64,000 bases of DNA from Verrucomicrobiota bacterium (GTDB lineage: Bacteria; Verrucomicrobiota; Verrucomicrobiia; Limisphaerales; JADLHS01): the NCBI GenBank assembly GCA_037044975.1, contig JBAOIL010000025.1, positions 502 through 64,501 of the forward strand, read 5' to 3'. Both the position numbers and the translations under genes were made by a program. Below are positions 1 to 64,000 of this stretch, in pieces. Position 1 is the stretch's first letter; every line of letters begins with the position of its first letter. Under the pieces are notes generated by a model. That model was not told the DNA's origin and searched no databases. It worked only from the letters and a program-made list of their open reading frames with translations.

Positions 1-8651: not shown

Positions 8652-8960
8652 ATGGAAGTGTATTTTGACAATCTGACGGGGAAGGATGCGACGCTGGAGC
8701 AATTGGCGGAGGATGTGTCCGGGCTCGTGCGCGATGCCGAAACGCTGGTTCAGACCAGCGGCGCCACTTTATCGCAAGCGTCCCGGGCCGAGCTGGAGAG
8801 CACTCTGGCGCGGATGAAAGCCCACGGCGAGCAGATCAAGCAGCAGGCGTTGAGCGGCGCGCGCGCCACGGATCGGGTTATTCGCAAGTATCCCTATCAG
8901 TCCTTGGGCGTCGTGTTTGGCTTGGGCGTTGTGGCAGGCTTCCTCCTCCGACGGAAATAG
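8652..8960 (+). CDS. ElaB/YqjD/DUF883-family membrane-anchored protein
   Basis: 102 aa with a helical N-part and the C-terminal anchor YPYQSLGVVFGLGVVAGFLL typical of the family. Confidence 0.75.
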   Translation: MEVYFDNLTGKDATLEQLAEDVSGLVRDAETLVQTSGATLSQASRAELESTLARMKAHGEQIKQQALSGARATDRVIRKYPYQSLGVVFGLGVVAGFLLRRK

Positions 8961-9107
8961 GACGGAACGAAATCTGGACGGGGTCAAACAACCCACGGAA
9001 TCGTGGCGGGCTTGCCAAAGGACCTGCGACCGCTGGGTTATACTACCAGACACCTGATTTCGACTTCAGCCAAAGCCCCACAAGCGGGGTTAGTCAACAG
9101 TCCGCGG

Positions 9108-9740
9108 TCAGCCGATGCGACCCGGGGAGCCGAGCTGTTCCAACGCGCGTAGCGCTGCAGCGCTGCGGGTTTCCACCCCGAGGCTTTGGAAAATCTCCAG
9201 CATGTGTTTCTTCACCGTGGATTCGCTGATGCCAAGGATGGACGCGATATCGCCGTTGGTCTTGCCCTGCGCGACCCAGAGCAGCACCTCGGCGACGCGG
9301 GGCGTGAGCCCGAGCTTAAGCAGCGGTGCAAAGGAGGAAAAATCGGGCATGAACTCACGCTGCGTTTGTTGTTCCGCTCGGAGCAACCGCGCCTGGATGG
9401 CCTCGAGCAAATCCAGCCGCGCCACCGGTTTGGTGAGATAATCATCCGCGCCAAGGTTCATGCCGTTGCGCAAATCTTCCTTCTCGCCCTTGGCGGTCAG
9501 GAAGATGAACGGGATGGCCGCAGTGGCCTCATCCTGGCGTAAAGCGTCCAGCACCCCGTGGCCGTCGAGCTCGGGCATCATCACATCGCATAGGATCAAA
9601 TCCGGTTTGTCGCGTTGGACGGCCGCCAACCCGGCGCGACCATTCTCCGCGCCGACGGGCTGGAATTTTTCCAGTTTGAGGATGGTCAGCAAATTGCGCC
9701 GCATTTCCGGCTCATCTTCGATCACGAGTATCTTTTTCAT
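9108..9740 (-). CDS. response regulator, receiver + LuxR/NarL-type HTH
   Basis: KKILVIEDE, DLILCDVMMPELDG and FLTAK receiver motifs; C-terminal TNGDIASILGISESTVKKHM HTH. Confidence 0.9.
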   Translation of the reverse strand: MKKILVIEDEPEMRRNLLTILKLEKFQPVGAENGRAGLAAVQRDKPDLILCDVMMPELDGHGVLDALRQDEATAAIPFIFLTAKGEKEDLRNGMNLGADDYLTKPVARLDLLEAIQARLLRAEQQTQREFMPDFSSFAPLLKLGLTPRVAEVLLWVAQGKTNGDIASILGISESTVKKHMLEIFQSLGVETRSAAALRALEQLGSPGRIG

Positions 9741-12700
9741 TTTGCAGGTTGGTGGTTTTCAGCAAACAATGGCAGCCGGACGGTGACGGTGGTGCCGTGA
9801 CCCAGCGCGCTTTTGACGGTGATTCGGCCGCGATGCAATTCAACGCAGCGTTTCACAATCGTCAAGCCCAGGCCCGTGCCCGGCACATGGCTGGCGTTGG
9901 CCCCACGATGGAATGCACTGAACAGGCGCGGGAGGTCCGCCTCGGGAATTCCCAGGCCATGATCCCGGATGCGGCACACGGCATGGTCGCCGTCCCGCTC
10001 GATGGTAAAGTGCACCGGGCTCCCGGCCGGCGAATACTTCACGGCATTCGTGAGCAGATTGAGGAAGATGTGCTGCAGCAGACGTTCGTCGGCCCGGACG
10101 TGGGTGACCGTCGCCGGGGGCGAAACCTGAACCGGACATTTGTTGTTGGTCGCCGATTGGGTTTCCTCCACCAGCCGGCGACAGAAGGCCGGGAAGTCCA
10201 GCGCCGCGGGTTGGAAGTCCAGTTTGCCGGCCTCCACCATGCCGAGCACCAGCACCTCCTCCATCAAGTCCGCCATGCGTCGCGTGTTTTTTTGGATGGA
10301 CTGCAGTTGTTCGCGGCGGTCCTCCGGCGCGAGTTGGTCGAGATAATTCTCCAAAATCTCCGCCGAGGACATGATGACCCCCAGCGGAGTGCGGAACTCA
10401 TGCGACACCATCGAAACGAAATTACTCTTGAGCTGGCCGAGCTCCTTTTCGCGCGCGAGCGACTTGAGCAGTTCCGCTTCGGCCTGCTTGCGCTGGGCAA
10501 TGTTGTTGACGGCCGCCTGAATGATCTGTTTTCCGCCCCATTGAATGCGGGTGAGAATGACTTCAACTGGAATGTCTTCGCCGTTCTTGCGCCGCGCCAT
10601 CCATTCGAAGCGCACATGGCCCTGGCGGAGGCATTCTTGAATGTATGATTGCGCGAGCGTGGCGGTGACTTCGCCATTCGGCTGAATCGGCGGGGAGGTC
10701 TTGCTCGGGTGCAGGCCGATCAATTCGCTCGCGGAATTGTAGCCAAGGATTTGGACAATGGCCGGATTCACCTCCAAGTATTGATGTTCGTCATGCAACA
10801 TGATGCCCTGGCTGGAGGCCAGGAAGAGCGCGCGAAATTTCTCCTCGGATTCGCGCAACGCCGCCTCCGCCAGTTGGCGTTGCGTGATGTCCTCCACGAT
10901 GCCCCAGATTTCATCGTCGCCCCCGGGGGTCCGGATCAGCATGCCGTTGATGACGATGGGCACGCGGCGACCGTCGCGATGGAGGTATTCCTTCTCGAAG
11001 GGACCGAAGCGACCCGTTCTCTGCAGCGTGGCCAGTACCGTCCGTTCCTGGGCTTCATATTCGCGCGGCGTGACGTCCCAGTAACTCAACGCCAGCACCT
11101 CAGCCGGTTGCCGACCGATGATCCGGGCGAAGGAGGCATTCACCTGGAGAAAACGCCCGTCCCAACTCACGCGCGCCATGCCGAGCGGCGACAAGGCGAA
11201 CAGCGCCTTGAACTTCTCCTCGGACTCACGCAGCAACTGCTCCGAACGCGCCCGGTGCGATTCTTCCAGCGCGAGCGAAATCATCGCGGCCAGTGAGGAG
11301 GCAAAATCAATTTCCTCCGCCGACCATTCGCGGGCCGGGCCGATGTGCTCATGGCAGATGACGCCAACTACCTCGCCGCGCACCCAAACCGGAACGTCCA
11401 ACAGCGACGTGATAGCCAGGGGTTTCAAATAACTCTCAACAAGACCGGCGGTCGCCGGATGCGACACCACATCCCCGGCGGCGATGGGTCGTTTGAGGGC
11501 CAATGCGCTAAAATAAGCCGGCGCGTCCGCCATGCTCAGGCGCGTGCCTTTGAATCCCTCATCCACGGTATCGCTTGGGCGCCGATGCATTAATTCACAT
11601 ACAAGCGCGGAATCGTTTTCCTGGAGTGACCAATAGCTGACGCGGGCAACTTCCATGGTGGTCGCGGCCCGGGCAGTAATGGTTCGCAGCGCCCGGTCGA
11701 AATCGGATTTGTCGGCGCGCGCGAGTTTCAAAAGGACGTCGCGGTGTCTTTGGATCTGTTGACTCCGTTGCCGCAGCGCTTCCTCGACGCGTTTGTGCTC
11801 AGTATTATCAATGATGCTGGCCCGCAGCAGATTCTTGCCGCCGGCGGGCAAGCGAACCAATCGCACCTCGGTCGGAACGATCCGGCCGGACCGTTGCTGG
11901 TGCAGCCACTCAAAAACGGGCGTCTGTCCCGCGATGGCCTGATTGATCCAGTCCCGCGCCGCGTCCGCCGAACGGCGGCCATCCGGCTGGAACTCCGGAC
12001 TCACATCCGCCGGACCGATCTGGGTCAACTCCTCCGGTCCGCAGCCGTAAAGCTTCTGCGCATGCACATTCGAGCTGAGAAATTTTCCCGTGTCGCCGTC
12101 GAACACGACGATGGCCTCGGGCGCATGGTCCACAATCGTCCGCAAGCGCGCCTCGCTCGTGGTAAGCTCCGCCGTGCGTTCGGCGATGCGTTGTTCGAGC
12201 GAGGCATTGAGCTTCCGGATTTCGTCGGCGGCATGCTTGCGCTCCGTGATGTCGGCGACCGAGCCGACGTGGTAGAGCACTTTCCCGGTGCCTTCATCGC
12301 GCACCGCAATGCTGTTCGTCAAACCCCACCACGGAGCGCCGTCGCGGCGGAGGTATTCGATCTCCTCGTTCCGAAAGCAGCCATGGCGCGCCATCAGTTC
12401 CAGTAAACGGACGCGATCCGCCGGATGGGCGTATAGCTGCTCGCGGGGTACCTGTCGCATCTCTTCAAGCGAGCGGTAACCCGACATCCGGAGATACGCG
12501 CGGTTGGCAAAAATCAGTCCGTGGTTGGGGTCGGTGCGATAGATCGCCTCCGAAATGTTGTCGGCCACAGACACGAGCAATTGCTGATTGTCGCGCAATT
12601 CATGCTCGGTACGCTTGCGCTCGGTGATGTCGCGCGAAACCGAAAGCAGGAGCGGTCGTTCGCCACCCCGGATGAGCGTTAGCACAATTTCGACCGGAAT

Positions 12701-13054
12701 TTCGGCGGCGTCGAAACGGGTGATCATCCATTCGAAACGATGGCTGCCGTGTTGCAAGGCGAGTTGAATCACCGCCTTGGCCATGTCCGCTGAGCGAGCG
12801 CCGTCGGGCTGAAGTTCCGGTGCAATGACCGTGGGATTGCTGCCGACCAGGGCCGCCTTGTTGGGCGCACCGGTGAGTTGGATCAAGGCGGCATTCACAT
12901 CCAGGAATGCGCCGGTCCGCGGGTCCTGCAGCGCAATGGCATCCGCGCTTCGCTCAAACAACAAGCGGAACATGGACTCACTGTCCCTCATCGCTGTCTC
13001 GGTGGCACTGGGTCTTTCGGTCCATTTACGGTCCGCTGGGGATTCGTTAAACAT
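9737..13054 (-). CDS. multi-PAS/GAF sensor histidine kinase
   Basis: 1105-aa ORF with H-box SMVSHEFRTPLGVI, N-box LNLLTNAVKYS and G-boxes DHGLGIP / GTGLGLTIV, plus repeated PAS-like units. Overlaps the regulator gene by 4 nt. Confidence 0.9.
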   Translation of the reverse strand: MFNESPADRKWTERPSATETAMRDSESMFRLLFERSADAIALQDPRTGAFLDVNAALIQLTGAPNKAALVGSNPTVIAPELQPDGARSADMAKAVIQLALQHGSHRFEWMITRFDAAEIPVEIVLTLIRGGERPLLLSVSRDITERKRTEHELRDNQQLLVSVADNISEAIYRTDPNHGLIFANRAYLRMSGYRSLEEMRQVPREQLYAHPADRVRLLELMARHGCFRNEEIEYLRRDGAPWWGLTNSIAVRDEGTGKVLYHVGSVADITERKHAADEIRKLNASLEQRIAERTAELTTSEARLRTIVDHAPEAIVVFDGDTGKFLSSNVHAQKLYGCGPEELTQIGPADVSPEFQPDGRRSADAARDWINQAIAGQTPVFEWLHQQRSGRIVPTEVRLVRLPAGGKNLLRASIIDNTEHKRVEEALRQRSQQIQRHRDVLLKLARADKSDFDRALRTITARAATTMEVARVSYWSLQENDSALVCELMHRRPSDTVDEGFKGTRLSMADAPAYFSALALKRPIAAGDVVSHPATAGLVESYLKPLAITSLLDVPVWVRGEVVGVICHEHIGPAREWSAEEIDFASSLAAMISLALEESHRARSEQLLRESEEKFKALFALSPLGMARVSWDGRFLQVNASFARIIGRQPAEVLALSYWDVTPREYEAQERTVLATLQRTGRFGPFEKEYLHRDGRRVPIVINGMLIRTPGGDDEIWGIVEDITQRQLAEAALRESEEKFRALFLASSQGIMLHDEHQYLEVNPAIVQILGYNSASELIGLHPSKTSPPIQPNGEVTATLAQSYIQECLRQGHVRFEWMARRKNGEDIPVEVILTRIQWGGKQIIQAAVNNIAQRKQAEAELLKSLAREKELGQLKSNFVSMVSHEFRTPLGVIMSSAEILENYLDQLAPEDRREQLQSIQKNTRRMADLMEEVLVLGMVEAGKLDFQPAALDFPAFCRRLVEETQSATNNKCPVQVSPPATVTHVRADERLLQHIFLNLLTNAVKYSPAGSPVHFTIERDGDHAVCRIRDHGLGIPEADLPRLFSAFHRGANASHVPGTGLGLTIVKRCVELHRGRITVKSALGHGTTVTVRLPLFAENHQPAK

Positions 13055-13141
13055 GACGCCGTGAAACTGAAACTGAATTTATCACTGACCGCGAAGCCAG
13101 CGCAACGCTGCGCATCGCCGGTGACAACGGAAACCCAACTT

Positions 13142-13393
13142 ATGAAAATCCCTACGCCCGCTACCGTCGCTTCGCCCACTCGAAAGAACCCGTCGTTCGA
13201 CTTGTTGACCGCGCGCGCCCCCAAGCCCATCCGGATTTCATCGCCGATCATCGCCGCGCGCCCAATCTTTCGGGGCGACAAATCCTATCTGCGCGCACTG
13301 CGCGCCGCGGAGATGGAGGTCTGGAACGCGCGCATCAAGTTCCCGACGTTCATAACGCTGCTCTTCGCGATTGTAAATGCCGTCGCAAAGTAA
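13142..13393 (+). CDS. hypothetical small protein
   Basis: 83-aa ATG ORF. Third-codon positions are about 80% G/C by hand count, as expected for a real frame in this genome. No recognisable motif; it may start further upstream. Confidence 0.35.
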   Translation: MKIPTPATVASPTRKNPSFDLLTARAPKPIRISSPIIAARPIFRGDKSYLRALRAAEMEVWNARIKFPTFITLLFAIVNAVAK

Positions 13394-13437
13394 AATCCAA
13401 ACAACCGGTTCACCCAACAATCCTAATAATAAACTAG

Positions 13438-14010
13438 ATGAAAATGAAATATCTGTTCCCCATAACGTTCCTGGCCGGCACCGGCGTGCTGTTGCTTCTT
13501 GGCAACACACCCCCGGCGAAGGCCAAAACCCAAACGCGCGTCCAACGCGGCGAATACCTGGTCAAATTTGGCGACTGCACGGCCTGTCACACGCCGTTGA
13601 AGTTCGGCCCGAACGGGCCGGAGCCGGACCTGGCCCGATTTCTCTCCGGCCATCCCGCGGACACGAAGCTGCCACCGCCGGATTTGAAACCCGGACCATG
13701 GTTTGCCGCCACGGCGGGCATGACCGCGTGGACGGGGCCGTGGGGAATCAGTTACGCCGCTAATCTAACGCCGGACGCCAACACTGGTTTGGGCATCTGG
13801 ACGGAGGACATGTTCCTCCGTGCCATGCGCACCGGGAAACACATGGGCGCCGGACGACCGATCCTGCCGCCGATGCCCTGGCAGGCTTCCGCAACCTTGA
13901 GTGACGACGACCTCAAGGCAGTCTTCGCCTATTTGCGCAGCCTCCCAGCCATCCGGAATCAAGTGCCGACTCCGATCGGTCCGGAAGGTCAACCGACCGT
14001 TAACGAATAG
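13438..14010 (+). CDS. c-type cytochrome, secreted
   Basis: Signal peptide, a single CTACH haem-binding motif and a distal PPMPW Met-ligand region. Confidence 0.8.
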
Positions 14011-14038
14011 AACCAAGATCCCAGCTCAAATCCAAACC

Positions 14039-15136
14039 ATGAACACCTTGACCCTGCCTGAACCCGCGGTCGCGGGACGTCCGGCCAACGGAATCAATCA
14101 CGCCCACATCCCACCCCGAATCGCCAAGATTCCAGCGCCCACCCCGAATCACATCCTGCAAACGGGCTTGGGCTTTTGGGCGTCGAAAACCTTGTTGAGC
14201 GCGACTGAACTTGGCGTGTTTACCGAACTCGCAAAGGGTTCGTTGGACGCGGACACCTTGCGATTGCGCTTGGGCATCCACGAACGCAGTGCGCTCGACT
14301 TCTTCGACGCATTGGTCGCCCTCCGATTTCTGGAACGACAAAACGGCCGTTACACAAATACGCCGGAGAGTGATCTGTTTCTGGACCGCAACAAGCCCTC
14401 GTACGTCGGCGGCATTTTGGAAATGAGCAACGCCTGGCTGTTTGGGTTTTGGAACTCGCTAACGGAAGCCTTGCGCACCGGCCAGCCGCAGAATGAAGGG
14501 AAAAGCGGTGAGGACTTTTTCGGCAAGCTCTATGCCTCGCCGGAAAAATTGGCAGGTTTTCTCCAGGCAATGACCGGCCTCAGCCTCGGCACTGCGCACG
14601 CCATCGCGGAGAAATTTCCCTGGGCGGAATATCGCAGCGTGGCCGACGTGGGTGCGGCTCAGGGTGCCGTGCCGGTGCAACTGGCGCTGGCGCACCCGCA
14701 TCTCACGGCGGTGGGATACGATCTGCCAGTCGTGCGCCCGATCTTCGAAGAATATGCCCGATCTCACAGCGTCGCGAACCGCGTCCGCTTCCAATCCGGC
14801 GATTTCTTCAAAGACCCCTTGCCCAAGGTGGACGTGATCATCATGGGGCACATTCTGCATGATTGGAATCTGGAGCAGAAGTGGCGCTTGATTCAAAAAG
14901 CGTACGACGCGTTGCCCAAAGGCGGGGCGTTCATCGTGTATGAGGTCTTGATTGACGACGACCGCCGCGAAAACGCCCTGGGTTTGCTGATGAGTCTCAA
15001 CATGCTCATTGAGACCCCCGGCGGTTTTGATTACACCGGGGCGGATTGCCGGGGATGGATGCGTGCCGCCGGCTTCCGCGCGACGCGTGTCGAACCCCTC
15101 GTCGGCCCGGACTCAATGGTCATCGGCATCAAGTAA
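14039..15136 (+). CDS. class I SAM-dependent O-methyltransferase (family 2, COMT/ASMT-like)
   Basis: [11 protein letters not shown] glycine-rich SAM motif and a helical N-terminal dimerisation-type region. ATG 14039 was chosen because the longer ORF overlaps the cytochrome gene. Confidence 0.8.
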
Positions 15137-15235
15137 AGCGCGGCAACGGTCCAGTCGATCAAAGGTCGCAAGTTGGCCTCCGGGATGCAGTTTTCGCACT
15201 ATTGCAACTTCTGACAAACCACCCACATTGAGCAT

Positions 15236-16522
15236 GTGATCGAGAGCAAACAGAGGCACGTTGTCGTGCTCGGGGCGGGTTTCGGCGGCTTGACGTTCTG
15301 CCAGACTTTCAGGCATCCAGCCGCACGCATCACCGTCGTCGACCGTACCAATCATCACCTGTTCCAACCCCTGCTCTACCAGGTGGCGGCCTGCGGGTTG
15401 TCGGCTCCGGAGATCGCCCAACCGATCCGCGGTATCCTCTCCCACCGCACCGACATCACCGTGTTGTTCAACCGGGTCGTCAGCTTTGACCTTGTTAAGC
15501 AACAGGTGCAACTCGAAAAGGGCAAGCTCGACTATGACTATCTCGTTCTGGCAATGGGCGGCCAAACCGGCTACTTCGGGCATCCTGAGTGGGAACGATT
15601 CGCGCCGGGATTAAAGACTCTGGACGATGCGTTGCGCATCCGTAGCAAAATCCTCCTCGCCTTCGAGCAGGCCGAGAACGAAAACAATCCGGCCGAGCGT
15701 GATCGCCTGCTGACCACGGTTGTCGTCGGTGGCGGCCCAACCGGGGTGGAGCTTGCTGGGGCGTTTGCCGAACTGGCACGCACGGTCTTGAACCGCGACT
15801 TCCGCCGCATTGATCCCACCAAAGCGCGCATCCTTCTCATCGAGGGCTCACCACTCGTCCTCTCGCATCTGCCACCCGACCTCTCTGCCAGCGCGCAACG
15901 CCAGCTCGAAGGTCTCGGCGTGCAGATCCGGAATAACATCCACGTGAAAGACATTCGCGCCGGCGAAGTCGAGCTCGCCAATGGCGAAATCATTTGCGCG
16001 GGCAACATCATTTGGGCTGCCGGCGTTTCGGCCACGCCTTTGACGAGGAAGCTCGGGGTTAAACTCGACAAAGCCGGGCGCGTGAAGGCGAATCCCGACC
16101 TCAGCCTGCCCGGTCATCCGGAAGTCTTTGCCATCGGCGACATGGCGCTGGTATTGCAGGAGAGCGGCCAGCCTGTGCCCGGCGTTTCCCCAGCCGCCAT
16201 GCAGATGGGTAGACACGTGGCGAAGATCATCGAAAGGGAGATCAACTCGCACGACCAACCCTTGAGCCGGGCTGCTTTCAAGTATCGGGACAAGGGAACC
16301 ATGGCAACCATCGGTCGCTCGGCCGCCGTGGCTTGGCTTGGCCGGTTCAAATGCTCCGGTTTTCCCGCATGGCTGGCATGGCTGTTCATCCACTTGATCT
16401 TCCTCATCGGCTTCCGTAACCGGCTCGCCGTGCTTTTCCAGTGGACCTGGTCCTACTTCTCCTTCAATCGAAGCGCACGGATCATCACCTACGCGCCTCC
16501 GGATTCATCGGAGACAAAATAA
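15236..16522 (+). CDS. ndh: type II NADH:quinone oxidoreductase (NDH-2)
   Basis: Two dinucleotide folds, HVVVLGAGFGG and VVVGGGPTGVELAG, plus a C-terminal membrane-anchoring segment; GTG start. Confidence 0.85.
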   Translation: MIESKQRHVVVLGAGFGGLTFCQTFRHPAARITVVDRTNHHLFQPLLYQVAACGLSAPEIAQPIRGILSHRTDITVLFNRVVSFDLVKQQVQLEKGKLDYDYLVLAMGGQTGYFGHPEWERFAPGLKTLDDALRIRSKILLAFEQAENENNPAERDRLLTTVVVGGGPTGVELAGAFAELARTVLNRDFRRIDPTKARILLIEGSPLVLSHLPPDLSASAQRQLEGLGVQIRNNIHVKDIRAGEVELANGEIICAGNIIWAAGVSATPLTRKLGVKLDKAGRVKANPDLSLPGHPEVFAIGDMALVLQESGQPVPGVSPAAMQMGRHVAKIIEREINSHDQPLSRAAFKYRDKGTMATIGRSAAVAWLGRFKCSGFPAWLAWLFIHLIFLIGFRNRLAVLFQWTWSYFSFNRSARIITYAPPDSSETK

Positions 16523-16584
16523 ACCGGCAAGCTGCGATTAACATTTTAAACCGGGTGCTTGCAATGCAACCAACTGGTTGCATA

Positions 16585-16920
16585 ATGTTCCGCGAGATGG
16601 ATGCAGTGTTCAAAGCCTTGGCGGACGAAAGCAGGCGCGCGTTGCTCGACCAGTTGCATAAGAGCAACGGGCAGACGCTGGGTGAATTGTGTGAACACCT
16701 CGACATGACACGGCAGGCGGTCACCAAACACCTGCTGTTGCTGGAGGACGCGAAGCTGGTCGTCGTCGTCTGGCGCGGGCGCGAGAAACTGCATTACCTC
16801 AATCCCGTGCCGTTGCAGGAGATCTACGGGCGCTGGATCGGCAAATACGAACGCCATCGTCTTCAGGCGTTGAGCGATTTGAAAAAAGGTCTCGAAGACA
16901 ATAAAACCAAGAAAGAATGA
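16585..16920 (+). CDS. ArsR/SmtB-family transcriptional regulator
   Basis: FKALADESRRALLDQL...LGELCEHLDMTRQAVTKHL wHTH; 111 aa from ATG 16585. Confidence 0.85.
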   Translation: MFREMDAVFKALADESRRALLDQLHKSNGQTLGELCEHLDMTRQAVTKHLLLLEDAKLVVVVWRGREKLHYLNPVPLQEIYGRWIGKYERHRLQALSDLKKGLEDNKTKKE

Positions 16921-16924
16921 CACC

Positions 16925-17359
16925 ATGCAAAAGCCAAAGTTCGTTTACACCACCTACATCCGCTCCACGCCTAAGAAGACGTGGGACGCCATCTGCAAAC
17001 CCGAATTCACCCGCCAGTATTGGGGCGAAATGACCAACGTCTCCGATTGGAAAAAGGGATCGAAATGGGAGCACCACAACCCGGAGCATGAAGTCTGGGT
17101 CACAGGCAAGGTGATCGAAAGCATTCCCACCAAACGGCTGGTGCTGACGTGGGCCGACCCGGACGATCTCGCGGACAAATCGCGCGTCACGTTTGAGATC
17201 GAAGCGATGGAAGACATGACCTGCCTCACGGTCACCCACGGAAGTTTCACGGCCGGTTCGACGATGGTGAAGAAAGTTTCCGGCGGCTGGCCGCGTGTGC
17301 TTTCCAGCCTGAAAACCTTTCTGGAAACCGGCAAGGGACTCAACATCTTCTGCAAGTAG
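16925..17359 (+). CDS. SRPBCC-superfamily (AHSA1/START-like) protein
   Basis: 144 aa; this pairing directly downstream of an ArsR regulator is the usual arrangement. Confidence 0.7.
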   Translation: MQKPKFVYTTYIRSTPKKTWDAICKPEFTRQYWGEMTNVSDWKKGSKWEHHNPEHEVWVTGKVIESIPTKRLVLTWADPDDLADKSRVTFEIEAMEDMTCLTVTHGSFTAGSTMVKKVSGGWPRVLSSLKTFLETGKGLNIFCK

Positions 17360-17368
17360 CGCGCATTG

Positions 17369-17694
17369 CGGAGCGCGGCTGGACCGCAAGGCCAGCCGCA
17401 GCGTGTGGAGAGTTTGGATGCATCCGGATTAAACCACGTTCTGCGGCTGATCGGCGCTGGTAGCGCGGGCAGTCCTCTGCCCGCCGCCGGTTGCCAACGG
17501 AAGAGTTCTTGTTTACGAGAGCGGCGCGCACGGAGTGACGCGCCCCACCTGCCGATTGACGTGCGCAAATCCTTTTCCAGCCGGGCGAAGGCGCGTTCAA
17601 AGGCGGCGGGGTTTGGTAGCGGCGGTCTGTGACCGTCACGGGTGGGGCGGTTCGTTTGTCCTCTGGCCGAGGCGAGGCGTCCAGCCCGCTCCGG
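17369..17694. repeat. possible ~326-bp inverted-repeat-bounded intergenic element
   Basis: cggagcgcggctggacc (17369-17385) versus gtccagcccgctccgg (17679-17694), complementary with one gap. The ends resemble those of the 2254-2371 element. Confidence 0.35.
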
Positions 17695-17722
17695 CCAACG
17701 GTTTCAGCCACAACCGAAAACC

Positions 17723-18827
17723 CTATGGCCTCCGCACACAGCGAAAGCCTCTAGCAGATAATGCGGCCGTATTGCCCGAAGTTTGGCGATTTGCTACGCG
17801 GCAATACCCTTCGCTCAAGCCCGGGCCACCGCCACGAAGAATAACCAGATTGCGATTACTGCCCGGATCTTGCAGTAACCCCGTTGGATTATTCGTGGTC
17901 GGCAGGCCATAGCCCGGCAGCCCTCCCCCCCCCAGTATAGTCCCAGACCATTTGCGGCCTATTTCCCGCCATATCATAGAGACCATAAAAGTTGGGGGGA
18001 TACGAACCCACCGGGGTGGTCCCGCCGATATTGAGGCCGTAGTTGGCCTGGCTCGGGCTGATGGTGTCACCCCAAGGATAACGCGCCCCGACAAGTTGGC
18101 CCCGGGCCGCTTTTTCCCACTCGGCTTCCGTGGGCAAACGATAGCCTTTGCTGTTCAAATTTTGATAGCAATGAGTTGATGTGCCGTTGGTCGCGCTTCT
18201 CATCACGACGGTAAAGCCAGCGTCCAAGTAATAGCAGGGGGCCAAGCCCGCCATTTCCGACCGCGCATTACACCACAGCACACTGCTCTGCCAATGAATA
18301 TTCCCTACTGGGTGGTTCGGTCCCGCCCCAGCTCCGGGACTCAGAAAGCTATAACCATGGTTTGTGGCCCAATTATAGACCGTCTGCCATTGGCTGTAAC
18401 TAACCAGGTTGGTGTCCATGTAGAAGCTGGACACAAAGACGTTCGTGGGCAGGGCATTGGTAATACCATCAGCGTCGGTTCCGCCATCCAGCGTATCGCC
18501 CATGATGAACGAACCGCCCGGAATCAGCACCGTGCCATCGGCGGCGAAGAAGTTGGTGTTAATACCCTGCAGTCGGTAGAACATGGGCACGCTGACGGAA
18601 ATGGTGCCGTTGGAGGCGACGGTCACGCGGGTCAACGACGACCAGTCCGCCGACCAAGGCCCGGCCAACGACGACGCCCATTCCACGGTGGCATAGCTGC
18701 CGGGGTAAAGGCCCGAGCCGACCAGGGTGCCGTTCTGGCTGAGGGCGGCGATCGGTGTCTGGGCGGTGGCGGAGTGAACGCCCGCCAGCAAGGCGAGCGC
18801 GAGGATTAGATGTGTGATAGTCTTCAT
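17723..18827 (-). pseudogene. formylglycine-generating-enzyme (SUMF1/EgtB/PvdO) family protein, frame broken at a G9 tract
   Basis: [14 protein letters not shown] and LYDMAGN lie in ORF 17889-18827. The conserved C-terminus NNPTG...RGGG...CRVANR...GFRCVRRP lies in ORF 17723-18094. The switch is at the C9/G9 run 17925-17933. Confidence 0.75.
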
Positions 18828-18923
18828 GTCTAAGTCTTATGTCAGACTAGCCGAATGATTTTGGCATTGGCGAGCTATTTTGTCGGCGGGATTCCAGCTC
18901 GTGAGGACACTCGCCCTACCGGT

Positions 18924-19343
18924 TTACTTCGGCATTTCCAACTTCACCTTCGCCGCCACTTGCGCCACGCCTTTGTCGCCGCGACCGGAGAGGTTCACGA
19001 TGATCAGCGCGTCCTTGCTCATCTTCGGTGCGCGGACGATGCATTCGGCCACGGCGTGCGCGCTTTCGAGGGCGGGGATGATGCCTTCCAGCCGCGCGAG
19101 TTTCATGAAGGCTTCGAGCGCTTTGTCATCGGTGGCGTAAGTGTAGTCCACGCGGGTGGCATCACGCAGAAAGGCGTGTTCCGGCCCAACGGCGGCGTAA
19201 TCCAGCCCGGCGCTGACGCTGTGGGTGGATTGAATCTGGCCGAATTCATCCTGCAAAATGTAACTGCGCGTGCCTTGCAACACACCGAGCGAGCCGCCTT
19301 GAAACCGCGCCGCGTGTTGCTCGGGCCGGATGCCGAGTCCGCC
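18924..19343 (-). pseudogene. duplicated 3' fragment of trpB (C-terminal ~135 codons, no start)
   Basis: 18941-19343 matches 20522-20924 with 9 mismatches in 403 nt by hand alignment; homology stops abruptly at 19343. Confidence 0.85.
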
Positions 19344-19409
19344 GGCTTTCGCGCGACGCGCGTCGAATCCCTCGCCGGCCCGGACTCAATGGTCATCGGT
19401 ATCAAGTAA
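19339..19409 (+). pseudogene. duplicated 3' fragment of the O-methyltransferase gene
   Basis: The 71 nt match 15066-15136 with 5 mismatches and encode [20 protein letters not shown], compared with [20 protein letters not shown] in the intact gene. Confidence 0.8.
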
Positions 19410-19561
19410 CATGCCGCGAACCGGCGCGCGGTCGGCAACTGGCCACCGTTGTGCCGACCGCATAATGTCCAAAACAGGTTGCGGTGCCTTGCTGTGCCAA
19501 ATTACTTTTTGCATTTCTGCTCTACTCACAGGCGCATTCCGCCCAAGCGGGCTGGCGCAAC

Positions 19562-20488
19562 TCATCGAGCATCGGGAAAGTCCTGGTGCCAGTGCTCGAC
19601 CACGGTTTTGCCAGGTCCGGCCAGCCAGTAGATCTTCCCGCGTAAGCTGCGCTGCTCGTTTGGCGCAACGCCGCCAAGGTTGACGATGGCGTGCAGGCAA
19701 TCCGCCGGATGATGGTCGGAAAGATGGGTGGTCCGCTCCCAGTAGAGGCCCGTGGACCATTTACCGTCCGCGCTCGTGCGGAGGAAAAGTCCGCTGTCGC
19801 CGGTCCAGAGCATGCGCGCGTGGTAAGGGCCAATGGGTTCAAGGAGGTCGAGCCGCCCGCCGTTTCGCCGGATGTCCAGCGCTTCGCCGTAGCGAGTCCG
19901 GCACCCGATCGTATCTTTGCCGGCGGGAAGCGGCTGCAATGCCCCGTCCCGCAAGACCCATGTGAGACTGGTCTGCGCCGCGGCTGGGGGCGCATTCTGC
20001 CACAAGTCATATTCGCTGAACGCGGCGGTTCGCGCGTATCTCTGCCGCCACGCCGATTTGGCCAGGCAACCGGTCAGACGAAAGCACTGTTGGACCCCAT
20101 AGAATTCCGGCAGGCCAACGGCCTCGGCCTTCACGACCCACAACAAATCAATGCCGTCCTCGACGGGCGCCAGATAGAAAGTCCAGTCCTGCGGAACCCA
20201 GCCGGCATCGGTCACACGCTGGTGGAAGGCCATCGTGCCGGGACGCGCCTTGAACCGTTCCTCCGCTGGCGTCAGTTCCGGCTGCTTTGTGTCGGAGTTT
20301 TTGGCTGGCACGCTGCCGTAGCTCAGCGGCGTGTGCTCGTGGAATCGGTAACCGATGCGGTTGTCGGGATGACTGCGGTTGGTAAAGGAGGCGAACCCGT
20401 CCATCAGCTCGATCCGGATATCCCCCAGTTCCTCGGCCGCCGCGAACGCGCACGACGAGAGGATCAACCCTAAGCAGAGGCTTTTCAT
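19562..20488 (-). CDS. hypothetical secreted protein (orphan)
   Basis: 308 aa from ATG 20488, signal peptide MKSLCLGLILSSCAFAAA; no motif recognised. Confidence 0.65.
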   Translation of the reverse strand: MKSLCLGLILSSCAFAAAEELGDIRIELMDGFASFTNRSHPDNRIGYRFHEHTPLSYGSVPAKNSDTKQPELTPAEERFKARPGTMAFHQRVTDAGWVPQDWTFYLAPVEDGIDLLWVVKAEAVGLPEFYGVQQCFRLTGCLAKSAWRQRYARTAAFSEYDLWQNAPPAAAQTSLTWVLRDGALQPLPAGKDTIGCRTRYGEALDIRRNGGRLDLLEPIGPYHARMLWTGDSGLFLRTSADGKWSTGLYWERTTHLSDHHPADCLHAIVNLGGVAPNEQRSLRGKIYWLAGPGKTVVEHWHQDFPDAR

Positions 20489-20516
20489 TCTTGGATGCGC
20501 CCTCACGGCACAAATC

Positions 20517-21719
20517 CTACAATTTCACCTTCGCCGCCACCTGCGCCACGTCTTTATCGCCGCGGCCGGAGAGGTTCACGATGATCAGCGCGTCCTTGCT
20601 CATCTTCGGTGCGCGGACGATGCATTCGGCCACGGCGTGCGCGCTTTCGAGGGCGGGGATGATGCCTTCCAGCCGCGCGAGTTTCATGAAGGCTTCGAGC
20701 GCTTTGTCATCGGTGGCGTAAGTGTAGTCCACGCGGGTGGCATCACGCAGAAAGGCGTGTTCCGGCCCAACGGCGGCGTAATCCAGCCCGGCGCTGACGC
20801 TGTGGGTGGATTGAATCTGGCCGAATTCATCCTGCAAAATGTAACTGCGGGTGCCTTGCAACACCCCGAGCGAGCCGCCTTGAAACCGCGCGGCATGCTG
20901 CTCGGGCCGGATGCCGAGTCCGCCCGCTTCCACCCCGACCATCTTCACGCTCGCATCGTCGAGGAACGGATAAAACAGCCCGATGGCATTCGAGCCGCCA
21001 CCGACACAGGCGAGGAGCAGGTCGGGCAAGCGTTCTTCCATTTCCAAAATCTGCCGCCGCGCTTCGTCGCCGATGATGCGCTGGAAATTCCGCACCATCA
21101 CCGGATACGGATGCGCGCCGTACGCCGTGCCGAGAATGTAGTGTGTGTCCCGAATGTTCGTGACCCAGTCGCGCATCGCTTCGTTGACGGCTTCCTTCAA
21201 GGTCTTTTGCCCCGCATGCACCGAAACGACTTCCGCGCCGAGCATCTTCATGCGATAGACGTTGAGCATCTGGCGCTCGCAATCCACGGCGCCCATGTAG
21301 ATGACGCATTTCATGCCGAACATCGCACTCACCGTGGCCGTGGCGACGCCATGCTGACCGGCGCCGGTTTCGGCAATGATGCGCGTCTTGCCCATGCGTT
21401 TGGCGAGCAGGATCTGGCCGATGGCGTTGTTGATCTTGTGCGCGCCGGTATGGAGCAAATCCTCGCGCTTGAGATAGATCTTTGCGCCGCCCAGGTCCCG
21501 GGTGAGTCGTTCGGCAAAGTAAAGCGGTGTGGGGCGGCCGACGAATTCGCGGAGATAGTATTGCAGCTCGTGCTGGAACTCCGGATCCTTCTGCGCCCGG
21601 AAGTATTCGGCCTCGAGTTCCTGCAACGGGTGCATCAACGTCTCGGGCACGTAACGTCCACCGTACTGGCCGAAATGGCCATGGGCGTCGGGCAGATTCT
21701 CAGCAGCAACATCGCTCAT
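20517..21719 (-). CDS. trpB: tryptophan synthase beta chain
   Basis: 400 aa with the PLP-lysine motif [11 protein letters not shown], then GAGQHG and GGGSNAIG. Confidence 0.95.
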
Positions 21720-21905
21720 GCTGCGAAGTTAGTCGAAGAACCGGAATGGAGAAAGTGGGAAAGTATGGAGTTGGTGGTCCGGCAATGGATTTGAGAGGAT
21801 AACCAACAAAACAGACCAATCCCCCCAGGTCCGCCGCCGGATCGTCGGAAGGTTTGTGTAACATTTGGGCCGTTTCGCTGTCGTAGTAATGAGAAATCTA
21901 AATAT

Positions 21906-22919
21906 ATGAAGAATGCCATAATCGGAATCCTGGTGATTGTTGCAGTCGCGCTGGGTGGATTGTTGGTCCAGAAGAACCGGCGCGCCACCCAGGCTGAGGC
22001 CCGGCTTGCCGAGTTGAGCAAGGCGGTGGTTGACCTGCAGGCGGCCAACACCGAACGGGAGGAACGCGCCGCCAGCCTGCGCGAGAAGCTGGAGAAATCG
22101 GTGGCCGAATCCGCCGTCAACGCCGGGCAGGCCGCGCAGCTTTCCCAAGCCTTGACCAATCGCCTTCAAGCCGCGGCCGTAGCGGATACCAACGCGAAGC
22201 CCGCCAACCCGTTCGCTGAGATGTTCAAGAATCCCGAGATGCGCGAGATGATCAAGCAGCAGCAGCAGACGGCCCTAGCCGGCATCATCGACAAGAACTA
22301 CACGGACTTCCTCAAGACCCAACCACTTTCCCCGGAGCAAGCCAGCGCCTTGAAAGAATTGATCACCCGGAAAATGGCCGTGGGCGCCGATCTCGGGATG
22401 GAGCTGATGAGCGGCGAATTGACCGCCGAGCAGCGCTCCGAATTGACAAAGCGCATCAAGACGGACACCGACGCCATCACCGCCGAGATCAAAGCCTTTT
22501 TAGGCGCGGACAATTTCAGCGCATTCGAGACCTACGAGAAGTCATTGCCAGATCGGATGGCCGTGTCCGGTTTCAAAGACCAGTTGGCCGGTGGCGAAAT
22601 GGCATTGAAAAGTGACCAGGAACAGCAGTTGATCCAGGCGCTGACGCAGGAGCGAGGAAACTTCAAGTTCACCACGGACTACAGCCGTCAATCCAATCCA
22701 ACGGAGGATGTGTTCGGCCAGTTCACGGAAGAAAAGCTGAACGTCTATTTTCAAGAGCAGGAGCAATTGAATCAGCGCTATCTCGCCCGCGCCCAAACCA
22801 TCCTGTCGCCCGAGCAGTACGCCGCGTATCAAAAATCCCTCGCCGCCCAGCAAGCGATGGCCCAGATGGGAATGAAGATGGCCGCGCAAATGTTCAACGC
22901 TAAAAAGGGAACGCCGTAA
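21906..22919 (+). CDS. hypothetical membrane-anchored coiled-coil protein
   Basis: N-terminal TM helix IIGILVIVAVALGGLLV followed by Ala/Gln/Glu-rich helical sequence. Confidence 0.65.
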   Translation: MKNAIIGILVIVAVALGGLLVQKNRRATQAEARLAELSKAVVDLQAANTEREERAASLREKLEKSVAESAVNAGQAAQLSQALTNRLQAAAVADTNAKPANPFAEMFKNPEMREMIKQQQQTALAGIIDKNYTDFLKTQPLSPEQASALKELITRKMAVGADLGMELMSGELTAEQRSELTKRIKTDTDAITAEIKAFLGADNFSAFETYEKSLPDRMAVSGFKDQLAGGEMALKSDQEQQLIQALTQERGNFKFTTDYSRQSNPTEDVFGQFTEEKLNVYFQEQEQLNQRYLARAQTILSPEQYAAYQKSLAAQQAMAQMGMKMAAQMFNAKKGTP

Positions 22920-22926
22920 GGCCTGG

Positions 22927-24582
22927 TTAAGGCTCGACGGCTGCCACTGATCGCGCCGTCAGAAACGCCTTCAATTCCGCCGCCGCCTTGCCGCCGAAGC
23001 CGGTCACTTCCGCGATTTGTTCCATCGTCGCCGTGCGCAACCGTTGGACCGAGCCAAATTTCTTCAGCAACGCGGCCTTGCGTTGCTGGCCGATACCAGG
23101 GAAGTCGTCGAGAATGCTCTCGGAGATTTTCTTGATGCGCAGTTGGGCGTTGAAGGAGTTCGCGACGCGATGCGATTCGTCGCGTACGCGCTGGAGCAGC
23201 TTCACGGCGGGGTGGTTCAGGCCCAGCCGTAGCGGCTCCGGTTCGCCGGGCCGGTAGATTTCCTCGAACTCCTTCGCCAGCCCGATCACCGCGAGGTGAC
23301 TCAAACCCAGCTTCGCCAGCTCTGCGCACGCAGCGTTAAGCTGGCCTTTGCCACCGTCGATGAGGATCAGATCGGGGAGGTTGGCGGTTGGGAGTTCCGG
23401 CTTTAGCCGATCCGGGGCCGCCTGAAGGCGGGACTCCGAACGCATGCGCCCGCGCCGGACTTTTGCGCCGACTTCATCCACCAACTTTTGCAACTCCGGC
23501 GGGATCGCCTCGCCGCCTTCAGCGCGCGCCTCCCGGCTCTCGTCCTTTGACTCATTCAGCAGCCGCGTGTAACGTCGCCGCACCACTTCCGCCATGCTCG
23601 CAAAGTCATCCTGACCGGTGACGGATTTGATTTTGAACCGGCGATAATTCGCGCGGTCCGGCCGGCCCTGTTTGAAACTCACGAGCGACGCGACGGCAAA
23701 CGTGCCGCTGATGTTCGAGATGTCAAATCCCTCGATGCGCTGCGGGGTTGCGGGCAGTTTCAGGACTTTGGCCAGCTCAACCAAATCGAGCGCCGGGTCC
23801 CGCGACATGGGCAGCGAATACGGCACGCGCTCAAAAGCCTTCTCCTTCCGGGTTGTGCGTTCGAGGTCCTTGATCAGATCGCGCAAGTCCGCGGCTTTTT
23901 CGTAATCCTGGGCGGCGGCGGCTTTGCGCATTTCGACTACGAGCTGGTCTTTCATCTCGCAACATTGGCCGTCGAGAAAACCACACGCCGCCACGACCTG
24001 TTCGAGATATTGTTCGCGCCTCACGTTGCCGATGCACGGCGCGGTGCAGTATTTGAGATGGGCGTAGAGGCAGTGCTTGTAGTCCGCTTCGCCCGGGGTG
24101 AAGACGCGACAGCCGCGCAGGTTGAACTGCCGCCGCACGAGCGCCAGCGTGTTGCGCACCGCGGTGGAATTTACGAACGGCCCGAAGTAACGCGCCCCGT
24201 CGTCCTTCTTGATGCGGGCGAAGGCGAAGTTCGGAATCGGATCGTTCAGATTGATCTTCACCATCAGAAAGCGCTTGTCGTCGCGCAAGCTGATGTTGTA
24301 GCGCGGATGAAATTCCTTGATCAGTTTGCTTTCGAGCAACAACGCCTCCGGTTCGCTGCGCACGGTGTGACAATCAAAATCGTGGATCGCTTCGACCAAG
24401 GCGTTGAACTTCAAATCCCAGCCCCGCCGGCGCGAGGGATGGAAATACTGGCTCACGCGTTTGCGGAGGTCGCGGGCCTTGCCGACGTAGATCACCGTGC
24501 CGAAGCGGTCCTTATGCAGATACACGCCCGGCTTGTGCGGCACCTGGCTGAGCTTCTTGCGGATGTGATCGGAAACCGGCAT
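22927..24582 (-). CDS. uvrC: excinuclease ABC subunit C
   Basis: GIY-YIG module GVYLHKDRFGTVIYVGKARDLRKRVSQYF, a UVR domain, PDLILIDGGKGQL and a C-terminal (HhH)2. Start set at MPVSDHIRKK; the longer ORF runs into the hisD gene. Confidence 0.9.
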   Translation of the reverse strand: MPVSDHIRKKLSQVPHKPGVYLHKDRFGTVIYVGKARDLRKRVSQYFHPSRRRGWDLKFNALVEAIHDFDCHTVRSEPEALLLESKLIKEFHPRYNISLRDDKRFLMVKINLNDPIPNFAFARIKKDDGARYFGPFVNSTAVRNTLALVRRQFNLRGCRVFTPGEADYKHCLYAHLKYCTAPCIGNVRREQYLEQVVAACGFLDGQCCEMKDQLVVEMRKAAAAQDYEKAADLRDLIKDLERTTRKEKAFERVPYSLPMSRDPALDLVELAKVLKLPATPQRIEGFDISNISGTFAVASLVSFKQGRPDRANYRRFKIKSVTGQDDFASMAEVVRRRYTRLLNESKDESREARAEGGEAIPPELQKLVDEVGAKVRRGRMRSESRLQAAPDRLKPELPTANLPDLILIDGGKGQLNAACAELAKLGLSHLAVIGLAKEFEEIYRPGEPEPLRLGLNHPAVKLLQRVRDESHRVANSFNAQLRIKKISESILDDFPGIGQQRKAALLKKFGSVQRLRTATMEQIAEVTGFGGKAAAELKAFLTARSVAAVEP

Positions 24583-24649
24583 CACGGGGAAGTTACAGGC
24601 TGCGGGTGGAAGGTTGCAAGCGGGCTTGGGGTGAAACGCCGCCGCAGTT

Positions 24650-24678
24650 TTGACTTCACCCGCCGATTCCCCTAGCCT
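24650..24678 (+). promoter_or_regulatory. putative sigma70-type promoter of hisD
   Basis: TTGACT - 17 nt - TAGCCT, ending 6 nt before the hisD ATG. Confidence 0.3.
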
Positions 24679-24684
24679 GCGCGC

Positions 24685-25971
24685 ATGAGAGTGATTCGTT
24701 ATACTGACGCGGATTTCAGCCGGAAGCTGGCCGAGGTCACCGCGCCGTCCAGCCTGTTTGACCCCGTCATCGAACAACGCACCCGCACCATTCTGGACGC
24801 CGTCCACGGCCGCGGGGACGAAGCGGTGTTGGAACTGACCGAGCGATTCGACGGGGCAAAACTCAATGCCGATCAGCTCGCTGTCACGCAGGCGGAACTC
24901 ATGGCCGCATCGCTCAAGGCGGACAAATCCTTGCGCGCGGCGGTGGCCGAAGCGGAAGCCAACATCGCGAACTTCGCGAAAAGATCCCGGCGAAAGGATT
25001 GGCAGATGTGCAACTCCCACGGCGCGACCGTGGGGGAGAAGTTTGATCCCTTCCAGCGCGTCGGCATTTACATTCCCGGCGGCACGGCGCCGCTAGTTTC
25101 GACCGCGTTGATGACGATCACCCTGGCGAAAGTCGCGGGCTGCCAAGAAATCGTCGTCTGCACGCCGTGCGGCGCGGATGGTTCGATCAATCCCGCGCTC
25201 CTGTTCGCGGCACGGGCGGCGGGCGCCACGGAGATTTACCGGGTCGGCGGGGCGCAGGCGATTGCCGCGCTGGCGTACGGCACGAAGACAATTCGGCCGG
25301 TGCAAAAAGTTTTTGGTCCGGGCAATGCCTACGTCGTCACGGCCAAGCGGTTGCTGGTCGGTTACGTGGCGATTGATCTGTTACCCGGCCCGAGCGAGGT
25401 GCTGGTGCTGGCCGACGACACAGCCAAGCCGACATTCGCCGCGGCCGACTTGCTGGCCCAGGCCGAACACGGCTCCGGCCACGAGCGCGTCTGGCTCGTA
25501 ACCACGTCGGGGAAAATGCTCAAGGCGGTCGAGCGGGAGATTCGGAAGCAGTTGCCCATGCTGGCGCGACGCGAATTCATTCAGCGTGCGTTGGACAACA
25601 ATAGTTGGCTGATCCAGGTGAAAAACCTCGCCGACGCGGTGGTGCTCGTGAACCGGCTTGCTCCTGAACATTGCGAAGTGATGACGCGCAAAGCGGGCGT
25701 CGTGAGTCGCGGCATCGTGACGGCTGGCGCGATCTTCCTCGGCCCATGGTCACCGACGGTGCTGGGCGATTACGTGGCCGGCCCGAGCCACACGCTCCCG
25801 ACCGGGGGGGCGGGCGCGTCCTTCCCCGGCCTGACAGTGGATCAATTTCAACGCCGCACCAGCGTCGTCGAATACAGCCGGGCTGCGCTCAAGCAGGCCG
25901 GGCCGGCGGTGAGAAAGTTTGCGGAAATGGAAGGTTTGAGCGCGCATGGAAAGAGTGCCGCGCTAAGATAA
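24685..25971 (+). CDS. hisD: histidinol dehydrogenase
   Basis: 428 aa with the conserved stretches IYIPGG, QAEHG and GPSHTLPTGG. Confidence 0.92.
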   Translation: MRVIRYTDADFSRKLAEVTAPSSLFDPVIEQRTRTILDAVHGRGDEAVLELTERFDGAKLNADQLAVTQAELMAASLKADKSLRAAVAEAEANIANFAKRSRRKDWQMCNSHGATVGEKFDPFQRVGIYIPGGTAPLVSTALMTITLAKVAGCQEIVVCTPCGADGSINPALLFAARAAGATEIYRVGGAQAIAALAYGTKTIRPVQKVFGPGNAYVVTAKRLLVGYVAIDLLPGPSEVLVLADDTAKPTFAAADLLAQAEHGSGHERVWLVTTSGKMLKAVEREIRKQLPMLARREFIQRALDNNSWLIQVKNLADAVVLVNRLAPEHCEVMTRKAGVVSRGIVTAGAIFLGPWSPTVLGDYVAGPSHTLPTGGAGASFPGLTVDQFQRRTSVVEYSRAALKQAGPAVRKFAEMEGLSAHGKSAALR

Positions 25972-25991
25972 ACCTTCGACCGCGTCAAACC

Positions 25992-27269
25992 ATGTTCCGC
26001 CTGGCAACTTCGCCCCGAAGCCGACGCGTCAACCGGCGCAATTTCCTGCAGGCGGCTACCGTCGCCGGCTTGGGTTCGATGCTCGGCGGGCCGTTCAAAG
26101 CGCTGGCGGCCGAGACCGGACCCGTCGCTCCGGCGCTGAAACCGACCGGATCGGATGTCGGTTCGCTTTTCCCCTTTATTCAGAGCCAGGCGGTGACCGG
26201 GGAATTCCCGCTGTCGTTTCTCAACCCGCGCTTTCGCTCTTTACGAAGCTGGAAGAAAACCGCGCGCGGCAAGTTGCTCGATTTGCTCCACTATGCCCCG
26301 CCGCCCTGCGACCCCGCCGCCGAAACCGTCGCGCGCGTGGATTGCGGCGATTACGTCCGGGAAGAAGTCCGGTTCAACACCACGCCCGAGGTGCGCGTGC
26401 CCGCGTTCGTGCTCGTGCCGAAGAACGCGCCGAAACACGCGCCGGCCATCGTGGCGTTGCACGACCACGGCGGGTTTTATCTCTGGGGCAAGGAAAAGAT
26501 CGTGGCGCTGCCGGAGGAGAATCCGGCGCTGGCCGATTTCCGCCGACAGTATTACGGCGGACGGAGCATTGCGATCGAACTGGTCCGCCAGGGCTACGTG
26601 GTTGTGGTCATTGACATGTTCTACTGGGGCGAGCGCCGGATGTTGCTCGATAACGACGCGCCAGACTGGCGCGAGCGACCCGCAAGCCTGTCCCGCGAAC
26701 GCATCCAGGCCTTCAACGCCCGCGCGGGCCAGAACGAGCAACTGGTCGGACGGACAATTTACGCCGCAGGTTTCACATGGCTTGGCGTGATCTTCTGGGA
26801 CGATGTACGCACAGTGGATTACCTGCTGACACGCCCGGATGTGGACCCGCGGCGGATCGGTTGTGTGGGCCTTTCGGTGGGCGGACTGCGCTCGTGTCAT
26901 CTGGCGGCGCTGGATGAGCGGATTCGGGCGGCGGTGGTGGTCGGCTGGATGGCGTCGTTCCCGGCGCAACTCAAGCAGCACGTTCGCAACACCATCGGCC
27001 ACACGAAAGTCGTGCCGGGACTCTATCAACACCTCGATTATCCGGACGTCGCATCGCTCGCGATGCCGACGCCGATGCTGGTGATTAACGGCACGCAGGA
27101 TGGTCTGTTCGATCTCGACGGTGTGAAGGCGAGTTTCGCCAAACTAAACGCCTGCTACACCAAGGCCGGCATGGCCGACCATTGCCGCACTCAGTTCTAC
27201 GATACGCCGCACGAGTTCAACGCCGAAATGCAGGCCGAGGCCTGGGCGTGGCTCAAACGCTTTGTCTGA
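25992..27269 (+). CDS. Tat-exported alpha/beta hydrolase (dienelactone hydrolase / acetyl-esterase-like)
   Basis: Twin-arginine signal SRRVNRRNFLQAATVAGLG and nucleophile elbow GLSVGG. Start set at ATG 25992; the upstream part of the ORF overlaps hisD. Confidence 0.7.
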   Translation: MFRLATSPRSRRVNRRNFLQAATVAGLGSMLGGPFKALAAETGPVAPALKPTGSDVGSLFPFIQSQAVTGEFPLSFLNPRFRSLRSWKKTARGKLLDLLHYAPPPCDPAAETVARVDCGDYVREEVRFNTTPEVRVPAFVLVPKNAPKHAPAIVALHDHGGFYLWGKEKIVALPEENPALADFRRQYYGGRSIAIELVRQGYVVVVIDMFYWGERRMLLDNDAPDWRERPASLSRERIQAFNARAGQNEQLVGRTIYAAGFTWLGVIFWDDVRTVDYLLTRPDVDPRRIGCVGLSVGGLRSCHLAALDERIRAAVVVGWMASFPAQLKQHVRNTIGHTKVVPGLYQHLDYPDVASLAMPTPMLVINGTQDGLFDLDGVKASFAKLNACYTKAGMADHCRTQFYDTPHEFNAEMQAEAWAWLKRFV

Positions 27270-27282
27270 TTCAACTCCAAAC

Positions 27283-28663
27283 ATGAAAACTTTGCCCGCA
27301 GCGTTACTCCTTGTTTCCTCATTCCTCGTCCGCGCCGCCGACCCCACCCCGGTCGTCGAAATCGAGGAGGACGTTTACACCTACACCAATGCCAACAACG
27401 GCGCCGGGCCGATGTGGTGCGCGGGTTCCACCTGTCTCGTGCGCTCGGGCGACCACGTATTCGCCAGCGGGCTGGAAACCGTCGCCGATGCCAAGCCGCT
27501 CAACAACTGCCGCTGGACCTTGTTCCACCGCGGCCCCAAAGGCTGGGACATCGTGCGCGTGGACGCAGGCCGCACCCGCGAACCGGCCCCGCTCACCGCG
27601 TTTTACGATGGCCGGATTTTCCTCTCCGCGAATCCGACGCTCGGTTCGGGCCCGCAACCCAACGGCGGCCCGGCGCGACCCGAAGTATTGGAATTCTCGG
27701 CGAAGACTCCGGGCACGCTGCCGGTTTCGCTGAATCCGGTGTGGCAGGGCACGCCCCCGTTCCGCGAGCATTCGTATCGCAGTTTCGCGGCGGACGGTGC
27801 TGCTGGAGAACTCGTGCTGTTTCAGAACATTGACTACACGCACGCTGAGTGGACATTCCGCGATCGCACCGGCAAGTGGAGCGCGCAGGGCAAACTCAAG
27901 TGGCCATGGGGCGCGGAGTATGACAAACCCGAACCCATCCGCGTGTGTTATCCGAATGTGGCGGTGCGCGATCGTGCGGTGCATTTCGTCGGCGTGAGCG
28001 ACGTCATCGAACCCTACGAGACGTGGCGCAAATTCAAGCGCGAGTTGACTGGCCAGCAATGGGACTACGATTTCCGCCGGCTGTTTTACACATGGACGCG
28101 TGACATTACCAAGGAGCCATTTGCGGAGTGGATCGAGATCGCGAGCCGGGACAAGACTTGCGGCTGGGTTTCCCCGGGCGACCTCTGGCTGGCGCCGAAC
28201 GGTGACGTGCATCTGCTCTGGACCGAGCGGGCCCTTGACGAGCGGTTGCGCGCGAAATTCTTCCCCGAGGCGAAACAAAGTCACTCGTTGAACTACGCCG
28301 TTGTCCACGACGGCAAGGTGATTCGCCGCCACACACTTTTGGAATCAACGGAAGACAGACCGGGTGTCACCGGATCGGCGGGCCGGTTTCAAACCACGCC
28401 CGACCACCGGCTATTCGTCGTGTGTTACGCCTCCGGCACCGAGACGGACGGACGCAGTATATCGGAAAATCGCATGCATCGAAATTCTGCCGGACGGCGC
28501 GCCGGGAAAGCCGCTGCGCCTGCTCTTGGCAAAACCCTTTACGAGTTACTTCACGACCACCGTGCGGGGCGGTTCGCCGCCGTCGCAGACGCTGGAAATG
28601 CTCGGATCGCGGGCGGGCAGCGGCAACACGATCAGCTACGCCCGAGTGCGCCTGTTTCCATAG
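27283..28663 (+). pseudogene. hypothetical secreted protein with one frame break near 28470
   Basis: Signal peptide MKTLPAALLLVSSFLVRA. After ...VVCYASGTETDGRSISENR the protein-like text continues in ORF 28364-28663 (CIEILPDGAPGKPLRLLLAKPF...ARVRLFP*). Confidence 0.6.
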
Positions 28664-28735
28664 CGGGTGCCGAGGCGGTCACCTTGGCGGCCCGCTTGGC
28701 CAAATCAAACCGCCGCCGGGCGCCGGCGACACCCG

Positions 28736-29788
28736 TCAGCGGCCAGCCACGGGAATGCGGAACAGCCGGATCTCGTGGGCGCTGTTGGCCTTGGACACTT
28801 CCGCGTAAACCCAAATCTCGCCGTTCACCCAATGCCAGTCGGAGTAGCGGAAAGTGTGGAAACTCCCCGGGGTGGTGCTGAGCGCGAGCGGCGACGCGGG
28901 CGTTAACTCGGTGACGTGGTGCAGGTCAAACGTGAAGCCCAAGCCGATGCCAATGTTGTAAACCGGGTCGAACCATTGCGTGCTGGAGCCTTCGTAAACG
29001 AACAGGTACCCCACGCCCAGCGGCAGCACCGAGGAGGGTCGCACAAAGAAGTTGTGCCAGCCGGTCAGGTCCATCACCGGCGCATTCACGTCGCCCACTG
29101 GCTGCCATTTCTCCCCGTCGTCGCTGATATAATGAAAAATTCGCTCGTTCCGGCGGATGTAGCCGATGACGTAGCAGTGGTATTTGCCCTCGGCCTGGAG
29201 GATCACGGGGTCCTTGTATTCGGTTACGGAAACATCGCGTTCGTAGCGCGGCGCCGGGGCCTGAATCACCGGTCGGGCGGTGGTGGGATCAATTTTTTCG
29301 GGCGAATCGGCGTCGGCGAACTTGATGATCGCCCACGGCCCCTCCCGCCACGGGCCGCAGGCGTAGAGCTTGAATTTCTTGCTCGCCGAATCGAACCGCA
29401 ATGCGGGCCGCTCGAAGCCGGGAATGGGAACGTCCGCGCGCCGGATGCTTTTCACCCGCTCGAAATGAATCCCATCCGTGCTCCGGAGCAGCCGGATCTC
29501 ATAACCGCGCAGGCTGCGGGCAAATTCCGGCGAACGCATCCGGGCCGCCAGCCAGAAAACTCCCTGCGCGTCGCGGGCCACCGATGGCGCGCCCGCCCAG
29601 TACTCGGCTTCGTCCTTGTCCGGCGCGAGCACGACGTCGTACTTTTCAAAATGCCGGGCGGCCGATTGCAACTCGGGGACGATGGCGGGCGCGGGGCCGT
29701 TCCAATTGGTTGGTTGCGCGCTCACGGTGGTCGCAAACAGGAAGGCAAATCCGAACGCGGGCCATTGGAAATTCAGCAGTGAGGACAT
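28736..29788 (-). CDS. hypothetical secreted protein, possibly a beta-propeller glycosidase-like fold
   Basis: 350 aa with a signal peptide. The functional guess rests only on overall sequence character, not on catalytic motifs. Confidence 0.6.
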   Translation of the reverse strand: MSSLLNFQWPAFGFAFLFATTVSAQPTNWNGPAPAIVPELQSAARHFEKYDVVLAPDKDEAEYWAGAPSVARDAQGVFWLAARMRSPEFARSLRGYEIRLLRSTDGIHFERVKSIRRADVPIPGFERPALRFDSASKKFKLYACGPWREGPWAIIKFADADSPEKIDPTTARPVIQAPAPRYERDVSVTEYKDPVILQAEGKYHCYVIGYIRRNERIFHYISDDGEKWQPVGDVNAPVMDLTGWHNFFVRPSSVLPLGVGYLFVYEGSSTQWFDPVYNIGIGLGFTFDLHHVTELTPASPLALSTTPGSFHTFRYSDWHWVNGEIWVYAEVSKANSAHEIRLFRIPVAGR

Positions 29789-29867
29789 AACACGGCCCGA
29801 AGGGTGGCAGCCCGGGGCGTTGACGCAAGTCAGTTTAGCGAAAAGAAATCAGTGGCTTCGACCGCAT

Positions 29868-31170
29868 TCAAACGCTGACCCGGGAGTTCCGCGTGGCCAC
29901 CAGGGCATCGGCAAAGAGCCGGGCGAATTCCGCAGTGGCTTCCGCATCGTGGGCCAGCGAAAGATAAAGCTTGGTGCCCATGGGATTCAGGAAAACGCCG
30001 GCCCGCAGCAACGCCAGCATGAGGGCCCGGCCCCGCGCCCGGTCGGAAGCGAGCCAGCTTTGCTGGTCGGTTACCGGCTGGGCAGAAAACGCCACCTGGG
30101 CCAGCGGACCATCACCTAGGACTTGCGCGGTTTCGCCCTGGGCCGCCAACCCCTCGCCGAGCGACCGGCGCAAGCGCGCCCCGTTCTCATGCAAGCCCGG
30201 ATAGATGCCACGCTCGGAAAGCACGTCAAGTGTCGCCAGCGCGGCCGCGCAGGAAACAGGATTGCCGCCGCCAGTGGAGGCGGACCAGACATAGTGCGGT
30301 CCCGGCAAACGATGTTCCGCCACCACTTCCATCAACTCCGCCCGCCCACCGTAAGCGCCAATCGGAAAACCCCCGCCCAACGCTTTGCCATACGCCACGA
30401 GGTCAGGCCGGACCCCGGTAATATTCCTGCGCGCCCCCCAAGGCCAGACGGAAGCCGGTGACAACCTCATCGAAGATCAGAACGACGCCGTGCTTTTCGG
30501 TCACCGACCGGAGTCCGGCCAGGAATCCGGGCCCCGGAGTAATGCAACGGTGCAGGGGTTCAACGATCACAGCCGCAAGGTCGCGAGCGTGGTCGGCGAT
30601 GATCTTTTCGGTCGTGGCCAGATCGTTGAACGGAGCCGTCAAAACATCCCGCTCCACCCACGCGGCCCCGGCGCCGGAAGGATCGGACGCGGGCGGCACA
30701 GTTGGCTGGCCAGCCAGCATGCTGGTGACACCGACCGGATGCTGGCCGTGATAGGCGCCGGCAAATTTCAAAACCTTGGGCCGACCGGTTGCGCCCTGGG
30801 CGATCCGCAAACAAAGCATCGTGGCTTCGGTGCCGGAAGCGACGAACCGTATTTTCTCCGCACACGGACTGAGCGCCCGAATGCGTTCGGCCAATTCGAC
30901 GGCCCGGAGATTCACCGCCGCGAAATTGGCTCCGTCCCGCGCCTGGCGGGTGGCCGCTTCAACAACCTTCGGATGCGCGTGGCCCACCAAAGCGGCGCCC
31001 CATGCCATGGTCATGTCGAGGAACTTGCGGCCTTCGGTATCCCAAACGCGGCAACCCGCGCCGCGTTGCAACACGGGCACGAGATCGGCGGGAATCCCGT
31101 ATTCCCCATTCGAGCCGGCGGGGAAGCGGGCGAGAGCCCGTTCGCGAAAGTTCAGGTCACGTTTGTTCAT
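29868..31170 (-). pseudogene. class-III aminotransferase (glutamate-1-semialdehyde aminomutase-like) with one frame break near 30417
   Basis: ORF 30403-31170 ends ...[23 protein letters not shown] 29868-30470 continues [20 protein letters not shown] (PLP lysine). One extra base in tac-c-ggg explains the shift. Confidence 0.75.
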
Positions 31171-31171
31171 T

Positions 31172-32551
31172 TTATGATTCTTGCCCCGCCACTTCGCCGA
31201 TGCAGGTGTCGAGGATGGCCAATGCCTGGTCCATTTCGGAACGAGTGAGCGTCAGGGCCGGTGTGAGGGTGAGAATGTTACCCATGGTCACTTTGAAGTT
31301 CAGGCCGCGTTTGAGCGCGCCATACATCACCCGTTCGGCGGCGTCCGTGGCGGGTTTGCCGTCGCGGATGAGTTCGACGCCCAGCAGCAGGCCCTTCCCC
31401 CGCACATCGCCAATCAGGCGGTTACGGGACTTCATTTCGCGCAGCTTCGCCAGGGCGTAATCACCGAGCTGGGCGGCGTGTTCCACCAGTTTCTCGTCGC
31501 GAATCACGTCCAGCGTGGCCAGACCAGCGGCGCAGCCGACGGGGTTCTTCTCGTGCGTGTAGTGGCCAAGGGCGGTATGCGTGGCCACATTGAGGCCTTC
31601 GCGCGCCAGCAGCGCCGCAATCGGAAACACGCCGCCACCCAGGCCTTTGCCCAGCACCAGCATGTCCGGCACAACCTCGTAATGTTCGCACGCGAACATG
31701 CGCCCGGTCCGACCGAGACCGATGGGAATCTCGTCGAGAATCAGGAGCGCGCCGTGCTTGTCACAGGCGGCCCGGACGCGCTTCCAATAATCCGCGGGCG
31801 GAATGAACGGCGTGCAGCGAACCGTCTCCCCGATGACCGCGGCCACGTCGCCCTCCTTCTCCAATACGTAATCAATGTAGTCAGCGCAGGCGAGATTGCA
31901 GGCGGTGCCGCACTTGAACGGACACCGCAGCGGCTCTGGCGGCGGGACATGTTCGCATCCCGGCAGCAGCGGCCCGATGCCTTTGCGGAACACCGCTTCG
32001 CCACCCACCGAGATGGCATCCAAGGACGCTCCGTGGAAAGCATCCCACATGGAAACAAACTTGAACCGGCCGGTGGCAATGCGGGCAAGCTTGAGCGCCA
32101 TGCCGATCGCGGAGGTGCCGCCCGGCGCGAACAACACGCGATTCAAATCGCCCGGGGCAATTTCCCCAAGGCGGCGGGCCAGTTCGATCGCCGGCTCACA
32201 CGTGTAACGGCGGGTGCAAAAACTGAGTTCATCGAGCTGCCGTTTGATGGCCGCAATGACGCGGGGATGGGCGAAGCCGACCTGATGGACGTTGTTCCCG
32301 TGAAAGTCGAGATAACGCCGGCCTTCGACATCCTCAATCCACGCCCCCTCGGCCTTGGCCAGCGCGTTGAGGCACGGGGTGGAAAGGGATTGATGCAGGA
32401 AATGGCGCCCGTCGGCCTCGAGCAGCGCCTGCGTGGCTGGGGAAATGTGGTCGGCGGCCCAGGCCCGGCGGCGCGGCGAGAGGTTCACATCCCCTTCCGA
32501 GCGAAGGTGATCGAGGTCGGGGTGGGCAAGTGGCTTGGCAGATGCGTCCAT
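31172..32551 (-). CDS. class-III (omega-type) aminotransferase
   Basis: 459 aa with LILDEIPIGLGRTGRMF and PDMLVLGKGLGGG (PLP lysine). Confidence 0.85.
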   Translation of the reverse strand: MDASAKPLAHPDLDHLRSEGDVNLSPRRRAWAADHISPATQALLEADGRHFLHQSLSTPCLNALAKAEGAWIEDVEGRRYLDFHGNNVHQVGFAHPRVIAAIKRQLDELSFCTRRYTCEPAIELARRLGEIAPGDLNRVLFAPGGTSAIGMALKLARIATGRFKFVSMWDAFHGASLDAISVGGEAVFRKGIGPLLPGCEHVPPPEPLRCPFKCGTACNLACADYIDYVLEKEGDVAAVIGETVRCTPFIPPADYWKRVRAACDKHGALLILDEIPIGLGRTGRMFACEHYEVVPDMLVLGKGLGGGVFPIAALLAREGLNVATHTALGHYTHEKNPVGCAAGLATLDVIRDEKLVEHAAQLGDYALAKLREMKSRNRLIGDVRGKGLLLGVELIRDGKPATDAAERVMYGALKRGLNFKVTMGNILTLTPALTLTRSEMDQALAILDTCIGEVAGQES

Positions 32552-32563
32552 GGGAATTAGAAA

Positions 32564-33475
32564 TCAGTTCGCCGGAGCCGTGAAAGCTTCCCGCACGGGA
32601 CGGCCAATCCAGACATCGGGCTGTTTCAATTTGAACAAGTAGGCGATCGTGGCCGCCGTGTCGCAGGTGCTGACGGGGGATTTGATTTCATACCCGGCGC
32701 GCACGCCGGGGCCGGTGATGATCCAGGGAATCTCAATCTCACCCATCGTCGCGCCGCCGTGGCCCTTGCCCTTGCCGCCGTGGTCGGCGGTGACGATGAG
32801 GACCGTCTGCTCCCACATCCCGGCGGCGCGCAACCCGGCGACGGTTTCTCCGATGAGCTGGTCGGCCACGACCACGGAGGCGTAATACTGCGGTGTCCCG
32901 TGACCAAACTCGTGCCCGGCATGGTCCACATGATCCAGATGGATGAACGTGAACGTAGCCGGATTGTCCTTCCAAAACGCGACCGCCTCGCGCACGGCGT
33001 TGGTGGGACCATCGGTATCCTTGATCACATTAACCGCCGGACGCTCGAAGAGCCGCCCGAAATCATTCCAATCGTGGAACACGCCCATGACGGCGGTCGG
33101 GCGTTGCTCGCGCAGCACACCGAAAATGGTCGGAAAAATTCCACCCGATCCGGTAGCGATGGGGGCGATGTCGAACTTATTTGGCTGCCAGTCATTCGAG
33201 GTCACGCCGTGCTGCTCCGGGCCCGCGCCCATGATCATCGAGGCCCAATTGGGGCTGCTCGACGTGGGCATGACCCCGCGCGCATGGTAGGTCCAAGCGC
33301 CCTGTTCCCGGAGACGGTTGAGATTCGGGGCCGCGGCGTGGAGAATTCCATCCGGACTCAGGCCGTCTACCCCCACGACGACCAGGTGTTTGACTTGTGC
33401 GAAAGCACCCAGAGAAGTCACCGAAAGAATCAGCAGGATTACGATGGTTCTGATCTGATGAGGTGTGGATTTCAT
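32564..33475 (-). CDS. secreted alkaline-phosphatase-superfamily enzyme (nucleotide pyrophosphatase/phosphodiesterase type)
   Basis: Signal peptide; metal-ligand motifs VVGVDGLSPD, MPTSSSPNW and HLDHVDHAGHEFG. Confidence 0.75.
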   Translation of the reverse strand: MKSTPHQIRTIVILLILSVTSLGAFAQVKHLVVVGVDGLSPDGILHAAAPNLNRLREQGAWTYHARGVMPTSSSPNWASMIMGAGPEQHGVTSNDWQPNKFDIAPIATGSGGIFPTIFGVLREQRPTAVMGVFHDWNDFGRLFERPAVNVIKDTDGPTNAVREAVAFWKDNPATFTFIHLDHVDHAGHEFGHGTPQYYASVVVADQLIGETVAGLRAAGMWEQTVLIVTADHGGKGKGHGGATMGEIEIPWIITGPGVRAGYEIKSPVSTCDTAATIAYLFKLKQPDVWIGRPVREAFTAPAN

Positions 33476-33644
33476 TGCGTTGCGATGTCAGCCTAACGCC
33501 ATCGTGCCCGAAGCCGGCTGCCTGTCGAGCGCCGATTTACTGAAGAATCTCACGCCGACGGAGTCTCACCGCAGGGACTGATCGCATTCGTAGACTGCCT
33601 GCAAGAGTTCGACCCCGATGCCTGATTATCAGGGTCATGGACGC

Positions 33645-33674
33645 AAAAAAGGCCGGGTCTTTCGACCCGGCCTT
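33645..33674 (-). terminator. rho-independent terminator of the LamG-protein gene
   Basis: On the minus strand: aaggccgggtc-gaaa-gacccggcctt followed by a T run, 25 nt after the stop. Confidence 0.8.
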
Positions 33675-33699
33675 TGTGCTATTCACAAATTACATCGAA

Positions 33700-36600
33700 T
33701 CAAGGAGGTCCAATGCGCCAGAAACTGGCGCCACCGCCAATTGAAAGCGTCTGGGGATTGGCTTGGCTCGGGGCTACCGTCCAAGGTCCGTTGACCGTAG
33801 GCGCTACCTGAAGTGTGCCAGTGCCCTTCCAATAGATGGTGGCGCTGCCAGCACTCGCGGCCAAGCTCAGACTGGGTGTAGCCGGCGCGGCGACATCGTA
33901 GAATGCTATGTTGTCCACGCCAAAATACCAACTCGCCGTTCCGAGTTGCGCAAAACGCAGCCGCACGTCGGACTTATGGCTGGCGCTGGGCAACCGGAAG
34001 ATTTCGATCCGCTTATCAATTACGCGATCGTCGTTGACCCGCGGGTAAATGAACCGGCCCAAGGCTGGCGTGATCGGAACGGCAAGCGCGTCGCCGTAAT
34101 TGCCGCCTTTCGGGATGCCACCGTCAATCCATGTGGCGGCATCCCCGTTCGGACCCGTCAAGGTCGAAACTGCGTCCACCGAACCATCGGCGTTGAAGCG
34201 GATGTCCCCGCCGTTATCAGCCTGGTCGATGAAATACACGACTGGCAGCCAAGTGTTCCCACCATCCACGGAGTACTCCACTGCGCCGATGTTGTCCTGG
34301 TTCTGTTCGTAGAGACTGCCAAATGATAGCGCTGGGTTTGCGACGGCGGAGAGGTTGAAGGCGGACGTTTTGATGAACTGCACCTGATTATCATCCCGCA
34401 CGTCGGACTCGGCGTAGAGCAGGTTGCCCGAGGTCAAGTCGGTGACGGTCACCTCGACTCCATTCAGGGTCTGCCCTAGGGCGACATTGAAAATGCGGCT
34501 CTTGAGCCCGGCAAGTCGGGTCCCATCAACCACCACCCATCCTTTGTAGGAATCCGAGTTAAGGTCGTCTAGGTTCAAACCTGGGGTGGCACAGAAATCG
34601 CCTGAGCAGTCAGTGAAGTTCCACTCCGTCCATCCGGCGGGCACCCCGCCCTCGGTGGTTGAGTCGAAGTTCTGGGTCAGTACCGGCGAAGGAAGCACGA
34701 TGTTCAGCAGGTTGAAGAAACTCCAACGTTGCGTGGTGGTATACGTCCCGCCCACGGTGCTGAAGGTCAACTCCGCAAGATGCTGGTCGCCGGGGAACTG
34801 AAGCGTGGTAGGCGTGTAGGTCAACGTGACCAGGCTACCGGATCGCACCTTGGTGGGAGTAATGGCGCTGCCGTCCAGCTTGAGCACGATCGAATTGTCG
34901 TCCAAGGCAGTCGTACCATCAGAAAGAACGATCAGGAGCGATCGGCTGGATTGGTTGAGCACCCTTTGCACGGGCTCGGGGCTGACATACTTGATGTAGG
35001 GTGGAATGGGAGTGGTGAGCGCACGGTAGGACGCCAAGCCGCCATGGGCCGTATCATTAACCAGCACTTTGTTGGTGCCGCTCAGCGTGAACCATTCGAT
35101 GTTGCCAGCCGTAGTGGAGTTCTGCCAACTCGTGCGAAAGGCGTAAACGCCGGCTTCTTGCACCGAGAGATAAAAGATGCTATCGGCACTGCCGCGCGCG
35201 CCGTTAAACTCACCGACCCGGATGCTGCCAATGACGTCTTGCGGCAACAAACCGACCGTGGTTCGAAAACCATCGTCACTGTTGATGCCCATAGCCACCA
35301 GTCCCGCCGGGAGATTGATGTAGCTGATCGCTTCCGCGGCTGCGCCGTCCGACGACGAATCCGTGCCCGGCAAGCCAGGCATTTGCCCATCGGGGCCAAA
35401 ATTTCCGTTGGTGGATGCACCTGTGGCTGCACTGTCGATGTTAAGAGGACCGGCAATCTCGAACTTGATGGGAGCATTCGCCGGACTGGGCGCAGTGGCG
35501 TTGGCGATGGCTACCCCTTTCGCGGCAGGATCCGCATTATTCACCAGCGGGGTCACGCCATCCACATCCTTAAGCTGCCCCGCCAAAGCCGCTTCCGTGC
35601 GCGCATTGCTGGCGGTGGTATTGGCCTGATTCGCGAAGATGTTCCACTTAAAGCCCGGTTTGGAGGTGTCGGCGGCAACCTTCAGATTGGGGGTCAGGGT
35701 TGTGTAAGGCGCGACGCTGTATGTCCAGGTATTCGTGACGAATGCTTGCGGGGCGCCGTTGTTGGCAAAGATCACTGTCGCGGTGTTCGCTCCGGCCGGC
35801 CACAGAGCCGTTGGGGTGTGCGTAATGGTCGAGTTAACCCCGACCTTCGTGATAACCGTTGGCACCTCGGCACCGTTCACCGACAACTTCACCGTCGCGT
35901 TGGCCAGAGACTTGGCGCCATCGGTGACAATGATGCTAATCGGCGACCCAGGGTTTACGCCCGTTGCCTGCAATGCCGGGGATGTGGATTTGACGAAGGG
36001 GTACTCGATGGTTGGCACCTTGGAAATATTCGTACCACCCAATCCGGCATTATAAATTGCGCCAACTTCACCACCGCTCAATTCCCGACGCCAGATGCCC
36101 AGATCATCCATCAGAACATCCTTCATATTAAAGTCGCCGGATTGGTAAACGCCCGTGCCATCCTGGCCAATGTTAACACTCTGGCCTACTCCCAACGTAT
36201 CAATGAGGCCGGTACATTGGCTGAGGGGCGAGGTTGCAAGCAGGGCGCCGTCCTTGTAGATCGTCACCGTGCTCTGACGTCCCCAAGTCACCACCACATG
36301 GTGCCAAGTGCCATCCCGGAGGAGGGCACCAGGGTTGCCGGGTGCTATTTGTTGTCGGTGCGAATTATCGCCGGAATCATCCTTGGTAACCACGCCAAAA
36401 TTACCACCACTTTGCATATAAATGTCCCAACCCATATTCTGACTGCTGTTCCAGTTTTGGCTTCCAATGAACACAGGATCGCTCGTCTGGTTGGTATAAT
36501 TGCACCAAAAGGCGATGCTGAAGTCTGTGGCGCTACTGTCGGATACGGCGCCGAATTGCAGTTCCGTTGGATAGCCCAACGTCACGTAGTTGTTGATGGC

Positions 36601-36840
36601 ATTGGGGCCATCAACCGTGAGCGCAACGCAATTGCCGAGCTTACCGGGGCCGGAAGTGGGCGTACCGATCGGCACGCCTTCGATCCCGTTGGCCACTGTG
36701 TTGGTGTAGTTACCGGATACGTTCTTGCCGTCAAACGTCATGTGAAGGACGAGGCCATTCGTGATTTGGGCCTGACTGACACTGACACCGAGGCAAAAGG
36801 CCACAGCAGCAGATAGGTTTAGGAGGGATTTTGTCTTCAT
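33700..36840 (-). CDS. giant secreted LamG/concanavalin-like-domain protein
   Basis: 1046 aa with a signal peptide, an N-terminal LamG-type region (LVLHMTFDG...) and Thr/Gly/Asn-rich beta-type sequence. Confidence 0.8.
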   Translation of the reverse strand: MKTKSLLNLSAAVAFCLGVSVSQAQITNGLVLHMTFDGKNVSGNYTNTVANGIEGVPIGTPTSGPGKLGNCVALTVDGPNAINNYVTLGYPTELQFGAVSDSSATDFSIAFWCNYTNQTSDPVFIGSQNWNSSQNMGWDIYMQSGGNFGVVTKDDSGDNSHRQQIAPGNPGALLRDGTWHHVVVTWGRQSTVTIYKDGALLATSPLSQCTGLIDTLGVGQSVNIGQDGTGVYQSGDFNMKDVLMDDLGIWRRELSGGEVGAIYNAGLGGTNISKVPTIEYPFVKSTSPALQATGVNPGSPISIIVTDGAKSLANATVKLSVNGAEVPTVITKVGVNSTITHTPTALWPAGANTATVIFANNGAPQAFVTNTWTYSVAPYTTLTPNLKVAADTSKPGFKWNIFANQANTTASNARTEAALAGQLKDVDGVTPLVNNADPAAKGVAIANATAPSPANAPIKFEIAGPLNIDSAATGASTNGNFGPDGQMPGLPGTDSSSDGAAAEAISYINLPAGLVAMGINSDDGFRTTVGLLPQDVIGSIRVGEFNGARGSADSIFYLSVQEAGVYAFRTSWQNSTTAGNIEWFTLSGTNKVLVNDTAHGGLASYRALTTPIPPYIKYVSPEPVQRVLNQSSRSLLIVLSDGTTALDDNSIVLKLDGSAITPTKVRSGSLVTLTYTPTTLQFPGDQHLAELTFSTVGGTYTTTQRWSFFNLLNIVLPSPVLTQNFDSTTEGGVPAGWTEWNFTDCSGDFCATPGLNLDDLNSDSYKGWVVVDGTRLAGLKSRIFNVALGQTLNGVEVTVTDLTSGNLLYAESDVRDDNQVQFIKTSAFNLSAVANPALSFGSLYEQNQDNIGAVEYSVDGGNTWLPVVYFIDQADNGGDIRFNADGSVDAVSTLTGPNGDAATWIDGGIPKGGNYGDALAVPITPALGRFIYPRVNDDRVIDKRIEIFRLPSASHKSDVRLRFAQLGTASWYFGVDNIAFYDVAAPATPSLSLAASAGSATIYWKGTGTLQVAPTVNGPWTVAPSQANPQTLSIGGGASFWRIGPP

Positions 36841-37067
36841 TGCATGTCTGGTTTGTTTGGGGTTGATGTTACGGTGTTGCTTCGGAGATGGGCCTGGTCA
36901 TCAAAGTTCCGATATGAGTTTAGGTGGTTCGGGAATTTATTCCGGGCCCGCGGCGATACCGATAGGACGATGCAGGCAAATCGGTGATTTTAGACAGAGA
37001 ACTGAACTCGGATACTGGACTGTCCGGTTTCTCATAGCGGTTTGACATACCATCCTCATCCCAGCAG

Positions 37068-37454
37068 TTATTTAGTAAGTCGCCGCTGGTTGAGCGTTTC
37101 GACTGCCTTGGGGTCGCCCTTGGACTCAGCTTCAAGCAACGCCGCGTTAACGGTCATGGCGGCGCCAGCGACGATCCGGCTTTGGATCTTGGTCAAGTCA
37201 GGACGCTGCGCCAAGGCACTGAGCGTCATGGAGGCCTTGGAAAAATCCTTGCTCTGCACCGCGGCAACGGACAAATCGCTCAGTTCCTTGGTTTCCGCGC
37301 TGGCGGAAGTAAACGCCTTCCCAAGTTCAGCCGGAATCTGTTCCAGACTGATGGGTGTCGGCGGCTTGACCGTTTCGCCACAGCCCCCCGCCAGGGCCGT
37401 CACCAGCAGCAGGACTGAAAACTGAAAACATTTCGAGAGAAAAGTGAAGCGCAT
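37068..37454 (-). CDS. small lipoprotein, hypothetical
   Basis: 128 aa from ATG 37454 with lipobox LAGGC. Confidence 0.6.
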   Translation of the reverse strand: MRFTFLSKCFQFSVLLLVTALAGGCGETVKPPTPISLEQIPAELGKAFTSASAETKELSDLSVAAVQSKDFSKASMTLSALAQRPDLTKIQSRIVAGAAMTVNAALLEAESKGDPKAVETLNQRRLTK

Positions 37455-37488
37455 GATTCGATAAAATTGTGAAGTGACTGACCGGATA

Positions 37489-38364
37489 TCAAAACTTGGG
37501 CATCTCGTCTGGCCGTTCGCCCGTGTACCAGCGGTAGTCATAGCCCACGGTTTCCTTTATGTACTTGATCCTCGACACGTTACCCGTCACCCAAACGGTG
37601 TTGCATCCGCGATTGTGCCGCCACCAGCCCTGCCGCATGTCCAATCCGTACTGGACAGCCCAGCCGGAGCCGGCTTTCCAAGAGCCAAGTATTTCAGACT
37701 GACCCGGGAATTTGCCCAGACAATCTTCGGACTCAGCAAGTTGCTCAGCCCCATCCTGAGTAAAGATGGTGCTGCTGGGGCTTAAGTAACTGCTTACCTT
37801 GAGCGGACCCTTCGGGTTCTTTCCGTATTGCGAAGTCGCGCCGTCGTACGGAAGCAAGAGGTATCTCATCATGGAATAACCGGAGTTGGCCCAAAAATCC
37901 ACTGGCCAGGATTGCAGGCCATCTTCCCACCAACGATCAACGAATTTCCCGACATTGGGGCAGCCAAATACCTTCCGATTCTTGAAGTAACTGTAATAGC
38001 CGAGGGCCCAATAGGCGTTGCCGTCTTCGGGCTTAAGGAGGGGGTCGGATGTCGGGTTCAAGGTCCAGCGCCCCCCGTTAGGGACACTCCCCCCGCCCGT
38101 GTTCCAGTAGGTGTTTTGGAAGTCATCAGCATACATCTGCGCAGCCACCTGAATCTGATGAAGGTTATTGCGACAGCCAATGTCCTTGGCTTTGTCCTTG
38201 GCCTTGCCCAGCGCTGGAAGCAACATCGCCGCCAGAATGGCAATGATGGCGATCACCACCAGCAGTTCGATCAAGGTAAATGCGCCACGGCCGTGACGGC
38301 GACTGCCGGGTTGATTGATTCGGGCTGCACTTAGATCCCAAGACGTGGGTTTTAGATGTTTCAT
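37489..38364 (-). CDS. prepilin-type N-terminal cleavage/methylation protein (DUF1559-like)
   Basis: [27 protein letters not shown]-terminus; start at MKHLKP (ATG 38364). Confidence 0.85.
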
Positions 38365-38610
38365 CAACTTAATCTTTATTACGGGGTGGACTTTATCGGA
38401 GGATTGAACTGGCTCAAGCAACAATCATGTGACGTGGGCGCATAAACCGTAACCAAATTGTAACAATCAAAACTCTGCACAGGTTTCCCGGCTAGAATCC
38501 GGTTTGGTTGTTACAACTAAACGCTTCACAGCGGACAAGTCAATTATTTATTGATTTATTCCTAAATTTATCAAGCCGTCTTCTTGCAGCAGTGCTTCCA
38601 TGACTGAAAG

Positions 38611-38946
38611 TTAATGGAGACGGTTCTGAACCAGAGCCAATCCACCTGCCAGCAGCGCCAAGGCAATACCGCTGACTGACCCACACGGCCGTTTTCCCAG
38701 ATCAAAGATGGAATCGCCGCGATGACACGCGTAATTGTGGCTGGAGGACCCGCTGACCGGCATGCGCATTTGATGCGTAGTCCTTCTCACCATTGGCTGG
38801 CAAGCCATGTCCGACCTTCGGTAGTTCTCCCAAATTGTGAAAAGTGGATCGGCTAGGGTTGCGATAGCGCGAAACCAGGCATCTCCGTCAACCTCGCGGC
38901 GAACCGCCTTTGTAATGACTGCTTTGCGTTTGGCCGGCTCCTGCAT
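38611..38946 (-). CDS. hypothetical tail-anchored protein
   Basis: 111 aa from ATG 38946 with a C-terminal hydrophobic segment SGIALALLAGGLALV; no RBS-like sequence. Confidence 0.3.
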   Translation of the reverse strand: MQEPAKRKAVITKAVRREVDGDAWFRAIATLADPLFTIWENYRRSDMACQPMVRRTTHQMRMPVSGSSSHNYACHRGDSIFDLGKRPCGSVSGIALALLAGGLALVQNRLH

Positions 38947-38987
38947 TCCGCATTCAGGAGTCCCCCCTTGCCGAGTCGGGTGTTTGG

Positions 38988-39722
38988 TCAAGGGGAAAGT
39001 CCGTTGGTGAGCAAAGGCGCTGCCGTAATCCGGACAAACCCGTTCGCCCGCTGTGTCGCCTCCGCAACCTGGGCCTTGGTCATTTTCCTTTCCAAGCGCT
39101 CGATCATCTCGCTGGCATCCCCAATCCCGTTGTTCGCGGCCAGTCGAAGCCACTTAAAGGCTTCAATCAAGTCGGGCTTCACCCCCATGCCAAGTTCGTA
39201 ACGCTGACCAAGATTGAACTGAGCCAACGCCTCTCCCCGCTCGGCAGCAAGTTGGTGCCATTTCGCCGCCAACGTCTGGTCTTTCTTAACGGCACGGCCT
39301 TCCTCATACAAGCCGGCGAGGCTATACATGGCTCTGACATTGCCATGCCCCGCCGCAGCAAGGTAAAGCCGCAGCGCTTCGGCAGGATTGTTCGTCACGC
39401 CCTGACCAATCGTATAAAGCTCTGCGAGTCCTACCATTGATTCGACATGACCTTTAGTCACAGCCATTTGAAACAACGAGGCCGCCTCAGAATAGTTTGG
39501 CAGCCCGTATTCACCCTTCACGAGGGACTTGGCCAGCCTGTATACAGCCTCCGAGTCACCTGCTTGCGCTCTCGCTCTGAGGGTGGCCTCATCAACAAGC
39601 GGAGCAGCAGACTCGGCGTCAGCCGCTGGATTGCTCACTCTCGTATCGCGTGCATTCCACACCATGACGACGGCGATACCAACAATCACCAAAACCACGA
39701 TGAGCATTAAAGGTTTTTTCAT
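38988..39722 (-). CDS. Sel1-repeat (TPR-like) protein, membrane anchored
   Basis: N-terminal TM helix and at least four Sel1-type repeats (A..W...AA..G...A...LG..Y..G.GV); start at MKKPLML. Confidence 0.85.
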   Translation of the reverse strand: MKKPLMLIVVLVIVGIAVVMVWNARDTRVSNPAADAESAAPLVDEATLRARAQAGDSEAVYRLAKSLVKGEYGLPNYSEAASLFQMAVTKGHVESMVGLAELYTIGQGVTNNPAEALRLYLAAAGHGNVRAMYSLAGLYEEGRAVKKDQTLAAKWHQLAAERGEALAQFNLGQRYELGMGVKPDLIEAFKWLRLAANNGIGDASEMIERLERKMTKAQVAEATQRANGFVRITAAPLLTNGLSP

Positions 39723-40110
39723 ACAGGAGCTAACAAATCCCCAAGGCGACGACCGCGCATAACCCACCCTGGCAACGTTCATTTGAACTTGCCACAAACT
39801 CCAGACTCTTTGCGGGACGACAGGGAAACGATAACAGCCGAACCAACGTGAGTAAACACCCTATTCAAGATAGCAGAAAAGTGTCATGGCGGGCCTGTCC
39901 TCGCCAGGAAGCGAGCACCTCCATAGCCGGTAAATCAGACTGCCTACGCGATAATGATGCCGTGCGCAATGGCTTCCCACACGACAAAGCCAAAACTCCC
40001 AAGTGGTATTGGCGCACGGCTGACCCGGTCGAGGCTTATCAATCGAACAGCTCAGTTCCTCGGTTCACCTCGGCAGGCCGACGCGTTTGTTCCCATCAAA
40101 CCGGCCCCGG

Positions 40111-40460
40111 TCGCCAAGTGAAATGTCAGACAGGTTTGGCTTGCCACAATGTTGATTTGGTGCTTCCGCCAATTCCGCACCCGTCAAGAGATTCTATAGC
40201 GAGGCCGGCGCGAACCGGCTGGACAGAGCAACGGCGAGGATGGATACCACGGCGATGCTCGCGATGTTTTTGCGGACGGCTTTATTCATGTGAGGAGGGA
40301 CGCCCGGAAATGGGCATTCTGGTTGTCGGATAGTGCCGCGTTCAACTGACGCCCCCGGTTTCGCGTTCCGGCGCTTGCGTCGGCCCACAGCCGCCAAGTG
40401 AGACGACCTTACACCCTGCCCGGGGTTTGTATCGTGAAGAGTTGAAGGGGGTAAAACGAC
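40111..40460. repeat. copy 1 of a ~350-bp module preceding a vapBC locus
   Basis: About 90% identical by hand alignment to 41197-41590. Confidence 0.85.
40194..40289 (-). CDS. small hydrophobic peptide ORF inside repeat copy 1 (31 aa, truncated relative to copy 2)
   Basis: MNKAVRKNIASIAVVSILAVALSSRFAPASL*. Its TAG sits where copy 2 has CAG. Confidence 0.4.
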   Translation of the reverse strand: MNKAVRKNIASIAVVSILAVALSSRFAPASL

Positions 40461-40472
40461 CAAAAGGAGCGG

Positions 40473-40730
40473 TTGAATTGTGCGCACAACGGGGTTACTG
40501 TGCGCATGATGAAACTGCGAAAGAATCTTTCCCTCGATGCGCGGGCGGTCGCCGCCGGCCAACGGCTGGCGGATGAACACGAAAACGGCAACCTGTCGGC
40601 AGTGGTTGAAAAACAACTCCTGGCCCTGGCCCGGGAAGGGGAAGACGAACACTTCTCCCGGCACACCGGAACGCCGGTGGCGCGCCCCGGCGAGGCCCGG
40701 TTTGATTACTTGAAAAGGAAACACGCATGA
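40473..40730 (+). CDS. vapB: VapB-type antitoxin (DUF6364-like)
   Basis: KLRKNLSLDARAVAAGQRLADEH...LSAVVEKQLLAL. A TTG at 40473 follows aaggag; the alternative start is ATG 40506. Overlaps vapC by 4 nt. Confidence 0.7.
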   Translation: MNCAHNGVTVRMMKLRKNLSLDARAVAAGQRLADEHENGNLSAVVEKQLLALAREGEDEHFSRHTGTPVARPGEARFDYLKRKHA

Positions 40731-41134
40731 AAGTGCTCATTGATACGAACGTCGTCTTCGATGTTTTCGCCCGGCGGCAGCCGCACTACTCCGCCAGCAA
40801 CCACATTCTCAAGCTGGCGCGGCGCAAGAAGATCGCCGCCGCCGTTGCCGCCCACACGGTCGCCAACCTTTTTTATTTTTACCAGCGGCCCGCCGTGGCG
40901 TTTCTCCGGGAGGACTTGTTGCCGAACGTCGAAGTCGCGGCGGCGGATTCGTTTCTCACGTTGGCGAGTCTGAATTTGGGGATGCCTGATTTGGAGGATG
41001 CATTGCAGGTGGGGGCCGCGCTGGACTGGAAAGCCGCCTTCATCATCACCCGGAATGTCCGCCACTTCAAAAAGTCCAACGTCCCGGCGATGACCCCGGT
41101 GGAGTGGATCAAGCGGTTTGAACCGGCGCTCTAA
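40727..41134 (+). CDS. vapC: PIN-domain toxin VapC
   Basis: MKVLIDTNVVFD start with conserved acidic residues (D6, E-rich mid region, D near ITRN); 135 aa. Confidence 0.85.
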   Translation: MKVLIDTNVVFDVFARRQPHYSASNHILKLARRKKIAAAVAAHTVANLFYFYQRPAVAFLREDLLPNVEVAAADSFLTLASLNLGMPDLEDALQVGAALDWKAAFIITRNVRHFKKSNVPAMTPVEWIKRFEPAL

Positions 41135-41249
41135 AACGTCAGTGCGCCGCGCAGCTCGCCGCCCAGATCGGTGCGGGCGGTAAAATTCAGATTCGATCGC
41201 CAAGTGAAAAGCCAGACAGGTTTGGCCTGCCACAATGTTGATTTGGCCC

Positions 41250-41375
41250 TTACGCCAATTTCGCGCCCGTCAGGAGGTTCTGTAACGAGGCCGGCGCGAA
41301 CCGGCTGAACAGAGCCACGGCGAGGATGGAAACCACGGCGATGATCGCGATGTTTTTGCGGACTGCTTTATTCAT
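41250..41375 (-). CDS. small hydrophobic peptide ORF inside repeat copy 2 (41 aa)
   Basis: MNKAVRKNIAIIAVVSILAVALFSRFAPASLQNLLTGAKLA*. Across the shared codons, 4 of the 7 differences from copy 1 are synonymous. Confidence 0.45.
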   Translation of the reverse strand: MNKAVRKNIAIIAVVSILAVALFSRFAPASLQNLLTGAKLA

Positions 41376-41510
41376 GTGAGGAAGGACGCCCAGAAGCGGG
41401 CATTCGGTTGGCGGACAGTGCCGCGTTCAACTGGCGCCCCCGGTTTCGAGTTCCGGCGCTTGCGTCAGCCCACAGCGGCCAAGTGAGACGACCTTACACC
41501 CTGCCCTCGG

Positions 41511-41573
41511 GGTTGTATCGTGAAGAGTTGCGGTTGTATCGTGAAGAGTTGCGGTTGTATCGTGAAGAGTTGG
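41511..41573 (+). repeat. 3 x 21-bp tandem repeat (ggttgtatcgtgaagagttgc)
   Basis: Units at 41511-41531, 41532-41552 and 41553-41573; present once in copy 1 (~40425-40445). Confidence 0.9.
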
Positions 41574-41641
41574 AGGGGTTAAAATGACCGGAACGCACGC
41601 TTTCAATTTGCATTCAATGCGCCGTGAGTTATGCTTTTTCC

Positions 41642-41884
41642 ATGACGACGTGTTTAACGTTCCGGGATGTGCCTGTGGAATTGCGGGACGAATTGAAGCG
41701 GCGCGCGCAGGCGAACAAGCGGAGTCTCAATGCCGAAGGGGTGACGCTCTTGGGAGAGGTGTTGCAGGCGGGCGCGCGCCTGCCCGAAAAAGAACTGCGC
41801 CGCCGCATTGCCGCCACCAAGACCCCGCACAAGGGTTTGACGCGGGCAGAAATGCACGCCGCGATTCGGGAGGGGCGCAAGTGA
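41642..41884 (+). CDS. vapB: Arc/RHH-type (FitA/VapB-like) antitoxin
   Basis: MTTCLTFRDVPVELRDELKRRAQANKRSLNAEGVTLL; its stop overlaps the GTG start of the PIN gene. Confidence 0.75.
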   Translation: MTTCLTFRDVPVELRDELKRRAQANKRSLNAEGVTLLGEVLQAGARLPEKELRRRIAATKTPHKGLTRAEMHAAIREGRK

Positions 41885-42279
41885 TCGTCGCCGATTCCAC
41901 GTTGGTGGCGGGGTTTGTGTTCCCGGAAGATAGTTTCCACCAGGTGGCCCGGGCGGTGCGGGACAAGGATGGGGACTGGCGGTGTCCGGAGTTGATTTTT
42001 TCCGAAGTGCGCAGTGTGGGGTTGAAGAGTCGCACCCGCAAAATCCCCCTCGACACCATCATTGCCCGGTGCAATCTCGCCGCAAACGCGGTGTCCGTTT
42101 ACCGGATGCACAATCACAGTGTCTTGTCCGTCGCCGAAGCGGGTGGGCTTTGGGTTTACGATGCGGAATATGTGGCGCTGGCCCGGCAACTGGCGGTCAC
42201 GCTGGTGACGTGCGACGCGGAAGTGTTGAAAAAGTTCCCGGCGCTGGCGCTGTCGCCGGAGCAGTTCCTTAAAAAGTAA
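41881..42279 (+). CDS. vapC: PIN-domain toxin VapC
   Basis: VIVADSTLVAGFVF...DAEYVALARQLAVTLVTCD; 132 aa from GTG 41881. Confidence 0.8.
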   Translation: MIVADSTLVAGFVFPEDSFHQVARAVRDKDGDWRCPELIFSEVRSVGLKSRTRKIPLDTIIARCNLAANAVSVYRMHNHSVLSVAEAGGLWVYDAEYVALARQLAVTLVTCDAEVLKKFPALALSPEQFLKK

Positions 42280-42284
42280 GCACG

Positions 42285-42444
42285 AGGCGCCGCGCGCCGC
42301 CCGCGTCAACGCCGCCTCGCTCTGCAAACGGAAGGCCGCATCCGGTTTGGTTCGGCCCAGTTCAATCCCACGGGCGACCAAATTTCCGCGCCAGGACTGG
42401 ATGGTTTGGTTCAGGTCAAACGGTGTTGGTTCAAACGTCACCAA
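42285..42444 (-). pseudogene. truncated remnant of a second HAAS/DUF1700-like membrane-protein gene
   Basis: Directly after the stop at 42445 the same frame reads LVTFEPTPFDLNQTIQSWRGNLV, paralogous to TTTTFDLNLAIQRWREKLV at the start of the upstream gene. The similarity is lost where the vapC 3' end begins. Confidence 0.4.
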
Positions 42445-43032
42445 TCATTGCGCTACGAATTGGTTTTGCATGAAGGCGATCACGGGTAACAGGACCGCGA
42501 TCAGCGTGGGCAGCGTCAAGAGAACCAGGACGGCCATGGTCGTGGCGAAGAAACCCATCCAAGAACTTTTGCCTTTGGATCTTAGGATCCAAACATACCC
42601 ACAGTAAACTGCCGCCAGCAGCGGTGGTACGGCCAGATACGATCCACAATCCACCGCGAACCGGGTGAACGCCGGCAAGACGCCTCCGCGCATGGCCGCG
42701 CTCACCATCGCCGGGAAATGCAGGAGGGCCCACAGCAACCAGCAGCCGAGGCTGAAGAAAACGAGAATCAAACCGTGGCTGATCAAGTTCCACGAATTCC
42801 GGTTCACCTTGGCAAATTCCGGTTCGAGATTCTCCACATTTCCCACCCGGCGCGTTGCGATCAGAAACGATTCTTCCGACGAAAGCCCCTGGCCCTGGAG
42901 GCTCATCGCCGAGTCGCGGACATGCGTTGCCAGCTCCGCCACGTTCTCGGCTTTGAAGTGGGGTGATTGCACCAGCTTCTCCCGCCAGCGCTGGATGGCA
43001 AGATTCAGATCAAACGTGGTTGTGGTTGCCAT
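42445..43032 (-). CDS. PadR-associated membrane protein with an N-terminal HAAS/DUF1700-like helical domain
   Basis: 195 aa from ATG 43032 with four predicted TM helices in the C-terminal half; overlaps the PadR gene end. Confidence 0.65.
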   Translation of the reverse strand: MATTTTFDLNLAIQRWREKLVQSPHFKAENVAELATHVRDSAMSLQGQGLSSEESFLIATRRVGNVENLEPEFAKVNRNSWNLISHGLILVFFSLGCWLLWALLHFPAMVSAAMRGGVLPAFTRFAVDCGSYLAVPPLLAAVYCGYVWILRSKGKSSWMGFFATTMAVLVLLTLPTLIAVLLPVIAFMQNQFVAQ

Positions 43033-43343
43033 AGTTTTGTGAAGGTTTCGTGGACACTGAGCCACTGTTGCTTTTCTTCCTGCAAAGCCTTCCGACCTTC
43101 CTTGCGCAGCCGATAGTATTTTCGTTTCCGGCCCGTCTCGGCTGCGCGCCATTCGGCTTCGATCAAGTCCTCCCTCTCCATCCAATGCAGCACCGGGTAG
43201 AGCATGCCTTCCGTCCACTCGATTTTACCGCCGGACAGTTCCCGCACCCGCTGGATCAGCGCGTAGCCGTAGTTCTCGCCCTCGGTCAGCACCGATAAGA
43301 CCAGCGGCACCGTCGAGGCGGCAACCAGTTCCTTTGCAAGCAT
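43005..43343 (-). CDS. PadR-family transcriptional regulator
   Basis: ENYGYALIQRV...EGMLYPVLHWMEREDLIEAEW...RKYYRL. Confidence 0.88.
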   Translation of the reverse strand: MLAKELVAASTVPLVLSVLTEGENYGYALIQRVRELSGGKIEWTEGMLYPVLHWMEREDLIEAEWRAAETGRKRKYYRLRKEGRKALQEEKQQWLSVHETFTKLWQPQPRLI

Positions 43344-43456
43344 GGCGGCATTATGCCTAGCACCGCCATGCTTGTCAAGGGAGAAGGTTTTGCGCCGGAA
43401 CTCGGGTGGGGATGCGGGCTTGGTCGCCACCTCACGGGTGTGGCCGCCGGGGACAG

Positions 43457-44671
43457 TTACTGCGTTCGCATCTTCTCTGCGTGCAGTTTAATCAACGCGC
43501 CCACGGCGGCGTCGGTGGCTTGGAAGGCCGCATTGCCGCTTTGATTTACGCAAACGAGAATCGCAAAATCGCGTTGTGGAGCGATCCAGACGTTGGCGAA
43601 ATTCATCGTGTTGTCGCCGGCGTGGTTCAGGACTTTGCCACCGCCCCAGTCGCGCTGCGCCACGATCCAGCCCAAGGCGTACTCGCCACCGAACGGCGGC
43701 GTGTGCAGCTTCTGATAAGTTCCGGGCTTCAGCAACCCTGACTCCTCCCGACCGCCCCGCAACTGATCCTGGATGAACTTTGCCCAATCCTGAATCGTGC
43801 AATGCACCCGCCCCGCCGGGCCCATCACGGGCGGATTGTCCACGGCGGGACCATTTTCGGCGGTCGGCTCGCCATTGGCAGTGTGCGGCCAAGGTTGGTC
43901 AATCTCGCCCCGCGTTCCCGTGCCGCCAAAGCCAGCCGTCTTCATTTGCAGCGGCGCGAAGACCTCCGTGGCCAAGGAGTGTTCCCATGATTGGCCGACG
44001 ATTTTCTCCACGACCGCCCCGGCGATGATGTAACCGAGATTCGAGTAGAGGTAATTACTGCCCGGCGCGCGGGGCGGCGGTTTCGCGAGTTCCGCCTGCA
44101 CGGCCCGCAATCGTAAAGCCACCACGTCGTCGCCGGGATAGTTGGCGAGGTTCAGGTTTGCCGGCAGGCCCGCCCGATGGGAGAGCAAGTGCAGGAGCGT
44201 GACGGATCTGAAATCGGGATGCATTTGCGGTGCAAGGTCGGGGAACACCGCGGCGAGCGTCGTATCCCATTTCAATCGGCCCTGCTCCACCAGGCGCGCG
44301 ATCAGCGTCGCGGTCATGGCTTTGGTGTCCGAGCCGAGATGCCACTGGTCAGTGAGCGTGACGGGAATTTCCGTGCCACGCTTGCGGACCCCGACCGCGC
44401 CGACAAACTGGATGCCCCTGGCTCGTCACCACCAACAGCCACCATCGCCGGCACGCCAAATTTCTGGCGAATGGGCTTCAATGCGCACTGTGACTGCTTC
44501 GTCACCTACAAGCGGGCAAAAGGCCGAAGCTGGATAACTTTTGGCACTGGCCTTGGCTTCGCGCTGATGTATCACCAGCGCCGCCGCCAACACCAGTCCC
44601 ACGCATACAACGAGCATCGTCAGCGCCCCCACGGCCAGACCACAACCGAAGGATTTGGGTTCGAGCTTCAT
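43457..44671 (-). pseudogene. serine hydrolase / class-C beta-lactamase-family protein with two frame breaks in the 5' third
   Basis: The signal anchor MKLEPKSF... is in ORF 44426-44671. KFGVPAMVAV is in ORF 44314-44505. GSDTKAMTA (SxxK) and YSNLGY (YxN) are in the main ORF 43457-44425. Confidence 0.7.
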
Positions 44672-44725
44672 CTGTGCGCCATGCTAAGCGACAACCCCAT
44701 GGCCTCAACTCCGAATTGCGTTTGC

Positions 44726-45475
44726 TCACCGGCGGAAGGCGCTAAACAACGCCTGCATCTCCTCCGCCACGTTTGCGGGATCGCTCAGGGTCTGCGCGAT
44801 TTCGTCGCGCAACACTTCGCGGTAACGCCGCCGCAGCCGATGAACCGCCACGCGCACCGCGCCTTCGGAAACACCCAGCTCCGCGGCGGCCTGCGGATAG
44901 GGAATCGCGCTCTTGCCGACGGTAAGATACGGCTTCAGCACCGCGAACCACCGGCCATTGTCATCCGCCACACACTCGGCGCGCAACCGCTCGATCACGC
45001 ACGCCAGCAACGCCAGCGCCCACTCGCGGTCGAAGGCTTGCTCCGGACTCGGCTCGGTGGTGGCGGCGATTTGAAACTGCGTGTCCGCCGTCTGCCAGTC
45101 GAGCGAGAGCAGCGTCACGCCGCCGCCGCGCTTCTGGCGTTGCGACTTGTCCCATTCATTGGCGAGGAAATGCTTGAGCGACGCCAGCAGGAACGCGCGA
45201 AACCGTCCGCGTTCGGCGCTCAAGCCGGCGAGATAATTTTTCTCCAGAAAGCGGGCGAGGAAAGTTTGCGTGAGGTCCTCGGCGTCCTCCTTCGAGTAAC
45301 CGCGCCGCCGGACGTAGGCGTAGAGCGGAAACCAGTAGGTGCGGCAAAGTTCCTCCAGCGCGTGATCGGATTGCGGTGTGGATCGTTTGCCCGCCGCGAG
45401 CACGACCGTCCAATGCGTCGTGGCGAAGACATCGCCGGGCGCGCTCGTGGACTGGCTGGAATGTCTGGAGGTCAC
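44726..45475 (-). CDS. ECF-type RNA polymerase sigma factor (kinase-linked group)
   Basis: FATTHWTVV N-terminus, region 2 (YWFPLYAYVRRRG..EDAEDLTQ) and a region 4 HTH (AAAELGVSEGAVRVAVHRLRRR). Confidence 0.85.
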   Translation of the reverse strand: MTSRHSSQSTSAPGDVFATTHWTVVLAAGKRSTPQSDHALEELCRTYWFPLYAYVRRRGYSKEDAEDLTQTFLARFLEKNYLAGLSAERGRFRAFLLASLKHFLANEWDKSQRQKRGGGVTLLSLDWQTADTQFQIAATTEPSPEQAFDREWALALLACVIERLRAECVADDNGRWFAVLKPYLTVGKSAIPYPQAAAELGVSEGAVRVAVHRLRRRYREVLRDEIAQTLSDPANVAEEMQALFSAFRR

Positions 45476-45481
45476 GTCGGT

Positions 45482-48400
45482 TCAGTTTCCTGGCAACACG
45501 ACATCCTTCCATTCGTTGGTGCGGACGGGGCGGGTACCGATGACGAACTTGTCCACCCGGGAGAGTGGGATTGGAAATTCAAATTTCGCCACGCTCACGC
45601 CCGGGACATTGGAAACTCCCCGACCCGAACCGAAATGCTGAGTTTCTCGTCCATCTTTAGTCACGGCCACCGCGCCAAAGGCACGTGACTTCATTTCCTT
45701 CGTGTTCACCGCAATGGCGACAAACGCATGACCTTCGGCGTTTTGCCCCAGCCCGTTCAAGATGCTGTTGCCCTCCAGCGACATGGTGCCATTAAAGTCA
45801 GGCGCGAGTTCGTTTGTCCTTTCCAGCGGGCCGATGGTGTAGCGCAATTGCACGGTCAGACGCGCTGGAGAATTCATGCCATCAGCCGGACTCCCGGTCC
45901 AACAACGCCAACCGAGCCAGCCATTCTGCTCGCTGGCATCCACCAAGCTGCATGACGCGGAGCCGTCCGCGCCGAGTTTGAGGTAACGGCCGCTTTCGTC
46001 CCGCAGCCTGATTTCGCTGAAATCGGTCCGCTGGAACGCCGGGTGCGAAAACCAGAGTTTCAGGAAACGCGGCTGCGACTCGAATGCTGTGCTCATCTCT
46101 CCGGCATGAACCACTTGCAACCATTTCAATTCCGTCGCATTCGTCACCGGCGAACCGTCGGGATGCCGCGCCGCGCCGGGTCGGTTGGTCTTCCACTCAT
46201 CCTCCCAAGCGAGGAAATGCAACTGTGGCACCTCCGTCAACGCGGCGGCGGAGAATGCTGGTGGATTGGTTAATCTACGGTCGCCGTTCTGCACCAGCTT
46301 GTAGCGCAGCTTCACGCCGCGCGGGTGGTCGGTGAAGCCGGTGATTTGCAGGAGGCCCATTGCTCCGCTGCTGGTCTGAAAGGCGAGGGTCAGCGGCTTG
46401 CCGCCGTCACTTCGGATGGACAGGAACTGCAGGCCCTCTTGTTCCTCCATTCCAGCCTCATCCAGCGTTCGACGGCGTTCGTCCATCGGCGCCGACTCCC
46501 ACCACGCATCAGGCGCAGAAGCAAGCGTGATCTTAAGCCCGCCCAACTGCCATTTGTCGCCCCCTTTTTGTGACGCCAACAGATCAACACCTTGGTCTGT
46601 AATCCATTTCTGCCACAGCGCTACGCTGGAACGGACCGTCGCCGGAGCGGTCCACAACTGGCCGCTCTCGAAGTCCAATCCATGCAGCCCGGATTTCTCA
46701 CCGCTGCCGTTCAACACGCGCTCGATCACCGGACCAAAAGTCGGCGCGGCCATCGCCAAAGCATTGGTGGATTCCATGACCGAGGCCGTTGCTGGTTTTG
46801 ATTGGACTGACTGACGTCGCAAGAGAATCCCCCTCAGAGCGAGCAAGTCCAGCAGGCTTAACAGGATGATGGCGTTGATGATCGCGACTAAGACACGCAG
46901 GATGATGCGGCGATGCTTGCGCCAAACCGGCAAGGTCAGTTCGGCCAAAACAAACAGAGCCAGAAGGCCGGGGCCGATCCATTGGCTCTCGGCGCAGAAG
47001 AAGGATTTCACCAGGCCGGTGTAGAGGAAATGCCTGCGAACTTCGGAAGCCAGGCGCGCTTCGGCCAGCAACTCCCGCACAGACGGCACGAAGAACACCA
47101 TGCAGAGATACCAAACAGCCGCCAGCGGCAAGACTCGGACGAGAAATCCCAGGTAGTCCTTCCAAGGCAATCGCGACGCAGCGGCGGGTGGCTCACTGGC
47201 GGATTGGCTTTCCGTGCCGCGCAAATTCCTCGAACTGAAGTTCGGTTCGGGAAACCACGGTGAAGCAAACGGCCAGACACCCACGAGCTGGAGAACGCAA
47301 ATGGCAAGGCCAACGATGCACGTCGCAATCAACGTCACTTTGAGAGGGACGCTGCGGACGCCGGACGATAGCGAAAGCAGAAACAGTAAGAAAAGCGTCC
47401 CGCCAACTACGATGGCCGGCTCCCATCGGTTGGCCTGCGTGGCAGTTGGCGCAAACCGGCGTTTTGTTGCAGCGCTGTTGCCGGTTCGTGGATTTGAGTA
47501 AATAGTCTCCACATCAGACTTTACCTGGCTTGCCTGCTGGTAGCGCCGCTCCGGTTCCTTCTCCAACGCACGCAGCACCACTTCATCAAGGCGCACATCA
47601 ATCTGGACCTTACGCGACGGCGGTTCGAGGCGTTTGCCGGGTAGTTCGCCAGTGAGCATCTGGTAAAACACCACGCCCAAGGCGTAAATGTCCGCGCGAT
47701 GATCCACGTCGGCGGGATGCGAAACCTGTTCGGGCGCCATGTAGTTGGGCGTGCCCATGACTTTGCCGGCGTCGGTGAGCGATTGGAGCACGGGTCTGTG
47801 ACCCGCAGCACTCACGTCGGCGCTGAGAGATCCGGGTTGTTCGGTCGCTCCGGTGCTTTCGTCCCCGCTGCGGCTCACAGAGCCGCGCTCCGTTCCCACA
47901 ATCTTCGCCAGCCCGAAATCCGCCACCTTCACGCGACCGCGGCGATCCAGCAAAATATTCTCCGGCTTTATGTCACGATGGACGATGCCCTGGTCGTGGG
48001 CGAATTGCAGCGCGTCGCAAATCTGCGGCACGATGGCCAGCGCCTCGCGCGCGGAGACGCGGCCGGCGTGGAGCAACTGCCGCAGGTTCACGCCGTCCAC
48101 GAATTCCATGAGGAAGAAGTAGAGCTTCGTAGCGTCAGGCATCCTGCCTGTCGTAGAGGGCGGCATCTTGCCGCCCGGGTCGGTCTCCGAATTGGCAACA
48201 ACTTTCGGCCTTTCTGCGCGCCCACCGCTGCCGACGTCTTGTCCGCCGGGCTGGAAGCCCGGCTCCACGGCAGGCAGGATGCCGGCCACCACACCAAACT
48301 CATACAACGTCACGATGCCGGGATGATTCAGCTTGGCGAGCGCCTTGGCTTCGCGGGTGAAGCGTTCGGCGAACGCCGGATCGTCGCCGATGCCGGGCGG

Positions 48401-48700
48401 GAGAATTTTCAGTGCCACGATGCGATCCAGTTGCTTTTGGCGCGCCTTGTAAACCGCACCCATTCCGCCCTTGCCGATGAGTTCGAGAATTTCCAGTTGC
48501 GGGAACAGCGGCGCCAGTTCAGCGACGGGCGGCGGGTTGAACGGCGGTTGTTTGCCCTCGGTAACGGTGTCCGCCGCCGCGCCCTGCCGGAGCAGGCAGG
48601 CGGGGCACAGGCCGGCAAGCGCGCCGGTGGGCAGTGGCGTGCCACATTGTGGGCATTTCGGGTCGCGGGACGGGTCGGGCATCGCTTTGGTGTCGCTCAT
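45482..48700 (-). CDS. Ser/Thr protein kinase with an N-terminal zinc-ribbon-like motif, TM region and a large C-terminal domain
   Basis: [30 protein letters not shown] and GTPNYMAPE; start at MSDTKAM (ATG 48700). Confidence 0.9.
48139..48283. repeat. ~145-bp inverted-repeat-bounded element inserted in frame in the kinase domain
   Basis: ggcatcctgcctgtcgtagag (48139-) versus the complement of ctccacggcaggcaggatgcc (-48283). It adds ~48 aa ([14 protein letters not shown]...GRMPDAT) between LYEFG and [11 protein letters not shown]. Confidence 0.6.
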
Positions 48701-48823
48701 ATACACCCATCTCAGAAGCGAATCCGAGAATTTGTTACAGAAAAATCTGGCCGTGAAATACACGAAACCATCGAAACAGGCAGCGCCGCAAGCGGACTCC
48801 GCGCCGCGCGGCCGCAGCCGAAG

Positions 48824-48940
48824 CGGAACGCGACCGGTCCCCGGTCGCAGCGGGTCGCCAGTCCGGAGATCGCGGGAAACTCTTTACGCTTCATTGCCGG
48901 CGGGAGCGCTGCGGGCGGGGGGGGACCGCCCGCGCTCCGG
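48824..48940. repeat. second, intergenic copy of the 2254-2371 element family
   Basis: The right arm gggaccgcccgcgctccgg (48922-48940) is the exact complement of the ALDH left arm ccggagcgcgggcggtccc. The left arm is cggaacgcgaccggtccc (48824-48841). Same ~117-nt length. Confidence 0.6.
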
Positions 48941-49001
48941 AGACAAAACGGGCCGGAGTTGCCTCCAGCCCGCGCGTAAATCCGCAATCGCAAATCGTAA
49001 A

Positions 49002-50211
49002 TCAGTACACCGGCTCGCTGCCGTCCAGCATCTTCACCTTGTTGTGCATGAAGTATTCCTTGGTCAGCGCCTTCATGATTTTCGGAAGTTGATCGTACAG
49101 GCGTTTCAGCTTGCGCGGCTTGTGTTTCGCCAGCGCGTAATGGGTGAAAATGGGCATGGCGATGGTCGTGTCCGTGTAGCAGACGACGGCATCGGGGAGC
49201 TTCGTCGGGATCCACTTTACCCCAGCTCACGGCTTCGCTGGGCGTCGCGCCGGAGAGGCCGCCGGTATCGGGTCGCGCATCGGTGACTTGAATGAAGAAG
49301 TCCTGGCCGAATTCCTTGATGCGGAGCACCTCCTGGATCTGCGGTTCGGTCTGGAGCGTGAAGTTCTTGGGACTGCCACCGCCCCAGAGCACCACGCCGC
49401 TCCTGCCACCGGCGCGCTTCGCGGCGAGAACGATGCCGGTGGTTTCGTTCACGTCAATCGAAGGATTCATGCGCAGCTTGCTGCCGCGCAACTCCACGCC
49501 GGCCACGTTCATGCCGATGGTCGAGTCGCCCGGCGAACTGGTGTAGCACGGCACGCCCGCCCGATAGGCGGCCGCCATCACGGACACGTCTTTGAGCTTG
49601 TTCTTGCGTTCCCATTCCGCGGCGTATTTGCCGATGAGATAGTGCAATTCCGCCGTGCCCATCTCCTTTTGAAATTCCGGCTGCATGAACATCTCGCGGA
49701 GCAAATCATCCGTGGCCATGAGGCCGTCAGAATAGGGAATGACCACGTCGTAGATGCGGACGAGGTCGTTGTCGCGCAGATCGGTGTCGTCAAACTTGAA
49801 GCTGCCGGAGTGCACCGGGTAATTCAGGGCGAAATGCAGATCGTGATAAAGGTTCGCGCCGGTGGAGACGATCCAGTCCACGAAGCCGGCCTTGATGAGC
49901 GGGATGATGCTGGAACAACCGAGGCCGGCGGGCGTGAGCGCGCCGGAGATGCTCATGCCGATGGTCACATCGGGCTCAAGCATGCGGTTCGAGAAGAGTT
50001 GGCAGGCTTCCTTGAGGCGCGCGGAATTGTAGGCGAGGAACACTTCGTCCACCAGGTAGGTGAGTTTCTCCTTGCCGGTCAGGTTCTTGGGCTGGATGCG
50101 TTTGCCCGCCATGTATTTCTTTTTGTGCGGGCAGTTCTTCTCCTTCATCCATTCCGGCATTTCGGCAACAGCTTCGCGGTTGTGAATTTTGTAGCGTTCG
50201 GTTCGGGCCAT
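49002..50211 (-). pseudogene. deoxyhypusine-synthase-family protein with one frame break near 49200
   Basis: STGANLYHD and GGGSPKNF are in the main ORF. After ...[11 protein letters not shown] the conserved tail [21 protein letters not shown]...MLDGSEPVY* is in another frame and stops at 49002. Confidence 0.75.
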
Positions 50212-50440
50212 AATTTTGTTAGTAAAAAGTTCGTTGAAACGATACGAAGCTTTGCCCGGTTGCCAATCCTTAATTCAAACCCCGCGAACACAATCGGCGG
50301 GCTTTGAGTTTCCAAGCCGGGCCAAAAATTCCTTTACACCTTCCGCTACGGCGTGATTAAGTCCCCACAGAGTCGTTGCAAACGTCCGGTTTGGGGCGGG
50401 TCAGAGCGGTTAACGCTGACGCCCATCCGGAAACAACCGC

Positions 50441-51355
50441 ATGCCTATGAACCCACATCCAACCCCCCGCCGTATGTTTCTCAAGCAAACTGCCGTGCTG
50501 TCCGCCGGCCTCAGCCTGACGCCCGGTTTGACCGCGGCCCCCGCCGCGGCGAAGCCGCCGCCGTTCAAGATTTCGCTCGCCGAATGGTCGCTGCACAAAG
50601 CCCTTTTCGAGAAGAAGCTCGACCACCTCGACTTCCCCAAAGCCGCGCGGCAGGACTACGGCATTGAAGCCATCGAATTGGTCAACCAATTCTTCAAGGA
50701 CAAGGCGAAGAACAAAGCCTACCTCGCTGATTTCAAGCAGCGCGCCGAGGGCGAAGGCGTGAAGATTCTCCTCATCATGTGCGACGACGAGGGTCATCTG
50801 GGCGATGCGGACGAAACGAAGCGTCTTCAGGCCGTCGAGAACCATTACCAATGGGCCGAAGCCGCGAAATTCTTTGGCTGCCATTCCATCCGCGTGAACG
50901 CCTACTCCACCGGCACCCCGGACGAGCAGCGCGATCGGGCGGCGGACGGCTTGCGGCGCCTCGCCGAATTCGGCGAACCGCTGGGCCTCAACGTCATCGT
51001 TGAAAACCACGGCGGCAATTCCTCCCGCGGCGACTGGCTGACCTCGGTGATCAAGCAGGTCAACCGGCCCAACTGCGGCATCCTGCCCGACTTCGGCAAC
51101 TTTCAAGACTACGATCGCTATCAGGCGGTCGCGGAAATGATGCCCTTCGCCAAGGCGGTCAGCGCCAAAACGAATGACTTCGACGCGCAGGGCAACTGCG
51201 TCGAAACCGATTATCACCGCATGCTGAAAATCGTTCTGGCCGCCGGCTATCACGGCTACCTGGGCATCGAATACGAGGGTGAGAAGCTCAGTGAACCGGA
51301 AGGCATCCGGGCCACCAAGAAGTTGCTGGAAAAAGTCCGGGCCGAACTAGCGTAG
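50441..51355 (+). CDS. Tat-exported sugar-phosphate isomerase/epimerase (xylose-isomerase-like TIM barrel)
   Basis: Twin-arginine signal [17 protein letters not shown] followed by a TIM-barrel family 2-like sequence. Confidence 0.75.
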
Positions 51356-51444
51356 GCGGACCCCGTCCGGCCAATCAATTTGGCCCGCTCGCTTTCGCTC
51401 AGCTTGCGGCTTGCCCAAGGACGGCCAGGAACTAGATTGCCACC

Positions 51445-54400
51445 GTGTTCAACCCGTTGATTTGCCGTGGCCGCCGGTATTACTGGACCGGTCTGCTCTG
51501 GGCAATTGCTGTTTTCCCGGCGGTTGCGGGCACTAATTCGGCCTGGTTTGCCCGGTCCTGGCAGACGGAGGACGGCTTGCCCGAGCACACCATTGTGGGT
51601 TTGGAACAAACCCCGGATGGTTACTTGTGGGTCGCCACACACCGCGGCTTGTCCCGTTTTGATGGCGTGCGGTTTCAGGAATTCTCCCCCGCGACGCCGG
51701 CCAGTCCCACGACCGATCAAATCCGCGCCATGCTGCTTGACCGGCGCGGGCGGTTATGGCTCGCCCGGGATGGCGGTGCGGTCGTCTGTGTGGAAGCGGG
51801 CAACATCACGCAGGTTTTTGCGTTGCCGGAAACTTCGCCGGGAGCGCCCGCCCGGGCGATGGCGGAAGACGCGCAGGGGAACATTTGGATCAGCGACAGC
51901 ACGGGGGCTGTTTCCCGGATTCAGGAGGGGAAAGTGCAGGGCTTTGGAACGACCGAAGGACTGGCAGGCCACGGCATCTGTTGGCTGGCGACCGACACCC
52001 AGGGCCAGTTTTGGTTTTCTCAAGCTGGCCGCGTGGGAATATTCAGGAACGGCGGTTTTGTGACGTTGCTCCAGGTGGGGCCGCAAACGGCCCGGATGGC
52101 ACCGGCGCGCGAACGTGGCCTCTGGCTCGCCGTCGGCTTGAAATTGTTTCGCTACCAAGCGGGGGGTGAATTGGCGGCCGTCACCGAACTGAAACTCGAA
52201 TCTGGCGGTCCCGAGGTGGCGGTGACCGCGTTGTATGAGGACAAGGCGCGGGGTTTGTGGATCGGCACTTCCTCGGGGGGGCTTTTTCGCTTTGATGCCC
52301 AAGGAATCCAAAGTGTCACCACCTCGCATCCCAACATCATAAATATTTCCGAGGACGCCGAAGGGAATCTCTGGGTGGGCACCCGGGGCGGCGGCCTCAA
52401 TCGGCTGAGCCCCCGGGCCGTGCAGCTTCAGGGAGTGGCCTCCGGCCTGCCGTTCGCGGCCGTCCAATCCGCCGGTGAAGACGCCGCGGGAACCCTCTGG
52501 GTCGCGGGCCAAAACGGAGCCTTGGCGTGCCGAAGTCAGGGCCAGTGGAGTCTCGTCTCCAGCAATTCAGATTGGCGCGGCGGCGCCGCGGTCTGCGTGG
52601 CCGTCGAGGCCGACGGTGGCGTGCTCATCGGCACCCGGGACAAAGGCGTTTTCCGCCATCGGAACGGGGTCATGGCTCCGCTGGCGTTGAATCAACAATT
52701 GACGAACCTTGCCATCCGTTCGCTTTACCCCAGCGCCACCGGCGAGCTGTGGGTCGGCGTCAATTCCGCCGTGGCGCGCTATCAATTGCGGGACGGCCGC
52801 CTGAAACACTTCCCGTTGCCCGCCGGCGTCAGTGATGTTCGAACCATCGTCCAGGATGCCAACCGCGATGTCTGGCTGGGCACCACCTCCGACGGGATGC
52901 TGCTGCGGATTCACGGCGAGACGTTGATCAATGAGACCACCAACATCATGCAGTCGCCCCGCCACATTCGGTGTCTGCAAGTCACCAGCGATGGGAGTCT
53001 CTGGTTCGGCTACGCCGGACAAGGGCTGGGCTGGCTTAAAAACGGACGCTTTGTTCAATTCCGCGCGAGTCAGGGTTTGTGGGACGATTACGTTTCCCAA
53101 ATCCTTCCCGATGACCGGGGCCGGCTGTGGATTGCCGGCAATCGGGGAATTTTTCAGGTGGCGCGATCGGAGTTGGAAGCCGTGGCTGCGGGCCGTGCGG
53201 CGCGGGTGCGGTCGGTGGTCTTCGGGCGGGAGGAAGGGGTGCCCAATTTGCAGGCGACCTTCGGGATTTCGCCTGCCGCCGCGCCAACCCGGGATGGCCG
53301 CCTGTTGCTGCCCATGCTGACCGGGTTGGCAATCATCGAACCCCAGGTGCGGCGGAATAATCCGCTGCCGCCACCGGTCATCGTCGAGCGCATGACGGTC
53401 AATGGGCGGATGGTCGCCGCCTACGATATGGTTGGAGAAAACGGTGACGCGCAGGAGCCGGGTCCGGTCAACTTGCGCGCGTTGCCGGCCCCCGTGCGCG
53501 TCGGCTCCGGAGTTGAAGAACTGGACTTTGAATTCACGGCGGTGAGCCTGGCGGCGCGAAACAACGTGACGTTTCGTTATCAGCTTGAGGGGCTGGACAA
53601 GGATTGGGTGGATGCCGGCACCGTGCGGGTGGCGCGATATCCCAAGGTTCCGCCAGGGGATTATCGCTTCCGCGTGACCGCCTGCAACCACGATGGCATT
53701 TGGAACGACACCGGGGCGGCGGTGGCGCTGACGGTGGAACCAAGGCTCTGGGAAAGGACGTGGTTCCGCGTGACGATCTTGGTCGCCAGTTTTTGTCTCT
53801 TCGGCGGCGGGCTCCTGCTGACGGTGCGGCGGCGCTATCGGCACAAGCTCGAACGGCTCGAACAGCAACAAGCCCTGGAGCGCGAGCGGACCCGCATTGC
53901 GCAGGACCTGCATGACGACCTGGGGGCGGGACTCGTCGAGATCAATTTTGGCAGCGAACTGGCCCAGGATCCGGCGCTCGGCACGGACGAAGTACGGGAA
54001 CACACCCGTGAAATCGGCGCGCGGGCGCGCGAGATGGTGACCGCGCTGGACGAAATTGTCTGGGCGGTTAATCCCAAGCACGACAGCGTATCGTCGCTGG
54101 CCACCTATTTTTGCCAGTTTGCCCAGCATTTTCTGAAGGCGACCGCCGTGCGTTGCCATCTCGAGGTGGCCCGGGACCTCCCGGCGGCGCCGCTGAATGC
54201 CGAACAACGCCATAGCTTGTTCCTCGCGTTCAAAGAGGCGCTGAGCAATGTCGTCCAGCATTCCGACGCGACGGATTTACGGCTGGCCATTGCCGCCCAC
54301 GACCGAACGCTCACGGTAACCGTAAGCGACAATGGTCGCGGCTTGACGCCCGGCCCCGCATCCGAACGCAACGGCGCCGACGGATTGGGCAATATGCAAC

Positions 54401-54513
54401 GCCGTTTGCAGCAACTCGGCGGTTGTTGCGAACTGACCAGCAGTCCGGAACAGGGCACCACGGTCGCTTTCCGCGTGCCGCTGCCGGCGGTCGGCCGGCC
54501 GCGGTCCGCATAA
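51445..54513 (+). CDS. sensor histidine kinase with periplasmic two-component-regulator propeller repeats (HisKA_3 type)
   Basis: 1022 aa from GTG. Repeated G..WIGT/LWVGT propeller motifs, a TM helix, the H-box RIAQDLHDDLGAGL and an HATPase region with GLGNMQRRL. Confidence 0.88.
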   Translation: MFNPLICRGRRYYWTGLLWAIAVFPAVAGTNSAWFARSWQTEDGLPEHTIVGLEQTPDGYLWVATHRGLSRFDGVRFQEFSPATPASPTTDQIRAMLLDRRGRLWLARDGGAVVCVEAGNITQVFALPETSPGAPARAMAEDAQGNIWISDSTGAVSRIQEGKVQGFGTTEGLAGHGICWLATDTQGQFWFSQAGRVGIFRNGGFVTLLQVGPQTARMAPARERGLWLAVGLKLFRYQAGGELAAVTELKLESGGPEVAVTALYEDKARGLWIGTSSGGLFRFDAQGIQSVTTSHPNIINISEDAEGNLWVGTRGGGLNRLSPRAVQLQGVASGLPFAAVQSAGEDAAGTLWVAGQNGALACRSQGQWSLVSSNSDWRGGAAVCVAVEADGGVLIGTRDKGVFRHRNGVMAPLALNQQLTNLAIRSLYPSATGELWVGVNSAVARYQLRDGRLKHFPLPAGVSDVRTIVQDANRDVWLGTTSDGMLLRIHGETLINETTNIMQSPRHIRCLQVTSDGSLWFGYAGQGLGWLKNGRFVQFRASQGLWDDYVSQILPDDRGRLWIAGNRGIFQVARSELEAVAAGRAARVRSVVFGREEGVPNLQATFGISPAAAPTRDGRLLLPMLTGLAIIEPQVRRNNPLPPPVIVERMTVNGRMVAAYDMVGENGDAQEPGPVNLRALPAPVRVGSGVEELDFEFTAVSLAARNNVTFRYQLEGLDKDWVDAGTVRVARYPKVPPGDYRFRVTACNHDGIWNDTGAAVALTVEPRLWERTWFRVTILVASFCLFGGGLLLTVRRRYRHKLERLEQQQALERERTRIAQDLHDDLGAGLVEINFGSELAQDPALGTDEVREHTREIGARAREMVTALDEIVWAVNPKHDSVSSLATYFCQFAQHFLKATAVRCHLEVARDLPAAPLNAEQRHSLFLAFKEALSNVVQHSDATDLRLAIAAHDRTLTVTVSDNGRGLTPGPASERNGADGLGNMQRRLQQLGGCCELTSSPEQGTTVAFRVPLPAVGRPRSA

Positions 54514-54658
54514 CTCAATTGAGGTATTGTGAACTTAAACCAGCCAACGCACCGTGAACCGCGAGGTGGATTCAGTTCTCCGCCCGGCTGGCTTATCAAC
54601 TATGACCGCGGATACACCGGAAGGACCAGGGCTGCCGTTGCCGGCCCGGCAGGAGGTT

Positions 54659-55348
54659 ATGACCACGGTCGCCTTGGTTGAAGACAGCGCCCCGTTGCGC
54701 CGCAACCTCGAACGCATGTTGCGCCGGGCGCCCGGCGTCCGTTGCATTTGCTCCTGCGGCACGGCCGAAGCGGCGCTCGAACAAATTCCCCGCAGCCGAC
54801 CGGATGTGGTTTTGATGGACATCAACCTGCCGGGCGCGTCGGGCATTGAATGCACCGCCCGCCTCAAGTCGCAGTTGCCCGCCATGCAGGTCATCATGCT
54901 GACGGTGTACGAGGACACGGCGAGCATCTTCAGCGCCCTGAAGGCCGGGGCGTGTGGCTATCTGTTGAAACGCTCCTCGCCGGCCGAAATTCTGGAGGCG
55001 CTGACCACGGTGCAAACCGGTGGCGCGCCGATGACGAGCGAGATCGCCCGCAAGATTGTGATGACCTTTCAGTCCCCGGCGCCCGGCGCGGGGGAGGCGG
55101 CCACCCTGTCGCTGCGGGAACAGGAAATCCTGGATTTGCTGTCGCAGGGCAAGGTCAGCAAGGAGATCGCCGATCATCTGGCCATCAGTTACCACACGGT
55201 CCGTGTGCATACCAAACACATCTACGAGAAGCTGCATGTGCGTTCCCGCTCCGAGGCCGTATTGAAGTTCATGGCGGACAAGCGCGGATCGGTCAAACTT
55301 GCGCCTCCGGCGGAGCCAACCCCGCGCTCGCGCCAGCCGCCTGTCTGA
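54659..55348 (+). CDS. NarL/LuxR-family response regulator
   Basis: VALVEDS and DVVLMDINLPGASGIE receiver motifs; HTH LSLREQEILDLLSQGKVSKEIADHLAISYHTVRVH. ATG 54659 follows aggagg; ATG 54602 is an alternative start. Confidence 0.88.
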   Translation: MTTVALVEDSAPLRRNLERMLRRAPGVRCICSCGTAEAALEQIPRSRPDVVLMDINLPGASGIECTARLKSQLPAMQVIMLTVYEDTASIFSALKAGACGYLLKRSSPAEILEALTTVQTGGAPMTSEIARKIVMTFQSPAPGAGEAATLSLREQEILDLLSQGKVSKEIADHLAISYHTVRVHTKHIYEKLHVRSRSEAVLKFMADKRGSVKLAPPAEPTPRSRQPPV

Positions 55349-55354
55349 CTTAGC

Positions 55355-55582
55355 TCAAGGCGGCGGGTAAGGTGGTGGTGGCAGATGTCCCGACGAGGTG
55401 GCAATGGGTTCCGATGGATTGGGGGCAAACCCAGTTGATGGCAATCTGGAGCTTACCCCGGTGGCCACCGCGCTGCCGGCATCGGTGCAGAAATGCATGC
55501 CTGTGAAGAAGACGAAGCAGACCCCGACCAAGCCAAGCAACGCGTATTTCGCCAGGCGGAACAGCGGGGTGCTGGAACGCAT
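55355..55582 (-). CDS. hypothetical small membrane protein
   Basis: 75 aa from ATG 55582 with one TM helix and a Pro-rich tail. Confidence 0.3.
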   Translation of the reverse strand: MRSSTPLFRLAKYALLGLVGVCFVFFTGMHFCTDAGSAVATGVSSRLPSTGFAPNPSEPIATSSGHLPPPPYPPP

Positions 55583-55586
55583 ACAG

Positions 55587-56210
55587 TCAGGTTCGCCGTT
55601 TAGTCTCATGCTGTTGTCTTGCCTCCAGCTCGCGCTGCATTTGTGCAAGTGCGATCGTAGAATACGGAACGCTCCCGTCTCTCGCCCGGCCGATCTCTCG
55701 CCGCAGCAGGGCGATCTTCTCGGCGTTTGATTTGAGACAAGTCAATTCCGTTGCCAGCATGGCGTGGCAATGTTGCTCCGATCGCTGATGGCTGTCTGCG
55801 GGGCAGAAAAACACCAAGGCGGAGTGTTCGACGGCGGTCTTGGTGGACAGTCCGTCGGCGACAAAAACATAGCCAATGGACTTGTCGCACAGGTAGGACT
55901 CCGGACACGCGGAACTGACCGTAGAAAGCCAGCCGGCGGGCCACTCCTCTGCATGCCCCATCTTTGCAAACGCGTTCCGTGCGTCGCCTTCCGAAGGGAA
56001 ACGCTCCTTCTCTGCCATGAGTGCCATGACCAGGAACTTCAGTTGGATGGCGTGGTTGGCACAACTGCTCATCATGTGGCGGTCGTGGCGATGTCTCGTG
56101 AACCGGACGCAAAAGGGGACCGCCACAATTGCGGCAACGCCGACAACTATCATCGCAACCCTGAAACTCTTTTTGCGGAGAATGGCTTTCACTGGCGCAA
56201 AGGAGATCAA
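55587..56210 (-). CDS. hypothetical membrane-anchored protein
   Basis: 207-aa ORF (TTG start; ATG alternative at 56153); N-terminal TM helix and a Cys/His-rich ectodomain. Confidence 0.5.
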   Translation of the reverse strand: MISFAPVKAILRKKSFRVAMIVVGVAAIVAVPFCVRFTRHRHDRHMMSSCANHAIQLKFLVMALMAEKERFPSEGDARNAFAKMGHAEEWPAGWLSTVSSACPESYLCDKSIGYVFVADGLSTKTAVEHSALVFFCPADSHQRSEQHCHAMLATELTCLKSNAEKIALLRREIGRARDGSVPYSTIALAQMQRELEARQQHETKRRT

Positions 56211-56316
56211 CGCTCAACGGCCGCCGCTGCCGAGCAGGGCTGTGCGTGTTGATTGTGGCCGTCTCGCGGCGGCGTTGGGAGCGCAATCCTCGCGGCGCAA
56301 TTTTCAACTCGCGTCC

Positions 56317-56919
56317 TCACAGCTTTGGTATGGTCAATTGCATCCCACCATAAATGACGTTTGGATTCTTGATGAGCTTCCGATTAGCCTCGTAAATCCG
56401 TCTCCATTTGGTGGCGTCGCCATAGAAAAGGCGCGCAATGCCGGAGAGCGTGTTTCCATCATCCAGCATGCTCACCGTGTAAACAACCGGCCGGGGTGCG
56501 CCCACAATCTCCCGCCGTAAATCCTCGTCCAACTGGCTTACCACCTTGGCCACATTCGTTTGTGCAGCATCCGTCACTTCGTAAACCCCCTCGGGCAAAT
56601 AGACGAGCCCGCCCTCGAAACTCACGCCGATCCGATACACGCTGCCGTTGGTGAGGGTGAGACTCAGCGAATGACGCTCGGGGGGTAGCAGAACGCAGAC
56701 AGTTCCAGGCGGAAGCTGACGCTTCTGAATCTGCTGGCCGCCTTCCAATGCGGAGAGCAGGGCGTCGCCTCGCGCTCGGAGAATCTGCCTGGACTTGAAC
56801 ACCGGTTGCTCACGTTCGTATCGAACAACCTCATTCGTGCGGGGGATGCCTGGCGATGCTCCGAATGCGGAAACCACTCCAAGCAGCGCGACCAGAAGGA
56901 AGGTGAACGATATGCGCAT
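56317..56919 (-). CDS. secreted LysM-domain protein
   Basis: Signal peptide; C-terminal LysM YTVSMLDDGNTLSGIARLFYGDATKWRRIYEANR...LTIP. Confidence 0.8.
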   Translation of the reverse strand: MRISFTFLLVALLGVVSAFGASPGIPRTNEVVRYEREQPVFKSRQILRARGDALLSALEGGQQIQKRQLPPGTVCVLLPPERHSLSLTLTNGSVYRIGVSFEGGLVYLPEGVYEVTDAAQTNVAKVVSQLDEDLRREIVGAPRPVVYTVSMLDDGNTLSGIARLFYGDATKWRRIYEANRKLIKNPNVIYGGMQLTIPKL

Positions 56920-57060
56920 GGCGATACGGGCTAACGCCCAGCAACTTCCGCCGGCGATCAGTGTTCAGGGTGAAGGGCGCGACCAACTTGCCGCCCCGCC
57001 CCGGGCGGAGACCACGCTCCACGTAGCGAAGTTTTCATTTCGCGATCCATGTTTGTTCGT

Positions 57061-57354
57061 TCATTTCTTTTGGTTGTGCTCGCTGGCCCACGGTCCAAGA
57101 CACCAGAGCCACAGGACATATACCAGAACGGGAGGCAAAAGGGTACAGGCAAAAATCATTCCCAACGAGAACCCGCCCGTGCGCAAAATGACGGCGGAGA
57201 TAATACCTCCAACGATCAAGCAGCTAAGGGCGCAATAATGAACGAGCCTCGGAATCCGGCAGCCACCGCGCACCCAATCGACCATGCACCACACCCAGGC
57301 GGCGAAGAGCAGCACGCCGAACAGAACCTCCGCGATGTGCCAAAGTGTGATCAT
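57061..57354 (-). CDS. hypothetical small integral membrane protein
   Basis: 97 aa with three hydrophobic helices. Confidence 0.5.
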   Translation of the reverse strand: MITLWHIAEVLFGVLLFAAWVWCMVDWVRGGCRIPRLVHYCALSCLIVGGIISAVILRTGGFSLGMIFACTLLPPVLVYVLWLWCLGPWASEHNQKK

Positions 57355-57516
57355 TTAGCTGGACGACCACGCGCAACCGCCAGGGCTGGCAAGCGGGGTT
57401 GGCCGACGACGCAACGATTGCCACCGCGACGCTCGCGCCGAGTTTAGATACAGCGCATGAGGCATCATTTTGTCTGCTTCCGGTAAACAGGCTGGTTCGT
57501 TGGGTAGGCGGCATCT

Positions 57517-57927
57517 TCATTTCAAATCGCTCAAAATACGGGACGCCTTTTGGCTTGCTTGAATCAGTGACTCTGCTCCCTCCTTGTCGGCATCTCGAAT
57601 AACAGCCTCCCGCTGGCGTGGGTGTGCCTCTCGATAGGCTTTGAGAGATCGCAACGTGCCTAAAGCCGCCTCACGCTCCGGGCCTGAAAGATTCGTCAAA
57701 GAATGGTCAATCATAATGACGGACGTATCTATCTGCACCTCCAAAAGCTCCAGCGCATTGGTGAGGCGTCCGTCGCGCAACTCGGTCAGAACAATCTTGG
57801 ACGCCAATGCGTCCGCTTGCGCATGAAGAAGAATGTCACGTCGGGGATCGCGTTGGGAAATATCCGACCTGCGTGAGCAGCCGACAAGAACCATCAGCAG
57901 AAGCAATATAGTGACGAGGTAGCGCAT
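57517..57927 (-). CDS. hypothetical lipoprotein
   Basis: 136 aa from ATG 57927 with lipobox LVGC. Confidence 0.55.
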   Translation of the reverse strand: MRYLVTILLLLMVLVGCSRRSDISQRDPRRDILLHAQADALASKIVLTELRDGRLTNALELLEVQIDTSVIMIDHSLTNLSGPEREAALGTLRSLKAYREAHPRQREAVIRDADKEGAESLIQASQKASRILSDLK

Positions 57928-58308
57928 AAACGTGTGATGCTGTCTAGACAGAATGGGCACTCGCCGTCATAAAGCAATTTGAAGCGCCATGTGTTCATAG
58001 TGCCTGCAAACATAGGACGCGCCGATCTCACCACCAAGACCTGATTTTCACATTCACCGCGCTGGAACTGAAAGCGTCAAAGTCGTTTGGCACTGGCCGC
58101 ATCAGCATCATAGCACTATCTCCAATACTGCTGTAACAAAGCTTTCCCGAGAAATACCAATCCGACGCATAAAGCGAGAAAACCAAGCCAAAGCAACACA
58201 CGAGCAACCCTGGCTCGGTCAAACGCAAGCCGTTCGCCGGACTTGGTATCTGCCGAATCTGGTCGTAGGTCTGGTTTCATTTGTAGGTTTCCATCAAGGC
58301 ATGGAATT

Positions 58309-58677
58309 TCAAGTCTTCGGGTTCAAGCGTTTGGAAACAAAATCCCAAACCTGCCGCCACCACCGGCCCCAACCTGGAAACCACAGGCGTTTCGGGCCGC
58401 GACGGGTCCGGTCCGGCTTGTGAAGGACGGCGGGATCGTAGAACTCGGCCGTCTGATTGTCCGGGGTCAACGCCTCGGCGGCGGGTTTGCCATAAATTCC
58501 GCCCAGACTTTCGCCCGCGTCGTGCGCCGCTTGATCGAGTTCCTTCGCCACGAAGCCCGAATGCCGGAGGAACTCGGAAATCCCTTTACCCAGCCCGCGT
58601 ATCAACTCCGGAAGTTTCCTGGCTCCGAAGAGGATCAGGATGACGGTGACAATCAAGCCGATCTCCCATCCGCCCAT
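58309..58677 (-). CDS. tatA: Sec-independent translocase component TatA/E
   Basis: MGGWEIGLIVTVILILFGARKLPELIRGLGKGISEF; in-frame upstream ATGs exist up to 58725. Confidence 0.8.
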   Translation of the reverse strand: MGGWEIGLIVTVILILFGARKLPELIRGLGKGISEFLRHSGFVAKELDQAAHDAGESLGGIYGKPAAEALTPDNQTAEFYDPAVLHKPDRTRRGPKRLWFPGWGRWWRQVWDFVSKRLNPKT

Positions 58678-58840
58678 GATGTCGGCGAGCATCGAAGGAT
58701 TTGTTAGCAATGCGAGCATGGTCATTCAGCTTCGGTGCGGTGAGTGCCGCCAACGAATGCGGTTCGACATTCTTGATCTTGGCGTCTGACGCTTAGCCAT
58801 GTAGGTATCGCCGGATTCACAGCATCTGGTTTGTTCGGCA

Positions 58841-59269
58841 TCATCTCTGTCTCCGCCAAGTCCCTTGCACATCGGGACGCTCTTCAGACTGCAGAACCAA
58901 TTCTCGATCGTCCAGCCGGACTATGCGTGTCCGCTCGACGTATGGTAGTCGGGCGTTGGTATCGCTGTGGCTCGTCGTAGTATCGGTCAGAACCCCGCCC
59001 CGGAACAGGCTTGTCCCCGACTCGCTGTCCCTCCGCGTTTCATTGGACTTCACAGTTGTCATCTCCGCGACGTAACTGCCATCCGCCGCAATAGTGAGGA
59101 CGTCTCTGCGTTCGCCGTCGATATTCGTTCTCTCCATTACCCAAGTACCCACAAGTTTCGCCTGTATCTCCGCGTCACCCTCCACCGGGGATGCGTGGCG
59201 CTGGCTACAAGCTGTCAGCAGCAGAATCAGCGTGAATAAGGAAAGCGTAAATTTCTCAGGTGAGCGCAT
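58841..59269 (-). CDS. hypothetical lipoprotein
   Basis: 142 aa from ATG 59269 with lipobox LTAC. Confidence 0.55.
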   Translation of the reverse strand: MRSPEKFTLSLFTLILLLTACSQRHASPVEGDAEIQAKLVGTWVMERTNIDGERRDVLTIAADGSYVAEMTTVKSNETRRDSESGTSLFRGGVLTDTTTSHSDTNARLPYVERTRIVRLDDRELVLQSEERPDVQGTWRRQR

Positions 59270-59383
59270 GATGGCTAACTTGAAGCAATGTATCCCGCAG
59301 GCGGCCGCGAGCAAGCGTCGCTTTGGATGGGATGTGGCGCTGTAGCCAGTTTGTGCGGCATTCCATTCAATACGGTCAAGGCA

Positions 59384-60073
59384 CTACGCATAATACACAA
59401 ATCTTCGCCATTTGACCTCCCAGTGATCTCCGACGAATGCCAAAAAAGCAGTCATACAAGCGCCATGCTCCGATGGTCCTATCCAGGCGTGAACCAGCGC
59501 CCGCGCTCCATCTGAGGAATAGCCAGGCAAATAGGCCGCAAACCACCCTTTAGCTTTTGGATGCGCGTTTTCAAAGGCCCGGCGTGAGCCGAGGCCAGCC
59601 GGCATGCCGGACACCTCGGCCATGACCACGCGCCGGTCCAAAATCCAGTGCTGAAATGACGGCTGATCGTGCCCTTTGGGACGGGGATTTCGTCGTGTCA
59701 AATCGGAACGCGTATCTTCCGAAACAAATCCCGCTGGCGCGCTGTCTCCCAGCCAGTCCTCGCTCGCAAGTTCGAATGAAATACCGCCAAGCTTGCGACA
59801 GTGCAGGACGACGTTCAATTCTCGCGCGTCCGCTGAACCAGAGACACTGGTCATGGTCATTCGAAACTCCGGATCCCTCAGCAGATATACCCCCAGGCAC
59901 TCCAGCACTTGTCGGTCCCGCTCATCGCCTGCTGGTGAAGGTTGCGTTTGGGTCGTGCTGGTGGTCCTCGCAGATTTTTGAGCCCCGTGAGGGGCGAAAG
60001 CTGGGGTAGTAGCACAGCCGCTCACGACCGCTACAAAGACGAGATTACCGAGAACTGTGAGTTGCGCGCGCAT
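59384..60073 (-). CDS. hypothetical lipoprotein
   Basis: 229 aa from ATG 60073 with lipobox VSGC. Confidence 0.55.
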   Translation of the reverse strand: MRAQLTVLGNLVFVAVVSGCATTPAFAPHGAQKSARTTSTTQTQPSPAGDERDRQVLECLGVYLLRDPEFRMTMTSVSGSADARELNVVLHCRKLGGISFELASEDWLGDSAPAGFVSEDTRSDLTRRNPRPKGHDQPSFQHWILDRRVVMAEVSGMPAGLGSRRAFENAHPKAKGWFAAYLPGYSSDGARALVHAWIGPSEHGACMTAFLAFVGDHWEVKWRRFVYYA

Positions 60074-60378
60074 CGCCGAACGAAAGAGTTCAGCGATGCG
60101 CGCCGCCCAGTGGCGTACCGTTTGCAACCGCAGGGTTGTCGGCGCCGTGACCGCTGCAACGATTTGGTTCAACTGCGCATGATGCCAGACGGGTTATTCT
60201 TCCACAAAACCGGTCAAAGCCATTCCGTGGAAACCGACGCAGCGCGCCGAGGCTGTTCGGTCCAACGCATGTTGACCGCGCCTCGGCGCGCTGCGTCGCA
60301 GGCTATTCTCACGGAGTGGTTTTGGCCAGCCTAAGATTTCTTGCCCCCTCTTGCTCATGAACTTAGCGCAGATGAACT

Positions 60379-64000: not shown

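Follow-up and report, generated by a model that had tools for sequence, protein, structure and literature searches.

A repeated module beside two unrelated toxin-antitoxin operons in a Verrucomicrobiota genome is a probable remnant of small tailless double-jelly-roll viruses

P2- and P4-like phages possess hotspots of defence and toxin-antitoxin (TA) genes, and morons insert at operon boundaries; in both cases diverse self-contained cargo lies between conserved core genes at a transcription-unit boundary. TA modules also reside in chromosomal superintegrons, where they are thought to stabilise the cassette array. The tailless double-jelly-roll prophages of Vibrio (Vibrionaceae) carry accessory genes at a defined hotspot, most commonly TA systems (PMC11630473, ISME J 2024), and cargo exchange by recombination in the conserved flanks between co-resident relatives has been proposed for them (PMC11630473). 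In PM2, the ATPase gene is the last of the early operon and the structural late operon begins next (PMC1950889). The cryptic prophages of E. coli K-12 are largely deleted, yet their TA genes persist (PMC5371832, PMC3105296). Yutin et al. 2018 (PMC5894146) include PIN and MazE genes in the genome-map key of their "STIV group", and their tree has bacterial sequences labelled PVC group.

We analysed a stretch of 64,000 nucleotides from a Verrucomicrobiota bacterium (the window), in which a conserved module occurs twice, each time followed by a TA operon (Table 1). Positions 40108-42369 are probably what decay has left of one or more tailless viruses of the small, membrane-containing double-jelly-roll (PM2-like) type that had integrated in the chromosome. 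As in the Vibrionaceae hotspot, the source would be a small temperate double-jelly-roll virus, a single slot is flanked by conserved core genes, TA pairs make up most of the cargo, which varies between similar genomes, and the conserved flanks are compatible with homologous recombination. Unlike that hotspot, the locus belongs to another virus lineage and another host, its slot is flush with the ATPase stop codon, and instead of an intact prophage the window has only a gutted remnant, in which two units are stacked. The module stands where the PM2 gene order would place it, after the ATPase gene, and the lineage shares with PM2 (Corticoviridae) and PM2-like prophages the capsid fold, an FtsK/HerA-type ATPase and small membrane-protein genes in the structural operon. 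However, sequence identity to PM2 P2 is only 14%, the Pfam P2_N match stays just under its cutoff and the relatives described here carry TA cargo; kinship with PM2 is thus suggested, from a structure model, at the level of the capsid fold only. The "STIV group" elements may or may not be of the same lineage. Conserved flanking core genes with self-contained cargo operons at a transcription-unit boundary are common to this locus and the P2-/P4-like hotspots, but the latter belong to tailed phages or satellites with much larger genomes, and their cargo consists mostly of dedicated anti-phage systems. With integron cassettes the locus shares the alternation of a repeated conserved sequence with unrelated TA cargo; it differs in that the module has no attC-type imperfect inverted repeat, that the repeated part holds a conserved protein gene and that there are two units only. 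Most of the prophage is gone and the TA genes are intact, as in the cryptic prophages of E. coli, but those derive from tailed phages, whereas here 2.3 kb are left that are almost solely accessory slot, and duplicated. The module is therefore an instance of something already known and well documented, and neither a novel cassette system nor an RNA gene; it adds a further lineage to a pattern that was described only recently, and opens no long-standing question.

Table 1. Coordinates of the features of the locus in the window (TA1 and TA2 are the first and second TA pair)
Feature	Position	Strand	Remarks
Module copy 1	40108..40465		left part, S1 gene, S upstream region, one 21-bp unit
Small membrane-protein gene S1	40194..40289	-	31 codons; TAG at codon 32
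Invariant 67-nt block, copy 1	40334..40400		imperfect hairpin (GCGCCGG..CCGGGGGCGY) and inner GCCAAGTGA motif
Putative antitoxin 1 (TA1)	40506..40730	+	74 aa; overlaps toxin 1 start by 4 nt
Toxin 1 (TA1), PIN_3 domain	40727..41134	+	135 aa; PF13470, 67.7 bits, above cutoff
ATPase fragment A'	41131..41196	-	last ~21 codons (NLNFTARTDLGGELRGALTF) and stop
Module copy 2	41194..41593		left part, S2 gene, S upstream region, three 21-bp units
Small membrane-protein gene S2	41250..41375	-	intact, 41 codons, MNKAVRKNIAIIAVVSILAVALFSRFAPASLQNLLTGAKLA
Invariant 67-nt block, copy 2	41419..41485		same block in S2 upstream region
21-bp tandem repeat, variable number	41509..41572		3 units in copy 2; copy 1 has a single unit at 40423-40444
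Antitoxin 2 (TA2), Arc/FitA-like ribbon-helix-helix	41642..41884	+	80 aa; overlaps toxin 2 start by 4 nt
Toxin 2 (TA2), PIN domain	41881..42279	+	132 aa; PF01850, 25.9 bits, above cutoff
ATPase fragment A''	42283..42369	-	~aa 162-194 (AFRLQSEAALT...)

A first-pass annotation of this DNA had described two copies of about 350 bp, some 90% identical. Comparison of each copy with the whole window by blastn bears this out, at 90.5% identity and with the earlier coordinates off by at most 3 nt; 40108-40444 aligns with 41194-41530 over 338 columns (E 1.5e-131), and no third copy was found in the 64 kb. In a repeat search of the window, the two copies shared 212 nt at 90% and 101 nt at 94%. A MAFFT alignment of the two copies places a sharp left edge at TCGCCAAGTGAAA and a right edge that fades past GGGG(G/T)TAAAA(C/T)GACC, at about 40465 and 41593. 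Copy 2 is longer by 42 nt because a 21-bp unit (GGTTGTATCGTGAAGAGTTGC) is present three times in it and once in copy 1; other strains have one or two units. A plus-strand ORF running across the invariant block and the 21-bp (7-codon) repeats was rejected: it has an in-frame stop in copy 1, and its ends differ in the related metagenomic loci L011 and L042. Likewise, the left flank (39723-40200) was considered as capsid-gene debris and showed no similarity by blastx or tblastx.

Both copies contain, on the minus strand, the divergent small ORF noted in the first reading, here called S, which makes up about one third of the module. The pN/pS ratio of S is 0.12-0.35 in all pairs of four variants, and S1 and S2 differ by seven synonymous and three non-synonymous changes (binomial P=0.005 against neutrality). 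S is thus a protein-coding gene under purifying selection. Read from its sequence, the S2 product has one hydrophobic helix, with a charged N-terminus ahead of the hydrophobic stretch. The exact S2 protein is encoded on 18 public contigs, in the same context every time, and a homologue search with S returned two near-identical clusters only. S2 is the positional homologue of an ORF of 39-47 aa that directly precedes the capsid gene in relatives. The earlier proposal of a non-coding cassette is not supported, given that about a third of the module is coding and that it lies directly upstream of the capsid gene in those relatives.

What, then, did the module belong to? In L011 the gene order is capsid gene, S, upstream region, ParD-like/MazF TA pair and ATPase gene. 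L042 has the same backbone, its upstream region being 80% and its ATPase 84% identical to those of L011, and in both the upstream region is followed by a TA pair and then, in convergent orientation, by the gene of an FtsK/HerA packaging ATPase. Module copy 1 is homologous to L011 1049-1267 (75%) and to L042 (80%), copy 2 to the same two loci at 77% and 84%; the relatives have nothing homologous to the left 56-85 nt of the module. An intact element carrying this same module at 90% identity or more was not found, the nearest backbone relatives being 75-84% identical. The 310-aa ORF of L011 gives 23.4 bits with Pfam P2_N, just below the 25-bit cutoff. Its AlphaFold model (pLDDT 86.5) has as top Foldseek match PM2 P2 (2vvf_A, E 1e-16, TM 0.72/0.82), followed by the capsid proteins of PBCV-1, STIV and PRD1; a search of PDB with the sequence returned nothing, and the fold search alone gave matches. 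On the strength of this model, the protein is a predicted double-jelly-roll capsid protein. A capsid-like ORF follows S in L042 and L007 also; that of L042 is itself cut to 118 aa, and a homologue search with the L007 capsid fragment found one protein only, P0026, whose contig is L042. The ATPases of L011 and L042 carry a Walker A motif, GQSGKTT, as read from the sequence, and the ATPase matches PHROG 2666 (E 1e-17) and, weakly, FtsK/HerA families.

The wider capsid family consists of 23 protein clusters; its contigs measure 10-16 kb, and integrase or holin genes are present on some of them. In all seven contexts examined in this family, a single-helix ORF of 39-47 aa directly precedes the capsid gene; in an eighth, L014, the ORF called before the capsid gene has 79 aa and contains a hydrophobic ORF of about 40 aa starting from an internal ATG. 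Since the capsid gene directly follows S in L011, L042 and all family members, S and its upstream region are backbone, not cargo. The shared module would accordingly be viral backbone, made up of S as the first gene of the structural operon, encoding a membrane protein of about 41 aa, and the region upstream of it. The TA pairs behave differently: one is found at the ATPase 3' end in some members of the family and none in others, and in the more distant L014 and L017 the pair stays with the ATPase 3' end, not with the module, S being at the capsid gene. L019 and L021 have S and no TA pair. No match to the capsid protein was found by tblastn among 50,697 deposited phage records; in IMG/VR, the search for related loci returned one weak, unrelated locus with the L011 ATPase and nothing with the capsid protein. 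The virus lineage, with its 23 capsid-protein clusters and no match among deposited phage genomes, is uncharacterised.

Within the upstream region of S lies a block of 67 nt that shows 93% identity between the copies of the window and hardly differs in L011 and L042. Between lineages, the synonymous sites of S differ by 29-53%, whereas the block is essentially unchanged. From its sequence and position we infer that the block may be the promoter or control region of the viral structural (late) operon. A shared promoter role of the module for the TA genes is plausible as well; in L042 the antitoxin ATG comes immediately after the last conserved module bases, GGGGGTAAAAATG. Each TA pair of the window, however, also has a leader of 45-60 nt of its own with its own operator-like repeats. 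A scan of 39700-42500 passed no sigma-70-like promoter, and the hexamers resembling -35 and -10 boxes that the eye finds before each antitoxin were rejected by the criteria of that scan. Almost complete invariance in four lineages and a possible imperfect hairpin also bring to mind a structured non-coding RNA, or a cis-regulatory leader common to both TA operons, and a small hairpin just 5' of the S start does contain one compensatory pair. We nevertheless give this idea next to no probability, and the suggestion of a structured RNA gene made in the first reading finds no support in the same results. Rfam 15 has no match at the gathering threshold in the whole window, and at E<=10 only chance-level matches of 14-19 bits on 39700-42400. 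The folding energies of the module are no better than those of shuffles on either strand (z -1.2 to +1.1). The RNAalifold covariation term is -0.25 kcal/mol, with one compensatory pair among 25 in four sequences, a comparison of low power given the invariance of the block. Furthermore, at least about 100 nt separate the block from the TA-specific leaders downstream of it. Neither a structured RNA nor a recombination site has evidence in its favour, and the viral backbone remains our preferred explanation of the module.

The two TA operons of the window belong to different families, as the first-pass annotation had it: a PIN_3 pair follows copy 1, and an Arc/RHH antitoxin with a PIN toxin follows copy 2. 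The VapBC-like layout, a PIN-domain toxin after a small overlapping antitoxin gene, occurs twice, and toxins 1 and 2 share no BLASTP similarity at E<=1. Antitoxin 1 has no significant family match in Pfam, NCBIfam, PADLOC or PDB, and its earlier label as DUF6364-like was not reproduced in any of these. In its leader, two occurrences of TGTGCGCA are spaced 20 nt apart, and there is an inverted repeat of 20 nt. Antitoxin 2 matches Arc (PF03869) at 25.1 bits (cutoff 20.4) and the FitA-like RHH family at 26.3 bits (cutoff 27), and has GCWTTCAAT twice in its leader, 11 nt apart. Both operons are intact, and addictive activity is predicted. Could S itself be a partner of the TA pair, either making up a three-part addiction or defence system with it or acting as a type I toxin that is paired with an antisense RNA? 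The small size of its product, with the charged and hydrophobic segments described above, would suit such a role, as would its retention beside both TA loci when the other viral genes were all lost and the intactness of an S2 found identical on public contigs. Across the virus family, however, the conserved partner of S is the capsid gene and not TA: L019 and L021 keep S without TA, and L014 and L017 keep it at the capsid gene with TA elsewhere. In addition, S1 has acquired a nonsense mutation, and PADLOC found no matches among the TA proteins and S. Such a function of S is highly improbable.

Between the conserved flanks there are four unrelated TA pairs (two in the window, one in L011 and one in L042), with unrelated antitoxins and three toxin types. 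The cargo beside the module is indeed exchangeable, as had been proposed, and the copies in metagenomes answer which cargo follows elsewhere: ParD-like/MazF in L011 and, in L042, Phd-like/MazF genes that cannot be aligned with them. Between L011 and L042 the flanks align at 80-84%, but no alignment is obtained over the 600 nt between them. The TAA of the toxin gene and the stop codon of the ATPase gene overlap in five elements. The gap between the S upstream region and the ATPase 3' end would therefore serve these viruses as an accessory-gene slot for interchangeable type II TA operons in opposite orientation, and the cargo would most likely be swapped when related viruses that reside together recombine in their conserved flanks. 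Double-jelly-roll viruses outside Vibrio would then also have a tightly defined accessory slot, reaching from the ATPase stop codon to the control region of the structural operon and filled repeatedly by different TA pairs, which makes the apparent "cassette system" interpretable.

The ATPase gene itself is found in the window as two fragments. Fragment A', whose stop codon the toxin 1 TAA overlaps, encodes at 41134-41196 the counterpart of aa 199-219 of the L011 ATPase (76% identity, tblastn E 3.5e-5; 82% by blastn) and matches aa 185-208 of the L042 ATPase (67%, E 1e-4). Fragment A'' encodes ATPase aa 162-187 at 42292-42369 (58% identity, tblastn E 0.005), and by blastn is 86-89% identical to L011 over 44-49 nt and 80% to L042 over 51 nt. 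The counterparts of A' and A'' are only about 30 nt apart in the intact genes of L011 and L042, whereas in the window unit 2, the second module with TA2, separates them as an insertion in the ATPase 3' end would. Unit 2 spans 41194-42282 (about 1.09 kb) and comprises the left part, S2, the upstream region and TA2. The interrupted ATPase gene would be that of the element that contributed unit 1, and the simplest explanation is a single illegitimate event that brought in a segment from a related virus. It counts against this model that no target-site duplication is present and that the junction offers only a possible microhomology, TCGCCAA.

The same string suggests a different history, in which 1086 bp comprising the module, TA1 and 65 nt from the end of the ATPase gene were duplicated in tandem in situ by unequal crossing-over at TCGCCAA, TA2 later replacing the second TA. 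Both copies have TCGCCAA at their left edge, and the L011 ATPase gene has a similar string at the junction; the copies start 1086 bp apart, and a duplication is a simple account of the left end common to both. It takes at least two events, however, and the right breakpoint of the replacement would have to fall, by coincidence, no more than about 30 nt away from the junction that the duplication made in the ATPase gene. The predominance of synonymous changes between S1 and S2 also fits two functional viruses better than neutral decay in a dead prophage. We regard a tandem duplication as unlikely. No empty-site or single-unit strain was found; look-ups of exact proteins (PIN_3, S2 and the Sel1 neighbour) led to the same arrangement or to contigs breaking at the repeat, and the short-read assemblies of the source organism are broken by it; the MAGs GCA_018063265.1 and GCA_020848635.1 are fragmented there.

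The almost clean way in which unit 2 interrupts the ATPase 3' end, and one nucleotide string at the start of both units, would also be expected of a mobile cassette of about 1.09 kb (small ORF, block and TA) that targets the viral ATPase 3' end, with the module as its integration or recombination determinant. In line with this, GCCAAGTGA occurs four times in the window, every time within the two modules. On the other hand, we see in the window neither a recombinase nor inverted repeats nor a target duplication: tblastx with loci including L017 and L021 found no relatives of the viral tyrosine integrases, and the repeat search found no inverted repeats inside or flanking the modules, its only one (40937/41777) lying within the TA genes. 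The idea that the inner GCCAAGTGA region has a diverged copy in the left part of the module had to be dropped, as the local alignment is no better than shuffles (424-554/2000). A 21-base pattern of the block, searched in one genome for each of 185,579 species, gave two Tateyamaria matches only, at chance level; in IMG/VR two other block patterns gave chance matches only and a pattern of the left part none, and a metagenome scan with the 21-base pattern found L011 and L012. Finally, S is directly followed by the capsid gene in L011 and L042, as in all family members, and L014 and L017 have TA at the ATPase end without the module, which together with the lack of inverted repeats also speaks against the recombination site proposed earlier. 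A mobile cassette of this kind is very unlikely. Decidedly unlikely, too, is the notion that the 1.09-kb unit is a self-contained mobile or copy-paste cassette of the virus lineage, its block being not a plain promoter but a cis-acting site (recombination site, origin or packaging signal); if true, small tailless viruses would be passing on TA modules by a route not described before.

Searches by tblastn and tblastx with seven related virus loci found no capsid gene, full ATPase gene or other virus-derived DNA in the window. S, its upstream region and two ATPase fragments are all that it yields, and the locus is thus a remnant, not a complete prophage. The remaining viral genes would all have been deleted, leaving only 2.3 kb, and it is probably the addictive nature of the two TA operons that let just these 2.3 kb survive. 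The window would then offer a clean example of prophage decay in which the TA-bearing slot alone is left, stacked twice, and which fits the view that TA addiction shapes erosion. The module copies would be hitch-hikers beside the TA operons, and S1 is already disrupted; its codons past the TAG can still be aligned with S2.

The toxin-antitoxin (TA) cargo of this locus is tied to the 3' end of a viral packaging ATPase gene rather than to the repeat module that precedes it, contrary to the first-pass annotation, which had likened the module to a cassette with exchangeable cargo. Sought in genomes and metagenomes, further module copies adjoin other TA pairs, in the backbone relatives L011 and L042. 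An exact-pattern scan with part of a 67-nt block of the module gave chance matches only among one genome per species of 185,579 species; in JGI metagenomes the same pattern found L012, which is the window's own locus, and L011, a 4.15-kb contig whose module copy is 75-77% identical. In the window's orientation L011 reads 310-aa ORF (-), small membrane-protein gene S (-), upstream region with the block, TA (+), 219-aa ATPase (-) and proline-rich ORF (-). Its TA pair is a weak ParD-like antitoxin with a PemK/MazF toxin (27 bits). The backbone of L042, a contig that includes L007, is the same (upstream region 80%, ATPase gene 84% identical to L011), and the TA between these flanks, a weak Phd/YefM-like antitoxin with a PemK-like toxin 32% identical to that of L011, cannot be aligned to the L011 TA at all.

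The backbone is viral. The 310-aa ORF, a double-jelly-roll capsid protein, scores 23.4 bits against Pfam P2_N, slightly below the 25-bit cutoff, and its AlphaFold model (pLDDT 86.5, built with 23 homologues) has as its closest PDB structure P2, the capsid protein of PM2 (2vvf_A, E 1e-16, TM 0.72/0.82), followed by the capsid proteins of PBCV-1, STIV and PRD1. The ATPase of L011 has a Walker A motif and matches PHROG 2666 ('terminase large subunit', E 1e-17) and, weakly, FtsK/HerA families. The capsid ORF of L042 (2550-2906) has just 118 aa and a garbled C-terminus; either this is a frameshift or assembly error, or the L042 element is decaying too. Homologues of the capsid protein form 23 clusters in a collection of 5.8 billion proteins, and none is found among 50,697 deposited phage genomes. 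Five contigs of the family (L014, L017, L018, L019, L021), 10-16 kb long with many small ORFs and in some cases a holin, tyrosine integrase or DNA methylase gene, belong to a lineage of small double-jelly-roll viruses that is so far uncharacterised. In L019 and L021 the ATPase gene, two small genes, S and the capsid gene lie on one strand and TA is absent. In some members of the lineage the block with the ATPase gene is inverted with respect to the capsid gene; in L014 and L017 the ATPase gene is so inverted and is convergent with a MazE/PIN pair, and in L011 and L042 the TA sits between the ATPase gene and S. The toxin TAA and the ATPase stop codon share a 4-nt overlap, (C/T)TAAAAC, in window unit 1, L011, L042, L014 and L017, five elements with three toxin types and the overlap at the same backbone position. 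It is this placement that points to the ATPase 3' end as the anchor of the cargo.

Positions of features (window coordinates unless a contig is named)
Feature	Position	Strand	Remark
S1	40194-40289	minus	S gene with TAG at codon 32
S2	41250-41375	minus	encodes MNKAVRKNIAIIAVVSILAVALFSRFAPASLQNLLTGAKLA
67-nt block	40334-40400; 41419-41485; L011 about 1185-1255; L042 about 2265-2345		upstream of S, non-coding
21-bp tandem unit GGTTGTATCGTGAAGAGTTGC	40423-40444 (copy 1); 41509-41572 (copy 2)		single unit in copy 1
TA1 operator-like repeats	40469-40518		TGTGCGCA twice, 20 nt apart; outside module
Unit 1 TA pair	40506-41134		74-aa ORF (antitoxin 1) and PIN_3 toxin
TA2 operator-like repeats	41599-41618		GCWTTCAAT twice, 11 nt apart; ahead of antitoxin 2, outside module
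Unit 2 TA pair	41642-42279		Arc/RHH antitoxin and PIN toxin
Interrupting segment	41194-42282		left part, S2, upstream region, TA2
25-codon fragment (TPFDLNQTIQSWRGNLV...)	42370-42444	minus	adjoins remnant right edge
Toxin/ATPase stop overlap	window 41131-41134; L011 1938-1941; L042 (reverse complement) 1332-1335; L014 3030-3033; L017 1342-1345		

The ~350-bp repeat reported ahead of two TA loci is nevertheless real. When each copy is compared by blastn with the entire window, 40108-40444 aligns with 41194-41530 (338 columns, 90.5% identical, E 1.5e-131), and a third copy is absent from the 64 kb. A direct-repeat search agrees, reporting one stretch of 212 nt (90%) and one of 101 nt (94%); the starts of the two copies are 1086 bp apart. 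The left boundary is sharp, at TCGCCAAGTGAAA, and the right one gradual, past GGGG(G/T)TAAAA(C/T)GACC, at about 40465 and 41593; copy 2 is the longer because it holds three 21-bp units and copy 1 a single one. At this position L011 carries a doublet of 11 bp, ATCGTGCAATC. The left part of the module, 56-85 nt long, has no counterpart in the relatives. Four plus-strand copies of GCCAAGTGA (40113, 40393, 41199, 41478) lie only at the outer edge and in the interior of each module, 280 nt apart in direct orientation; this number was reached in 0 of 100 shuffles, and the surrounding sequence gave no significant result when its local alignment was tested against shuffles. As described earlier, the TA pairs behind the modules differ in family, and BLASTP detects no similarity between their toxins; we could not reproduce the label 'DUF6364-like' given to antitoxin 1. 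Each pair is preceded by a separate leader of 45-60 nt with its own repeats, in TA1 a 20-nt inverted repeat that contains the TGTGCGCA pair and spans the antitoxin start. Therefore, of the proposed shared promoter/operator block, the operator part falls. Given that the antitoxin ATG of L042 abuts the last conserved module bases, the module may still supply an upstream promoter to the TA pairs.

The divergent small ORF noted in the module is present on the minus strand of both copies. The S2 protein reads as a charged N-terminus followed by a single hydrophobic helix, and in S1 nine codons beyond the TAG still align to S2. Two more variants from metagenomes have 89% (L007/L042) and 71% (L011) amino-acid identity. 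pN/pS is 0.12-0.35 in every pair of variants, and S1 and S2 are separated by 7 synonymous changes and 3 non-synonymous ones (binomial test against neutrality, P=0.005), which shows that S is a genuine protein-coding gene whose two copies diverged under selection. An ORF of 39-47 aa lies directly ahead of the capsid gene in 7 of 8 contexts examined, and all four that were translated or compared (L011, L017, L018, L019) are hydrophobic, single-helix positional homologues of S. The exception is L014, where the called ORF has 79 aa and an internal ATG yields a hydrophobic ORF of ~40 aa.

The 67-nt block is near-invariant in four lineages, whereas S varies at 29-53% of its synonymous sites and both flanks of the block are far less conserved. 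The block can fold as an imperfect hairpin and yields no covariation because it does not vary. The tests speak against the suggestion that the module is a structured RNA gene: its folding-energy z-scores on both strands range from -1.2 to +1.1, an Rfam search has no match, and the covariation term of RNAalifold is only -0.25 kcal/mol. In PM2 the early operon ends with the ATPase gene and the structural late operon then starts (PMC1950889). As the position of the block matches this layout, its likeliest role is that of a control region for the viral structural operon. No sigma-70-type promoter passed our scan; promoter/operator, replication origin and packaging signal are possible roles.

How did the window come to hold two units? 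Two pieces of the ATPase gene flank unit 2 (tblastn): 41134-41196 corresponds to aa 199-219 (L011: 76% identity, E 3.5e-5; L042: 67%, E 1e-4) and 42292-42369 to aa 162-187 (58%, E 0.005). Their DNA counterparts almost adjoin in the relatives (L011 1923-2002 and 2033-2081; ~30 nt apart in L042), which shows that the 1089-bp interrupting segment breaks up the ATPase 3' end, with the loss of just ~20-30 nt. Comparison with related virus loci detects no capsid gene or further viral gene anywhere in the window, and there is neither a tRNA gene nor a compositional break. The most likely history is insertion of unit 2, then deletion. A temperate PM2-like virus, its accessory slot occupied by TA1, would have been resident in the chromosome, and a segment of a related virus, reaching from roughly the start codon of the capsid gene to where TA2 ends, would have inserted into the ATPase 3' end and so inactivated the virus; the left junction has a possible TCGCCAA microhomology and no target duplication. 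Later deletions would have removed all but 2.3 kb with two intact TA operons, which, from general TA biology, addiction may have retained. In-situ duplication followed by cargo replacement would also give two modules with different TA pairs, but it is less favoured, because the near-contiguous ATPase pieces of the relatives let insertion suffice as a single event and because purifying selection acted while S1 and S2 diverged.

The features tested place the locus among the accessory-gene hotspots known from tailless double-jelly-roll prophages. In Vibrio such prophages have a single hotspot flanked by core genes; TA systems occupy it most often, and the exchange is explained by recombination within identical flanking sequences (PMC11630473). 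The slot of the window lineage is likewise TA-filled between core genes, and the family gene order agrees. The genome-map key of the 'STIV group' of Yutin et al. 2018 names MazE and PIN genes, and its tree has bacterial sequences labelled PVC group (PMC5894146). By the same tests the locus differs from an intact prophage, being a remnant only, and from an integron cassette array, as its module does from a structured RNA. New here, to a modest degree, are an uncharacterised virus lineage and its host, a slot that directly adjoins the ATPase stop codon, and a remnant in which TA-bearing slots alone are left, in two copies.

Viral DNA ends on the right at 42369. The 25-codon fragment beyond it shares 65% identity (E 1e-5) with the N-terminus of the PadR-associated membrane protein (42445-43218), whose gene lies downstream of PadR (43005-43430), and looks like a truncated paralogue cut by the remnant's edge. 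Neighbouring genes include prepilin-type N_methyl and Sel1, which would fit a host from the PVC group. Dozens of public contigs carry the identical PIN_3 and S2 proteins, always in the context of the window. The population is fixed for this arrangement; what varies is just how many 21-bp units copy 2 has (3 in the window, 2 in strain contigs L001, L003, L030 and L033, 1 in L008, L012 and L032), copy 1 having one in every strain compared. Short-read contigs of the same organism, from public MAGs and Logan, break off at the module or the 21-bp repeats, or within them (L002, L004, L006, L028, L035-L041); the repeat therefore fragments assemblies of this species, MAGs GCA_018063265.1 and GCA_020848635.1 included.
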